Of a stretch of DNA of 64,000 bases, positions 1-64,000 are shown in pieces. The notes below the pieces were generated by a model that was not told the DNA's origin, did no database searches, and saw nothing but the letters and a program-made list of their open reading frames with translations. The stretch spans positions 1,445,992 to 1,509,991 of the forward strand of contig JAHDYR010000005.1 of NCBI GenBank assembly GCA_019828565.1, written 5' to 3'. A program made the translations under genes and the position numbers. How positions within the stretch are numbered: position 1 is the first letter of the stretch; each line of letters opens with the position of its first letter. Source of the stretch: Carpediemonas membranifera BICM. Its lineage: Eukaryota; Protista; Fornicata.

Positions 1-212
1 CGAGCGGCCTCCTCCTCGGCAAGGCGAGCGGCCTCCTCCTCGGCAAGACGAGCGGCCTCCTCCTCGGCAAGACGAGCGGCCTCCTCCTCGGCAAGGCGGG
101 CGGCCTCCTCCTCGGCAAGACGAGCGGCCTCCTCCTCGGCGAGGCGAGCGGCCTCCTCCTCGGCAAGGCGGGCAGCCTCCTCCTCGGCGTGACGAGCGGC
201 CTCCTCCTCGGC
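1..212 (-). repeat. Coding tandem repeat, 24-bp unit encoding LAEEEAAR
   Basis: About 8-9 copies of cgagcggcctcctcctcggcaag(g/a) with mostly synonymous variation; continues past the window edge. Confidence 0.95.
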
Positions 213-1535
213 ATCGTCATCGCGCTCTGTGGCGTCCTCCTCCGTCGTTGTGTCGGGCAGCACCTCGTCGTAGTCGGAGAACTCGTCGTCGACCACTACA
301 GCGACGTCGTCGACCTCAACCGCCTCGTCTTCGGTCTCATGGCCAGCCTCCACGACATCGGCCTCGGCCACAGGCGAAGCCTCGCTCTCTGCGGCTTCGG
401 GGTCGGCTGTCTCAGCCTCCAGCTCTGCCACAGGCTCGACGTCGGCGGGCTCGGTCTGCGTCTCCTCGGGCCGGGCAGGGGTCTCGACGGCATCCGTGGG
501 CTTGCTCTCAGGGTCCGTCTGGGTCGCCTCGCCCTCCTCGCGGGGCATGTCGGGCGGCGTGGCCTCGGGCGACGCCTCGTCAACAGCGACAGCGCCCTCG
601 TCGGAGAAGAGGGGCTCTGTCTCGACAGTCTCAAGGTCGAGCGTCGCGATCCACTCGCTGATGCGGTCGGCGACGGTCGTCCAGTTCTGGTCGGTCATCA
701 TGCCGTGGCCGACTGGCAGAAGCACAGGCGACACGCCAAACGCCTTCGCCGTCGCGTTGACCTGCCGGCGCTTGATGAACGTGTCGGAGCAGCCTCCCAA
801 GACGAGCACGGGAAGGCCCGACGCGGCGATGGGCGCAACGTCGATCCTGCGCGCGGCGGCCTGGTGGATGGCGCGCAGCGACTCGTCCTGCAGCGTGTGC
901 AGCGAGTTCATGATGATCTCGATGCTCGTGTTCGAGCCGAACATCATGTCGCGCAGCGCCGTCGGCGTGCTGATCAGGTAGCGCGGGCGCAGCGTGAGCG
1001 CCGTCTTGAGCGTCAGCGAGGGGTGTCTGCGCGCCAGCCGGAGGCACGACTTGATGCAGCGGTCGGGCGGCATCGACGCGAGCAGGACGAGTCCGCTGAA
1101 CTTGACCTCGCGCTTGAGCATGAGCTTGGCCGCGTACATGGCGACCTTGCCGCCCATGGAGTGCGCCATGAGCAGGGGGTGGCGGCCCTCGTGGTTGCGG
1201 GTGACGTAGTCCTCGATGAGCATCAGGTCGCTGATGAAATGGCGCATGGCGCAGCCGCGCAGGTGCTGGACCGACGGGAGTGTCGACTCGCCATGGCCAC
1301 GCATCGAGAAGGCGTATGTGTAGAAGCCCTTGGCGCAGAAGTAGTTCAGCAGGTTGAATGTCCAGCAGTCGGCATCGTGGAAGGCGCCGTGGCACAGCAG
1401 GATCGGCACAAGGTACTTCCGCGGGCACACGGGGTCCTTGGAGAGCAAGTGCACCTGGTGCTGCTTGCTCTGGATGAAGAGCGACTGCGGCGGCGACACC
1501 AGCTGCCTGTAGTCCACCGTGCTCAGGCGGTTCAT
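1..1535 (-). CDS. Alpha/beta-fold hydrolase with long acidic linker and (LAEEEAAR)n tail; 3' end runs off the window
   Basis: Not in the ORF track because it has no stop inside the window. My translation from ATG 1535 gives MNRLSTVDY...ILLCHGAFHDADCW...FSMRGHGES...LLMAHSMGGKVA...PVLVLGGCSDTF...VGHGMM, i.e. oxyanion HG, nucleophile elbow (A)HSMGG, Asp and His of the triad. An E/D/A/P-rich linker and EEEAARLA repeats follow. Confidence 0.85.
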   Translation of the reverse strand, partial: MNRLSTVDYRQLVSPPQSLFIQSKQHQVHLLSKDPVCPRKYLVPILLCHGAFHDADCWTFNLLNYFCAKGFYTYAFSMRGHGESTLPSVQHLRGCAMRHFISDLMLIEDYVTRNHEGRHPLLMAHSMGGKVAMYAAKLMLKREVKFSGLVLLASMPPDRCIKSCLRLARRHPSLTLKTALTLRPRYLISTPTALRDMMFGSNTSIEIIMNSLHTLQDESLRAIHQAAARRIDVAPIAASGLPVLVLGGCSDTFIKRRQVNATAKAFGVSPVLLPVGHGMMTDQNWTTVADRISEWIATLDLETVETEPLFSDEGAVAVDEASPEATPPDMPREEGEATQTDPESKPTDAVETPARPEETQTEPADVEPVAELEAETADPEAAESEASPVAEADVVEAGHETEDEAVEVDDVAVVVDDEFSDYDEVLPDTTTEEDATERDDDAEEEAARHAEEEAARLAEEEAARLAEEEAARLAEEEAARLAEEEAARLAEEEAARLAEEEAARLAEEEAA

Positions 1536-1783
1536 CGATGGCTTCTTTCGTCCTGATACGCCGCACTGTTACATGACCATAAATGCCTGGACACCCAACG
1601 CCTGCTATCACACCGACTATCAACCCGCTAAACTCCTCGCATCCACACCCCCGAAGCGTGCTTATCCCCCCACTCCACTGCAGGGTGAATGCAAGCCGTC
1701 ATGTACCGTCGTTCACTTATTTAATCTAGTACTGTATATACCGTCGTTTTCAGAGACAGGCCTCGTCGCCAGCAGTGGCCTAT

Positions 1784-2548
1784 CTACCATCCAGGACCCT
1801 TCTCTCCCCGAACACGTACTGTCGTTGGGGGGCCAAACCCTCTGTAGCCAACGTAACGGTCCTCCACCCTCGCCTGTGGTGAAACGTACTGGGTGGCACT
1901 CTGAGCAGCTGTCTTGCCCTTCTTACCGTGGTACCGCTGACACTTGAACACGAACTCCTTATCAACCACCCAGCGTGGCTCCTGTTCGAACGGATCCTCG
2001 GCCCTCTTCCTCCCTACCGCTCTCATCAGACAAAGTCGGTCTAAAGTCCACCCATTTTCAAACGGCATGTCTTCTAGACCTGCGTAGACTTCGTCCAGAG
2101 TCTCCTTTTTGACCTGCTTTGCTAGGGTTATGTGTGGGCTCACATTGTGGGTCAGGTCCCTTGGACGTAAGTGGAGATTGTTCTTGAGGTGCCACTTGAG
2201 GCTGGCGGAGAGCTTCTTGATCCAATTGGCGCTTTCTTCCGAAGCTTTGATGAAGATGACGTTTGACCCCTGGAAGGTGCCAAAGCCGCTGAGGTCGATC
2301 CTGAATGGCCGCCAGGTGCGAGTTTGTTCTTCCAAAGTGGCATACAGCTCATTCTTTTGGTTGTCTGGGAAGGTGAATGGTTTCTGGATGGTGAAATGAG
2401 GAGGACTGCTCAAAGCACTGGGGTTCTCACACTCTCGGCACGTAGACTTCATCATCTCGCGAAGTTCGAAGGTCAGATCGTCGTCATTTGGAAGCAGAGC
2501 GATGAAATACCTGGAGCGGTTGGTCTCAGGCGCCGTCTCGTCGACCAT
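1784..2548 (-). CDS. 2H phosphoesterase (LigT/YjcG-like 2'-5' RNA ligase / cyclic phosphodiesterase superfamily)
   Basis: Two HxT motifs (PPHFTIQKPF, SPHITLAK), N-terminal YFIALLP and the central LSGFGTF...VIFIK strand. Confidence 0.85.
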   Translation of the reverse strand: MVDETAPETNRSRYFIALLPNDDDLTFELREMMKSTCRECENPSALSSPPHFTIQKPFTFPDNQKNELYATLEEQTRTWRPFRIDLSGFGTFQGSNVIFIKASEESANWIKKLSASLKWHLKNNLHLRPRDLTHNVSPHITLAKQVKKETLDEVYAGLEDMPFENGWTLDRLCLMRAVGRKRAEDPFEQEPRWVVDKEFVFKCQRYHGKKGKTAAQSATQYVSPQARVEDRYVGYRGFGPPTTVRVRGEKGPGW

Positions 2549-2949
2549 AGCTCTTTTAGACGGTGCAGTTTAGTGTACAACGCGATGTGCTATTGAAGGG
2601 TCACACGTCGTCTCATTGTCTTCTATTCCACATTAAATTCGCTAGGCTACAGGGCACCCTCGCCCGACTCGAAGAAGCTCTCGCAGGTGTAGGCTCTCCG
2701 GCCTTCTTCCAGCAGGAGTTGGCCGACGTTCACGCCATCCTCGACATGGTCAACCCTGAGATCCTCGCGTGTCTCCCCTCGCTGTTCTGGGCGGCACACA
2801 TGGGTGAGAACGACGGGCTCCCAGTCTCCCAGGCTGCCCCACGCATTCTCTCTTGCGTCTGGGCAATTGCTGACGGAGTGGAGACGTTGAGTGGCCTCAT
2901 CAGCCACTTCAACGGGGAGTACTCGATGTCGCTCCGCCAGCCTCGCCTC

Positions 2950-3127
2950 GTGCCGTGGTTCTCAGTGGCGCGCAACAGTTCCTGATGCTCTGAATGTTGA
3001 TCATCGGGACAAGAGTGCTGCAGAGAACATCCTGTGGCGTTCTCTTGCCACGGAAGATGAGCTCAGTGGCTCTCCGTTCATTGATCCCACGTCTTCAAAC
3101 ATCATTCCAGCATCATCAATTGGCTAA
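2950..3127 (+). pseudogene. Fanzor/TnpB C-terminal remnant (RuvC-III region)
   Basis: DALNVDHRDKSAAENILWRSLATEDELSGSPF aligns with DILLNLSHRDKSTSENILWCSFDATSDQIEQSPF of the 15290-16245 Fanzor. An upstream 'VPWF' in a shifted frame matches 'APWH'. No Zn finger or RuvC-I/II remain. Confidence 0.75.
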
Positions 3128-3260
3128 CCGCCAACATTCGTCTACGGACGGATGATGTTGTGCAGTTTGGCACTTTGATCGTTCCTTTCAGGCCCTGTCT
3201 TGGAGGTTCGAACAATGTGTTTATACTGCGCAACACGCGACACACCACACAGTCGGTCAC
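3128..3260 (+). ncRNA. Candidate degenerate omegaRNA region downstream of the Fanzor remnant
   Basis: 3200-3236 TTGGAGGTTCGAACAATGTGTTTATACTGCGCAACAC resembles TTGGACTCAACAATTCTAATCCTGCGCAGCAC found downstream of the other Fanzor in the same relative orientation. Boundaries are uncertain. Confidence 0.35.
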
Positions 3261-3789
3261 AATGTAGTACAAGTCGTGGGAAAAGAAGCCGAGAGAGAGA
3301 ATTGCTCTGCTCGGGTAGTCTGCGTCGTCGGTCGTCTGCACCACAGCAGCGGGCACATTCTTAGATAGTACACGAGTGACAACTCGGCCAAAGACCCGAT
3401 GAAGCAGTCACATCAGCACGTCATATAGTGCTAAGGAACCTATGACACTTAGCAGCAGCAGCCAGAGTTGCCAGGCTTATGGTATCTTGGGCAAAAGACT
3501 TCACCCCATGATTAAGCTCCAATGACAAGACCCATATGCGATGCCTACAGCGAGCCCGAGCTTGATTGGGGTCCCTTCGGGCTGGAGTATTGTGAAAATA
3601 AATGGTGGTGTTTGAAAGAGAGGGGAATGTCACCATTCTATCTGGCGGACATTCTCTGAATAGAATCATGTGCAGAAATGATCCTATCAATCGAGTCAGA
3701 CGGACAGTCGCTGTGAAAGAATCGTACACCCTGCACCCACTGCTTGAAAATGCCCAGCACTTCGATACTCAATTACCGCAATTTATGAC

Positions 3790-5593
3790 TCACTCAACAC
3801 TCCGCTTCTCACCCTCCGTGGCCACCGCCTTCCGCTTGTCCCCCCGGGTCGGGTCGACCGTTTCCTTCATCAGCTCCCGAAGCGCCATCGTGGCATACGT
3901 ACTGCTCGCCAGGCTGAAGGAGATATGAAGCGCGCGTCGCGTCTTAGCTTCATCCGACTCTGGCAGAGTCGTGCCCTCGAGTTGGTCACGTTCGGTCAAA
4001 GTGAGTTTCGAGTCAGGCGACGAGTACGAGACGATATCCCACTCCACGTCCGAGGCACTGTTGAGAATACCACGATACGCCCCCATCTGAGTAAAAGGCT
4101 GCCTACACTCTTCCATTACGATCCCCTCAGCGGCGATGAGCTCCTTCATGAACTCCCCAGTCGCATTTTTGGGGAAAATAGTGGTCTCGCCAAAGAGCGG
4201 AAGCACGACGTCCGAGATAGAGTAGACGCTGCTTGTGACATCCTCCTCTGTGACAATCGTCGGGTTGCGGGCCTTCTTATCCTTGAGTACCAAATCTCCC
4301 ACAATCAGCGAATCTTTTGACTGACTCAGCCTGTGGGTCGTGGCGAGGTTAAACACGTAACTCTGGTACGCCGCGAGGAACATCGACCGGTCATTCTTAT
4401 GCAGCTTGGAGAACCCCTCGATGATGCTCCCCCGGCTGTATCCTTTGATCTTAATCGGCCCGAGAATCGCCTTCAAAGCCCCGTTGAACCGCCCAATGCA
4501 GCCTGGCAGAGGGCCCATCTCTCTAGTGGTCAGCCAGTGCTCCTTGGCGGCACGTTCAGTGTCTGAATCCGACTCGAGTGGAGTCATCATAAGATCGAGA
4601 GCTGCCTCAAAATCACGGCGCCAGAGGTGGGCGCCGACCTGGTGGGTTGGGATCTTAGTGGTACTGAAGCGCTGCAGGCCGAAGTAGTTGACGAAACCAC
4701 GCTCGGCGAGAGACTTACAGGCACTGGCGATGTCTTCAGAGTCACCTTCCAAGTCACGCAGGATAAGGTCGAATCTGTTTCCAGAAAGATCGCCAAGGCC
4801 AAGCTGATCGCCCAGAGAGAAGTTTCCGACGAGCACGCGGGCCTCATCCTTGGCTTCGGCGTTGATCTTCGCGACTGCAGCGAGAAGTTTCTCAGGACGA
4901 ATCTTGAACCCCGACACGCGCTGCACAGTGACTCCACGCTTATCCTTCGTCCCTGCCCATGCGAAGAAGGAGTTCGACGTACCGGTGAACATCGCCAGGC
5001 GCTTGATCGTGGCAGAGGTGTCTCTGTTCTCTTTGTAGAGGACGAAGTGGAGGTGCTTGTGAGCTGGGTCAGGCCAGGGTGCTTCTCTGGGCCGCTTGGC
5101 GTGCTTAAGGACGATTGTCTCGCCCTTGGAGTTGCTCTCGGTGGCAGGAAGGCAGCGGCGGACGGTTTGATGGAACGTGCGGCGCGCATCCTTGTCAGAA
5201 AAAGACGTCGACAGTTCGACCTCCTTGGCTTCTTTGCGTACGTACTGCTGAATGGCGGCCTTGTCCTTCTCGCGGTGTTCTTCGGACAGGAGCTGAAGAA
5301 GGGGGACGGGCACGTCATCCTCCGTATCGAAGGGCTCCTCATTGGACTTGAAGCCCGCAGGAATGTCAGTTGAAGTGATATGGAGGACGTTTCCGTTGGG
5401 ATCAATCTCGTTGACGCAGAAGTCTGTGTGAAATGGTGGATGGAAGCGTACCTTCATAGCGCTGCTTCACAGAGCCAGTAAATGAGGACCCTTGGGTTAC
5501 AAATGAGGTGATACCAACATCTGCTAGGTTCACAGGCGCATCAAACCGCGTCTGGTGAAGGGGCATTGGTGAAGCCATCGCTGACTCCGACAT
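3790..5593 (-). CDS. PUS7: tRNA pseudouridine synthase Pus7 (TruD family), one 28-nt intron at 5424-5451
   Basis: AGTKDKRGVTVQ, LGDLSGNRFDLILR, GFVNYFGLQRF and F.L.SSTYATMALRE motifs. Splicing GTACGC...ACACAG restores the conserved KQRYEDFCVNEI. Confidence 0.93.
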
Positions 5594-5837
5594 CGACTGC
5601 GATGGATGGAGAACGAGAGAAGACGCCGGAGCCCCTCAAAAGTCAGTCGGGGTACGGGGCAGCTGGCTTATCGCGTGGGTTTCTCGCCTTTGCCATTCTC
5701 TGTGAAGCATTGCCTCAACCAACCAGAATGCAAACGAGAGCCAAGAAAAGTCGACCAAGGGACGCATAGTCAGTGCTGGAACTCAACGCAGGCAACTAGT
5801 GGCGATTACAAGTGTTTGGGTGTTTACCGTGAAGCAT

Positions 5838-6236
5838 TTACTGCTTCTCCTCGGCGGTCTCCTGAGCCTTCATGTCCTTCTGGAGCTCAGCGAGCTTCTG
5901 GAGCTGCTCGGGGGTGATGGTGTTGCCAATGAGATCCTGCCAGAACTCACCAATGGGGCGGCGGTCCTGGTGGCCACCACTGACGACGAAGGTGTTGCTC
6001 TTGATGTTGGCGTTGATCTCGGGCTTCTGGATCTTGATAACATCACCGTTCTCGTTCTCGTTAAGATAGATCTGAACCTCATCGAATCCGGGAACAGCCT
6101 GGAGCTGGGACTTCTTGGAAGCGGACTTGATGGCAGAGACATCAACGTGAGCACCGTGAGAGTGGGAAGCGGTTCTACGCTGGCCACCGACGCGAGCGGC
6201 GGCACGAGCGGGAAGCTTGCTGCGGTCAACAACCAT
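5838..6236 (-). CDS. BTF3: Nascent polypeptide-associated complex beta subunit (BTF3/Egd1-like)
   Basis: Basic N-terminus (RVGGQRR), NAC domain (GFDEVQIY...VIKIQKPEINANIKSNTFVVSG) and C-terminal 'LQKLAE' helix. Confidence 0.75.
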   Translation of the reverse strand: MVVDRSKLPARAAARVGGQRRTASHSHGAHVDVSAIKSASKKSQLQAVPGFDEVQIYLNENENGDVIKIQKPEINANIKSNTFVVSGGHQDRRPIGEFWQDLIGNTITPEQLQKLAELQKDMKAQETAEEKQ

Positions 6237-6622
6237 GGGAAGGAACTTGCTGGAGCTAGCTGAGCATGAAAAAAGTTTTCATTTTTTTGTGGTAAAAAAG
6301 TGGAACGGAACCAATGGACAAAGGCAGTCCAGAGTGCTCTTCTCAGCCCGCGCCTAGTGTATGATATCGTTAAGCAGGTTTAAACGTTGAGGTGGGTTCA
6401 CTCGACCAGACCATGTGGGAGAGTCCCAGGTGATAGCCCACGACGATGAAGGACTGGATTCACTCAGTAGCAGAGTGGGCGCAGTTCAGAACAGCTTGTT
6501 CGAGCTGTTTTCGAGCTCCAAGCTGCTGATCCTTATACTGCACTTTGAGAACGGGCCGAGCGTGTTCATTCCAAGAACCAAGCCCAACAAGGCATTGGAG
6601 CTTTTCATAACGGCATACAAAC

Positions 6623-7108
6623 ATGGACACCCCGACGAATAGCCTCGATAAGGTGCGAGAAAGCCAAGAGATCTTTGACTTCTTCGATTCTGAGCGCAAC
6701 GGGACGATTGTAGTCAAAGATATTGAACGCGTGTTCAATTTGCTCGGCGTACCGCTCGCTGCCAAAGAAGCACTGAACATTCTCACCGAACTCGACGCTG
6801 ATGACTCTGGCGAGATCGATTTCGTGGAGTTCGCGACAATCATGGCCAATGTGGACACCATCGACGCCTCCACGGTTATAGACGAGTGCTTCAACCTCCT
6901 CCGTCCCGAGAACGGAACCGTCTCCCTCGAATCCCTCTTCACGGTTCTCAAGTCCCTCGGCTTTACCACAGAATATGACGATATTCTCCTGTTCGTGGCG
7001 CAGATGGCCGATGTCTCGCTCACAAGGACTAAGGGCCACATTGCCGTTGACAGGAAGCAGTTCGAGGCCCTTGTCAGGCTGGCGTTCAGTCATATAGGGC
7101 TGGGGTGA
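6623..7108 (+). CDS. EF-hand protein, calmodulin/centrin-like
   Basis: EIFDFFDSERNGTI and ELDADDSGEIDFVEF loops; 161 aa; C-lobe degenerate. Confidence 0.8.
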   Translation: MDTPTNSLDKVRESQEIFDFFDSERNGTIVVKDIERVFNLLGVPLAAKEALNILTELDADDSGEIDFVEFATIMANVDTIDASTVIDECFNLLRPENGTVSLESLFTVLKSLGFTTEYDDILLFVAQMADVSLTRTKGHIAVDRKQFEALVRLAFSHIGLG

Positions 7109-8411
7109 AGTGATCAGCACACAGTGACGATACTACTACTACTGGTGATGCTGGTATGTCGCTTGATGGAATGAGACTGCGTGGGCTTGGCACATCTAAT
7201 TATCCATCCAATCTCGGAGGCCTAACTGTTGATTTGGACCAATTTTACACATCGTGGAACAATAAACGAATTGCACATCTCTTTATGATGCTAAGCATTC
7301 TTCCATCGTTGGGACCTAGCGCAGATAGGTGACAGGAGCTGGAAGACAGGCGATCCCCTCGCGAGAACCCATTCCATCGCCGGTAACAGGTTCCTCTGCC
7401 ATATAGGGCTCGTTCATAGGAGAAGATGAAGCCATTTGGTTGCCCATTTCAGTAATACGGGAAGATATAGTTTTTGTGGCCATAATCTGCGAATGAAAAT
7501 GACGAGATCTAAGATTATCGTAGGTTGTTGACGCCACATAACACACATTGACAGACTTGTTGACCTTCTGAAGCATAAATTTGACCATACAGCCTGATTG
7601 TCTTCCACCTCTTTTGCGATTGCTTTCGCTGAGTGGATCTGTCCGAGCTGGCACTCGGTGTCGTACAAACATCTGATGGAGTTGCATATAATCATCCCTG
7701 GAGACCCATAGACGCCGAGCGGTCTCCCCTTCACGATGGCCTAGTTATGGTGTGAGATTTCCACACAGGCGCAGTGATCTATATCTCGAGTGGTCGGCTC
7801 AGAACATGACACAGGGAGGAATCTCGTTTACTGGCCGACCCACGGTCAATGCCGACTGGGGTGATCTCCAACCAAATCATACTAGGCTCATCACAGGGGA
7901 AGACAAGCTCAGCCACCCCTTCTGACTCAGCCACCACTTCAAACCACTTGTTGGCGGTGTCGCGGAAGCAGTAGGGATCCGGTTGGACCTCCGTTGCTTC
8001 AATAGGTGCCACGATAAGAATCTCTTCCTTGGAACGGGTGGCACCCTCGGTCACGCAGACAATGCAAGAAACTTCACACCAGAACCCCTTGAGTCTCCAC
8101 GGGATCTGAAGCGGGGTGGGTGTGAAGCAGAGGTCGTCCTCACTGTACCCAGGCAGCAGGCCCGACTGGGAAAATAATCGCGAACTTTGGCAGCGAGATG
8201 CAGCTGGCGGCCACTGAGGAAGACGTTGAAGCAACTATCAGTTGTGGCAAGCCGGTCGACCATGAAGGGCAGCGACTCAAAACCAGTTATTGCATTCTCA
8301 TCTCGTGGCCGGTATGCCTCCTTAAACTGTCGACCCGCCCCATGAAGACCGCCAACACAGACTCTCCTGACCCAACACCCGGAAAAGCACATTATTTACA
8401 ACCCCTCACAC

Positions 8412-9905
8412 TCACCTCTGCCGCATGGCCACCCGCTGGGCCCCGCTCATTACGACGGCCGGCTCCTCGTGGACAATGCGGGCGGGCGGCACGATGAGCT
8501 GGTCGTTCACCTCTGATGCAAGATGCTCCCTCAACCAGCCGCGCAGCTCCTCATTCTGAGCGGCAATGGCCGAGTTCTGCTCATAAAGTTTTGTCCGCTC
8601 GAGCAGGGTCGAGTGGAGCTCCTGAAGTCCCCGCTCAACGTTTGTCCACAGCTGTGTGCGGCGGGCAGGGAAAAGATGGCTCAGTCGCTTCCAAAACTCT
8701 GACTCGTCGCGGGCGGGGTCAGTTGACTCGGCCGTCTCGCTTTCGACAAGCCAGTCGAGATCTGGACCCTCGATACCGGCCGAGAGGTACTCAAGACGCT
8801 GCCTGAGGTGACCCACGAGGCCTAGTTCCCGCAGTAGCTGGGTCATCTCGGCGGGTGGTTCCCACTGAATGCCGAGGACCTCGCGGTGGATGGACTGATC
8901 GGCGATCACGATCTTGGCCAGGCGTGCGATAAACTCTTCTTGATGTAGGGACCATGTTTCGCGGAATCTCTTCGCGTCGTCGGCTTCAAAGTGCTTGAAC
9001 TTCTCTTGAAGTTGATGGAAGCGCTCAGTGGCCGCCTTGTAGTCTGCTGTGAGCTTGTCGTTGTCGTGGCGGTGGTGCTTCTCCGACTTCTCGTACGCTG
9101 CGACCGCCTTAGCGAGGAGATCGCCCAGTTTGCCAATCTTACGCTTATTCTGGCTGATGAGGTTGGAAGTCTCGATATCTCTTTCGTTAAGCACCCTGTA
9201 GTTGTACTCAAGCTTCTCTGCGTTCAGCTGGTACGTAGCCCGCATGTCTTCGAGCTGCTGCTCGAGTGTGGCCGCCTCTTGCTCCTTCTCCATCTTCAGG
9301 AGCTGGTACTCTTCCATATCCTTGCGCCGGGTCTCATCTATCTTCTCGTGGTACTCGGCGATCATCTTCTGGCGCTGCTCTATGCTGCTGACCTCGAGGG
9401 CGCGGCGTTCTTCGACGACGACATCCATCTCTTCGCGGTTGGCTTTGAGAAGATCGCTGCGTTGACGCATGAAGGACTCCTCGAGCTGTGCCAGTTCCTC
9501 CTCGTAGTTCTTCCGCATCTTGTCGAAGTTTGCCTGCATTTGGCTCACGACGTCGCGAATTTCCGTCTCTTGGTTGCGGAGAGTGCGTGCATACTCCTCA
9601 TCCTTCTGGGAGAGCTTGTTATCAAGAGATTCAACAAGAGCAGTCTTCGCAGCAAGCACCTCATCGCACTGCCGCTTCAGTTCGTCAAGCTCTTCAAGAA
9701 TTCTGTATGGATCAGCCCCTGCGAGCTCCTCAAGCTTGCTCCAGGCTATTTGAAGTGCTTTGCGTGAAGTTTCGGCGTCGCGTTCGGCCAATGCCTTCTC
9801 GTCGAGATCAAGTTCCATCGGTGTTGTTCGATGCATAAACTGCACGTTTCGACAATGGAGCGGTTCTGCTGAAACTGTGGCGATACTCTTGCACTCAGCG
9901 ACCAC
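8412..9905 (-). CDS. DRC1: Dynein regulatory complex subunit 1 (CCDC164/DRC1)
   Basis: Coiled coil with the diagnostic LEQQLEDMRATYQLNAEKLEYNYRVLNERD...KFKHFEADD and C-terminal QNEELR..L..VNDQLIVPP. The start is uncertain (first in-frame ATG at 9836). Confidence 0.85.
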   Translation of the reverse strand: MVAECKSIATVSAEPLHCRNVQFMHRTTPMELDLDEKALAERDAETSRKALQIAWSKLEELAGADPYRILEELDELKRQCDEVLAAKTALVESLDNKLSQKDEEYARTLRNQETEIRDVVSQMQANFDKMRKNYEEELAQLEESFMRQRSDLLKANREEMDVVVEERRALEVSSIEQRQKMIAEYHEKIDETRRKDMEEYQLLKMEKEQEAATLEQQLEDMRATYQLNAEKLEYNYRVLNERDIETSNLISQNKRKIGKLGDLLAKAVAAYEKSEKHHRHDNDKLTADYKAATERFHQLQEKFKHFEADDAKRFRETWSLHQEEFIARLAKIVIADQSIHREVLGIQWEPPAEMTQLLRELGLVGHLRQRLEYLSAGIEGPDLDWLVESETAESTDPARDESEFWKRLSHLFPARRTQLWTNVERGLQELHSTLLERTKLYEQNSAIAAQNEELRGWLREHLASEVNDQLIVPPARIVHEEPAVVMSGAQRVAMRQR

Positions 9906-10026
9906 AAGCAGTCATATTGTTGCCCATGATCAATCCAACATTCACCCACCAAGCCAAGGAGGAGTCCAAGCACTGCTCCTAGCTCACCCGCAGAGCACCA
10001 TCCGATGACTCACTCCCGAATGCAAT

Positions 10027-10785
10027 TTATCTCCCCCTGCCCCTTCTGTCGCGGCCATTCTCGTCCCTCTCGTGATACTGGACGCTGAGAATAATGTTGT
10101 GGAACGGTGTCCTGTTATACCGCTCAGCAGCGGTCTTAGCAGCCTCGATAGTGCTGAAGTTGACATAACCGAAGCCTCTGGAGGCGCCAGTGTTGTAATC
10201 TGTGACAATCTTGACCCGGGTGGGGGTTTCCATCGACATGCGGGGTTCGCCAAGCTTGTCGTGGTTAAACAGATCCCGGATCATGTCCTCCGTGATGGTA
10301 TCCGCAAGGCCGTCGATACGGCAGCAAGGCTCCTGGTGGCTAGCGACCCGACCCATCGCGCCTGGCTGGCCGCGTTTGGACGGGGGAACATATGCGCCAC
10401 CAGTAGAGGCGGGCTGCTCCGGTGCGTGGACAGTGAGATCATCCACGGGAGCGTTGCCCTTGTTGGGGCAATTGATCGTCATGTGAGAACCACCGCAGAT
10501 ACGGCACGCGAAAGCAACCTTGGCCTCCTCCTTCTTCTTCCCGTCTTCCTCTTCTTGCCTCTTACGGAGCAAAATGACGGATTGGGGAATCAGAGACACA
10601 GTCTGAAGCTCTTCAACAGTGATAAGGTGAATTGGATCCTGATTGGCTTCTACACCAAAGCCAGGGAGCTCAAGACGCTCAGCAACACGACGAGGAACGC
10701 GAACCTTCTGGATCACAGACATATTGGCTGAGTTCTGACGAGTTTGCGTTTCGACTTCCCCAGAGTCGATTCTTATTCTGCACAT
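10027..10785 (-). CDS. EIF3G: Translation initiation factor eIF3 subunit g
   Basis: VAER...FG, Zn knuckle CRICGGSHMTINCP, YVPPSKR and RRM with RGFGYVNF. Alternative start at 10722. Confidence 0.9.
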   Translation of the reverse strand: MCRIRIDSGEVETQTRQNSANMSVIQKVRVPRRVAERLELPGFGVEANQDPIHLITVEELQTVSLIPQSVILLRKRQEEEDGKKKEEAKVAFACRICGGSHMTINCPNKGNAPVDDLTVHAPEQPASTGGAYVPPSKRGQPGAMGRVASHQEPCCRIDGLADTITEDMIRDLFNHDKLGEPRMSMETPTRVKIVTDYNTGASRGFGYVNFSTIEAAKTAAERYNRTPFHNIILSVQYHERDENGRDRRGRGR

Positions 10786-10814
10786 TTGAGCGGAGCTCTA
10801 TCTGAAGAACAGTG

Positions 10815-11855
10815 ATGGGCCGGGACGAATACGTCGATCCATATAGCGATGGACTTGATAAGGCGAAGCAAGCTCCGTTTTCGCGCGGAGATATGAAGTG
10901 TGGCCATCTTTTCGAGGCCACAACATACTCTGTTCGCTTTCCGACCTATCGCGAGGAGTATGTCCGCAACAACTGGGCTCAAATCAACGCTGCAATCAAA
11001 GAACTTGATCTCAAGACCGAACTGAACCTTATTGAGGGCACCATGTCCGTTGAGACCACTCGTAAGACGTGGGACCCATACTCTATCATCAAGGCCCGTG
11101 ACTTCCTCACAATGGTCGCCCGCTCTGTAGACCTCGACCATGCTTCGAAGATCCTTGAAGATGACGTGTATTACGAGATTATGGATATTTACAAGTTGTG
11201 CACCGGCGACGACGAGAAATTCCGCAAGCGTCGCCAGCGCCTGATCGGTCCCTCGGGCGCCACACTCAAGGCGATCGAAATGCTCTCGAACTGCTACGTC
11301 ATGGTGCAGGGTAAGACTGTGTGCATCATCGGAAGCCTCCACGGCATCAAGGACGTCAAGGACGTAGTCGCCGACTGCATGAAGAACATCCACCCCGTCT
11401 TTGATGTCCAGAAACTCATGGTTAAGAACGAGCTGAAGAATGACGACCGCATGTCTGACAAGGACTGGACGCATCTCTATCCCCAGCTCGAGAAGACCCA
11501 CACCGGGCATAAGAAGCCGCATAAGGTCCGTAACAAGGGCGAGTACAACCCCTTCCCCGAGCCCCAGAAGCCTAGTCGGCTGGACAAGCAGATGGAGTCT
11601 GGCGAGTACTTCATGGTCGGTGCGGGTAAGAGGAAGGCAGACCATATCCTAGAGGCACAGAAGGAGCGCAAGGACGCCGTAAGAGAGGCGGAGAAGAGCG
11701 AGAAGCGGGCTCGGACGGAGGAGATGTCAGAGAAGAAGCGGCTGAAAATGGAAAGAATGAACAAGCACGCGGGCGAGACCAAGGAGGAGCGGAACGCCCG
11801 CAAGGCCGCACGGAAGGCGGAGAAGGCTGCTATGAAGGCTGCTCGGGCTGAATGA
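10815..11855 (+). CDS. KRR1: KRR1 small-subunit processome KH-domain protein
   Basis: FPTYREEY, TTRKTWDPYSIIKARD, KRRQRLIGPSGATLKAIE, MKNIHP and YNPFPEPQKPSRLDKQMESGEYF. Confidence 0.96.
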   Translation: MGRDEYVDPYSDGLDKAKQAPFSRGDMKCGHLFEATTYSVRFPTYREEYVRNNWAQINAAIKELDLKTELNLIEGTMSVETTRKTWDPYSIIKARDFLTMVARSVDLDHASKILEDDVYYEIMDIYKLCTGDDEKFRKRRQRLIGPSGATLKAIEMLSNCYVMVQGKTVCIIGSLHGIKDVKDVVADCMKNIHPVFDVQKLMVKNELKNDDRMSDKDWTHLYPQLEKTHTGHKKPHKVRNKGEYNPFPEPQKPSRLDKQMESGEYFMVGAGKRKADHILEAQKERKDAVREAEKSEKRARTEEMSEKKRLKMERMNKHAGETKEERNARKAARKAEKAAMKAARAE

Positions 11856-12092
11856 GTTGCTGAAAGGCCACGGATTGTTAAATTGCGGATTTACGGTGTC
11901 TTCACGGTCTGTCTGAGTTGAGTCCAAGAAATTTGGGCCAAGATCGATCCGCGCAGAAGTCGCCGCAAGAGGCTTCACAGACCTCACATAGGACAACAAT
12001 GGCCCTTCTGCCAGCCTGGCGAGATAGTCCTGATTCGCAGGTGATACGGAAATCTGGAGGAAGCAGCGAATCCGATTGTGTTGACCTACACC

Positions 12093-13685
12093 ATGAACGA
12101 TCGAGATGCTTTGAAAGAGCAGCTCAAGACTGCATTTATACATACGAAACTCCTTTCATCCCAGCTGGGCGGTAATTTGCCTTCGCTTGTTCAGAACGCT
12201 TTCTATCGTGAGTTCAACTGTCCAATGAACATCCATCACGACGAGCTGCACAGAGAATCATCCGTCGATGATCTCGCTTCTATTCTCGCGAACCTCGGCC
12301 CTCTTTCCAACGCTACGGCTGCTAATCTCATCGACCATGCTCGCGCCCGAATCCCAGGCATCCCGCCCACCTCAGCGCGCACACGTGCCGTCCGCCGCGC
12401 CCTGGACCATAACCAGCTCCACACCCAGTTCTACACTACGATCTGGGCCATACTCATGGAGGCAGACGCCGACCCCGATCTCACGGACTCTGCCGATCGA
12501 TGTGAGTCCCCACGCATGGAGAAACGCTACCCTGCCCACGCCAAGTGCCTCTGGTTCCTGTGCAAGCGGTTCTTCTCTGCTCTCACAGTTGCTGAGGCCG
12601 ACGGCCGACGTCAGTCCCTCGGCAGCCCCAACCAGCCCGTGCACTTCGCCTTGTTCTCGGGCAGGCTGTTCGCTAGAGGATGGAACAAGGGCTCTGAGAC
12701 CGGTGTACTCTCCGTCGTGCCCGTCATCCGCTCCTATCGCCGCGTGGGTGTGCCCTTCGTCGAGGACCATGTTGGCTCGGGTTCGAACTCCTTTATCATC
12801 ACGCCCAAGGGCACATATCTCTGGGGCAAGAACGAGTACGGCGAGCTGGGCCTCGGCCACCGCAACCCCATGCTGCCGGCCCGGATGATGTGCCCCAGAT
12901 CCCCCGCCGTCGCGGAGATCAGGGTTCTCATGCGACCCTGGCACATCCACGACGCCGTCCCCCAAGCCCTCGTCCTCCGCCGCTGCGGGGTGCTAAACAC
13001 CACTGCCGGTCTCATTGTCGCGGGCATGAACGACGAGGGCCAGCTCGGCCTGCCCGTCGACGAGGACAAACCGTGCGTCCAGGACTTTACAGAGATCGAC
13101 CTGCCCCACCGTATGAGAGGGGCTCGTCTCCTCATACCCTCCCCAGAGGCTGAGAGGTTCGGGGTGAGGTTTGGGTCGACAGTATTCCTCCCCGGCCCAA
13201 ACGACTGCGGGCAGGCCGGGCAGGGGCATGTTCAGAGAGTCGAGTCGTTCATGGAGGTCCCCTTCGACGTCACGTGGGCCTGGCTCATGCCCAAGACCAC
13301 TGTCTTCCTCACCCGGGGCCGCATGGTCTTGGCGGGTAGGGTCACCCCGGAGCTCTCTCCTTTCACTCCCGTGGTGGAGGGCCAAAACTGCGTGACTCCC
13401 ACGACGATGGCTCTGCCCATTGATACGTCCGCCGCAGCTATCAGCGACGGCTTCATCTGCCTCGTCCGCGGCCGCACCTCTTCCGGAGTCCTCGTGACCT
13501 CCGACGGCCCTGTTGCATGGACCCACCCCGCCCCCGTCACCCACGTCATTTACAACACGCTGGCAGGGTATTTCTTGGAGACTGAAGGTGAATGGACTCA
13601 GATCACGGCTGGCGAGCTCATGGGGGCCGAACTCCCCGCATTGGACAGGAATTTGGACGTCAGTCTCGTTCCTGTGGGCGTGTAG
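12093..13685 (+). CDS. RCC1-repeat (beta-propeller) family protein, divergent
   Basis: WGKNEYGELGLG, AGMNDEGQLGL and GPNDCGQAGQG RCC1 repeat motifs. Confidence 0.75.
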   Translation: MNDRDALKEQLKTAFIHTKLLSSQLGGNLPSLVQNAFYREFNCPMNIHHDELHRESSVDDLASILANLGPLSNATAANLIDHARARIPGIPPTSARTRAVRRALDHNQLHTQFYTTIWAILMEADADPDLTDSADRCESPRMEKRYPAHAKCLWFLCKRFFSALTVAEADGRRQSLGSPNQPVHFALFSGRLFARGWNKGSETGVLSVVPVIRSYRRVGVPFVEDHVGSGSNSFIITPKGTYLWGKNEYGELGLGHRNPMLPARMMCPRSPAVAEIRVLMRPWHIHDAVPQALVLRRCGVLNTTAGLIVAGMNDEGQLGLPVDEDKPCVQDFTEIDLPHRMRGARLLIPSPEAERFGVRFGSTVFLPGPNDCGQAGQGHVQRVESFMEVPFDVTWAWLMPKTTVFLTRGRMVLAGRVTPELSPFTPVVEGQNCVTPTTMALPIDTSAAAISDGFICLVRGRTSSGVLVTSDGPVAWTHPAPVTHVIYNTLAGYFLETEGEWTQITAGELMGAELPALDRNLDVSLVPVGV

Positions 13686-13775
13686 TAGCGGTTTACGGGT
13701 CGTTTTAATGAACTGTGGCTTATTATGAACATAAATAAACTGATTGGTCGTGGTTCGCGAGAAAAAAGTCGGGTT

Positions 13776-14918
13776 TTAATTCTTGGCGACGTGGGAGAAG
13801 CAGTCGACGAAATCAGCAAAAGAGGCCGACCCCGGATGGTTCTTGAGCTTGGCCGCGTTGGTGCTCATAGCCTTTGCATACTCCTCCACCTGCTCCGCTG
13901 AAATGTCCGCCTTGAGACCGGGGCATATTTCTTGAAGCAGAGCATCAAACTGCTCAATCGAGTCCATGCCAACCATCGCAAGAACCTCTGCCACGCGAGC
14001 CGCGAGCCTCTCCTCGCGCATGCACATTTTCATATAGGGAGCGTATGTAGCTAGGTTCGCCTTGCCGTGCGGCATACCATGGGAATACGTGAGAACGTAG
14101 CCCATACCGTGGGGCAGGGACGTAGCGGTCTGGGTGATCGTGATACCGCCCAGAGTCGATGCGGCCATCCACTTGGCACGGGTGTCGAAGGAAGGCTCCG
14201 CGGTGAACACAGCGCGAAGAGCGGGAAGAGTCTCGGCAAAAAGACGCATGCCGGCCAGGGCGGTGGCGTCGGAGGTAGGGGTAGCGTTGGTACCGAGGTA
14301 GCCTTCGAAGTTGTGGCTGAATGCGTCCAGCACGGTGCTCATGGTCACGTCGGCGGGCAGGCTCTTTGTGTAGCGAGCGTCCATGAGAGAAATAGTGGGG
14401 AACACCCGTTCGGGGATGGATAGCTTGGTGCCGAAGTCGTGGTAGGTCAGGATGGAGAAGGGAGTGGCCTCAGTGCCTGTTCCCGCGGTAGTCGGCACGG
14501 CGACGAGGGGAATCATGTCCGTCGGCCCGATCTTAGTCATCCCGGTGCCGAGGTTGCCCTTAAGGCCGATAGAGATGGCCTTGGCAGCATCAATGGGGCT
14601 GCCACCGCCGATGGCGACGATGTAATCAGGGCAGTGGTCCTTGTGGGCCGCGATGGCCGCATTCACAGAGTCGATGGAGGGATTCTGCTCGATCTGGTCG
14701 AAGACGGCGTACTCAATGTCGTTTTCCTTGAAGAAGGAAGCAAGATCGTCCCATGCTCCGCTGCGCTGGGCCGAAGAACCACCAGTGATCACAAGGAAAC
14801 GCTTGCCCAGGGAAAGGAGACGTTCTTTCGCGATTTCAAAGACGTTATGCTCCTCGGTGGCGAAGATAGGTTCAGTGGGGAGAATAGAGGAGCTGAAGTG
14901 CTCTGTGATCGATACCAT
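13776..14918 (-). CDS. Iron-containing alcohol dehydrogenase (bacterial-type)
   Basis: IGGGSPIDAAKAI, PTTAGTGTEAT, DAFSHNFEGY, TSLPHGMGY and HGMPHGKAN metal-binding motifs. Likely start MVSITEHF at 14918. Confidence 0.92.
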   Translation of the reverse strand: MVSITEHFSSSILPTEPIFATEEHNVFEIAKERLLSLGKRFLVITGGSSAQRSGAWDDLASFFKENDIEYAVFDQIEQNPSIDSVNAAIAAHKDHCPDYIVAIGGGSPIDAAKAISIGLKGNLGTGMTKIGPTDMIPLVAVPTTAGTGTEATPFSILTYHDFGTKLSIPERVFPTISLMDARYTKSLPADVTMSTVLDAFSHNFEGYLGTNATPTSDATALAGMRLFAETLPALRAVFTAEPSFDTRAKWMAASTLGGITITQTATSLPHGMGYVLTYSHGMPHGKANLATYAPYMKMCMREERLAARVAEVLAMVGMDSIEQFDALLQEICPGLKADISAEQVEEYAKAMSTNAAKLKNHPGSASFADFVDCFSHVAKN

Positions 14919-15049
14919 TCGGCTGTTCGGTTCTTTCTTCGAGTCGCGAAGGGTCACGCCGACACAACCTGCGCCAGCACAGCGTATGACGGCGTAGACA
15001 TGACTGGGTATCACATCTCCAACGCAGCTCAAATATGGCGGCGTAGTAA

Positions 15050-15289
15050 GCACTTGACTATTCTGAAGTTCACCGTCGTAAGGCTCATCACACTTGCCCT
15101 AGCACTCTGCCCTAGTAAGCCCAGAAGCAAGGGACATGACCATGGTGTGCTGCGCAGGATTAGAATTGTTGAGTCCAAAACACACAGTGATCCGAGCAGC
15201 ATCAGGATCGCAGTGTGGTTCATCATACTCTATCAATCGTGCGCTGCATATCACGCGCGCTGCAGCGCGTGCTTGCTCAACTTAGCAAG
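15050..15289 (-). ncRNA. Candidate Fanzor omegaRNA (structured 3' flank)
   Basis: Directly after the Fanzor stop codon are consecutive hairpins (15272-15289, 15252-15271, 15181-15217), then a 35-nt motif (15145-15179) shared with other loci in the window. The position matches where TnpB/Fanzor guide RNAs are encoded. Ends are unknown. Confidence 0.5.
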
Positions 15290-16245
15290 TTAATGATAGC
15301 AAGGAAGAGCACCTCTCTGGGAGTCGTAGTGGAAAGGAGATTGCTCTATCTGATCTGAAGTTGCATCGAAGGAGCACCAAAGGATGTTCTCGCTGGTGCT
15401 CTTATCTCGGTGAGAGAGATTGAGAAGTATGTCTCTCTGCTCGGGATGCCGACGAAGCCGTTCAACGTGCCATGGAGCTCCCTCGCACGCGGGATTCTGG
15501 CAGAGCATGGTGCGGTGTGTGTGCACCACACGTCTGAAGTGTGCTTTGCAGTATGGGCACACGATGGAAGTGCGGAATTCCGAAACCATGTGCGCACTCA
15601 CGACGACGTTGTGCCGGAGCATGATGCCAGGAAGTGCTCGAGCAAAGTGGCGGTACGGAGCACACGAGGGAGTGCCGGCGGAACCGAACAGTGCAGCCCC
15701 ATACGCGACTTTGAGGTGAATGGGCTCCGGGGGCGCCCGCCGAGATCATCCAGGAGTTGACGTCCAGCCCGGGCGAAGTGCTTCAGGCGCATACAGTGAT
15801 TGGCAAAAGTCGCACGGCGGAAACACTTTCTCGTCCCCTCGTTGATGATCTGAACGATGTTCTCATGGACAAACCTAATCGACTGTTTGAGAGCCTCTAG
15901 ACTTGTCGTTTTGAACGATGCTGCGCTCATATTCACGCGGAAAGAGGGGGTGGCAGTGTAGCCACACTTAGCGAGTACGCCAGATACACTCTGCCCGTCT
16001 GGGCGGCGGATCGTGTAGCCGCCCAGCGACCGAGCACCAGGGTCGAAGCCCATGAGAGCTTGAATGTGCGGGGCAGGAGTAGCTTCGGCGTCATCCTGAC
16101 CGAGCCGAGCCCGCTTGTTATTGCTACCCTTTTTGTACGTGGGCCGGTCAGCCACCCGACCGCCACTGTATTTCTCGCGACCCACCCAAACCGTCACAGC
16201 AACGGAGACCCCGTCTGTCTTCACAGAGAGCACTGCATCGATCAT
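15290..16245 (-). mobile_element. Fanzor (eukaryotic TnpB-like RNA-guided RuvC nuclease), 5'-truncated, one frameshift at G-run 15729-15733
   Basis: KTDGVSVAV; RuvC-I GFDPG (D codon 16042-16044). After adding one base: KVAYGAALFG; RuvC-II VSEFRTS (E codon 15578-15580) directly before the Zn finger CPYC...CQNPAC; RuvC-III HRDKSTSENI (D codon 15404-15406). The repaired ORF is 318 aa. Confidence 0.88.
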
Positions 16246-16463
16246 TTCTTTTCAGGGTTCATCAGCTGGCAGCATCCCTCAAAACACAAGAAACCAGCAT
16301 CATACAGCACAAAGCGTCTTTACTACTAGCTACAACCGCTTTCCACCACTAGTGTCTCTCACAACAGACGAAGATGACGAAGACGACGACGTCATGAGCT
16401 TCAGACGCCGGCAATGGACGACAGATGAGCGCGTAACAGACGAGCACAGACGCGAAAGAAGAC

Positions 16464-16693
16464 AGCAGCGTTCGACACAGACGATGGACGACAGACGACG
16501 CATCTTTTCGTGCAGACCGACGACTGAAAGCACGACAGACCGATTGTACAGACAATGGCTGAAGAGGGTGAGTGGAGGTAGTGTGCCGCGCAGGATTAGA
16601 ATACTTGAGTCTAAATCTCTGGAGTTCATCCCAGGGGGGTCGACAGCTTAAGTCACCTTTACATGAATCCTCCACATAAACCCTCTAAATACC
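16464..16693. repeat. Dispersed ~230 bp repeat, copy 1 (putative non-autonomous Fanzor-associated element)
   Basis: Near-identical to 48727-48963. Contains 16581-16615, 31/35 identical to the motif in the Fanzor 3' flank. Confidence 0.9.
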
Positions 16694-16722
16694 ACACATG
16701 GCTAGTCCTTAAAATGCACAGT

Positions 16723-18081
16723 ATGACCTCCGCCGTTGAGAGCAATGGAGAGGTGGAAAAGCCCGCATGGAAGTTCTTCGTGAAGTCCTGGGGCTGTTCA
16801 TCCAATTTCTCCGACGGAGAGGTCATGGCCGGTGTTCTTAAGAGCGCAGGCTTTGAACTCGTGCCCGATTGGAGCGAAGCGGACGTTGTCGTTGCCAATA
16901 GCTGCACCGTGGTTAATCCCAGCGAGCTTCACTTCTGGACGTTTGTCAAACAATGCGTGGAGTCCAACAAGAGCCTTGTTCTTGCCGGCTGCGTCCTTCA
17001 GGCTGAGAACAGGCCGCTCGACGCCGCCCTGCCCATCTGGCTCCGCCCATTCAAGGCCCAGATAGCGGTACTTGGCCCTCGCCAACTCACCACTGTCGCT
17101 GCCGCCGCCGCCCAGCTCCTGACCGGTGAATGCGGGACGATGCCAATCAACCTGGGCGATGACGGCATACCGCAAGCCCCGCCAAAGATCAGGGGCAACT
17201 GTAGGGTCGAGATTGTGCCAATATGTTATGGATGTCGCGGTGCATGCACATATTGCAAGACTCGGTTTGCTAGAGGAGCGCTCAAGTCCAAACCGATCGC
17301 CCAAATCGTCGAGGAGGCGAAGCAGGCGTATCCGTTCACTGAGCTATGGCTGACTGGCCAGGACACCAGTGCCTACGGCCTCGACATCGACGCCTCTGTA
17401 CCTCAGCTCATCGACGCGCTGATCTCAGCCCTGCCTGATCATATCAAGATCCGTATCGGCATGGCGAATCCAGATCATATCTTGCCCGACTTGGGTAATT
17501 GGACAAGGATGTTTATGAACCACCCCCAGCTCTACCGCTTCCTCCATTTGCCGGTACAAAGTGGTAGCAATGCCGTGCTGAAGCGAATGAACAGAAAGTA
17601 CACAGCAGAACAGTTCGAGCAGCTTGTGGACGGTCTGCGAGCGGCTGTCCCAGATATTACCATCATGACGGATGTGATAGCCGGCTTTCCGGGCGAGACC
17701 GACGAGGATTGGGTTCAGACGCTGGCATTGCTGACTAAGCTTCAACTTCCATTCGTCAACATCACCCGGTTCTACTCTAGGCCCCACACTCCTGCTGCTA
17801 AGATGAAGCAGGTCGATTCAAAGGTCACGAAGCGGCGCACGAAAGAGTTGACAGGCTTGGACACGAGAAAGGCTACACTAGACGCGCTAGTAGGCCATAA
17901 TATGCCTGTGGTCGTCACTGACCGAGCGTACAAGGGCAGTTTGATGGTTGGCCACACCCCATGCTATATCCAGGTGCTTCTCCCGCTTGATGAGGCGCTG
18001 CTCGAAGCGGGGGCGACAGTTCAGGCGGAGATCGTGAGCGCGGGGGCATGGAGCGTCGAGGGGCGTGTTATCAAGCAGTAA
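16723..18081 (+). CDS. CDKAL1: tRNA threonylcarbamoyladenosine methylthiotransferase (CDKAL1/e-MtaB), radical SAM
   Basis: UPF0004 domain (WGCSSNFSDGEVM, NSCTV, AGCV), CRGACTYC radical-SAM motif, FLHLPVQSGS, DVIAGFPGET and a C-terminal TRAM domain. The ORF-track start at 16663 lies inside the repeat, so 16714 or 16723 is more likely. Confidence 0.9.
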   Translation: MTSAVESNGEVEKPAWKFFVKSWGCSSNFSDGEVMAGVLKSAGFELVPDWSEADVVVANSCTVVNPSELHFWTFVKQCVESNKSLVLAGCVLQAENRPLDAALPIWLRPFKAQIAVLGPRQLTTVAAAAAQLLTGECGTMPINLGDDGIPQAPPKIRGNCRVEIVPICYGCRGACTYCKTRFARGALKSKPIAQIVEEAKQAYPFTELWLTGQDTSAYGLDIDASVPQLIDALISALPDHIKIRIGMANPDHILPDLGNWTRMFMNHPQLYRFLHLPVQSGSNAVLKRMNRKYTAEQFEQLVDGLRAAVPDITIMTDVIAGFPGETDEDWVQTLALLTKLQLPFVNITRFYSRPHTPAAKMKQVDSKVTKRRTKELTGLDTRKATLDALVGHNMPVVVTDRAYKGSLMVGHTPCYIQVLLPLDEALLEAGATVQAEIVSAGAWSVEGRVIKQ

Positions 18082-18183
18082 ATGCTGCGGGTAGGCTGAG
18101 CGGTTTCTTGACAGCCTGCTCGAGTCGTCGTAAAGTTCAAAAAGTCCAAATTAATTGATCAATATCAATCACACTTTATCACA

Positions 18184-21100
18184 CTAATCCTTAGCAAGCA
18201 ACAGGCCAACGCCAGCGAGCACCCACTTGTGTGCGGGCTGCCCGCCCGACCTGATGCCAAACGTCCACACCGTCGGGCCACGCTGCCTGGTGGAGTAAAT
18301 CGGGCATGTGTAGATATCTCTGGTATCCTTCTTATCCATGGTCACCGCCTTGCAGTGGATGACGGGCACGGCGGGGTAGAGGTCCTTGAGCCTCGAGTCG
18401 GCGAGGCCGCCAATCTTAGAATCCCACCGGCAGCCCTCGAGGTAAAGGCCGTGGATGTAAGCTCCGTCGCGGGGACCGGCAGCGATGTCTTCAGACCACT
18501 TCTTCGTCACATCGGTGTTAATGGTCATGCGATCGAGCGGCCATTCATTGCGGCGTGCAGTGGTCTGCTGGATCGCAGTAAGGAAGGACGCGGGGTTAAA
18601 CAGACCGCCTAGCCAGACCGACTTGGGCAGAGTCACGTCCGCCGACCAGTCCTGGAGCTGCCGCACTCTGGCCTGGAGGTCGGTAAACCAGATAGCGAGG
18701 GCCTTGAGAGAGGGGTAAGCCACGCGCTCCCAGGAGGTTGGCACCGTGTTGAGGAACATGCTCTGGATGAGGGCCTCCATGGCCTCGGTGATCGTGAGGT
18801 CGCCGTTGAGTCCGAGCGTCAGGTTCCTCATGGACGTGCGCATCTCTGCCAAGAGGATATTCATGCGGTCACACTCTTGGAGAAGCACAGAGTTGTATGG
18901 AGTCCGCTGCTCGATGCGCTCCATGATCGAGTACGTGTCGAAGGCCTCCGGCATGAGATCGAGCATATCCTCCAGAGTCTTGCGGACAATCTCCTCGCGA
19001 GACATGCCGCCTGCAGCACCAGATACGCGTGGCTGCATCGCAAGAATCGTGTTGAACATCTCGCCCGACTGCTCAGTGAGGAAGCCGAGCTCTGCGTTGG
19101 GATGGAGGCCGAACATCTTGGGGGATTCCTCAGGCAGCTGCTCCTCGATGTAGGCGACGTACTCATCGTACGAGATGGCAGGGGGTGCCTTGAATCCGGG
19201 GCAGAGTTCAAAGTCCTCGAAGAGGGTGTCTTGCATGTAGACATCAAGGTAAGTGTTGACCACACGACGATCCCAATCATTAGATACATGACCGCCGTAA
19301 ATGATCTCACCAAAGAGATACTTGAGGTCATCCCAGGGCACGTTCGAGTTGGATTCGAGGTAGTTGTAGAGAACGTTGGCCGAGAAGGTGAGGTCGCCCG
19401 TGTTGAATGGATAAGCAATGCTGAAGCCGAGCTTGTACTTGCGGCGCTCGAGGATGGATGAGTGGAAGAAGCAAAGCATGAAGAGAATGCTCTTGAACTC
19501 GTTCGCCTTGGAGCACATCTCGAGCGTGTCCTGGTCGAAGTTGGCGATCGCACGCTTCATGTTAGCCTTCACGCCGCGAGGGGGCTCGTTAGTGAGCTTG
19601 ATACAGGCCTGGAGGATGCCCTGAGGGATGGCGTTGCTCGGTTCGGCAGTCAGGAACAATCTGAACTGTGGATGGGCGTCCTCGCTGCAACACTGCTCCA
19701 TGATCTTCTCGAGCTTGGGGAGCCAGCGCACCATGAGGTGGATGTTCTGGAGAATGACGATATGGCCGAGCTGGGAGCCGCGTTCGAGCGCTCTCTCTGC
19801 GATGGGCTCCTGGCCCTGACCGAGGGCGACGTTAGAGAGATTTCCCTTCTCTGCAGAGTAGCCTAGCTTGGCGCCGAGCGTCTCAAAGTCCTTGACTGGG
19901 TCCACACCCGCAGAGAGGATGAAGAACAGCGGGTCCGCGGGCGTCATGATCTTGAACGTCCCGGGGAGATCGTAATCAGTGCCGTTGACGTACTTCGTCC
20001 CGAGGTGGTCGTCGAGGTAGTCGTATAGGGCATACGTCAGCCTGTCGGGGCGGAGGCAGCGGAGGATGAGCATGCGTTGGAAGGCGTCCCGGTTCTTCCA
20101 ATCCTGGGGTAGCTTGGTCTTCTCGGGAGCCTCCGCGTCAGCCCACTCGCGCCACCGCTTAGAGGATCCGGCCACGTCGTCTGCGAGCTTGGTGAAGATG
20201 TCGCTGATCTCCGACAGCCCGACGATCTGCTGCCATGCTTCCATCGAGCACCAGTCGTCGATGGGGTTGTCGGGGCGTCGGATCGAGGGCGTGGCTCTCA
20301 GCAAGAAGTCGAGCTCCTCGGGTGGAAGGGTGCCAGCCGCGGTCATGATCCGGAAGCACAGCTGGGTCATGAAGATGAGCTTGTGCTTCTCGAACAGACC
20401 CATAGAGGTATAGCAGTAAATCAAGAAGGTGATCTCCTCGGTGAGGATCTTCACGCGCTCCTCGACCTCTTCGCAAGCTGGTGACGCGGCGATGGCTCTG
20501 TAGAACACGGCGATGAACGCCTTGAGACTGTACTGGTACATGTGGTCGATTTTCGAGAGATCCGTGAGCAGGAAGTAGAGCAGGGATGACCGAGCGGCGA
20601 CGGGGCGGTAGAGCTCTCGCGTGGCGTTGAGGTCCTTCTCAGTGACGATGGCGAGCTTCACCTTCTCGTTGACTTCGGCTGAAGTGGCCTTGGTCTTCTC
20701 GAGGTTCTCGATCAGCTCGATATTTGACAGAATATCACCAGTGGCGTTGGAGAGATTCGTCAGCAGCGAGTCCTCGAGCTCCTTGAGGAGGATCTTGTAC
20801 TCGTTCTGCTCCCTCATGAGGCTCGTCATCTGCTCCTCGAGCTCAGGCCGCTCCTCCTTGACGACGAGGCCGAGTAGCTGGTCCTCCAGGCCGTCTGGGG
20901 TGACTGTGAAGTTAATGAGGGTGGTCTGGGCCTGGATCTCGGGGGTGTAGTGCGGGTTGGGCATCTTGGTCTGGATGAAGAGTTCGAAGCGTTGGTCGTA
21001 CTCGATCTGCTTGTCTCCGATCCTGATGAAGTAGGTGCGGCCCTTGCGGGTGACCTGGCGACCGATGACGGGGTCGAGCACGGCGTCGATCTTCTCAGCG

Positions 21101-24100
21101 ATGTTCTCGATGATCACAGCCTCGCCATTAGTTACAGCCCGCTCGATAACATCGAGGAACTTCGGCTGGTTGAGTCGGACGACGTTGAGGGGCTTGCCCT
21201 TCATCTCATACCGCTGTCTAATCCAGTTGATGCCCTGAAGCTGCGGGTCGATGATCAGCGGCCACCGCTCGCACGTGTTGATGATGCACGCGTTCTCGAC
21301 GGACACGGGGTCGGTGGGGAGGCCCTCGTTGTTCCACTCGGCGATCATGGCGGCGTCCGAGAGCATGGAGGAGACCGTCATCCCGTCTGTATGTGGGATC
21401 GACAGCTCGTTGACAAGATCAATCCACTTGTCCATGAGCTCTATGCGGAACTGGCGGTTGAACGGGCCAATGTACGAGACGAACGCGGCGCAGAGGAGGA
21501 CGTCGCCGACGAGGAGGGCCTCGGTCTTCTGGAGGTCGGCGATTGAGGCACGCCAGCGGACCTTCTCTGATGAGAGGCCAGAGACGAGGCGGTTGGCGAG
21601 GTTGAGCTTGTTCTGGGTCCGCTCGGCTTCGGCGATGACGCGGTTCTTCTCCTCAGAGGCCTTCTCGAACTGAGCAAGCAGGGAGGCGAGCTTGTCGTTG
21701 AGCTGCTTGACCTGCTTCTGGACAGCGTTGAGCTTGACTGTGGCGGCGTTGAGCTTGACCTCGGCCTCAGCGAGGGCCTCACGCTTGGGCGTGACCCATT
21801 GATAAATCTCGTTGTACTTGTGGATGTTGACCACCCACGAGCAGAGTCCAGCTGCAGCGACAGACTTCGCCTTGATGTTCTGGGGGTTGAAGGCGGGGTT
21901 CTCGATGTACTTAGCGATCGCCTTGATGTTTGCCTGGGGGATGTTGTCCTTGTCGAACGTCAGGAGGCGGTTGAGGAAGTCGGTAACATTGCCCATTCCC
22001 TTCTTCGATGAACCCCAGGAGACATCCTTGACGAGTTTGCCCGCAGGGGACAGTAGCAGCATGACTGCGGCGGCCACGTCGACCACTTCGTTGGCAGGCT
22101 TAGTGAAGCCCTTCAGCTCGGTGAGGTTGAGCTTGTCGAGGGTGTTGAGGGCCTCAATGGCGGCCTGGACGACAGGCTCGGCAGAGCTGAGGTCGGACTC
22201 GCACTCGGCCTTGATGGCAGCGACCTCCTCAGCGATGACTGCGCACTTGTCGGCTTCGACGTCAGCGGCAGCCTTCTTCTCAGCGACTACGGCCTGCTCC
22301 TTGCCTACGACCTCGAGGAGCTCGTTGGCGGACTTCTTACGCTCCTCCACGACTTCCTGCTGCTTGTTGAGCTGATCCTTAAGCTCAGCAACGTCGCTCT
22401 CGGTCGTCTCAAGCTTGGTGAGGCCGGACTGAAGGTGGTTGACGCGCTCTTCGATCTCTGACTTCTTGCGCTTAAACATCACCTTGTAGAGGGAGATCAG
22501 CTCCAGGAAACTCTTGGGAGTGCTGAACACGTCACGCTTCTCCATCTCCTTGTACTTGGCCGCCAGCTCGTTGACGAGTCCGTCGGCCCGGGCCATGAAG
22601 TCCGCGACCCGGCCCCGCATCTGCCCACTACCGTCGTCCATGTCCGACTCGATCTCGGCGAGGAATCGGTCGGCGACGGACATGAGGGCGTTGATCGGCC
22701 AGGGGTGGAACCAATCAATTGATGTGCACGAAAAAATGGCGGGGAAACGACGGGCACGGCGGCGGAACTCTTCGCTGACTGGGGAGAAGCACAGGACGAT
22801 GCGCAGGTTGGCCCTGACCTTGTCGATGAAGTAAGTCCAGCAATTCTCGGCCGTGTCGATGATGCCGGCCTGTTTGACCTCGTTCCTGATCTGGTTGACG
22901 ATGGCATCCCTGTCATCCGCCTCGTATAGGTCCGCAATGTCGCCTGTGGAAAGCATATCGTTGATGTAGACGAGGAAACGCTCCTCGACGATCTGCTGGT
23001 CGGTGAAGAGGAAGGTGGTGGGGTTGCCCTTGATGCCTGCCGAGTGGTACATTTTGACGATGTCTTCCTTAAGGGATTCGACGCTGTAAGAGGACGTAAT
23101 GGTGATCTGAACAACATCGTTGCCGAGAATAAACGACGCCAGCCGTGCGAGAGACTGCTTGCCGCTGCCGCCGACACCGATGAGTAGGGCGGACCCAGAA
23201 GCGATGATGCGGGAGATGCGGCAGACGTGAGACATGGCGTCCTCGAACAAGACGAGGTCCATAACGGGCATACAGTCGTTGTACGACGTCAAGCCCTCCT
23301 CGAGGATGTCGTTGAGGCCACTGTAGCCGTTCTTGATGGGGGCGTAGTTGCCGTCACCCACACCGAGGGCGAAGTGGCTGTATATGATGGGCTCGGCAGT
23401 GAGTTCCTCGTCGGCGATGTCAGAGAAGACCTGGCGAACGACCTCGAGCTTCATCTTCGTAAAGAGGGAAATATCGTCCTCGGATGTGAGACGGTCACCG
23501 TAGACACGCGACACCTCGTGCTGTACCAGCCGGGCGACTGTAAGGGGCTCCTTGAACTGATCAGGGCCCATCTGGAGAAGACCACCGATGATGTTAGACA
23601 GCTCGCGGAGGTTGAACTGGTAGTGGAACTTGATGGCCGTGGGCAGGAACGTGGTGCTGACCCGCTTGTGGAGGTCCAGGATGGTCTTGACAATGTTCTC
23701 AACCATGCCGAAGACGGTGTTGTTGAAGCCGTTGAGAAGGTGGCCCTCGAGGATGGACGTGTAGATGCGAGAGAGCGAGTCGGGCTCGGGCATGTTCACC
23801 GAGAGTACCGTAAAGTGCCGCTGGAGCCTGGGGTTGACCGTGAAGGATCCGGCAGTGGGGTTCATCGCGGCAACCATCTGGCAGTTCTTGATCTCCCGGA
23901 GTGTCAGCTTCTGCCTGTCGTACCAGTGCTCATAGTCGAGGTGCTGTCTCAGGAGAGTGATCGGCGCTTGGGTGCCGTACTCATCGATCATCGACATGTT
24001 GAGGTCATCGATGAAGTAGACCAGTTTCCTCTGGCCGGGAGGGCCGTATGTGCGGCCAGCCTTCTTCTCCAGGCGCTGCTCGAGGATGAGCTGCAGCTGC

Positions 24101-27100
24101 TTGGTGTCAGTGAAGTAGTTGAGGTTGGTCTGGGTGAACATGTAATCGTCGGGCATGCCCTTGAGCTTCTCGGTCATCATCAGAGTCTTCCCGCCGCCGG
24201 CCAGCCCCACAAGCATGACGGGCAAGCGGGCAGACATCAAGCGATCCATCCAATAAACCAGGCGCTGGCTCTCACTCGTGTGGACCATGATCTGGGACAC
24301 TGGCTGCTCAGCGTTGTGCTCGTAGTCGGGGGAATCCCAGGGAACCCACTCGACGGCACCGTTGATCATCTTGAGGCAGTAGTCAAACACAGAGCCCTGG
24401 GCGGGGAGTGCTGCAGAGCCCTTGAACTCGACGCGCCACCACTTGGAGAAGACCTCGCGGTGGTCGGTGATTTGGTCCTTGAAGAGGGTCCCGCCGATCG
24501 CCCAGAGCATGGCAAAGACAAAGTACTGCTCGAGCACGTCCTTGTACTCGTCGGCCGAGAGTTCCTTGGGGAAGTTCTCCTTGACGAGGAGGAGGTCGAG
24601 CATGCGCGTGAGAGTCGTGGTCATCTGGACCTCGGAGCAGGCAATGATCTGCTTGAACTGAGAGGCGCGGATAGCGTCAAAGCAGGCGGGGATGTACTTG
24701 TCGAAGAGAGCAGTGAGAGGCGACCGCTCCTCCTTGTCGCGATTGTCAGCCCATGAGGTGATAACCGCTCGCCATCCAACGTCGTTGAGCGAGATATACA
24801 GGATACCAGCACGCGATACAGTAGCAGGCGTGGCGTACTTGAGGTGCGAAATCTCGAAGATCAACCGCATCCACGGGTGGAGCGGGATACGCTCGTTCGA
24901 CGCGAGGGTGAGCACCTTGTTGTCGTCCATGCAAGTGTTCATGGACTCGATCCAGTTGGGGTCGATATCACCGTCGAGGATGATCCACTTGGGCTCCTCA
25001 TTGGGGATGTTCGAGAGATCGCGCATGGTGGTTGAGAGGAGGCCGTCCTTCCACTCGCGGGAGGCCGTGATGTAGCCGTACAGCTCATGGCCAGTGACAG
25101 CCTTAGGGTTGATGTCAGGAGTCCAGATCTTGTGGCCGCGGGCGCGGTATGTGTCTGCGAGGATCCGGATAGTCTGGGACTTGCCCGTGCCTGCGTCGCC
25201 GAGGACGAAGACAGAGTGTCGGACCTCTAGCAGCTCCTCGAGCTGGACGACCTTGAGCACGAAAGAATCTTCAGGCTGGAGCCCGCGTTCGAGGCAGCAC
25301 TCGCGGACAATCTTCTCGAGCTTCTCGTTGACCTTTCTAGGGACGTCACAAGAGGGGAAGAGGTCGCCAATGAGGCCCATAAACACCTCCATATCCTCGA
25401 GAGTGATCTTAGGAATGTTGAAGTCTCGAAGAGCACGCATGAGAACGTGCTCCTCGGGGACATCGGGCTCGTCTCGTTTGAGGGCACCGGCGACCACGAG
25501 GACGGACTTAATGGCGCGGAGGCCCCAGTCGTAGTGGGCTTGGGCGGATAGGAGGTCCTTGTTGAGTGCGTACAGGGTCGTGAACTTCTTGGCGAGCTCT
25601 CTGGCGTCGATGAAGCCCTGTGCCATGAGCATGATCTCGGAAATGAGGCCATAGTCAGGTACAACCATACTGCAACTTCTGAATAGTGCCTTGATGTTCT
25701 CTGGGAGCTCGGTACGGCCGGCATAACCGGGGTTCATGGTGATGAAGATGCCGACAGTGGGCCGTAGGTCGATCTCGACGCCCTGGAAGTCAAACCGCTT
25801 CTGCTTGGCGCGGATGGCATCCAGTACACTCTTGACCTGATTGGCAACGACAGAAAGCACCTCGATGGAGATACGGTTGAACTCGTCGAACTGTGTAAAA
25901 AATGATTGGAATTGGGAACAAACGCAGCCCCAGGCGCCAGAAGAGGCGAGGCCCTGGAAGATGTTGCCGAGTGATCGGTAATCCATCTGCTCCGAGCAGT
26001 CTGTGTAAGAAAATGCAGAATAAAACACACTAAAGACGTAAACGATGAGTCCAAGCGCTCTACCGAGATCCTTGGTCGTCTCGGTCTTGCCTGTACCAGC
26101 GGGGCCGGCAGGGGCGCCACCCATGATGAGATGGAGCGACTGTGTAAGAGTGATGTAGCAGCGATCGGTGAGCGGGGTGATGACAAGCCTGGGCTGGTTC
26201 CCAAGGTACTCGTGCCAATACTGGAACTCGGCATCAGCGATGTTGATGAAGCAGTCGCCGACCTGGTCGTCCCACCTGAGCTTGAGCTGTGACTGCCAGG
26301 CGAACGACTGTGCCGTCTCGACCTTAGAATCGATCAGACCGGTGACGACGTCTCGGGCGTGCACGTCAATCGTGGTGATGGTCATGATCTTGATGCGGTC
26401 GTTCTTGCTGAGTTCGCCCTGGATCTTGTGGATCAGCGCGATGATCTGCTCCTGCTGCTTCTTGTTGTACTCCTTAACAGCCGTCTCGTTGCCCTCCTCG
26501 AGCTTGGCAAACGCCTGGTTAACCTCCGAAGTCCACCAAATCTGGGATCCGACTAGTGCAATCTGGGCGGGGTGCCTCAGAAGCCACTCGACACGGTCCA
26601 TGGCAAGATACTCCTCAGTGGCCGATGCCAGCTGAGCGCGGATGGTCTCGCGCATGGCCTCGACGAGCTTGTTGAGCCAGACCTCAACCTGGCCCTGGCA
26701 CAAGCAGGGCTCGGCGAAGGGGATGTACTCGTTCTCCATGGAGTACATGCCGACGGCGGTGTCGGTCTTCTGGCCCTCGTCGTCAAGCTCCCATTCGAGG
26801 GATTTGATGGAATCAAAGAGCTTCGAGAGATGGACTTCAACTTCTAGGGGTAGCCTTCCCTTGGAGAGGATGTCGAGCAGATCAGTCGAAGAGATGAAGT
26901 AGAAGCGGGGGAAGGCGCGGCGCTTAGTGTCGAGGTAGTCAGCCAGCGCCTTCTCGCACTCGCTGAGCATGGATTGGAGCTGATCGAGGGTCGCCTCGAG
27001 GCCTTCCTTGGTGCAGAGCTCGATGATGTTCGGCACGTGGGAGGAGGAGTCCATCAAATTATGCCAGATCTCGTCAATCTTATCGAATCTTTCCGCATCT

Positions 27101-30100
27101 CTCTGGAGTTGCTGGCGGATGTCGGCAGATCCGATAAAGATCGGCTCTAGATGCGCCCATGTCTGTTGCACCTCGAGCCAGAGGTTGATAACAGCATCGA
27201 CGGTGGATAGATTGGCCTGCCACTTGCCGACCTGCTCCTGGAAGTGGGCGACGTACTTGGATGCTGCCATATTCTGCACGACGACCTGGTTGTCTTCGAG
27301 CGTCTCGATCTGAGCCTCGTCGACCTGCAGTAGGGGTGTCGTACCGTCCTTATAAGTCCCAAACGTGAGTTCCATGCTCGTCCATGTCTCATCGAGTGTG
27401 GCGAGCGTCTTCTCCATGCTAAGTTCCTTAGATGCACGGTCGACGATGTCTCCAACCTCATCTCCGAACTGGTGGAGCTGTAGGGCGAGGAGGTCGGCGA
27501 GGGAGAACTTGGCAGTGATGGTAAAGTCCTTCCTAGTTACCCTCATGAGTTGCTTCCAGTGACGGTCTCGCATCGCGGGGTTCTTGAGGTCAGCGACGAG
27601 CGGCAGGGTGGCGAGGAAGTTCTTGACCTCAGTCTCAAGCGAGGTGAACACATCAAAAGCGCGCAGAGCCTTGTCGAGGCCGCGGATGTCCTTGGCCATC
27701 TTCTTGCTCTCATCCTCCATGAACTCGATGTCGATCTCCTGCCAACCCGTGCGGCGCCAGACGGTGAGCTGGGTGTCGACGATGGCGCACTCGTCCCACA
27801 CTGATTTGAGGAGCTTGAGCTCGGATTCCATGTTCTGGATGACAGCGTACTCGTTCACCTCGAGGTCGAAGAGTTGTTGCATCTCTTGAACCTTCTTGGC
27901 GCGGCGCTTGAGGTCAATAACCATCTGATTGAATGAGTCAATCAGCTGGTATGCCTCGGTGGCGGTGTGAGTCTTGGTAAATGGCCCACGAGAGCGGAAG
28001 AGCTTCTTGAGCTCGAGGAGTCTGCCCTCGAACGTCACGTCGCGTTCTCTGATGTTCCTCATTTCCTCCTGCTGGCGCGGCTCGAGCTTCTCCTTGGCCG
28101 AGTACGAGAGACGCCGCAGCTTCTCCCATGCCGCGGGCAGGGTCTCAAGCAGCGAGGAGACGCTCTCAGGGATGGGGATGTCGTATCGGGTGAGCATGGC
28201 GATGGTCTCCTTGGCTGGACTCCACAGAGAGTCGACCGTGGAGGTACGGATCTTGATAGAGTGCAGGGTGCGCATGAGCTCCTCGAGATGGGCCTGGGAA
28301 ACCTCGTCGAACTCGTCGCTGAGTTGAACGGTGGATGATTCGACGAAGGTCTGGAGCTCCGAGAGGGAGTTGTTGATGTCGTCGGCGAGGTTGGACGTAA
28401 AGAGGTATATCCACTTGCCAAAGGTTGAGAGGAGCGCCTGCTTGAGCGGTCTGCCATCCACACGCAGCCAGGAGAACGTCGATACGAAGTTCTTACCCTG
28501 CACCTGGTTCTCGAGCTCCCGGAAGCGGACGATCTGGGCGTCAAAGTCGTCGAGGACGGGAGCGTCGTAGGCATCGTCCTCCTCCTCATCGGGGTCATTA
28601 GTTCCGTCGAGAGAGGTCTTCGAGCCGAACTTCTTGAACCTGTTAAAGTAGTCGCGGCGATCCGAGACCCAGTAGGGCTTCCAGTCGATGAATGTGTTCT
28701 TAAACTCGTTAGCCTCCTTGCACTTGGCCTCGACGATGGCAATGAGATCCTCCGACTGGGAGATGACCTCGGGGTTGGCTCCGATAAGAGGGAGGAAGCC
28801 GTCCTTGGCGTCAGGATCAGTGGGGTTCTTCAACCTCCGAGGGAGCTCCAGGAAAGCGAGGATGACGTCAGACATGACCGTAATAACAGCATCTCTCGAC
28901 CCACGGAGCGGCGGTGAGAAGATGACCTCTGGCACAATGAGATCCATGCGGACGTCGACCAGTGGTGTGGGTGGCGCGAGATCCGTATCGTACAGAATCA
29001 TGCGCTCCCTAATGTGGGCGAGAGAGTTGAGCACGACTTGGGAGATCCCCTCGGCAATCATCTCAGTGACGAACTCAACGTAATCGTGCCAGGCGTCCTG
29101 GTCGGTGCGTACTTGGAGAAGCTTGGCCGTCTCGTTGATAGTGTCCGCGAAGATGGACGATTCGTGCACGAGCGCGTCGATGTTTTTGTGCACCTCGGCG
29201 GCCTCGCCAGTGAGAGAAAGCGTGCGTCTGTTATTCAGGGGGAACAGAGGCTTTTCAGCCCAGTCGGCCAGCATAGTGCTGAGCTTCTCGAGCGTTGTCT
29301 TGGCCTGTGTGACCTTTGAATGCAGGTCAGTCACGGCGTAGCGGGTCTTCTCGATCGCCCTGTCGATTGAGGACCGGGCGTCATCTCGGGTAGACCACAT
29401 CATCGTGAGAAGACCGTCTGGGGTGGCCAGCTGCCTATCAATCATCGTCAGCTCGACCTTCACCAGCGGCCGCTCGACTGGAAGCAGGGCCTTCTGCACG
29501 TAATTGTACTGGTCCACGATGAGGTCCAGCTTGCCCGTCCAGCGTCTGAAATAGTCGGCCTGGGCGTATATGGTGGCCGCCTCGTCGGGGATCCACCGGC
29601 CAGTGTGTGATAGGAAGCTCATCTCCTTGAGCAGGGCGTCGAGGACAGGATCGAAGTTCACGGAGAGCAGACCGTCGGCCTTGCGGACAATGAGAGGCGT
29701 CTTAAGCTTCTCCGTGGCCGTCTTGTCGATGTCGTTGCTCCATTGGGCGAAGTTGCTGCCCTTATAGTCGGTAAGCATGGACTCGAGGCGAGCATATGTC
29801 GGCTTGACCAAGTTCGTGTACACTTCGGTTTCAAGGACATCGGCCGGCATAGCCTGCACTTTTTCCATAAACGACCCGATCCGGTCAGCTAAGGTGTCTG
29901 CCCAAGCCAGGCGGCCCGAGACTGGGGCCATGTTGAGGGGCACGGGCGGGTTCTCTCGGTAGGCCTCGAACACGGCCTCTACGGTGCCGAGCTCCTCGTG
30001 GAACAGCTGGAGGAGGTGGACGTACTTGCGGGTGACCAGCGCTGAGAGCGCCTCCTCGTCGAGGATGCCAGAGAACGACTCAACGAGCTTGCACTTGCCC

Positions 30101-31754
30101 TCGAGGGAGAAGGTGTCGTCGTAGGCTTGGATCAGGATAGCAGAGAGACGCTTCTCCCAGTCCTTCACCTGGCGCCGGAAGTTCTGGTAGTCATGTTCGA
30201 AGGAGTCGTCGCGCAGGTTAGCCGGGTCATACTCGCTCTGTGTGAACTTCTCCATGGCCCCTTCAAACTCGCCAAAGATGTGCTGGAGCTGAACAGAGAG
30301 GAGCTTGCCGCGCATGCCGCCGACTTCGATCTTCTGCACCTTGTTGAGCTGAAGAGCGGACTTCATCAAGCCGAGAATATCGTTGAAACGACCGAGCATG
30401 TTATCCATGCGACGGAATACGAGGTCCTCGTCAGGCCAGTGCTGTCTGACGCCCTTGTCGGGGGCTGCCTCGGGTACAGGGTGGGCACTACCGGCTCGAG
30501 GTGTCTTCATGATGTTGGCTTCAAGGAGTTCCTCGGCCACGGTGTCCGCATACTGACGGTAAGTGTTCCTGAAGCTCGTGGCGACGTGGAGCACCTGCTC
30601 TAGGGATGTACATGCGGCGTCCGGCTCCATCTTAAGAACCGTCTCCGGGTCCACGATCTGTCGGAACGTATCCTCAATAAGCTCGTCGCACATGCGTCTG
30701 ACGATGCTGGTGATGCGGCGCTGGGTCTTGTAGTACCCGCTATGTCTGTGGATGAGCAGCAGAGTGTGGAACGTGGCTGTAAAGAGGCCGACCAGAGCCT
30801 GGTGGTCCGTCTCCTCCGTGACCTGGGACCACACCCGACGGAGGGGCTCGAGGTACGTGACGTTGTCGCTGGCCTCGACGATGGTCTGCTCGACTGAGCC
30901 GAGGACAGCGTCCAGGGCCGAGGAGAAAGAGGAACCCGTCTTGGCCAAAAAGTTACGGATGGCGGTGGAAGCCTGGGAGTTTAGCTGCTCCGAGATGCTC
31001 TGGAGGTTGTCTCGCTTCTTCTGCCAGAAGTCGACCTCTGCGATCGGTCCGGGGGTCGAGCCATCGATCGAATCCGTGTCCAGTTGGACCGCATGACGAA
31101 TCTCGCGTGTCCAGTCGATGATGACGGTCTCGAGGGAGTGGACGGCGTCCTTGAGCACCTCGCGGTTAGACAGGTCGCCCTCGGAGTCCGTGATGACCTT
31201 ATAGGCGGATGACGGGACGGGGAGAGTCGTACGGCCGGACATCTTCCCTGCAAAGACGGTAGTCTGCGCAATAAACTTGTCAAGGTGCTTGGTAACGTCG
31301 CGGACCATGACAGAGGGCCATTCTGCGGTGTTCTTCTGGTTCATGAGGGGTAGAGCGATCTGAGCCAGGAAGAGGTGGAGATGATCGAGCGGAGAGGTGG
31401 AAAGCTCGCCGTAGATGAGCTCGTTGCTGATGTTGTCGCCGGTGACGGTGGAGACGTTTTTCAGCTTGGTGAAGTAGACGGATTTCTTCCGGAATGCCTC
31501 GGGGAAGTGGACAGTGGGGATAACTACGTCGCCAGCCTCGATGTAGACAACGAGGGTGCGGTCAGTGTCCGTCTCAAGGAAGGTGAGCAACGTTTGGCTG
31601 CGTTAGAATAAAGGGATAGGGCGTACACGTGGGAATCATCCTTAGTCATGTCAATCCACTTGGATTCACGTAGCTTCATGCTAGTCATGACGCGAGCACG
31701 CATCCAGTTGGTGCGAGCATCACTGAAGCCCTCGTCGACGTCGTCGGAAGGCAT
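18184..31754 (-). CDS. Axonemal outer-arm dynein heavy chain (beta-type, DNAH9/11/17-like); introns 31598-31626, 26001-26030, 25891-25923
   Basis: About 4,500 aa. AAA1 GPAGTGKTET, AAA2 GDAGTGKS, AAA3 GLAGGGKT, AAA4 GVGGSGKQS. Removing the introns restores VYVFNCSEQMD and WGCFDEFNRI and joins the upstream exon starting MPSDD (31754). Confidence 0.95.
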
Positions 31755-32011
31755 TCAATGCGTCTTTTGGTGTGTGAGAATTTGGCGCAACTTGAAAACG
31801 ACTCGGGCCTTCCGCCGGGCCAAATAGGTCTGGCAGGTAGCCGTACGCCCCTCATACACCATTCTGCGTCCTCTCTCCCATTTTTGAATCGGAAAATTGT
31901 GAGGATGCACAAACGTGAAGGCTGAGAATTATCAGTCTTCTCTAAAGTCCCCGACCCATTACATTTGTTCTTTAGTCGTGCGAAACTACATTCGCCCTCT
32001 CATTTATGCTC

Positions 32012-32434
32012 TTACTGGGACTCAGAAACAAGGGTGGCAGCAAAGCGATCGAGGTCGGACTGGCCGTGGGAGGTGATGCGGCGGCCACCGTTCTCGCACT
32101 TCTGGATGATGTCCTTAGTCTCAAGCTGCTGAAGGATGTGGCGGATGATGGAGCCAGCGGCATCGCGGTGCTTGCAGGGGCAGACGCCGCGGTTGATGGA
32201 ACCACCGTAGTAGGACTTGAGAGCGCCCATGCCGATGCCGTTGTTAAGATAAACCTTACGGGCGATTGAGGCAGCACGGATGTAGTACCAATCAGCGTCC
32301 ATGGGAGCAAGCTCGGTGTGAGAGCCGGTCTTGACGAGGTTCACCCAAGTGGGGAGCTCAAGAGCGCCAGAACGCTTCAGGTACATGGCATAGAGCTTCA
32401 CAAAACGGCTAGCGTTCACGTCCTTAACGAGCAT
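32012..32434 (-). CDS. RPS19: 40S ribosomal protein S19 (eS19)
   Basis: VKTG.HTELAPMDADWYYIRAASIARKVY and GGRRITSHGQSDLDR. Confidence 0.97.
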   Translation of the reverse strand: MLVKDVNASRFVKLYAMYLKRSGALELPTWVNLVKTGSHTELAPMDADWYYIRAASIARKVYLNNGIGMGALKSYYGGSINRGVCPCKHRDAAGSIIRHILQQLETKDIIQKCENGGRRITSHGQSDLDRFAATLVSESQ

Positions 32435-32808
32435 CGTGTTCTCTCTCGGCTGCGAAAAGGCCAAAGGAGAAAACCGGTTCAAACAAAAGTGGATAAAACT
32501 TAATAAAGCTTTGGTCGGGCCCGCTACCTTGTGTCGGGCCGAGAGGATCGTCTGAGGTGATTCTCACGAGCTGTTAGCGTTGTGTTATGAATATTGGCGA
32601 TCAGAGTTTGATCAACAAACCTCATCTCAAACTCGAAAACAGCAAAGAGGCGGATGCATGATACAGTCGGGCATGTGTGATACTGGTGTACTCAACGGCC
32701 ACTTGACCATTGTTCATGACGCTCTCTTGAACGACTCATGATTTCTGGACGACACACTTCGAGGAGACTGGGATGGGGGTAGCTTTATACACACGGTAAG
32801 TAGTGGGC

Positions 32809-33123
32809 TTAGGCAGTCTTGGCCTTCTCCACAAGGGAGCGGATGGCGCCCTCGTTGGCACCAACGACCTCACCGATCTGCTGGCCGGCCTTGAAGGCCT
32901 TGAAAGTGGGCATAGCGCGGATACCAGCCATAGCAGCGGCACCCTGGTTGGCATCAACATCGACCTTAACGCAGGTGACGTCGGGGTTGGCCTCAGCCAT
33001 CTTCTCGAACTTGGGGCCGATCATCTTGCAGGGAGGGCACCACTGGGCAAAGAAATCGACAACAACGGCCTTATCGCCATTGATAAGCTGCTGGAACTCC
33101 TCGAGGGTCTCGATAACCTTCAT
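32809..33123 (-). CDS. Thioredoxin
   Basis: VVDFFAQWCPPCKMIGP, VDVD, AMPTF; 104 aa. Confidence 0.95.
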   Translation of the reverse strand: MKVIETLEEFQQLINGDKAVVVDFFAQWCPPCKMIGPKFEKMAEANPDVTCVKVDVDANQGAAAMAGIRAMPTFKAFKAGQQIGEVVGANEGAIRSLVEKAKTA

Positions 33124-33361
33124 ATTGTCTTGTTTCAATTCTGTCTAGAATTTGATTCGGATCACCGCCGGGTCCATGAGATGACCACCCGAGACCACCG
33201 ACCAGAACAGCTGCGAGGAATAGCTTTCGAGACATGCCCTGGATCGCCGTCGACCTCGGACAACCCCTCTTCATCCTCTCCCAAAAATCAAATTACTTAC
33301 TTACTGACCAGAGATCAATCCCGAGCCCACAACGCTAATTTACCACAACCGGCGCTAATAC

Positions 33362-34102
33362 TCATATAGCGATAGTCTCCGTGTCCACTGGATCGAATCC
33401 ACTCAGGTCCCCGTTGACGAGGAACGGCAGTAGCTTCCTGGTCGTGGGAGTCAGAGTCTCAGGGTCCGCGTCCACGTCCATCGTGGGCACGTAGTCGGCG
33501 GGGAGCTTGAAGCCCTTGCACACAACGAAGGCCTCCTGGGATGCGGCCCGGGATGAGGGCGGCTTGTGGATCCGAACATACGAGAAGAACAGTTCGAGCT
33601 GGGCCACAATGAGAGAAGTATCCCCGCCCTTGAAAATTTTGGCCACAAAGTTGCCGCCCTCGCGCAGTACGAAGGTTGTAATAAGGATGGCAGCGGTAAG
33701 AAGCTGGGATTGCATCATCGTGTCGAGATCATGGAGCCCAGTCACGTCAGGGGCACCGTCACACACTACTATGTCACTCTTCTGGCCCTCGAAGTGTGTG
33801 ATGATCTGTTGCGCCGTCGTGGTGGAGCAGATGTCGCCTTGGAGCTGGATTACACCGGGAAGTGGCGCCATCTCGTTGAGATCAACGGCAATGAGGCGGA
33901 TATCGTCTTTCTTCTCGGAACGCTCATAGATTACACGCGAAAGAACTTGGCTCCAGGAGCCAGGAGCGGCGCAGAGGTCTACAGCACGCTGAACGCCTTG
34001 GAGGACTGAGAAATTTGCGTCAATCTCCAGCAATTTGAATGCAGAACGAGCTCTCCAGCCCTCTTCCTTCGCACGACGGTAATACACGTCGCGCTCAGCC
34101 AT
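33362..34102 (-). CDS. TRM7: tRNA (cytidine32/guanosine34-2'-O)-methyltransferase Trm7/FTSJ1
   Basis: RDVYYRRAKEEGWRARSAFKL, DLCAAPGSWSQVL, CDGAPDVTGLHD and KPPSSRAASQEAFVVC. Confidence 0.95.
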   Translation of the reverse strand: MAERDVYYRRAKEEGWRARSAFKLLEIDANFSVLQGVQRAVDLCAAPGSWSQVLSRVIYERSEKKDDIRLIAVDLNEMAPLPGVIQLQGDICSTTTAQQIITHFEGQKSDIVVCDGAPDVTGLHDLDTMMQSQLLTAAILITTFVLREGGNFVAKIFKGGDTSLIVAQLELFFSYVRIHKPPSSRAASQEAFVVCKGFKLPADYVPTMDVDADPETLTPTTRKLLPFLVNGDLSGFDPVDTETIAI

Positions 34103-34278
34103 CGTCGAAAACGACGGAGCAGTTTATGCGAAAACGCCAAAACAGGCGATTCCTGGGTATAACAGCTTGCCTAGACGGCATAGTACCTCTTGCTCCCTCC
34201 AAGGGCCGCTTTTCAGTTTGAATTACTCAGACGCTGTGCGGCAAAAACCAGCGCTCAAGCTCACAACACTAGAAGAAG

Positions 34279-34883
34279 ATGCCGCCAAAAGGAATGAGCA
34301 TAAAGGATGCTCTGAAGAAATTCGAGCAGAAGTCACAAGAAAAGGCCGCTGAGGCCACGCATATCAAGCTGTGGTTCCAGGATCCTCCTATTGAGCGCCT
34401 CGACGCAGCTCTCAAGCAATGCGTCAACTGCGAGTTTGTTTTCACGGTACATCCTAACACAGAAGACTTTCTCTGTCCACAAACAACATTGAGCGCATCA
34501 GCAACCTTCAAGGGCTCGACAAACTGAAGATCTTGAGTTTGGCGAGGAACTGCCTCAAGAAGGTAGAAGGACTGGACGCAGTAGCCTCCACTCTCGAGGA
34601 ACTGTGGCTTTCGTACAACAATATCGAGCGCCTTCAGCCCATCACGGTCTGCCCCAAGCTCAAGGTTGTCTGTCTTGGGAACAACAACATCACCTCCCTC
34701 GCCGAAGTGGAGAAGCTGGCAGCCCTCGGGGAGCTCGAGGAGGTCGTGCTTAAGAACAACCCGTTCATGGATGGTATGAGCGAGCAGGAGTACCGCTTTG
34801 CAGTGATCAAGGCCATCCCGCAGCTTAAGAAGCTTGACGGGCGGCCTATCGAGCCAGATGAGAAGGAGCAGGCCCTAGCTTGA
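34279..34883 (+). CDS. DNAL1: Axonemal dynein light chain 1 (LC1, leucine-rich repeat), 29-nt intron 34434-34462
   Basis: Splicing GTTTGT...CTAACACAG gives CERLSLSTNNIERISNL...ILSLARN...TLEELWLSYN...LKKLDG. Confidence 0.92.
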
Positions 34884-35118
34884 GTCTGTTGTGTAAATTT
34901 ACGATTTATTCGCCGAGCCGGCTGTGTGGACTCAGCACGACCACGTGTTGGAACAAGCAAAAGAGATGGTACTGGTGATGTACACTCCAGTGTGTCCATT
35001 CTGTATCCCTAAGCCTCGGCTTGCCCAAGCGATCTCCGATTTAGGGAAGATCCGACGAATGATCGACCGCGGATCGGTCGCTCAAGAATTCTGCGAAAAC
35101 TCCGCTTGAAAGAACAAT

Positions 35119-36411
35119 ATGGCTAAAGCGAAGGGAAGAAAGCGTTCAAACTCCACAAACAAGACCCAGAAGCCTGCTGTTCCCAAGCCTGCAGTGATGG
35201 AGCCCATCATCGAAGCCAAGCCCGTGGAACCCGTTGCCCAGAAGCCGTCTGCTGTCCCCGAACCCACCAAGGTTCAGGCTCCCGTTGTTTCCACACCTGT
35301 TGCTGCTGTCAAGGCTGAAGCGAAGTTTTCTTCTTCCCCTGCGACGCTGAATAGGAACCGAAACCAGGCCACCGAGATGATCCGTCTCGATAAGGACATC
35401 CGCAAGCAGCTCAAGGCCCGCAACATCGAGCCCGCCTCCGACAAGGACCTTATGGACTTCTTCTTGGACGGTACTGTTCTGTGCCGCCTCGCCAAGCTTG
35501 AGGACTACACCCCCGTGCCCAAGAACGGTGCCCAGAAGAGAGAGAACATCTCCTACTTCCTCAAGGAGCTCCAGGGTCTGGGTATGTCGAGCATCGTGCT
35601 CTTTGAGACCAACGATCTTTACGAGGCGAAGGACCCCATTCAGTGCTACAAGACGATCCACTCTTACCTCAAGGAGATCCCGGTTGGTCCCATCGCACCC
35701 CTCAAGAAGGTGGTGAAGAAGGAGCATGCGCGCCCTGCTGAGCCCGAGCCCGAGGAGGTTGAGACGAAGGTCGAGACTCCAACTCCTCACCCCAAGATCG
35801 AGATCAAGGTCGAGGAGACCATCGTCACCAAGGCCGCACAGCCTGAAGCCGCTCCCGAGCCTGAGAAGGAAGAGGAGACTAAGCCCGAGCCTGTTGTTGC
35901 CGAGCCCGAGGTTGTTGTCGAGGAGGCGAAGGTTCCCATCGTCGAGGAGGTCAAGCCCGCCCCCGGCCCTGTCCGCGTCACCAAGCCCACACCTGCACCT
36001 GAGCCCAAGAAGGGAGAGCTTAAGGCCCCGCAGAGCCCCTCATACGAGATCAAGCGCGTCGAACGCAACCGCCGCGCCGGTACGTACACTTACACAATCA
36101 AGGTCCACTACAACACGGACTTCGGCCAGTACATCGCCGTAACCGGCAGCATCCCCGCCCTGGGCTGCTGGGACCTCACCAGGGCCCTTCCTCTCGACTG
36201 GGCCGAGTCCAACGACGGATTCTGGGTCGGGAAGCTCACCATCCCCTTCTCTGGCAAGGAGGCGGTGCGGGCTGAGTACAAGCTCGTCTGCCTGTCCGAT
36301 ACGGGCGCGGTACGATGGGAGGCAGACCCAGCTGGCCCCAACAGGCTGCTGGAGCTGGCGTCCGACAACTCTCGGACGCTGAGATGGATCGATCAGGCGA
36401 ACTGGAGGTAA
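35119..36411 (+). CDS. Calponin-homology domain + low-complexity linker + CBM20 starch/glycogen-binding domain protein
   Basis: CH-like DGTVLCRL...RENISYFL...LFETNDLYEAKD. CBM20 signature TDFGQYIAVTGSIPALGCWD...W.G...EYKLV...VRWE...PNR. Confidence 0.75.
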   Translation: MAKAKGRKRSNSTNKTQKPAVPKPAVMEPIIEAKPVEPVAQKPSAVPEPTKVQAPVVSTPVAAVKAEAKFSSSPATLNRNRNQATEMIRLDKDIRKQLKARNIEPASDKDLMDFFLDGTVLCRLAKLEDYTPVPKNGAQKRENISYFLKELQGLGMSSIVLFETNDLYEAKDPIQCYKTIHSYLKEIPVGPIAPLKKVVKKEHARPAEPEPEEVETKVETPTPHPKIEIKVEETIVTKAAQPEAAPEPEKEEETKPEPVVAEPEVVVEEAKVPIVEEVKPAPGPVRVTKPTPAPEPKKGELKAPQSPSYEIKRVERNRRAGTYTYTIKVHYNTDFGQYIAVTGSIPALGCWDLTRALPLDWAESNDGFWVGKLTIPFSGKEAVRAEYKLVCLSDTGAVRWEADPAGPNRLLELASDNSRTLRWIDQANWR

Positions 36412-36520
36412 ATAGCATGGCATATGGTGATTTATGTTAATGTCTTGAGTTGTAGTAAGTGTTGCAGTCATCATTGTCGTCGTATCATTCTTGATCGCCT
36501 CCCAGACCGACCCAGGCCCG

Positions 36521-37333
36521 TTAGAACAGCTGGACCATGACGTCGCTAACGACGTTGGAGAACAGGCTACCCACCTTCTGTAGCGGCGTCTTCTTTCTCC
36601 TGGTCGCGGGTCGGGCAGTCTGTAGTGGAGTCGGCGGCTGGGACCCGGGCTCGAGCGGCTTGGCAGTCTCTGGCCTGGCAGTCTTTGCCCCGTCCCTATG
36701 TGTGTGCATGGCAGGTACTCTGGGCGTGCCTTGGACGAAAGCATGCATCTGGGGGCGCTTGGGCGATAGATCCTGGCGGGCGGTGATTACGGGGACTACG
36801 AGCACCTCCTCCGTCTCTGAGGGAGAGAGCGTGGGCACTGAGGGGTCATCGATAGCGTATTCCCCGCCGTGGAAGTTGCCGTATTCCTGAGGCGATAGTG
36901 GTCTGGCACCAGGAGTGTAAGAGTCAATCTTGAACGAGCCGTCGAAGACTTCGAGGACCTTGCCAGACATGACGCTCTTGGGAGAGGCACAGCTAGAGCG
37001 TGTGCGAAGATCGGCGGGGTTGATGGCGTCGTACGAAAGGTGCGAGGAAGGGGATAGCGAAGCGAGGCCGGGATATTCGTCAATTTCCACACCGTAGTTG
37101 TTCACGAACGATTTTGCGCCTTGATAGATCGCGTTGCTCCTTTCTTCGGGACTTAGAGCTGGTTTTTGGTGTTTCGAGCGGTGATGATGGCGATGGTGCC
37201 GCCGTTGCGCGGTATTCATCTTTTCACGGTACTCTCTGCGCCTACGTGCTGATGGAAGCTCTAATTCGTCGACCATTGAGGTTGATTGGCGGTGAGTATA
37301 CAGAAGATGCAGTTGATCTAGAATAGTGGCCAT
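36521..37333 (-). CDS. Hypothetical protein (S/P-rich, largely disordered)
   Basis: 270-aa ATG ORF filling the gap between two genes; no recognisable motif. Confidence 0.55.
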   Translation of the reverse strand: MATILDQLHLLYTHRQSTSMVDELELPSARRRREYREKMNTAQRRHHRHHHRSKHQKPALSPEERSNAIYQGAKSFVNNYGVEIDEYPGLASLSPSSHLSYDAINPADLRTRSSCASPKSVMSGKVLEVFDGSFKIDSYTPGARPLSPQEYGNFHGGEYAIDDPSVPTLSPSETEEVLVVPVITARQDLSPKRPQMHAFVQGTPRVPAMHTHRDGAKTARPETAKPLEPGSQPPTPLQTARPATRRKKTPLQKVGSLFSNVVSDVMVQLF

Positions 37334-37507
37334 GACTCAATCAAAGAAATCTGGGGCAAATATTTGCTAGTATGGCCTGGCTGCACTCATATCAGACCAG
37401 CTGGAGTCGATGCCACGGGCCCCTGCGATTTTTTGAAAAATCGCAAAATTTGACTTCAAATTTTCGGATAATTTAAGCGATTTAAATGGTCGTCCGGCAG
37501 AAGCCCC

Positions 37508-38530
37508 CTAATCCGAGTTGTTTACCGCGCTGTCCTCCTCATCGCCGCCTTCAGCCTCATCCTCGCGAACAGCCTTGGAAACCATTTCAGAGATCTTATC
37601 AGTGATGCCGGATCTCCGGATCTCCTTGCGGATCGCGAGATCCTTCATCACGATCGCCTCTGTGACCTCATCGAACTGAGGTGCAGGTTTGGTCGACTCG
37701 AAGCCGAACTTGCGCTTAAAGACAATCTGAATGCACCCAACATCCCGCTCAAAGTACTCGCGGGCCTCCTTGTGGTCTATAGCGAGCATCTGGGGGAAGT
37801 CTATCATTGTAATCTTCTCGTCCTGACCAATCAAAAGATTAAACTCGTTGAAGTCGCCGTGGACGACCCCATGCTGGGCCATACGGACGATGAGCGCCAT
37901 GAGGCCGTCATACACCATCTCTGGGTGCGCCATATTCGCTATGGTGTTCATGTTGAATCCGTCAACCTGGCTCATGACGACGGCGTGTCTGTTGACGTCG
38001 ACTGGGGTGGGGGTGGGGAAGCCGTTGTCGTAGAGAACCTTCATGTACGCGAACTCCTTGAGGGCGGCGAGGCGAGAGAGATAGAGCCAGTTCGGGCTCT
38101 TCCGGTTGCCGTGGTAGTCGCGTTTGTTCTTGACTGCGCGGAAAGAAGTGCGGCCGAGGCGTTGGAACTTCACCACAAGGTGGTTCCCGTCAGCATCCTG
38201 GGCCATGTAGATGTCGGCCTCCTTGCCTACACCGAGCTTGGAGCCGAGGCCGGTGAGCTTGCCGCGCTTGTAGAAGGCGTGGAGGGCGAGGTAGTCGTAG
38301 CCCTCGTACGTGAGGTGGTAGCCGTCGTTGCGGCCGCCAATATGCTGCACAAGCTTTCTGCGAAGAAGATCGTTCACAATCTTGGACACACCACCACGGC
38401 GTATGTCAGCAATACGCTCGATCAGTGGCATGGGAACCCACTCGTGGTTCTTCATGCCTTGCTCGATAGCGGTAAGACATCTGTAGTCTTCTGGCTCCAG
38501 ATACTGCATCGTCTCAACATCGAGCTTCAT
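37508..38530 (-). CDS. RIOK2: RIO2 atypical kinase
   Basis: GMKNHEWVP, GYDYLAL, GVGKEADIY, RLGRTSF, HGDFNEFN and IDFPQM. Confidence 0.96.
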   Translation of the reverse strand: MKLDVETMQYLEPEDYRCLTAIEQGMKNHEWVPMPLIERIADIRRGGVSKIVNDLLRRKLVQHIGGRNDGYHLTYEGYDYLALHAFYKRGKLTGLGSKLGVGKEADIYMAQDADGNHLVVKFQRLGRTSFRAVKNKRDYHGNRKSPNWLYLSRLAALKEFAYMKVLYDNGFPTPTPVDVNRHAVVMSQVDGFNMNTIANMAHPEMVYDGLMALIVRMAQHGVVHGDFNEFNLLIGQDEKITMIDFPQMLAIDHKEAREYFERDVGCIQIVFKRKFGFESTKPAPQFDEVTEAIVMKDLAIRKEIRRSGITDKISEMVSKAVREDEAEGGDEEDSAVNNSD

Positions 38531-38717
38531 CCTGGCGTGCGATAACGGAGGATGAGCGAAAGGACGGGTTAAAGTGCACGGTCATTGATCTTTCGGGGGT
38601 GGGTTTATGAGCCTACTATGGATTCTATACGGGTGCAAAACACCCCTGGAATGCTTGGCTGTGTCTCTTCAATGTGCAGTTTTGGCAGTGTTTGACGACG
38701 AGCGTAACAAACCAACC

Positions 38718-39467
38718 ATGGATTGGGGATCTCTTGCAGGCAAAATGAGCCAAAAGAAGGCCCAAATTAAAGCCAGTGAACAGAAGAGAAAGGCCGAGGT
38801 CGTTTCCAAGAAGAACGATGCTGCCTCTCCTGTCAAGCAGCCCGAAACTACTCCTCAGCAGCAGCCTGCACCCGATACATCCGCTCCTAAGCCTGCAGTT
38901 CCTCAGCCAACTAATCCAGCTCCCAAGAAGCCTAGTTTCCGCCCCAGTTTCACTCCCACAATTTCCGCACCCGTGGCCCCAGCTCAGCAGTACCCCCCCA
39001 TGCAGCAGATGCCAGTGGCCGGTCTCATGCCCGCGAACCTTGTGAACCAACAGAAGCAGCGCGCCCAGGAGGACCGGCGGGCACAACATCCCATGCCCAA
39101 CCCCGCCGCCCAGGGCTACGGCTGGAACGCGTACGTGCCTCAGATGGAGTTCGACGACCTCAAGCAGCAGGACCTGGCAGATATTGATAACTGGATGGTT
39201 CAGGCAACTGGGCCGTATGTGCAACTTTATGCCCAAGAGACCCAGGATGAGGAGTTCGAGGCCAACCTTCACGCTAAGGAGCTCGCGCAGGCCGAGGACT
39301 TCTGGTACATGGACTCGGCCAAGTGCGAGTGCTGCAGGGGTTTTAAGTTTGGGTGCAAGTGCGTGAAGCAGGAGGGGGCTCGCGCCTGCAAGCACTGCGA
39401 GGAGAAGCAGGCGGAGACGGTGGAGGGTCAGATCGCTGCTGTGGATGTTGCTGCGAAGGCCGAGTAG
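38718..39467 (+). CDS. Hypothetical protein, P/Q-rich with C-terminal Cys cluster
   Basis: Coding-like codon usage from ATG 38718; motif CECCRGFKFGCKC...CKHC. Confidence 0.6.
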   Translation: MDWGSLAGKMSQKKAQIKASEQKRKAEVVSKKNDAASPVKQPETTPQQQPAPDTSAPKPAVPQPTNPAPKKPSFRPSFTPTISAPVAPAQQYPPMQQMPVAGLMPANLVNQQKQRAQEDRRAQHPMPNPAAQGYGWNAYVPQMEFDDLKQQDLADIDNWMVQATGPYVQLYAQETQDEEFEANLHAKELAQAEDFWYMDSAKCECCRGFKFGCKCVKQEGARACKHCEEKQAETVEGQIAAVDVAAKAE

Positions 39468-40181
39468 ATCATAAACTGTCCATTTTATTCTTCATATGGT
39501 TGAGAGTGGATGCCGCGTGTCGAAGCCGAGGGACGTTTATCGATGGGTATGTGAGCTTTGACCACGTTGCTTCGATATGACGGCGGGTTACCAGTGGGAG
39601 GACTACTCCATTATGGCTGCCGGCCAGGTGAACTCAACCAAGGAAACAGTCACTGTTTGACTGGCTCGGGTGCCACTTTGGATACAGCGCAATACTGCAA
39701 ACAACAGTCAAGTGTGCCACGCGATGTGGTGGGTCACACGCACATGACCATTCACTGACATGGGTGACACTGCGCCATTATTAGTCAACTCAACCTCTAC
39801 TTTTACTTGCTTTATGACAGACACGTCAGCGAGAGTTGTTGATGTCGTCTGCCCGGTTTGGTTCGGGTGACTCGGCCCCTGGATTACACCCAGCCATTGG
39901 CAAGAGGGCCGTGCCAGGAAGTGGGACAAGAGTGATCAGCATTACCTCTCTCCGAACGTTGGCTGTAACGTTGGTCCTCGCGATGCCGCGCATGAAGGCG
40001 ACCCGTTGTAGATGTCCTTGAACAGTATGAGAGACCAAGTCGGTCATTGTTACTTACATTACTGGCTCCTCAACCACAAAACGAGTCCCCATCAGTCATA
40101 ATTAAAGGGATTTACGAAAATGGCCAAAACTCGGAGATCACGCGTGTTGCAGTTTAGTGACCATCAAATACGAAATTGGCA

Positions 40182-40624
40182 ATGGTTTCCGAGACGCTAG
40201 TAATGCCCGATCATCTGAAGGAGACCACATCCAAGGGCTGCATTGCATTCAGTGACGCAGACCTTGATTGGATCTTCGACAGCTGCAACGGCCAGTGCTT
40301 CTATTGCGGAGCCCGCCTTGGCCGTAACCTCCACCTCCAGGTCCCCACAAAGCAGCAAGGCTACAAGTGCTGGGAAATTGAACACCTCAAGGCGTTCAGC
40401 GACTTCAAGGATTCGAAGAAGTCCTCCAACAAAGGGACCAACTCGCAGCCGCCTGCTCAGCGTGCAATCGTGATAAGTCCAACAAGAACTACCGAGAATT
40501 CTGGGTCAACGAGGTTGGCGAACTCCCACGTTGCCTCGGTTTCGACTCAGCCGGCTATCGCTGCACTGCCAAGATCGCCGATAGAATGTACAAATACTGC
40601 ACCGAGCACAAGACCGGCAAGTAG
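40182..40624 (+). CDS. HNH endonuclease (zinc-binding, McrA-like), frameshifted at 40431-40436
   Basis: CFYCG...WEIEHLKAF in the first frame. Adding one base in AAAGGG gives DQLAAACSACNRDKSNK...CLG...CTA...CTEH-KTGK-stop (TAG 40622-40624), completing CxxC...H...CxxCN..K. Confidence 0.8.
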
Positions 40625-40661
40625 ACGAGAGTAAACATCATCACCAGCCATTCATATTTAC

Positions 40662-42086
40662 TTACACTGTCGTCTTCGCCTTGTACAGCGCCATATAAGC
40701 GGTATGCCAATCCCCACCGCCGTGGAGTTCGAGCGCGTCCTTCTCAGTGATAGGCGTCACCTTGTCGTCGTCGTACCGCTGCCACTGCCCCTGGGCGTCT
40801 CTCGCCCAGCCAAGGTAGTGTCCGCCGTCCGCACGCCGTCCCTTGTGGGTAATGACGGCGTGAAGCTCATACATCCCGGACAGATTGTTCACAATGATGC
40901 CGTCCTGGCGAGGCATCTCCGGAGGCTCGGCAGTGCCCTCAGCAAGCCCGTCCATGATGTCACGCGCTTTCGTAGCTGCACGGCGGTAGTCTTTGATGGT
41001 CTCTTGGAGCTCGGGCGTGCACAGAGGAGCGGCATCGAACGTAGCAGGATAACGTACAGAGCGCAGAATCTTCTGCTTCTTCTGGTTCTGTTGGTCCCAG
41101 AAGAAGCGCATAAACTGCACCGTGACATACTCGGGGAGCCTGACGAGCTCGGTCTTGCGCTCGTAGACCCTGTCCTCGTTAGTCTCGGGGTCCTTCCGTT
41201 CGATAGTCTCGACAGCGGACTCCTGAAGCCCTTGCAGGAGCTGGCTAGTGGAGTTTCCGATGTGGCACGTGAGCTTCCATAGCGTTTCCGCGGACTCACT
41301 GGCGACGGGTGTGTCATCAGTACCGGCCAGGCGCATAGTCTGGCGCGTACCGATACCGAAGAGCCGCTCCATAAGCTTGTCGGTGGCGAGAGGAGCATCA
41401 GGCCCCTCCATGGGTACGTCGGCAACCTCATCCTCCTTGGAAGCCTCCTGGGAGACGTTGGTGGTAGTCAGGCGTTTGTTCAGACTGGTCACGAGCTGAG
41501 TGAAAGCCTCCTCGGCGTCCTGCTGCATGAATGCGCCGTGCTCGCCCTTTTCGGCGAATTGGGGGTGGTTTTCTCTCAACTGGCTCACGAGTTGAGCTGG
41601 ATAGACGGACTTGCGCCCAGCCACTAGGCTGCTGATGACCTTAGAGATCTGTGCGACAAGCTTATGGTCCGGGTCGTATTCATCCGCGCTCGAGTAATTC
41701 TTGAGGAACTCGACGAGCTCTGGAACGGATTTGAGCATCTGTACACATGAGTTGAGGTAGCATGTGTTGCCAAGGTTCTCTAGACCGACCTGTACCTCCG
41801 CGCTCATCTCTGTATCGGCGGACTCCGTCGAGAGGTTGACGACATGGTCCGAACCAATGAGAAGAAACTCCTGGTTGGCATGGATAGCAAGAGATGAAAG
41901 GTCCACATCATCTGCAAGGAGGCCAGCACAGCTTCCGGTGCCGAGGAGGAACTGGCGGTCCGGTGGGACGTTGGTGACCGAGAACAGCTGTGTTTTGAAC
42001 TGAAGGAGATCCGCAGAGGTGTCCAGTCCTACGTTGAATACTCTCTTGCCCCATCGCACGACAACCTTTAACGATTGAGCAGACAT
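40662..42086 (-). CDS. USP14: Ubiquitin carboxyl-terminal hydrolase 14 / Ubp6
   Basis: N-terminal UBL domain, GLENLGNTCYLNS, QQDAEE, VITHKGRRADGGHY and GGGDWHTAY. Confidence 0.95.
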   Translation of the reverse strand: MSAQSLKVVVRWGKRVFNVGLDTSADLLQFKTQLFSVTNVPPDRQFLLGTGSCAGLLADDVDLSSLAIHANQEFLLIGSDHVVNLSTESADTEMSAEVQVGLENLGNTCYLNSCVQMLKSVPELVEFLKNYSSADEYDPDHKLVAQISKVISSLVAGRKSVYPAQLVSQLRENHPQFAEKGEHGAFMQQDAEEAFTQLVTSLNKRLTTTNVSQEASKEDEVADVPMEGPDAPLATDKLMERLFGIGTRQTMRLAGTDDTPVASESAETLWKLTCHIGNSTSQLLQGLQESAVETIERKDPETNEDRVYERKTELVRLPEYVTVQFMRFFWDQQNQKKQKILRSVRYPATFDAAPLCTPELQETIKDYRRAATKARDIMDGLAEGTAEPPEMPRQDGIIVNNLSGMYELHAVITHKGRRADGGHYLGWARDAQGQWQRYDDDKVTPITEKDALELHGGGDWHTAYMALYKAKTTV

Positions 42087-42421
42087 TGTTTGCTTAGAGT
42101 GGTTTTGACACGGTGAACGATCAATTTTGCCAAGCTGATTGATGCTTGGCCAAGAGCCTACTGGGGGTTGGGGAGCAGGGAAATGGCTGTCCTTAGCCCA
42201 TTGACTTCGAGGCCGACATCTTTTTGAGGTCTGATCTCGTCGATCCGGTGGTATCCGTTTGGCGGCGAAAAAACTTTACATGCGGAGGCAATCAGGCTAC
42301 TGAGTAGCGTTGTCTCAGGGCCCATACGATGCAACTTCGCCTGGAAGTCAATCAGATTTTTTTGCGCAAAATGACTGTGCCCGAGTCCTTTCTCGTCCGA
42401 TTCACAGTGCTCCAGCCCGCA

Positions 42422-43929
42422 ATGTCATTGCTTTCTGCAAAAATGGAATGCGTCGGTGAACACGCTCAGGTCCTGTACTCAATGATGCTTGAGAAGTCTC
42501 AGCTCGAGCCCCAGGTGTTTAACATGCTCCTCATTGTCGTCACCATCTGCCTCGGGCTCATTGTCGCCAAGCTTCTCGTTGGCAAGAGCAAGAAGACTGG
42601 CTGCTATGTTGCTGACTTCGCTGTCGCTCATCCTGACGACAAGTGGAAGTCTCCTCACCAGGTTACTTTCGAGAAGATGGCTCAAGCCAACTTCTTCAAC
42701 GACGAGGTCCTCGTTTTCCAGGGCAAGATGCTCGAACGTGCTGGCCTCGGCGATGAGACCTACGCTCCCCCCTGCATCCACGAAATGAAGCCCTCCCGCG
42801 CTGGTTTGTAACCACTCACCCTCCTTATCTAGGCGCCTACGAAGAGCTTGGCATCTCCGTCATCCCCCCAATTGACGAGCTCCTTGCCCGCCAGAAGATC
42901 TCTGCCAAGGACATCGACTTCCTCGTCGTCAACTGCTCTCTCTTCTGCCCCACGCCCTCGATCTCCGCCTGGATCGTCAACCACTACAAGATGCCCTCCA
43001 AGGTCCGTACCTTCCAGATCGGCGGCATGGGCTGCTCCGCCTCCATGATTGGCGTCGACCTCATCCAGGAACTCCTTCGCGTCCACCCCGACAAGAAGGC
43101 CCTCCTCATCTCCACTGAAAACATCTCCATGAACTGGTACGAGGGCAACGAGTACTCTATGGTCCTCCAGAACGTCCTCTTCCGCATGGGCGGCGCTGCC
43201 ATCCTACTCACCGGCCGCAAGACTAAGTCGTCCCGGTACGAGCTCAAGCACCTCGTCCGCACCCACCACGGCCGCATCCAGAACTCCTTCGACTGCGTTG
43301 TCCAGAAGCCCGACGCTGAGGGCAACATCGGCGTCCATCTCACGAAGGACGTACCCAAGGCTGCGGGCAAGGCCATCGAGGACAACATTGGTATCCTCGG
43401 CCGTCAGGTCCTTCCCCTCTCTGAGAAGCTTAAGTTTGCCTGGTACAACATGGTCCTGCCCAAGCTCGGCCGCAAGACCACCATGTACACGCCCAACTTC
43501 CGCAAGGCCATCGACAACTTCTGCATCCACACCGGTGGCCGCGCCGTGATCGACACCGTCCAGAAGAACCTCAGCCTCACCGACAGAGACGTCGAGGCGT
43601 CTCGCGCCACCCTCTACCGCTACGGCAACACGTCATCTTCCTCTGTCTGGTACGAGATGGCCTATGCCGAGAACCACCGCATGATCAAGCCCGGCAACAT
43701 GATCTGGCAGATCGCCTTTGGCTCAGGATTCAAGGCCAACTCCGCAGTCTGGCGTGCACTCCCTGGCTGCAAGAAGAACCGCCACCTCTTTGTGAAGAAC
43801 CAGCCGCAGTGGAAGTACGACCCCACCAAGGAAGGCTTCGGCAAGCCGCCGGCCCTAAAGTTCGCTCCGAAGTACCAGAAGATCATCGAGGCGCACCGCA
43901 AGCGCAAGGCCGCCGCTGAGAAGCACTAA
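42422..43929 (+). CDS. 3-ketoacyl-CoA synthase (plant FAE1/KCS-type very-long-chain fatty acid condensing enzyme), 29-nt intron 42804-42832
   Basis: N-terminal TM helix; LERAGLGDETY.P; after splicing DIDFLVVNCSLFCPTPS; GGMGCSA (catalytic Cys), LFRMGGAAILL, FCIHTGGRAVID, YGNTSSSSVWYE and WQIAFGSGFKANSAVW. Confidence 0.92.
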
Positions 43930-45615
43930 ATCCGTTCCTGTTTATCCTCCCTTACAGATTTTCTTCTTTCTGAATGATGACCCAAGTCCGGGCATGGGTT
44001 TGTTGCGCTGGATGATACTGGCCGGGGAACTGAGCCGGTTGGGACCACGCGTTCGTTCTTGTTGTTCAGACGATTATTTGCTGATGATTTATTTAATCCC
44101 GGATCTTCGCAGATTAGCCACCGGGAAAACCACAAACAGAGAATCAAGCGCATCATGGGAAACACGGATGAAGTACCCAGCAACGACTTCTATGGGATAT
44201 CCGAAAAACCAAGTGAGATGGTTGGTACCGAGGGAATGGGCATGAGGGACGGTAGCCTCCTCCAAGGAGCATTCGCGGGTGGGTTCTAGGAATAAATGGT
44301 TGTACAAGTCGCGTTAACTACAAACTGAAAGTTTCTAGCAAGTCGTGCGTATTGAGCACCAGGACGAATTGGAGCTGGCGAGATAATGTGTGGTGACAAC
44401 CAGTTTCGCATGCTTGCGTACATGCCTGACCACACGCGTGTCTCCCATTTATTGACCACCAAGTCTGGTTGGTCCATGCTGAATGTCGCCACATCTCCCG
44501 TCAAGGCTGAGCTGCAGTTGCAATCTCCGTCCATCGGAAGGGGGCGGGATCAGTAGCGCTTTTGGCAGAGGCCGAAGTGTGTTTGGTCGTTAGATTCGGA
44601 GATTCGGATCCGGATCTTCGCAGTTTTGCCACAAGCTAAAGCATCAAGCAAGAATGGGAAACACGAATGAAATGGTTTCGAACGGATTCGATCAACCCAT
44701 AATGGAAGAGGATACGACAGTTGGTACTGAAGCAATGGGCGTTAGAAGCGGTGAACACAGCGCCGGTGGCTTCCCAAGTTTCTAGGCATAAATGGGAGCA
44801 CAAACCGCGATTTCCACGGGCTGAATGCTCCAAGCATCATTACATGCGTCATCAGCATCAATTAGATCAGGCCCTTGGTGAAATTTGGTGGTGACAACAC
44901 TTTTCCTGGCTGCGTGCAAGGCCATCAAAACTGTCAGGCCCAGTTGGTACATGACAGGTGCATAGACAGTCTTTGGTCATCGATACACTAAATCTCCAGC
45001 TGAAGCTACTATGCTCTCGGGGGGCCTCGCAGGGATGAGGATTCGACATACTCCAAGCAACCACAGTTAGAATATCTCCAGAACTCAACGTCCACCAACC
45101 AGTGGGCGACAGTATCTGTAGCGCCCTTGGCAGGCATTGCCATGCGTAAGCTCGTGAGATCTAGTTCATTCTGAATCTTCGCAGGATAGTCACGAGAAAA
45201 CGAATCAATAATTATGGGAAACCTGCCAGCTGGAACCGGAAACCAAGAACTGAAAGATGCATGTGATTACGAAGAAACGTATGGCGGAATGGGAGAGGGA
45301 GGCCGTCTCCATATTGGCAAAGCCCGCAAATAGACTTAAACTTCTTAAACTGAGGAGCAAGCCGCATTTCACTCCATGGAATGAATGCTTCTTATCTCGT
45401 ATCACTAAATGTGGCAGCAGGACGGGTTGGAATTTGATGAAATTGTGTGGTGCCAATCATTTCATCGAATCATGAGCCTCGGCATCAATGCCAGGGTCGG
45501 TCTCGGTGCATGAGAGAGACACTGACGTCAGTCTCTGGTCCTCGTGGCTCTAAATCTCCAGAAAAAGTTTACATACACAAGACCAATCAGCGCGATGACC
45601 ACGTGGCTCCTAACC

Positions 45616-48483
45616 TCATTCCAAGAACCAGCGGCACCGGGCCCTCCTTGCAGCTCTCCGCATCTCCGCTCTCGGGTGGTCCAGCAGCGGCCTCAGTTGG
45701 AATATCACGGCCAGCCGGAGGGAGACAGGATCAGTGGCACTCTTGGCAGAGGTCGCCATGTGGTAAAGAAGGTCCATCATCATCTCAAACAAGGAGTCGA
45801 GAGACGCATCGTCAAGCGGAAGGTTCTTACTGGTTTCGAGGCTCTCCGTGACAATCACCGCGACCGACCTTGCAACCACGGCCGGGGCGAGCCGGGCGAC
45901 CCTAGTGAGGGCATGAGCGCACTGCCCCGCCACACCGGGCGAGACCTCAAGCTCGCCGTGGTGGCCTATGCCGCTGAGCATCGTGTTCACGGCCTCACCA
46001 TCCCTGAGCTTGCATACGATCGGGATGGCGGGGTCGGGCATAGTCGACAACAGGCCGGCCAGGGCCACGAGGACGGCTGCCTGGCGCTCGGGCTTGCCGT
46101 ATACCTGGCCTTCAAGGCCGAGGAGCAAACCTGCCACCTCAACCACGGCCTTGGTGTCTTTGTAGTGCGAGAACATGGCGTTCAGCTGACCTGCAACCAT
46201 CATGCTCGACTCTAAAGTCCCCGACGCCACGACTTGGACCATCGTCTGCCCCAGCTGGCGGACGGTGTCATTTGGTATGAAGGCCGAGGCGCAGTTCACG
46301 AGGGCGACGACGCAGTGGACCTCGGCCTCGTTCACAGGCGTCGCCCCGTCACACGCGGCGATAAACCGGGCTGAAAGAGCCTTGACGACAGTGCTTGACA
46401 GACCTCGAAGGGTGGGGGCGAGCTCGGCGGTGACCTTCTCAGCAGTGTGGGGGTCGCTTACGACAACGAGGCGGAGGAGGAGCTGTTCGAGCGTCAGTGG
46501 CAGACTGGCCGCGGGGTGACCGAGGGCGATGAGAAGCCTAGCAGCAACCTGGACCGTAGCTTCTTCGGGTGAGGGGTTCTCGGCGAGCTCCTTGAGAGTG
46601 GTGGTGTTCGCCGATGAGTAGATCTTGTTCAGATCAGAAGACACGCCAATGTGAGGTCTGAGAGCAGAGGCGAGGCCGAGGGCACTGTCGTGGATGAGGG
46701 AGGTCGTCGTTAGTTTCGAGACCAAATCTGACAAAACAGACGACGAGGGGGAGGTGCGGAAAGACTCAAGGATGAAGACAGTAGCCTCCACAGCAATGGG
46801 GCAGGCTGGAATAGAAGCCACAAGCTTTTTGAGCAGCTTGAGAGCGGCGTCATCGCTTCTGCAGTGAGCGAGTTGAATTACCATGTCTGTCGCGCCGTCA
46901 TGCGGCTTCGGCCTGCCCTTGGTCTTGACCGACTTGTGCCGATGAATATGTCTGAGTAGCTCAAATACGGGACCGTAAATCGGATCAGATATGAGAGAAT
47001 CTATAGATTCAACCTTGGCTGAATTGAGCTGAGTCTCTAGGTTGGCAGCGACCAGGCGCAGAGGATGCTTGTGGCTTATACCAACAGCCTTTGCGGCGAT
47101 GTCAATCATGTTGTCGTCCATGTGGTCGACACCGCCCGCAATATCGAACCACGATCTCAAAAGATCCACCGCGATCGCCGAGATATCATTCTGCACGTGC
47201 GGTGCGACATCGGTGATTCTCTCGAGTGTTGCGGCGAGTAGGGCGGAGACGGGGTGCATCTGATCACACGACCTGGGCGATATTGGGAGCGGGGCGTCGA
47301 TACTTGCCTGGTAGACCTCCGTAGCGATCCCGCTGACCCTATCCTTTGCTCCTGAGACGACCCTTGCTGCTCCAGCGAGCCAGATAAAGTGGTCCTGGCC
47401 CGCCTTCGTCCTGGAGAGGTCCCAGACGTAGTGCAGACGCCGGAACAGGTCAGCGAGTAGAGCAGGGAGCATCTCACGAGCACTGGCGCTCTCGGCGGCG
47501 GCAGCGCTGAGCTCCAGTACAGCTGCGACTGAGGCGTGGGACCCGCTATCGAATCTGAACTCCCTCGTGCAGTAATCGACCAGCGATGTGCGAGTTAGGC
47601 TATCATGGTCGAGCAGCACTCTGAGACACCGCATGGCGGCCTCCCTTGTGGGTTCTGGACTATGTGCCATATCATGGACGATCTCCCAGAAGACATCACG
47701 CGAGATTTGACTCAGCGGCCAGATTCCATGGGTGTCGATGACAGTGACAATGTCGTTGAAGCATGCGATCTTGTCCTGCTCCTTAGCGAGTGTGAGCTGG
47801 TCGACAATGAACGGCACGGAGTACGGCACGATGCGGGGCGAGGAGAGCATCACGTCGTTGTACGCGTCGACCAGGGCCTCCCTGGGCACAGGGTTGGGTG
47901 TGCCAGGTTTTGGTTCGTACTCTAGAGGGTAGTAGAGGCTGAGGTCGTCGAACACGGACTGGAGCTCCGTAGCAAGGGACGACTCCTTGACTCCAGAGAG
48001 GCAGGAGTCCAGCTGATTGACGAGGCCGGCGATGGTTTTGAATAGGATGAGTAGAACTTTGGGGTCGCGGGCTCCTCGGCCTGCTGCACGGGCAAGGGCG
48101 AGCAAGTCGAGGGCTTGCGGGGGCGTTTTGATAGGAAGATGCGAGATGAGAGTCAACAAAGGCATGCGTACGGGCGTTGGCTGATGCTGAATGTCGGCGT
48201 ACTCGACGCAGATCCTGATGATGGTGGTGAGGTCCTCGAGCTCGAGGTTTCCCCATTGATGGTCACAGATGCTCGACGCAAGGATGCAGAGAGGCGCTGA
48301 AAGTGATTTCTCACGCATGTTACTCTCTAGAAAGAGCGTAAATTGCTTCATTGCTTCTGATCCTGGCGGGAGAACTGTGGTGGAAATGTTTCGGGCGACG
48401 TTGACGGCAAAATCAATGCGGCTGTCTTCTGGCTCATTGGAGAGCTCTTTCAAGAACGTTTGAGCATAGACAGCAAGTTCCAT
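45616..48483 (-). CDS. MMS19: MMS19/Met18 cytosolic Fe-S assembly targeting factor
   Basis: RDPKVLLILF (cf. KDPRNLL), VFDDLSLYYPLEYEP.P.TP..VPREAL (cf. CYFPIDFTPPPNDP..I.REDL) and C-terminal LLDHPRAEMRRAARRARCRWF (cf. LDDKKRLVRKEAVSARGEWF); HEAT-like throughout. Confidence 0.82.
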   Translation of the reverse strand: MELAVYAQTFLKELSNEPEDSRIDFAVNVARNISTTVLPPGSEAMKQFTLFLESNMREKSLSAPLCILASSICDHQWGNLELEDLTTIIRICVEYADIQHQPTPVRMPLLTLISHLPIKTPPQALDLLALARAAGRGARDPKVLLILFKTIAGLVNQLDSCLSGVKESSLATELQSVFDDLSLYYPLEYEPKPGTPNPVPREALVDAYNDVMLSSPRIVPYSVPFIVDQLTLAKEQDKIACFNDIVTVIDTHGIWPLSQISRDVFWEIVHDMAHSPEPTREAAMRCLRVLLDHDSLTRTSLVDYCTREFRFDSGSHASVAAVLELSAAAAESASAREMLPALLADLFRRLHYVWDLSRTKAGQDHFIWLAGAARVVSGAKDRVSGIATEVYQASIDAPLPISPRSCDQMHPVSALLAATLERITDVAPHVQNDISAIAVDLLRSWFDIAGGVDHMDDNMIDIAAKAVGISHKHPLRLVAANLETQLNSAKVESIDSLISDPIYGPVFELLRHIHRHKSVKTKGRPKPHDGATDMVIQLAHCRSDDAALKLLKKLVASIPACPIAVEATVFILESFRTSPSSSVLSDLVSKLTTTSLIHDSALGLASALRPHIGVSSDLNKIYSSANTTTLKELAENPSPEEATVQVAARLLIALGHPAASLPLTLEQLLLRLVVVSDPHTAEKVTAELAPTLRGLSSTVVKALSARFIAACDGATPVNEAEVHCVVALVNCASAFIPNDTVRQLGQTMVQVVASGTLESSMMVAGQLNAMFSHYKDTKAVVEVAGLLLGLEGQVYGKPERQAAVLVALAGLLSTMPDPAIPIVCKLRDGEAVNTMLSGIGHHGELEVSPGVAGQCAHALTRVARLAPAVVARSVAVIVTESLETSKNLPLDDASLDSLFEMMMDLLYHMATSAKSATDPVSLRLAVIFQLRPLLDHPRAEMRRAARRARCRWFLE

Positions 48484-48726
48484 GGCTAGTGACAGCTTTT
48501 CGCCCGCGGCAGCGATGGTCGGGGCAATGTGTCAATACAAATTTCCAGCCGGCGGCATGTGGCAAGCTATGGCGGCGTGACGTTTGCGTCGTGACTCGGC
48601 GTAGTGCCTCTCTCTGGTACTTTTTGGCCGACACTTTTCAAAGTTTCAATAGACGTCACGATGGACATAGAGTACTAGCGCAATGCTTGTGCTGTCCCAA
48701 TACATTCATAAATACTGTCCCTAGTT

Positions 48727-48963
48727 AGCAGCGTTCGACCCAGACAATGGACGACAGCCGACGCATCTTTTCGTGCAGACCGACGACTGAAAGCACGAAA
48801 GCCCGATTGTACAGACAATGGCTGAAGAGGGTGAGTGGAGGTAGTGTGCCGCGCAGGATTAGAATACTTGAGTCTAAATCTCTGGAGTTCATCCCAGGGG
48901 GGTCGACAGCTTAAGTCACCTTTACATGAATCCTCCGCATAAACCCATAAACCTCTAAATACC
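48727..48963. repeat. Dispersed ~230 bp repeat, copy 2
   Basis: Same orientation and only a few substitutions/indels relative to 16464-16693. Shared motif at 48844-48878. Confidence 0.9.
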
Positions 48964-49029
48964 CACAAGCCGCTTGACATAAACTGCATACTAGGAGACC
49001 TTCACAGCCCACCGGCTTTGAATTCAACC

Positions 49030-51039
49030 ATGTCCGGACGAGGGAAGTTTAACCTCACGAAGATGAAGCAATACGGCAAGAAGTATGGCAAGCTAGTTGC
49101 AGAAAAGGCTGCGGAGATGAATGCTGAGCTTGATCGCACTCTGAACAACAAGGCTCTTGAAAACGCGTTCAGTGCTAATGGAGAGTCGGACTATATTGAA
49201 ATCCATCCAGAAGGCGCGTCAACAATGCCTTCCCAGCTCGTAACACCGGCCCCTGTTTCCTTATCGACTCCCAAGCCCATCTCACGGCCCAAGAAGCTGG
49301 CCCTGCCCCGCTTCGGCACGCCCTCTACATCTTCTCTCCCTCAGGCCGGCCCCAGCTCAAGCCCAGCGACCCCAGGGATCGAGGACAAGACCTCACTCGC
49401 TGTTCCTGTCGAGGAGGCGGCCTCCCCGGTCGACAGCGCCCAGGGACATGGGAAGCAGGCTGAGAACACGCCCGAGCCCGAGGAGACTACCAAGCCCTCT
49501 CTCTCTGAGCCGACGGACCCCGCCATGTGGTCCGTCCAGCAGTATTCGAAGGAGCGGGTGGCGTTCATGTTGGCCGCCGTGTTGGATCAGATGTACCCCG
49601 TGGAGAATGGGGAGGAGGCCACTGCTGAGGTGGACGAGCCTGCGCCCGAGCCTGAAAATGAGCCTGAGATGAATGACGAGGAGGTCCAGCAGACTCAGGA
49701 AGGGAGCCATGAACCCGAGCCGAGACCAGACGAGCAAACTGCACAGCATGAGCCTGAACTGATGCCCGAAGCGGAGCCCCACCCTGGACCCGAGTACCAG
49801 CTCGAAACCGCACCAGCACCAGAAGCCGAGCCTGAGCCCGAGGAGCAGGAGCAGATGGTGCCAGCTCAAGCCCTGTGGAACGCGGAGACGACCATTGAAC
49901 GGCTCAACGAACGGCTTCACGTCGCCAACAAGGTGACCGACGCGCTCCAGCAAACTATCGAGGAGCTCGAGAACAAGATGAAGGCAGGTCTTTCGACACG
50001 CCAGGCAGACGCCCTGAAGAAGGAAATGACCCTCACACTCGAGACTGAGCAGCGTCGCGGCCTCAGATTCAAGGCTGCTAGCGAGGAGCAGGCCAAGCAG
50101 ATCGCCCAGCTCAAGGAGGGCCTGGCCAAGGCCGCAGAGGTCGAGGCACAGAGCCACGAGGAGCTGGAGAGTGTCAGGATCCAGCTAACGAAGGCAGAAG
50201 ACGACCTGTCCGCGGCCGAGTCTGACATGAGGGCCTGGAAGGCGAAGGCCGGGGTGCTGGCGAGTGATGTGTCGTCCCAGCGCGAGCTCGTTGCTCAGAG
50301 AGATGCCACCATCGCTGAACTCCGCGCGCTGCTCACTAGAAAGGCGGAACAGCAGCAGAAGCTGAACGAGGATGCCTCCGCTACTGCCAACAGGCGCGTG
50401 GCTGGCGTCAAGGCCGAGCTTGAGGCTGCCCAGAAGGCCATAGAGGAGGAGAAAGCCCGCTACGCCCAGCTCGAGCAGCAGCTGGAGATGGCCCGGGCCG
50501 AGGCAGACGAGCTTCGCGACCGAGCGGTGAGAGGCGAGCAAGTGGCGATCGGCAGGGCAAGAGAGGTCGCCTCGGCCACCGCCCCGCTCCTTGCCGAGGT
50601 GCAGAAGGTCACTGGGCTTTACAACCAGGAGCAGGCGGCAAGGGCCGCGGCCAACCGTGAACTCGACCGTGCCAGAGCAGCCCTGGAGTCGAGCGAGGCC
50701 CAGTGGGGCGACCGGGAGCGGACTTACCGCGCCGAGATAGACACCGCCCATGCCGCGGCCGCCGCTGAGGCTGAGAGAGTCCAGGAGGTCGAGGCAGACC
50801 TTGCTGCCCTGGCTGTCCGGCTGGCTGAGGCAAGGGCGGATCATGGCAGGACTGCCCAGTCAGAGGCCGACCTCAAAGCCAGGGTGGAGGCGCTCGAGAA
50901 GGCCGCGGAGGAGGCGAAGAGTGTTCAGGCGGAGAAGGCCAAGGCGGAGGGCAAGGACCTGCAGGTGATGTTTGAGGCGGCCCTGGACCTGATCGCGGAA
51001 CACGAGGCGACGATCGCTAAGCTCACTCGACACAAGTGA
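49030..51039 (+). CDS. Long coiled-coil protein, TMF1/Sgm1-like golgin
   Basis: Acidic/Pro-rich N-half and heptad C-half. VASATAPLLAEVQ and MFEAALDLIAEHE resemble TMF1 motifs (TTRPLLRQIE; ETTLELLGEK). Confidence 0.6.
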   Translation: MSGRGKFNLTKMKQYGKKYGKLVAEKAAEMNAELDRTLNNKALENAFSANGESDYIEIHPEGASTMPSQLVTPAPVSLSTPKPISRPKKLALPRFGTPSTSSLPQAGPSSSPATPGIEDKTSLAVPVEEAASPVDSAQGHGKQAENTPEPEETTKPSLSEPTDPAMWSVQQYSKERVAFMLAAVLDQMYPVENGEEATAEVDEPAPEPENEPEMNDEEVQQTQEGSHEPEPRPDEQTAQHEPELMPEAEPHPGPEYQLETAPAPEAEPEPEEQEQMVPAQALWNAETTIERLNERLHVANKVTDALQQTIEELENKMKAGLSTRQADALKKEMTLTLETEQRRGLRFKAASEEQAKQIAQLKEGLAKAAEVEAQSHEELESVRIQLTKAEDDLSAAESDMRAWKAKAGVLASDVSSQRELVAQRDATIAELRALLTRKAEQQQKLNEDASATANRRVAGVKAELEAAQKAIEEEKARYAQLEQQLEMARAEADELRDRAVRGEQVAIGRAREVASATAPLLAEVQKVTGLYNQEQAARAAANRELDRARAALESSEAQWGDRERTYRAEIDTAHAAAAAEAERVQEVEADLAALAVRLAEARADHGRTAQSEADLKARVEALEKAAEEAKSVQAEKAKAEGKDLQVMFEAALDLIAEHEATIAKLTRHK

Positions 51040-51120
51040 TTTTTACGCAATTTAATCTTGATCTCACGTATATATAAAGGATTTGCATTAAATTCCGCAC
51101 TAAATTCCTTTAAACTGCGG

Positions 51121-51873
51121 TTACGCCTTGTCCATCTCCGGGTGCAGCTCCGCCATGACTGTGAGTCTACCATCCGCCCCTACAGGCAGCACGAATGTCT
51201 GTCGTGGATTCTTCCCAAGCTCGGCGAGATGGAACTCCGCTGTGCCCAGTACCGTATCAGGTGTGAGTCGGTCATGATCATACACCTTGAACTGGACGGT
51301 GTCTGAGCTTAGCTCGCCGTGCTTCACACTCACAAGGGCCTGTCGGCCCAAGCTGAATCGTTCGTTGAATGTTGGGTTACTGTCGCGTCTGTGTTTCTTT
51401 GTCTTGAACTTCTCGTCACCGCACCGTATTTTGACAAACGGGTCAGGGTGTTCTTCGCCCCTTGTTCGCCCGAGGTTCGCGCCTTTGATCACCACAAGGT
51501 CTACTCGGCCGCTAGGGACGAATTGGACGTCAAGCTTGACACTGCCGACCGGTGCCAGGTTGACAGTAAGTATTGAGCTCGTTCGCCGGCCAGCAAGGGC
51601 GGTGCTAAGTCCTACAGAGCCTGACGAGAGTGGGCTGGCATTGTCGTGCAGTGTGGCGGTCAGTGGCGAGCTCAGAGAGACGTCTGAGAACATGAAGGCC
51701 TCGTTGAACACCGGGTTGTGAGTCGCCTTCTTGTGGGCCGTAGTTCTGTGCTGAACATCGCCGTGCTTGTTCAACATTGAGAGTGTGACGAAGGGATCGG
51801 GCGGTTCGCCGATGGTTTCTGGTATATAGGCCTCCATGACTGTTATCTTGAGCGTCCCGACGTAGGCGGGCAT
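51121..51873 (-). CDS. Tandem C2-domain protein
   Basis: Two C2 repeats: PDPFVTL...THNPVFNEAF and PDPFVKI...DSNPTFNERF...VYDHDRLTPDTVLG. Confidence 0.85.
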   Translation of the reverse strand: MPAYVGTLKITVMEAYIPETIGEPPDPFVTLSMLNKHGDVQHRTTAHKKATHNPVFNEAFMFSDVSLSSPLTATLHDNASPLSSGSVGLSTALAGRRTSSILTVNLAPVGSVKLDVQFVPSGRVDLVVIKGANLGRTRGEEHPDPFVKIRCGDEKFKTKKHRRDSNPTFNERFSLGRQALVSVKHGELSSDTVQFKVYDHDRLTPDTVLGTAEFHLAELGKNPRQTFVLPVGADGRLTVMAELHPEMDKA

Positions 51874-52342
51874 TTCTCTGAGCCAGTACGATTCTTTGAG
51901 TCTGATTCGCAGCTGTACAGAGCATTGCAAGGAGAGAATGCCATAAGAACGTGCGAAAAGAACAAGATACTCACATATGCAGCTCGTTTCAGCTCTTATC
52001 GTTGATTCTTCTCACCAAGAGAATCTGCGATTCGTCGCGACTCATCCAGAAGTCGAGTCGAAAAGGACCTTATTCCACCAGGAGCACTAAATAGGCGGGA
52101 TGTGCGTTTCTCTACTCAATGATCGCCACCTGATAAATTTTGAGAAGATTTGTCACGCTGGCAAAGTTACACCATGATGATTGAATCTTTTCTTTAATTG
52201 TTTTGCAGTAATGCCTGGCCAGCCAAGCTCAGCCCGACGACACCAACATGTCAGCCTGACTGATTCTTGATTCGACTCTGTCGGGTCTTTGCGTTTCACA
52301 TACGTTGTAACCGCAGCAACGTATTTCGTCCACATCGCTCCA

Positions 52343-54826
52343 ATGGCGGACAAACCAGTCACATCTGTTGTTATACGTCCATTCTCCAGCGAGGAGCGTT
52401 ATATGCAGCTCCGGTCAACGTGGAAGACGACCACGGGAAGAATATACTCCCCGAACACGTCAAGCAGCAGCTTCAAGTTCGACGACGTGATAGACTTCAG
52501 CCATCGTAGCACAAGACATGAGGCGTTCGAGAAGATCGCCGCCAAAGCGAAAGAAATTGCCACCGAGTCCCTTCAGAGTTCCATCCACTGCGCAATGTCC
52601 TTCGGATGCCTCAACGGAGGCTCATCATACACCATGTGGGGCCACCACGACGAGGGGCTTGTCCACGAAGTCGCACGATGCATCCGCGACGCCGATCCTG
52701 AGGCCTCTTTCTGTGGCTCCCTCCTCCACATCACAGGAGAAGGTGTCCGAGATGCCACAGCTATAGACAACCCAACACGCATGACCAAGGTACCTGCCTC
52801 GTTCGAGGAGTGCGGCCTTGTCATCAACGGCGTCGCACGCCATCCCATTGCGACCGCCGACGACCTCCACGCCTTGCTGAGCCTCCGCATGCCTCTGTGG
52901 CTCACGGATTCGGGCATCAAGACCGTCTTCTCAGGCGACGAAAGCACTGTGTTCGTCCTCTACGTCACACAAAACAAGGGCCAGGAGACGTTCGTGAGGT
53001 CCATCGTATTCGTTGACGCTGGATCCACACTCCGTATTGATGACAGCACAAAGAGCGTGCCAGATAGCGACGCGAACGCCATGTGCCTCATCTACCGAGT
53101 GCTACAGCTCGCCAGGACCGCTGACGCGACGGAGGCATCAAGGACACTGCTGTCGACCCACAGATTCTTGCCCAGACTCTTAAGGCCATTTATGTTTGGT
53201 CAGGGCGGTATACATATATTCGCATGTATCAGCCCCGCGATCCAGCGCGAGGGAGAGTCCGCCCAGGCGCTCCGTCTCGCCGAAGCATGGCGCCAGATGC
53301 CCCGTGGCACTACCAGCCAGCTGCTCCAGCCCGAGCCGCTCTCCGAGACCCCTGAGGCCGCACTGATCTCTCTCCTTACGAAGCGGCAGCGGTCTCTCGT
53401 TGATGAGCTTTCTGCTTTGCAGCAAGACATCGATCTGACCGACGATCGCCTGTACGTCCGACGCCAAGACATCGAGCATTTACAAGGCGTTATCACCGCC
53501 TGTTCCCGCGTCACACAGCTGTTCAACAGCCGTCAAAACGCCAGCCCCGGCGGCAATCTCAAGTCTGTCGTCCACCAAACACGTGCCGCGCTAGCCAGAT
53601 CGCACATCCACAAGTCTGTTGGCCGGCCCTGCTTGCGGGTTCTCCATCCAAACCCGAGCGTGACTGCGTTTTATTACATCCATTTGTCAGAAAAGGTGTA
53701 CCTCGACTCGACGGGAAAGAGACGGCTCATTATTGGAGCGAACAAGCCCACAGATCCACAGAACGCCCGGCGCCGCGCCCCTATGATGACCCCCTCCCCC
53801 ACGCCGTTCAAACGGACGCTATCCTCACCCGTCTTCGAGGAGACGAACGAGAAGGAGCCGGGCTCCAATGTCGTCTCCCTGGCCGGAATGGGTGTTGTTC
53901 AGGACCATCTGGTGGTTATATACGGCGAGGAGACCGATGGTCCAGGTTTCTACGCCGTATCTCCTGGTAGCTCGGGAGAGATACTCATTAATGGTCTACC
54001 CGCAACGATCGCCCAAACTATCACTGACAATGACCGCGTGATGATAGGGGACATCGCCTTAGAGGCCCTACTCAGCGATAGAGGCCGCCCCAAGGTCAGC
54101 TGGGCCGTCTGTAGCATTGAGTCCCGCATGGCACAGGGGGTGGCCGTTACAGACCTCGCTGGACAGCCGTACTGGCCTGTAACAACCCACTTCCGGACTG
54201 CTAACCAGTGGTTGGGGGCCAGTGACTGTGCCTCAAAGATTTACGACTATTTACGTGAGATACGTTCGAAGAACTGTCGCCACTATGTATCGTCTGTGAA
54301 TCTGATCACTCAGTGCATTACAGCGGTGTACGCAGGCGTCATGGCCAATGTGCAGACTGATCCGCACTTCCCATTCACTCTTGTGTCGCGTCCACTGCTT
54401 ATGTCGGACGGTCGAGAGGCAGTTGATTATCTCTATCTTCAACGGACACCGTTCCAGACCTTCCAGCTTCTCAATCTCACCGCTGTTCGATCGATCGGCA
54501 TGTACGGCCAGCCGTCGCCTGACCCAGTTCAAACTGTCTCCAAGCGTGGTCTCATCGGCGTCGCTGCCATGACAATCAGGGCGCCGTTTGATCATACCGA
54601 GTTTTCTCTCGCTATACGGCGACCAGCCGGCTGGGATCAGGGCGGCAGGCCGTTGGGCAGGCTTAAAGTGCTTTTCAAGGCTGTCGAGCCAGAAGGACTA
54701 ATACGGCACCAGTACCGCGACACTGATATTGTCGACGAGGGCGGGTACATGAGCGATGACGGCTTCGACTCGAGGTACCAGAGGAGGTTAGACGCGGGCT
54801 TCTTGCCGGGTGTGAGGAACTTGTAG
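52343..54826 (+). CDS. Highly divergent kinesin-like protein (kinesin-3-like motor + coiled coil + FHA-like region); last codons derive from the repeat array
   Basis: VVIRPFS, FKFDDV, FG....GSSYTM, IVFVDAGS, IFACISPA and ALRLAE; FHA-like SLAGMGVVQDH...INGLP....ITDNDRVMIG. Confidence 0.65.
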   Translation: MADKPVTSVVIRPFSSEERYMQLRSTWKTTTGRIYSPNTSSSSFKFDDVIDFSHRSTRHEAFEKIAAKAKEIATESLQSSIHCAMSFGCLNGGSSYTMWGHHDEGLVHEVARCIRDADPEASFCGSLLHITGEGVRDATAIDNPTRMTKVPASFEECGLVINGVARHPIATADDLHALLSLRMPLWLTDSGIKTVFSGDESTVFVLYVTQNKGQETFVRSIVFVDAGSTLRIDDSTKSVPDSDANAMCLIYRVLQLARTADATEASRTLLSTHRFLPRLLRPFMFGQGGIHIFACISPAIQREGESAQALRLAEAWRQMPRGTTSQLLQPEPLSETPEAALISLLTKRQRSLVDELSALQQDIDLTDDRLYVRRQDIEHLQGVITACSRVTQLFNSRQNASPGGNLKSVVHQTRAALARSHIHKSVGRPCLRVLHPNPSVTAFYYIHLSEKVYLDSTGKRRLIIGANKPTDPQNARRRAPMMTPSPTPFKRTLSSPVFEETNEKEPGSNVVSLAGMGVVQDHLVVIYGEETDGPGFYAVSPGSSGEILINGLPATIAQTITDNDRVMIGDIALEALLSDRGRPKVSWAVCSIESRMAQGVAVTDLAGQPYWPVTTHFRTANQWLGASDCASKIYDYLREIRSKNCRHYVSSVNLITQCITAVYAGVMANVQTDPHFPFTLVSRPLLMSDGREAVDYLYLQRTPFQTFQLLNLTAVRSIGMYGQPSPDPVQTVSKRGLIGVAAMTIRAPFDHTEFSLAIRRPAGWDQGGRPLGRLKVLFKAVEPEGLIRHQYRDTDIVDEGGYMSDDGFDSRYQRRLDAGFLPGVRNL

Positions 54827-57800
54827 TCGGCGATGAGCCACTGGTTGTTGTACGTGCCCGAGTTGAACTTCTTGAACGTGTTCACCCATGCCTCGCCGGA
54901 CGTGGCGATGCGGTTGGTGAGAACCACGCGCATCCAGACGAGGATGGATTCAGGCTTGGCGAGGTCGTACAGAGTGGTGTCGAACACCTCGTTCGTGGTC
55001 TCGAGGACAGCCAGGCCAGAGTCGAGGACGTACATGTCGTCGAAGGAGTTGAGGAAGCCGGGGTAGGACGAGAATGTGTACTTCTTGGTGGTCATGGCGT
55101 CGGCATGCTCTCCGTGGAGCCCAGAAAGGTCATAGGACTTCAGGACTCTGGTCATAGAACCATAGTAAGGTAAGGTAAGTAGGTGGCGTGGCGCCGTGGA
55201 GCTGTGGAGCGTGCACTGTAATGTCCTATAACCACTCACAAGGCAGCGAAGCTACACACCGCGCCCGACGCAATCAGTCAGCATTTACTGGGAGGGGTAC
55301 GTGACCCAGGGGTTTCTCCACGGGCCGTCTGGCAGACCGCGGCGGGGGGCACCACAGCGAGCTGGTGCTGAAGTCCCAGGGGGTCAGGCTCTGGTACGTG
55401 GGGGACAGCTGGGCGACCATCTTCAGGCCCTGGTTCATCGCGAGGTCGTAGCTAGTCACCTTAGCGTCCATGGCGCCGAATGGTAGGGGGTTCTGGACGC
55501 GCATGTCGTACCGGGAGGCGATAGCGAAGCCGGCGTTGCCCTCAGAGAGGGGATCGTGCATCCAGTCGTTGGAGCGCATCAAACGGCCCATGTGGCCCCT
55601 GAGTAATGGGTTGTAAAGGGAACTTACAGGTGCTCGACGTGCTTGGCGTCGCGACGGAAGATATCGGCGCGGGGGCATTCCTCGTAGTCCCAGATGTCGC
55701 CGACCTTCTTGACCATCGCCGTGTAGCCCGAGACCTCGAAGATGTGCTTGTTGTAGGGGATGTTGTACGAGGGCATGTAATGCTGGTTGACGAGGTGCTC
55801 GGTAATGTCGCCCTCGGCGGTCTGGCCGGGAATCTGCTCGAGGTACCAGAGGAGGTTAGACGCGGGCTTCTTGCCGGGTGTGAGGAACTTGTAGTCGGCG
55901 ATGAGCCACTGGTTGTTGTACGTGCCCGAGTTGAACTTCTTGAACGTGTTCACCCATGCCTCGCCGGACGTGGCGATGCGGTTGGTGAGAACCACGCGCA
56001 TCCAGACGAGGATGGATTCAGGCTTGGCGAGGTCGTACAGAGTGGTGTCGAACACCTCGTTCGTGGTCTCGAGGACAGCCAGGCCAGAGTCGAGGACGTA
56101 CATGTCGTCGAAGGAGTTGAGGAAGCCGGGGTAGGACGAGAATGTGTACTTCTTGGTGGTCATGGCGTCGGCATGCTCTCCGTGGAGCCCAGAAAGGTCA
56201 TAGGACTTCAGGACTCTGGTCATAGAACCATAGTAAGGTAAGGTAAGTAGGTGGCGTGGCGCCGTGGAGCTGTGGAGCGTGCACTGTAATGTCCTATAAC
56301 CACTCACAAGGCAGCGAAGCTACACACCGCGCCCGACGCAATCAGTCAGCATTTACTGGGAGGGGTACGTGACCCAGGGGTTTCTCCACGGGCCGTCTGG
56401 CAGACCGCGGCGGGGGCACCACAGCGAGCTGGTGCTGAAGTCCCAGGGGGTCAGGCTCTGGTACGTGGGGGACAGCTGGGCGACCATCTTCAGGCCCTGG
56501 TTCATCGCGAGGTCGTAGCTAGTCACCTTAGCGTCCATGGCGCCGAATGGTAGGGGGTTCTGGACGCGCATGTCGTACCGGGAGGCGATAGCGAAGCCGG
56601 CGTTGCCCTCAGAGAGGGGATCGTGCATCCAGTCGTTGGAGCGCATCAAACGGCCCATGTGGCCCCTGAGTAATGGGTTGTAAAGGGAACTTACAGGTGC
56701 TCGACGTGCTTGGCGTCGCGACGGAAGATATCGGCGCGGGGGCATTCCTCGTAGTCCCAGATGTCGCCGACCTTCTTGACCATCGCCGTGTAGCCCGAGA
56801 CCTCGAAGATGTGCTTGTTGTAGGGGATGTTGTACGAGGGCATGTAATGCTGGTTGACGAGGTGCTCGGTAATGTCGCCCTCGGCGGTCTGGCCGGGAAT
56901 CTGCTCGAGGTACCAGAGGAGGTTAGACGCGGGCTTCTTGCCGGGTGTGAGGAACTTGTAGTCGGCGATGAGCCACTGGTTGTTGTACGTGCCCGAGTTG
57001 AACTTCTTGAACGTGTTCACCCATGCCTCGCCGGACGTGGCGATGCGGTTGGTGAGAACCACGCGCATCCAGACGAGGATGGATTCAGGCTTGGCGAGGT
57101 CGTACAGAGTGGTGTCGAACACCTCGTTCGTGGTCTCGAGGACAGCCAGGCCAGAGTCGAGGACGTACATGTCGTCGAAGGAGTTGAGGAAGCCGGGGTA
57201 GGACGAGAATGTGTACTTCTTGGTGGTCATGGCGTCGGCATGCTCTCCGTGGAGCCCAGAAAGGTCATAGGACTTCAGGACTCTGGTCATAGAACCATAG
57301 TAAGGTAAGGTAAGTAGGTGGCGTGGCGCCGTGGAGCTGTGGAGCGTGCACTGTAATGTCCTATAACCACTCACAAGGCAGCGAAGCTACACACCGCGCC
57401 CGACGCAATCAGTCAGCATTTACTGGGAGGGGTACGTGACCCAGGGGTTTCTCCACGGGCCGTCTGGCAGACCGCGGCGGGGGCACCACAGCGAGCTGGT
57501 GCTGAAGTCCCAGGGGGTCAGGCTCTGGTACGTGGGGGACAGCTGGGCGACCATCTTCAGGCCCTGGTTCATCGCGAGGTCGTAGCTAGTCACCTTAGCG
57601 TCCATGGCGCCGAATGGTAGGGGGTTCTGGACGCGCATGTCGTACCGGGAGGCGATAGCGAAGCCGGCGTTGCCCTCAGAGAGGGGATCGTGCATCCAGT
57701 CGTTGGAGCGCATCAAACGGCCCATGTGGCCCCTGAGTAATGGGTTGTAAAGGGAACTTACAGGTGCTCGACGTGCTTGGCGTCGCGACGGAAGATATCG

Positions 57801-60800
57801 GCGCGGGGGCATTCCTCGTAGTCCCAGATGTCGCCGACCTTCTTGACCATCGCCGTGTAGCCCGAGACCTCGAAGATGTGCTTGTTGTAGGGGATGTTGT
57901 ACGAGGGCATGTAATGCTGGTTGACGAGGTGCTCGGTAATGTCGCCCTCGGCGGTCTGGCCGGGAATCTGCTCGAGGTACCAGAGGAGGTTAGACGCGGG
58001 CTTCTTGCCGGGTGTGAGGAACTTGTAGTCGGCGATGAGCCACTGGTTGTTGTACGTGCCCGAGTTGAACTTCTTGAACGTGTTCACCCATGCCTCGCCG
58101 GACGTGGCGATGCGGTTGGTGAGAACCACGCGCATCCAGACGAGGATGGATTCAGGCTTGGCGAGGTCGTACAGAGTGGTGTCGAACACCTCGTTCGTGG
58201 TCTCGAGGACAGCCAGGCCAGAGTCGAGGACGTACATGTCGTCGAAGGAGTTGAGGAAGCCGGGGTAGGACGAGAATGTGTACTTCTTGGTGGTCATGGC
58301 GTCGGCATGCTCTCCGTGGAGCCCAGAAAGGTCATAGGACTTCAGGACTCTGGTCATAGAACCATAGTAAGGTAAGGTAAGTAGGTGGCGTGGCGCCGTG
58401 GAGCTGTGGAGCGTGCACTGTAATGTCCTATAACCACTCACAAGGCAGCGAAGCTACACACCGCGCCCGACGCAATCAGTCAGCATTTACTGGGAGGGGT
58501 ACGTGACCCAGGGGTTTCTCCACGGGCCGTCTGGCAGACCGCGGCGGGGGCACCACAGCGAGCTGGTGCTGAAGTCCCAGGGGTCAGGCTCTGGTACGTG
58601 GGGGACAGCTGGGCGACCATCTTCAGGCCCTGGTTCATCGCGAGGTCGTAGCTAGTCACCTTAGCGTCCATGGCGCCGAATGGTAGGGGGTTCTGGACGC
58701 GCATGTCGTACCGGGAGGCGATAGCGAAGCCGGCGTTGCCCTCAGAGAGGGGATCGTGCATCCAGTCGTTGGAGCGCATCAAACGGCCCATGTGGCCCCT
58801 GAGTAATGGGTTGTAAAGGGAACTTACAGGTGCTCGACGTGCTTGGCGTCGCGACGGAAGATATCGGCGCGGGGGCATTCCTCGTAGTCCCAGATGTCGC
58901 CGACCTTCTTGACCATCGCCGTGTAGCCCGAGACCTCGAAGATGTGCTTGTTGTAGGGGATGTTGTACGAGGGCATGTAATGCTGGTTGACGAGGTGCTC
59001 GGTAATGTCGCCCTCGGCGGTCTGGCCGGGAATCTGCTCGAGGTACCAGAGGAGGTTAGACGCGGGCTTCTTGCCGGGTGTGAGGAACTTGTAGTCGGCG
59101 ATGAGCCACTGGTTGTTGTACGTGCCCGAGTTGAACTTCTTGAACGTGTTCACCCATGCCTCGCCGGACGTGGCGATGCGGTTGGTGAGAACCACGCGCA
59201 TCCAGACGAGGATGGATTCAGGCTTGGCGAGGTCGTACAGAGTGGTGTCGAACACCTCGTTCGTGGTCTCGAGGACAGCCAGGCCAGAGTCGAGGACGTA
59301 CATGTCGTCGAAGGAGTTGAGGAAGCCGGGGTAGGACGAGAATGTGTACTTCTTGGTGGTCATGGCGTCGGCATGCTCTCCGTGGAGCCCAGAAAGGTCA
59401 TAGGACTTCAGGACTCTGGTCATAGAACCATAGTAAGGTAAGGTAAGTAGGTGGCGTGGCGCCGTGGAGCTGTGGAGCGTGCACTGTAATGTCCTATAAC
59501 CACTCACAAGGCAGCGAAGCTACACACCGCGCCCGACGCAATCAGTCAGCATTTACTGGGAGGGGTACGTGACCCAGGGGTTTCTCCACGGGCCGTCTGG
59601 CAGACCGCGGCGGGGGCACCACAGCGAGCTGGTGCTGAAGTCCCAGGGGGTCAGGCTCTGGTACGTGGGGGACAGCTGGGCGACCATCTTCAGGCCCTGG
59701 TTCATCGCGAGGTCGTAGCTAGTCACCTTAGCGTCCATGGCGCCGAATGGTAGGGGGTTCTGGACGCGCATGTCGTACCGGGAGGCGATAGCGAAGCCGG
59801 CGTTGCCCTCAGAGAGGGATCGTGCATCCAGTCGTTGGAGCGCATCAAACGGCCCATGTGGCCCCTGAGTAATGGGTTGTAAAGGGAACTTACAGGTGCT
59901 CGACGTGCTTGGCGTCGCGACGGAAGATATCGGCGCGGGGGCATTCCTCGTAGTCCCAGATGTCGCCGACCTTCTTGACCATCGCCGTGTAGCCCGAGAC
60001 CTCGAAGATGTGCTTGTTGTAGGGGATGTTGTGCGAGGGCATGTAATGCTGGTTGACGAGGTGCTCGGTAATGTCGCCCTCGGCGGTCTGGCCGGGAATC
60101 TGCTCGAGGTACCAGAGGAGGTTAGACGCGGGCTTCTTGCCGGGTGTGAGGAACTTGTAGTCGGCGATGAGCCACTGGTTGTTGTACGTGCCCGAGTTGA
60201 ACTTCTTGAACGTGTTCACCCATGCCTCGCCGGACGTGGCGATGCGGTTGGTGAGAACCACGCGCATCCAGACGAGGATGGATTCAGGCTTGGCGAGGTC
60301 GTACAGAGTGGTGTCGAACACCTCGTTCGTGGTCTCGAGGACAGCCAGGCCAGAGTCGAGGACGTACATGTCGTCGAAGGAGTTGAGGAAGCCGGGGTAG
60401 GACGAGAATGTGTACTTCTTGGTGGTCATGGCGTCGGCATGCTCTCCGTGGAGCCCAGAAAGGTCATAGGACTTCAGGACTCTGGTCATAGAACCATAGT
60501 AAGGTAAGGTAAGTAGGTGGCGTGGCGCCGTGGAGCTGTGGAGCGTGCACTGTAATGTCCTATAACCACTCACAAGGCAGCGAAGCTACACACCGCGCCC
60601 GACGCAATCAGTCAGCATTTACTGGGAGGGGTACGTGACCCAGGGGTTTCTCCACGGGCCGTCTGGCAGACCGCGGCGGGGGCACCACAGCGAGCTGGTG
60701 CTGAAGTCCCAGGGGGTCAGGCTCTGGTACGTGGGGGACAGCTGGGCGACCATCTTCAGGCCCTGGTTCATCGCGAGGTCGTAGCTAGTCACCTTAGCGT

Positions 60801-63800
60801 CCATGGCGCCGAATGGTAGGGGGTTCTGGACGCGCATGTCGTACCGGGAGGCGATAGCGAAGCCGGCGTTGCCCTCAGAGAGGGGATCGTGCATCCAGTC
60901 GTTGGAGCGCATCAAACGGCCCATGTGGCCCCTGAGTAATGGGTTGTAAAGGGAACTTACAGGTGCTCGACGTGCTTGGCGTCGCGACGGAAGATATCGG
61001 CGCGGGGGCATTCCTCGTAGTCCCAGATGTCGCCGACCTTCTTGACCATCGCCGTGTAGCCCGAGACCTCGAAGATGTGCTTGTTGTAGGGGATGTTGTA
61101 CGAGGGCATGTAATGCTGGTTGACGAGGTGCTCGGTAATGTCGCCCTCGGCGGTCTGGCCGGGAATCTGCTCGAGGTACCAGAGGAGGTTAGACGCGGGC
61201 TTCTTGCCGGGTGTGAGGAACTTGTAGTCGGCGATGAGCCACTGGTTGTTGTACGTGCCCGAGTTGAACTTCTTGAACGTGTTCACCCATGCCTCGCCGG
61301 ACGTGGCGATGCGGTTGGTGAGAACCACGCGCATCCAGACGAGGATGGATTCAGGCTTGGCGAGGTCGTACAGAGTGGTGTCGAACACCTCGTTCGTGGT
61401 CTCGAGGACAGCCAGGCCAGAGTCGAGGACGTACATGTCGTCGAAGGAGTTGAGGAAGCCGGGGTAGGACGAGAATGTGTACTTCTTGGTGGTCATGGCG
61501 TCGGCATGCTCTCCGTGGAGCCCAGAAAGGTCATAGGACTTCAGGACTCTGGTCATAGAACCATAGTAAGGTAAGGTAAGTAGGTGGCGTGGCGCCGTGG
61601 AGCTGTGGAGCGTGCACTGTAATGTCCTATAACCACTCACAAGGCAGCGAAGCTACACACCGCGCCCGACGCAATCAGTCAGCATTTACTGGGAGGGGTA
61701 CGTGACCCAGGGGTTTCTCCACGGGCCGTCTGGCAGACCGCGGCGGGGGCACCACAGCGAGCTGGTGCTGAAGTCCCAGGGGTCAGGCTCTGGTACGTGG
61801 GGGACAGCTGGGCGACCATCTTCAGGCCCTGGTTCATCGCGAGGTCGTAGCTAGTCACCTTAGCGTCCATGGCGCCGAATGGTAGGGGGTTCTGGACGCG
61901 CATGTCGTACCGGGAGGCGATAGCGAAGCCGGCGTTGCCCTCAGAGAGGGATCGTGCATCCAGTCGTTGGAGCGCATCAAACGGCCCATGTGGCCCCTGA
62001 GTAATGGGTTGTAAAGGGAACTTACAGGTGCTCGACGTGCTTGGCGTCGCGACGGAAGATATCGGCGCGGGGGCATTCCTCGTAGTCCCAGATGTCGCCG
62101 ACCTTCTTGACCATCGCCGTGTAGCCCGAGACCTCGAAGATGTGCTTGTTGTAGGGGATGTTGTACGAGGGCATGTAATGCTGGTTGACGAGGTGCTCGG
62201 TAATGTCGCCCTCGGCGGTCTGGCCGGGAATCTGCTCGAGGTACCAGAGGAGGTTAGACGCGGGCTTCTTGCCGGGTGTGAGGAACTTGTAGTCGGCGAT
62301 GAGCCACTGGTTGTTGTACGTGCCCGAGTTGAACTTCTTGAACGTGTTCACCCATGCCTCGCCGGACGTGGCGATGCGGTTGGTGAGAACCACGCGCATC
62401 CAGACGAGGATGGATTCAGGCTTGGCGAGGTCGTACAGAGTGGTGTCGAACACCTCGTTCGTGGTCTCGAGGACAGCCAGGCCAGAGTCGAGGACGTACA
62501 TGTCGTCGAAGGAGTTGAGGAAGCCGGGGTAGGACGAGAATGTGTACTTCTTGGTGGTCATGGCGTCGGCATGCTCTCCGTGGAGCCCAGAAAGGTCATA
62601 GGACTTCAGGACTCTGGTCATAGAACCATAGTAAGGTAAGGTAAGTAGGTGGCGTGGCGCCGTGGAGCTGTGGAGCGTGCACTGTAATGTCCTATAACCA
62701 CTCACAAGGCAGCGAAGCTACACACCGCGCCCGACGCAATCAGTCAGCATTTACTGGGAGGGGTACGTGACCCAGGGGTTTCTCCACGGGCCGTCTGGCA
62801 GACCGCGGCGGGGGCACCACAGCGAGCTGGTGCTGAAGTCCCAGGGGGTCAGGCTCTGGTACGTGGGGGACAGCTGGGCGACCATCTTCAGGCCCTGGTT
62901 CATCGCGAGGTCGTAGCTAGTCACCTTAGCGTCCATGGCGCCGAATGGTAGGGGGTTCTGGACGCGCATGTCGTACCGGGAGGCGATAGCGAAGCCGGCG
63001 TTGCCCTCAGAGAGGGGATCGTGCATCCAGTCGTTGGAGCGCATCAAACGGCCCATGTGGCCCCTGAGTAATGGGTTGTAAAGGGAACTTACAGGTGCTC
63101 GACGTGCTTGGCGTCGCGACGGAAGATATCGGCGCGGGGGCATTCCTCGTAGTCCCAGATGTCGCCGACCTTCTTGACCATCGCCGTGTAGCCCGAGACC
63201 TCGAAGATGTGCTTGTTGTAGGGGATGTTGTACGAGGGCATGTAATGCTGGTTGACGAGGTGCTCGGTAATGTCGCCCTCGGCGGTCTGGCCGGGAATCT
63301 GCTCGAGGTACCAGAGGAGGTTAGACGCGGGCTTCTTGCCGGGTGTGAGGAACTTGTAGTCGGCGATGAGCCACTGGTTGTTGTACGTGCCCGAGTTGAA
63401 CTTCTTGAACGTGTTCACCCATGCCTCGCCGGACGTGGCGATGCGGTTGGTGAGAACCACGCGCATCCAGACGAGGATGGATTCAGGCTTGGCGAGGTCG
63501 TACAGAGTGGTGTCGAACACCTCGTTCGTGGTCTCGAGGACAGCCAGGCCAGAGTCGAGGACGTACATGTCGTCGAAGGAGTTGAGGAAGCCGGGGTAGG
63601 ACGAGAATGTGTACTTCTTGGTGGTCATGGCGTCGGCATGCTCTCCGTGGAGCCCAGAAAGGTCATAGGACTTCAGGACTCTGGTCATAGAACCATAGTA
63701 AGGTAAGGTAAGTAGGTGGCGTGGCGCCGTGGAGCTGTGGAGCGTGCACTGTAATGTCCTATAACCACTCACAAGGCAGCGAAGCTACACACCGCGCCCG

Positions 63801-64000
63801 ACGCAATCAGTCAGCATTTACTGGGAGGGGTACGTGACCCAGGGGTTTCTCCACGGGCCGTCTGGCAGACCGCGGCGGGGGCACCACAGCGAGCTGGTGC
63901 TGAAGTCCCAGGGGGTCAGGCTCTGGTACGTGGGGGACAGCTGGGCGACCATCTTCAGGCCCTGGTTCATCGCGAGGTCGTAGCTAGTCACCTTAGCGTC
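54769..64000 (-). repeat. Tandem array of ~1067-bp units (about 8.7 copies visible, continues off window), each a 5'-truncated phospholipase B-like gene plus 3' flank
   Basis: Equivalent positions recur at 55239, 56307, 57374, 58441, 59507, 60573, 61640, 62705 and 63772 (periods 1065-1068). The differences I found are G-run lengths and one substitution at 60033. Confidence 0.97.
56353..57290 (-). pseudogene. Representative array unit: phospholipase B-like (PLBD1/PLBD2, Ntn-hydrolase) C-terminal portion with a 29-nt intron
   Basis: FSSYPGFLNSFDDMY, LETTN, NSGTYNNQW, EQIPG, SYNIPY, PRADIFRRD, IASRYD and GAMDAKV. The spliced ORF from MTRVLK is 302 aa and lacks the signal peptide, alpha chain and N-terminal nucleophile. 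Confidence 0.85.

Follow-up and report, generated by a model that had tools for sequence, protein, structure and literature searches.

A dead Fanzor1-like gene in Carpediemonas membranifera and its probable retrotransposon-like carrier

Reading frames and motifs at the locus

The locus lies in a window of 64,000 nt (the whole stretch of DNA analyzed) from the genome of Carpediemonas membranifera, an anaerobic flagellate, as had been correctly surmised from the sequence. It is flanked by genes of the radical-SAM and Fe-ADH types, and Tandem Repeats Finder found no tandem array near it. Two minus-strand reading frames encode the protein: the translation of the frame starting at position 16245 contains TDGVS and FDPG, and the second frame contains HLKVAYGAALFG, SEFRTS, CPYC, CQNPAC, HRD, and ENI. 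The first piece (15734–16232, minus strand), corresponding to residues 329 to about 497 of the 642-aa paralogue P0078, carries TDGV (16218–16207) and the RuvC-I Asp of DPG (16044–16042), and the second (15290–15728, minus strand) carries VAYG (15709–15698), the RuvC-II Glu (15580–15578), the zinc finger (15559–15485), the RuvC-III Asp (15406–15404), and the stop codon (15292–15290). Both pieces shared 94% identity with P0078, over residues 329–500 and 497–642, respectively. Between them, the frame is shifted at a run of five G (15729–15733, plus strand), where most paralogues have six bases, and joining the two ORFs gives 318 codons. Our analysis reproduced both this run and the 318-codon product reported in the first-pass annotation, together with all of its motifs (TDGV, DPG, VAYG, the Glu by the zinc finger, and RD).

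The start codon of the Fanzor family is at 16238–16236 and not at the ATG at 16245, and it adjoins the junction of a 979-nt deletion with a 2-nt microhomology (start codon and junction, 16232–16238, minus strand). The ATG at 16245 is a codon of the 5′ untranslated region (UTR; 16239–16581, minus strand) that was originally out of frame and was put in frame by the deletion. An in-frame stop upstream of 16245 had been read as the sign of a missing N-terminus; this stop sits in the UTR, and the truncation was caused by the internal deletion.

Copies of the gene and state of the window copy

The internal deletion removed residues 3–328 of the 642-aa gene, and the REC and WED lobe is consequently absent from the window copy. 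The identical deletion was also found in L002 and L004 (three loci including the window), and at least 10 further deletions were found among the family copies. The C. membranifera genome contains at least 40 DNA copies with 92–98% identity; among 79 protein matches in the genome, one was stop-free over its full length (P0078, 642 aa), so the proposed search for full-length copies elsewhere in the genome did recover an open frame. The natural intact gene is KAG9394109.1. Two Fanzor copies, P0001 and P0032, are publicly misannotated as cytosine deaminase and Smc, respectively.

Five G were present at the frameshift position in 6 of 29 copies, which requires four origins on the tree, and this state was shared within two sister pairs, so some of the five-G cases are real. 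In the short-read contigs, six G accounted for 83–100% of the depth at the run; however, these contigs lacked the allele of the window copy at several private positions and represent other copies, and they are therefore no test of the G5 at 15729–15733. Because the REC/WED half is missing either way, the window copy is dead whichever G count is correct.

The locus had been described as either a truncated copy or a minimal variant. The first description holds, given the 979-nt deletion and the existence of full-length copies, and the second does not: the window copy is a dead relic and not a minimal Fanzor. A functioning minimal enzyme of 318 aa would be consistent with the presence of the same deletion at three loci and with its persistence as an open 319-aa ORF in L002 (P0080). 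However, such a product would lack residues 3–328, that is, the predicted REC and most of the WED, and the other deletions (at least 10, of random size) have spread as well, so that spreading requires no protein. We therefore rejected this reading, whose probability is close to nil.

Probable assignment of the protein to Fanzor1

Fanzors are defined by DPG and a Glu six residues ahead of CxxC (PMC10711439). In the Carpediemonas protein, DPG is followed 152 residues on by the RuvC-II Glu, which stands six residues before CPYC, fitting this definition. The Asp, Glu, and Asp residues and the cysteines (CxxC, CxxxxC, HRD) are conserved in four lineages at about 50–75% identity, namely families 1–3 of the C. 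membranifera genome and a 646-aa metagenome protein, and in a profile alignment the second cysteine pair is spaced as in PpFz1 and GtFz1. When the four-lineage profile was searched against the PDB, PpFz1 and GtFz1 ranked first with collinear motifs, at E-values (0.29 and 1) that were not significant. The neighbors in a language-model atlas (score 0.97) were eukaryotic and giant-virus TNB clusters, the nearest being Fanzor1. The AlphaFold models were poor (pLDDT 41 and 38). A fold search with one low-pLDDT model placed SpuFz1, Cas12f, and GtFz1 within the PDB top five without significance, and the second matched two Sylvanvirus proteins (E-values of 6.6e−5 and 2.3e−4), the latter of which is named Cas12f1-like TNB. 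A wide fold search with the low-confidence model of the intact paralogue was empty or uninformative.

Pfam, NCBIfam, and single-sequence PDB searches gave no significant match, and scans of viral and metagenome contigs were empty. Apart from the Carpediemonas copies themselves, protein searches returned a single metagenome relative, one small fragment, and a transcript of Copromyxa. The last of these, a protein from the Copromyxa protea transcriptome (P0068), falls in a 90% cluster with Carpediemonas Fanzor fragments and is probably contamination.

The protein shares with Fanzor1 (PpFz1, GtFz1, SpuFz1) the TDGV, DPG, Glu-six-zinc finger, CxxC then CxxxxC, and RD motifs, a length of about 640 aa, and a structured 3′ RNA extending to the element end. 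In contrast to Fanzor1, it is too diverged for a significant sequence match and has a longer stretch between the zinc finger and RuvC-III, and its elements have no conserved TAM at the insertion site and no DNA transposase partner that we could find. Taken together, several individually weak lines make it very likely that this is a Fanzor1-like protein. The spacing of the motifs and four database comparisons that rank Fanzor1 first, each of them weak, thus uphold the original Fanzor1 call; on profile and fold matching to TnpB/Fanzor, Fanzor1 came top in the PDB below significance, and the two viral matches were below 1e−3. The intact 642-aa paralogue agrees with Fanzors in every sequence feature that we examined, whereas the window copy lacks REC/WED. 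Judged from its sequence, the intact form would be capable of RNA-guided cutting.

Anatomy of the element and its insertion site

The element ends and the carrier had been missed in the first-pass annotation. The window element, 1,551 nt long, is bounded by TG...CA ends and a 5-bp duplication and contains 30-nt direct repeats and a purine tract. On the Fanzor strand, the order is host motif, 5–6 free bases, 5-bp target-site duplication (TSD), 13-nt left end, fragment X, and 30-nt repeat, followed by the UTR, Fanzor, 3′ region, second 30-nt repeat, and TSD. The host target motif (16708–16717, minus strand; consensus GCASTTTATG) lies 11 nt from the element end and overlaps the start of the neighboring radical-SAM gene. 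It is followed by the left TSD copy (CCATG; 16697–16701, minus strand) and the left terminus (16684–16696, minus strand), which starts with TG and ends with TTTAGA. Fragment X (16616–16683, plus strand), comprising the last codons, stop, and 3′ UTR of a putative RLE-type non-LTR retrotransposon, sits between two TTTAGA words. The inner 30-nt repeat (16582–16611, minus strand) ends with CA, and a polypurine-tract-like purine tract (16561–16581, plus strand) abuts the TG of this repeat with its GGTAG end. The outer 30-nt repeat (15146–15175, minus strand), which also ends with CA and has a degenerate extension to 15186, forms the right terminus and is followed by the right TSD copy (15141–15145, minus strand), the putative start of a guide. 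The radical-SAM gene itself (MiaB/CDKAL1-like, 16663–18081, plus strand) starts about 20 nt from the element, and its annotated ORF runs into fragment X.

Of 31 elements, 24 had an exact 5-bp TSD. The motif lies on one side only, at an almost constant distance: the elements land 10–11 nt away, and the GCA of the motif is at −20 in 26 of 35. The motif combined with TG gave 88 matches, compared with 2 for the control, with the abundance of the motif accounting for about half of this. A PWM test located the motif in front of 13 of 89 host ORF starts and inside none of the ORFs (0); a crude test based on ORFs gave a null result for the promoter idea (12 of 26, versus 41% at random). We infer that the host target motif is probably a core promoter word. 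The TSD and the bases beside the insertion point have almost no information content.

The 30-nt repeat has 215 copies in the genome, some of them solo units with their own TSD. In family 1, the family of the window element, an X-free left unit measures 41 nt from TG to CA. The family-2 unit is 43 nt long and differs in sequence; this family has the same motif, at +11, and likewise a TSD of 5 bp. In the metagenome relative, the repeats are 34 nt long and the unit 41 nt. This relative (L051, a JGI metagenome contig) encodes an intact 646-aa protein, and its TG...CA unit extends the layout beyond the C. membranifera assembly. A long TSD as the source of the 30-nt repeats was excluded, since the same repeat sequence is present at every locus and the true TSD lies outside it. 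Chimeras of the families also occur (L039, L037). The window contains a second, complete element at 2586–3235 (plus strand), a multiply deleted family-2 Fanzor element whose TSD is CGCGA and whose motif lies 11 nt upstream.

Fragment X

Read on the strand opposite Fanzor, fragment X consists of an RLE-like ORF end, a stop, and a short UTR. It has one fixed start point and almost any end length, flanked by the two TTTAGA words, and its length varies from copy to copy. By eye, it carries an EP...R-x-x-D...IDVTV...K...Y motif of the C-terminal PD-(D/E)xK type; it shares 39% identity with ORFs of 1391–1505 aa, its ORF had no match in Pfam or the PDB, and no reverse transcriptase was seen. Target-specific RLE non-LTR retrotransposons (CRE, R2, R4, and NeSL; PMC4640811) have the same motif, stop, short 3′ UTR, and truncation ladder at a fixed site; the differences are that X occupies the end of a Fanzor element and that it has no full-length copy that we could find and no profile match. 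A second LINE subfamily sits at the same site as X.

These features raise the question of whether an RLE-type LINE builds the insertions, with one nick primed on the 3′ end of LINE RNA, the other on the 3′ end of Fanzor RNA, and the two cDNAs joined. In 27 of 29 sampled family-1 left ends (a sample partly chosen by X), LINE sequence of 28–468 nt with one fixed start was present, and one Fanzor deletion was paired with different X lengths, as such a process would predict. However, family 2 shares the motif and the 5-bp TSD and has left ends that nothing interrupts, some family-1 ends are free of X, variation in the first 7 nt is independent of the LINE subfamily, and no full-length copy of the LINE of X was seen (longest open frame, 392 aa). 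Because family 2 is mobile despite having no X, X does not drive the movement, and we consider the LINE-driven process very improbable. X may instead be a site-specific LINE inserting in place, with which tandem matches and a 17-nt duplication including four flank bases in L030 agree. Alternatively, it may be an old insertion re-trimmed by jumps of reverse transcriptase onto RNA 3′ ends, a reading that fits the uniformity of X, which is as high as that of the Fanzor copies, and the lack of any full-length LINE.

Probable link to a Gypsy retrotransposon and nature of the carrier

About 30 terminal bases of the sister family 2 are also found in the LTR of a chromodomain Gypsy element of recent origin. 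The family-2 left end had 165 matches in the genome, including 10 pairs 4551–4555 nt apart, and these pairs are the 92-nt LTRs of one Gypsy element, for which solo LTRs were also found. This element (about 4.65 kb; L036:6784–7101 and G000:C26:899089–903731) has 16 copies that are 98–100% identical across 312 nt. The 312-nt stretch contains the end of a chromodomain-like ORF (Pfam E-value of 0.006), and because the element is known from this stretch, its reverse transcriptase and integrase are presumed. Its purine tract ends in GGTAG, the same five bases as in family 1, and in all three lineages the purine tract adjoins the inner repeat on the opposite strand. By its coordinates, the Gypsy element lies immediately next to family-1 elements at two sites (C26 and C65) and next to family-2 ends at three (C11, C13, and C15). 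Genome searches found no autonomous element with a family-1 end; the direct Gypsy link is limited to family 2. A motif-like word lay near only four of the Gypsy LTR starts, at mixed offsets.

The diagnostic bases of the inner and outer repeats agreed in 5 of 22 elements, compared with 5.0 by shuffling (P = 0.61); the two repeats were identical in 3 of 22 elements, and their first 11 nt always differed. Because the inner and outer repeats are no more alike than chance, the elements do not follow a normal LTR cycle. A search by eye for a primer-binding site after the 5′ repeat found no TGG and no perfect palindrome.

Ty3 and Tf1 are promoter-targeting LTR elements, and TRIM-like elements are non-autonomous and moved by Ty3/Gypsy. 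With these, the Carpediemonas elements share TG...CA ends, a 5-bp TSD, a purine tract, solo units, a fixed distance from a promoter-like motif, and an end in common with a chromodomain Gypsy element. In contrast to TRIM-like elements, the repeats measure only 30–43 nt and do not become identical, inspection showed no primer-binding site, and the cargo is an antisense Fanzor. The carrier resembles a non-autonomous LTR element, but we do not class it as one, since its two repeats are not identical LTRs.

Another candidate is a DNA transposon that is non-autonomous and depends for its movement on an integrase-type DDE transposase (Ginger2/TDD or IS481EU-like), with gap repair generating the deletions and chimeras and Fanzor acting in restorative homing. 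The TG...CA ends and 4–5 bp TSDs described for Ginger2/TDD (PMC2836005), the independent inheritance of the two repeats, the deletions that retain both ends, and the fact that proven Fanzor carriers are all DNA transposons (PMC13565253) speak for it. Ginger2/TDD and IS481EU (PMC2836005, PMC10045372) likewise have TGT...ACA termini and 4–5 bp TSDs; however, they possess true terminal inverted repeats and a transposase, neither of which was seen in the Carpediemonas element. Its inverted repeats are only 4–5 bp, compared with at least 45 bp in Ginger2, and no transposase lay between the ends in any copy read. Moreover, the purine tract and the end shared with the Gypsy LTR are unexplained by a DNA transposon, and with a TSD and adjacent bases that are nearly free of information, the empty site could not be recognized through a fixed adjacent TAM. 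Therefore, we regard a DNA transposon as unlikely.

The better explanation, which we hold to be probable with some reservation, is that the window locus is a dead, internally deleted, non-autonomous element with a lone, divergent Fanzor1-type gene, and that Gypsy enzymes mobilize the element in trans. These enzymes would reverse transcribe an RNA of the strand opposite Fanzor, and the purine tract would define one end of the product. The integrase, attracted by the promoter-like host motif, would then insert the TG...CA product with a 5-bp duplication. The two ends are not identical and would not derive from a single LTR template; the left end would be acquired separately, and the LINE fragment within it is a passenger.

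Candidate omegaRNA and guide

The last 150 nt of the element fold better than shuffled sequences (z = −2.8). The candidate omegaRNA scaffold (15146–15289, minus strand) consists of two short hairpins and a long stem, of which the outer repeat is the 3′ arm. The same arrangement, with the stem closing at the last bases of the element, was predicted in three lineages of unrelated sequence, and an Rfam search of the candidate scaffold gave no match. The depth of short-read contigs (the read sets consisted of contigs) was high between the repeats and low across X and the flanks, which suggests transcription between the repeats. Following PMC10432273, the guide would be the TSD plus the right flank. 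Because the bases beside the insertion point are nearly free of information, an ordinary adjacent TAM cannot match the empty site.

RNA-guided integration, in which Fanzor itself chooses or cuts the insertion site with the repeat as a fixed guide, was also considered. The motif is one-sided and its distance fixed, the repeats contain a motif-like word, TTTA or TTTG precedes the repeats and resembles known TAMs, and several copies have a rearrangement inside the repeat. However, folding places the repeat in the terminal stem of the scaffold in all three lineages; the motif, a short and degenerate word, occurs commonly at host gene starts, as the ORF counts above indicate; and its polarity would place the cut on the wrong side. 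The repeat was therefore rejected as a fixed guide, and we regard guided integration as highly improbable.

Combined with the Gypsy-mediated route, these features lead to a broader proposal, to which we give slightly less than an even chance: the Carpediemonas Fanzor1 genes may be transposase-free retro-parasites, which are reverse transcribed and inserted at host promoters by a Gypsy helper that also renews one end, while the terminal repeat serves as the last stem of the omegaRNA, and each insertion writes a new guide.

Comparison with known Fanzor elements

A literature search found no published link between Fanzor and Carpediemonas. The Fanzor1 elements CRe-1, 2, and 3 of Chlamydomonas (PMC3627910) are likewise Fanzor-only, with truncated copies, a target preference, and TSDs; however, they have Helitron-type ends and TSDs of 7–19 bp, whereas the Carpediemonas elements have a fixed 5-bp TSD and TG...CA ends. 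LINEs are listed only as neighbors of Fanzors (PMC10530073). According to a 2026 review, no Fanzor-encoding retrotransposon is known, and retrotransposons, which do not excise, should gain nothing from one (PMC13565253). A Gypsy-type carrier for Fanzor has not been reported before. If several Fanzor families have indeed kept their catalytic residues intact on retro-like carriers, this would contradict that review and turn the benefit of Fanzor to the element into a testable question. Given random flanking sequence, the nuclease would need a spaced or absent TAM or would have a role beyond restoring its own empty site. C. membranifera lacks NHEJ (PMC8516963), and in such a host guided breaks would be repaired through recombination. 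KAG9394109.1, together with the defined scaffold end, is suitable for a TAM screen; the window copy is only a relic.

Rearranged copies

Several copies have structures of their own. The left and right flanks mismatch in L024 and L034 (G000:C4:650151 and C4:667016); the right flank of L024 opens with the TSD expected at other loci, which points to ectopic recombination between copies or to misassembly. In L043 (G000:C8:930999–937206), the flank and left end occur as a triple tandem with a period of about 2.08 kb ahead of a Fanzor copy. Within the repeat of L034 (500–660), about 130 nt resemble the 3′ end of a host mRNA and are bordered by a 6-nt duplication, and short telomere-like TAAGG-repeat fillers occur at some junctions (L013:914–984 and others). 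Within the window, positions 48727–48967 (minus strand) hold a family-1 left end without a right end, and its X junction is nearly the same as that of the copy at 15290–16245.
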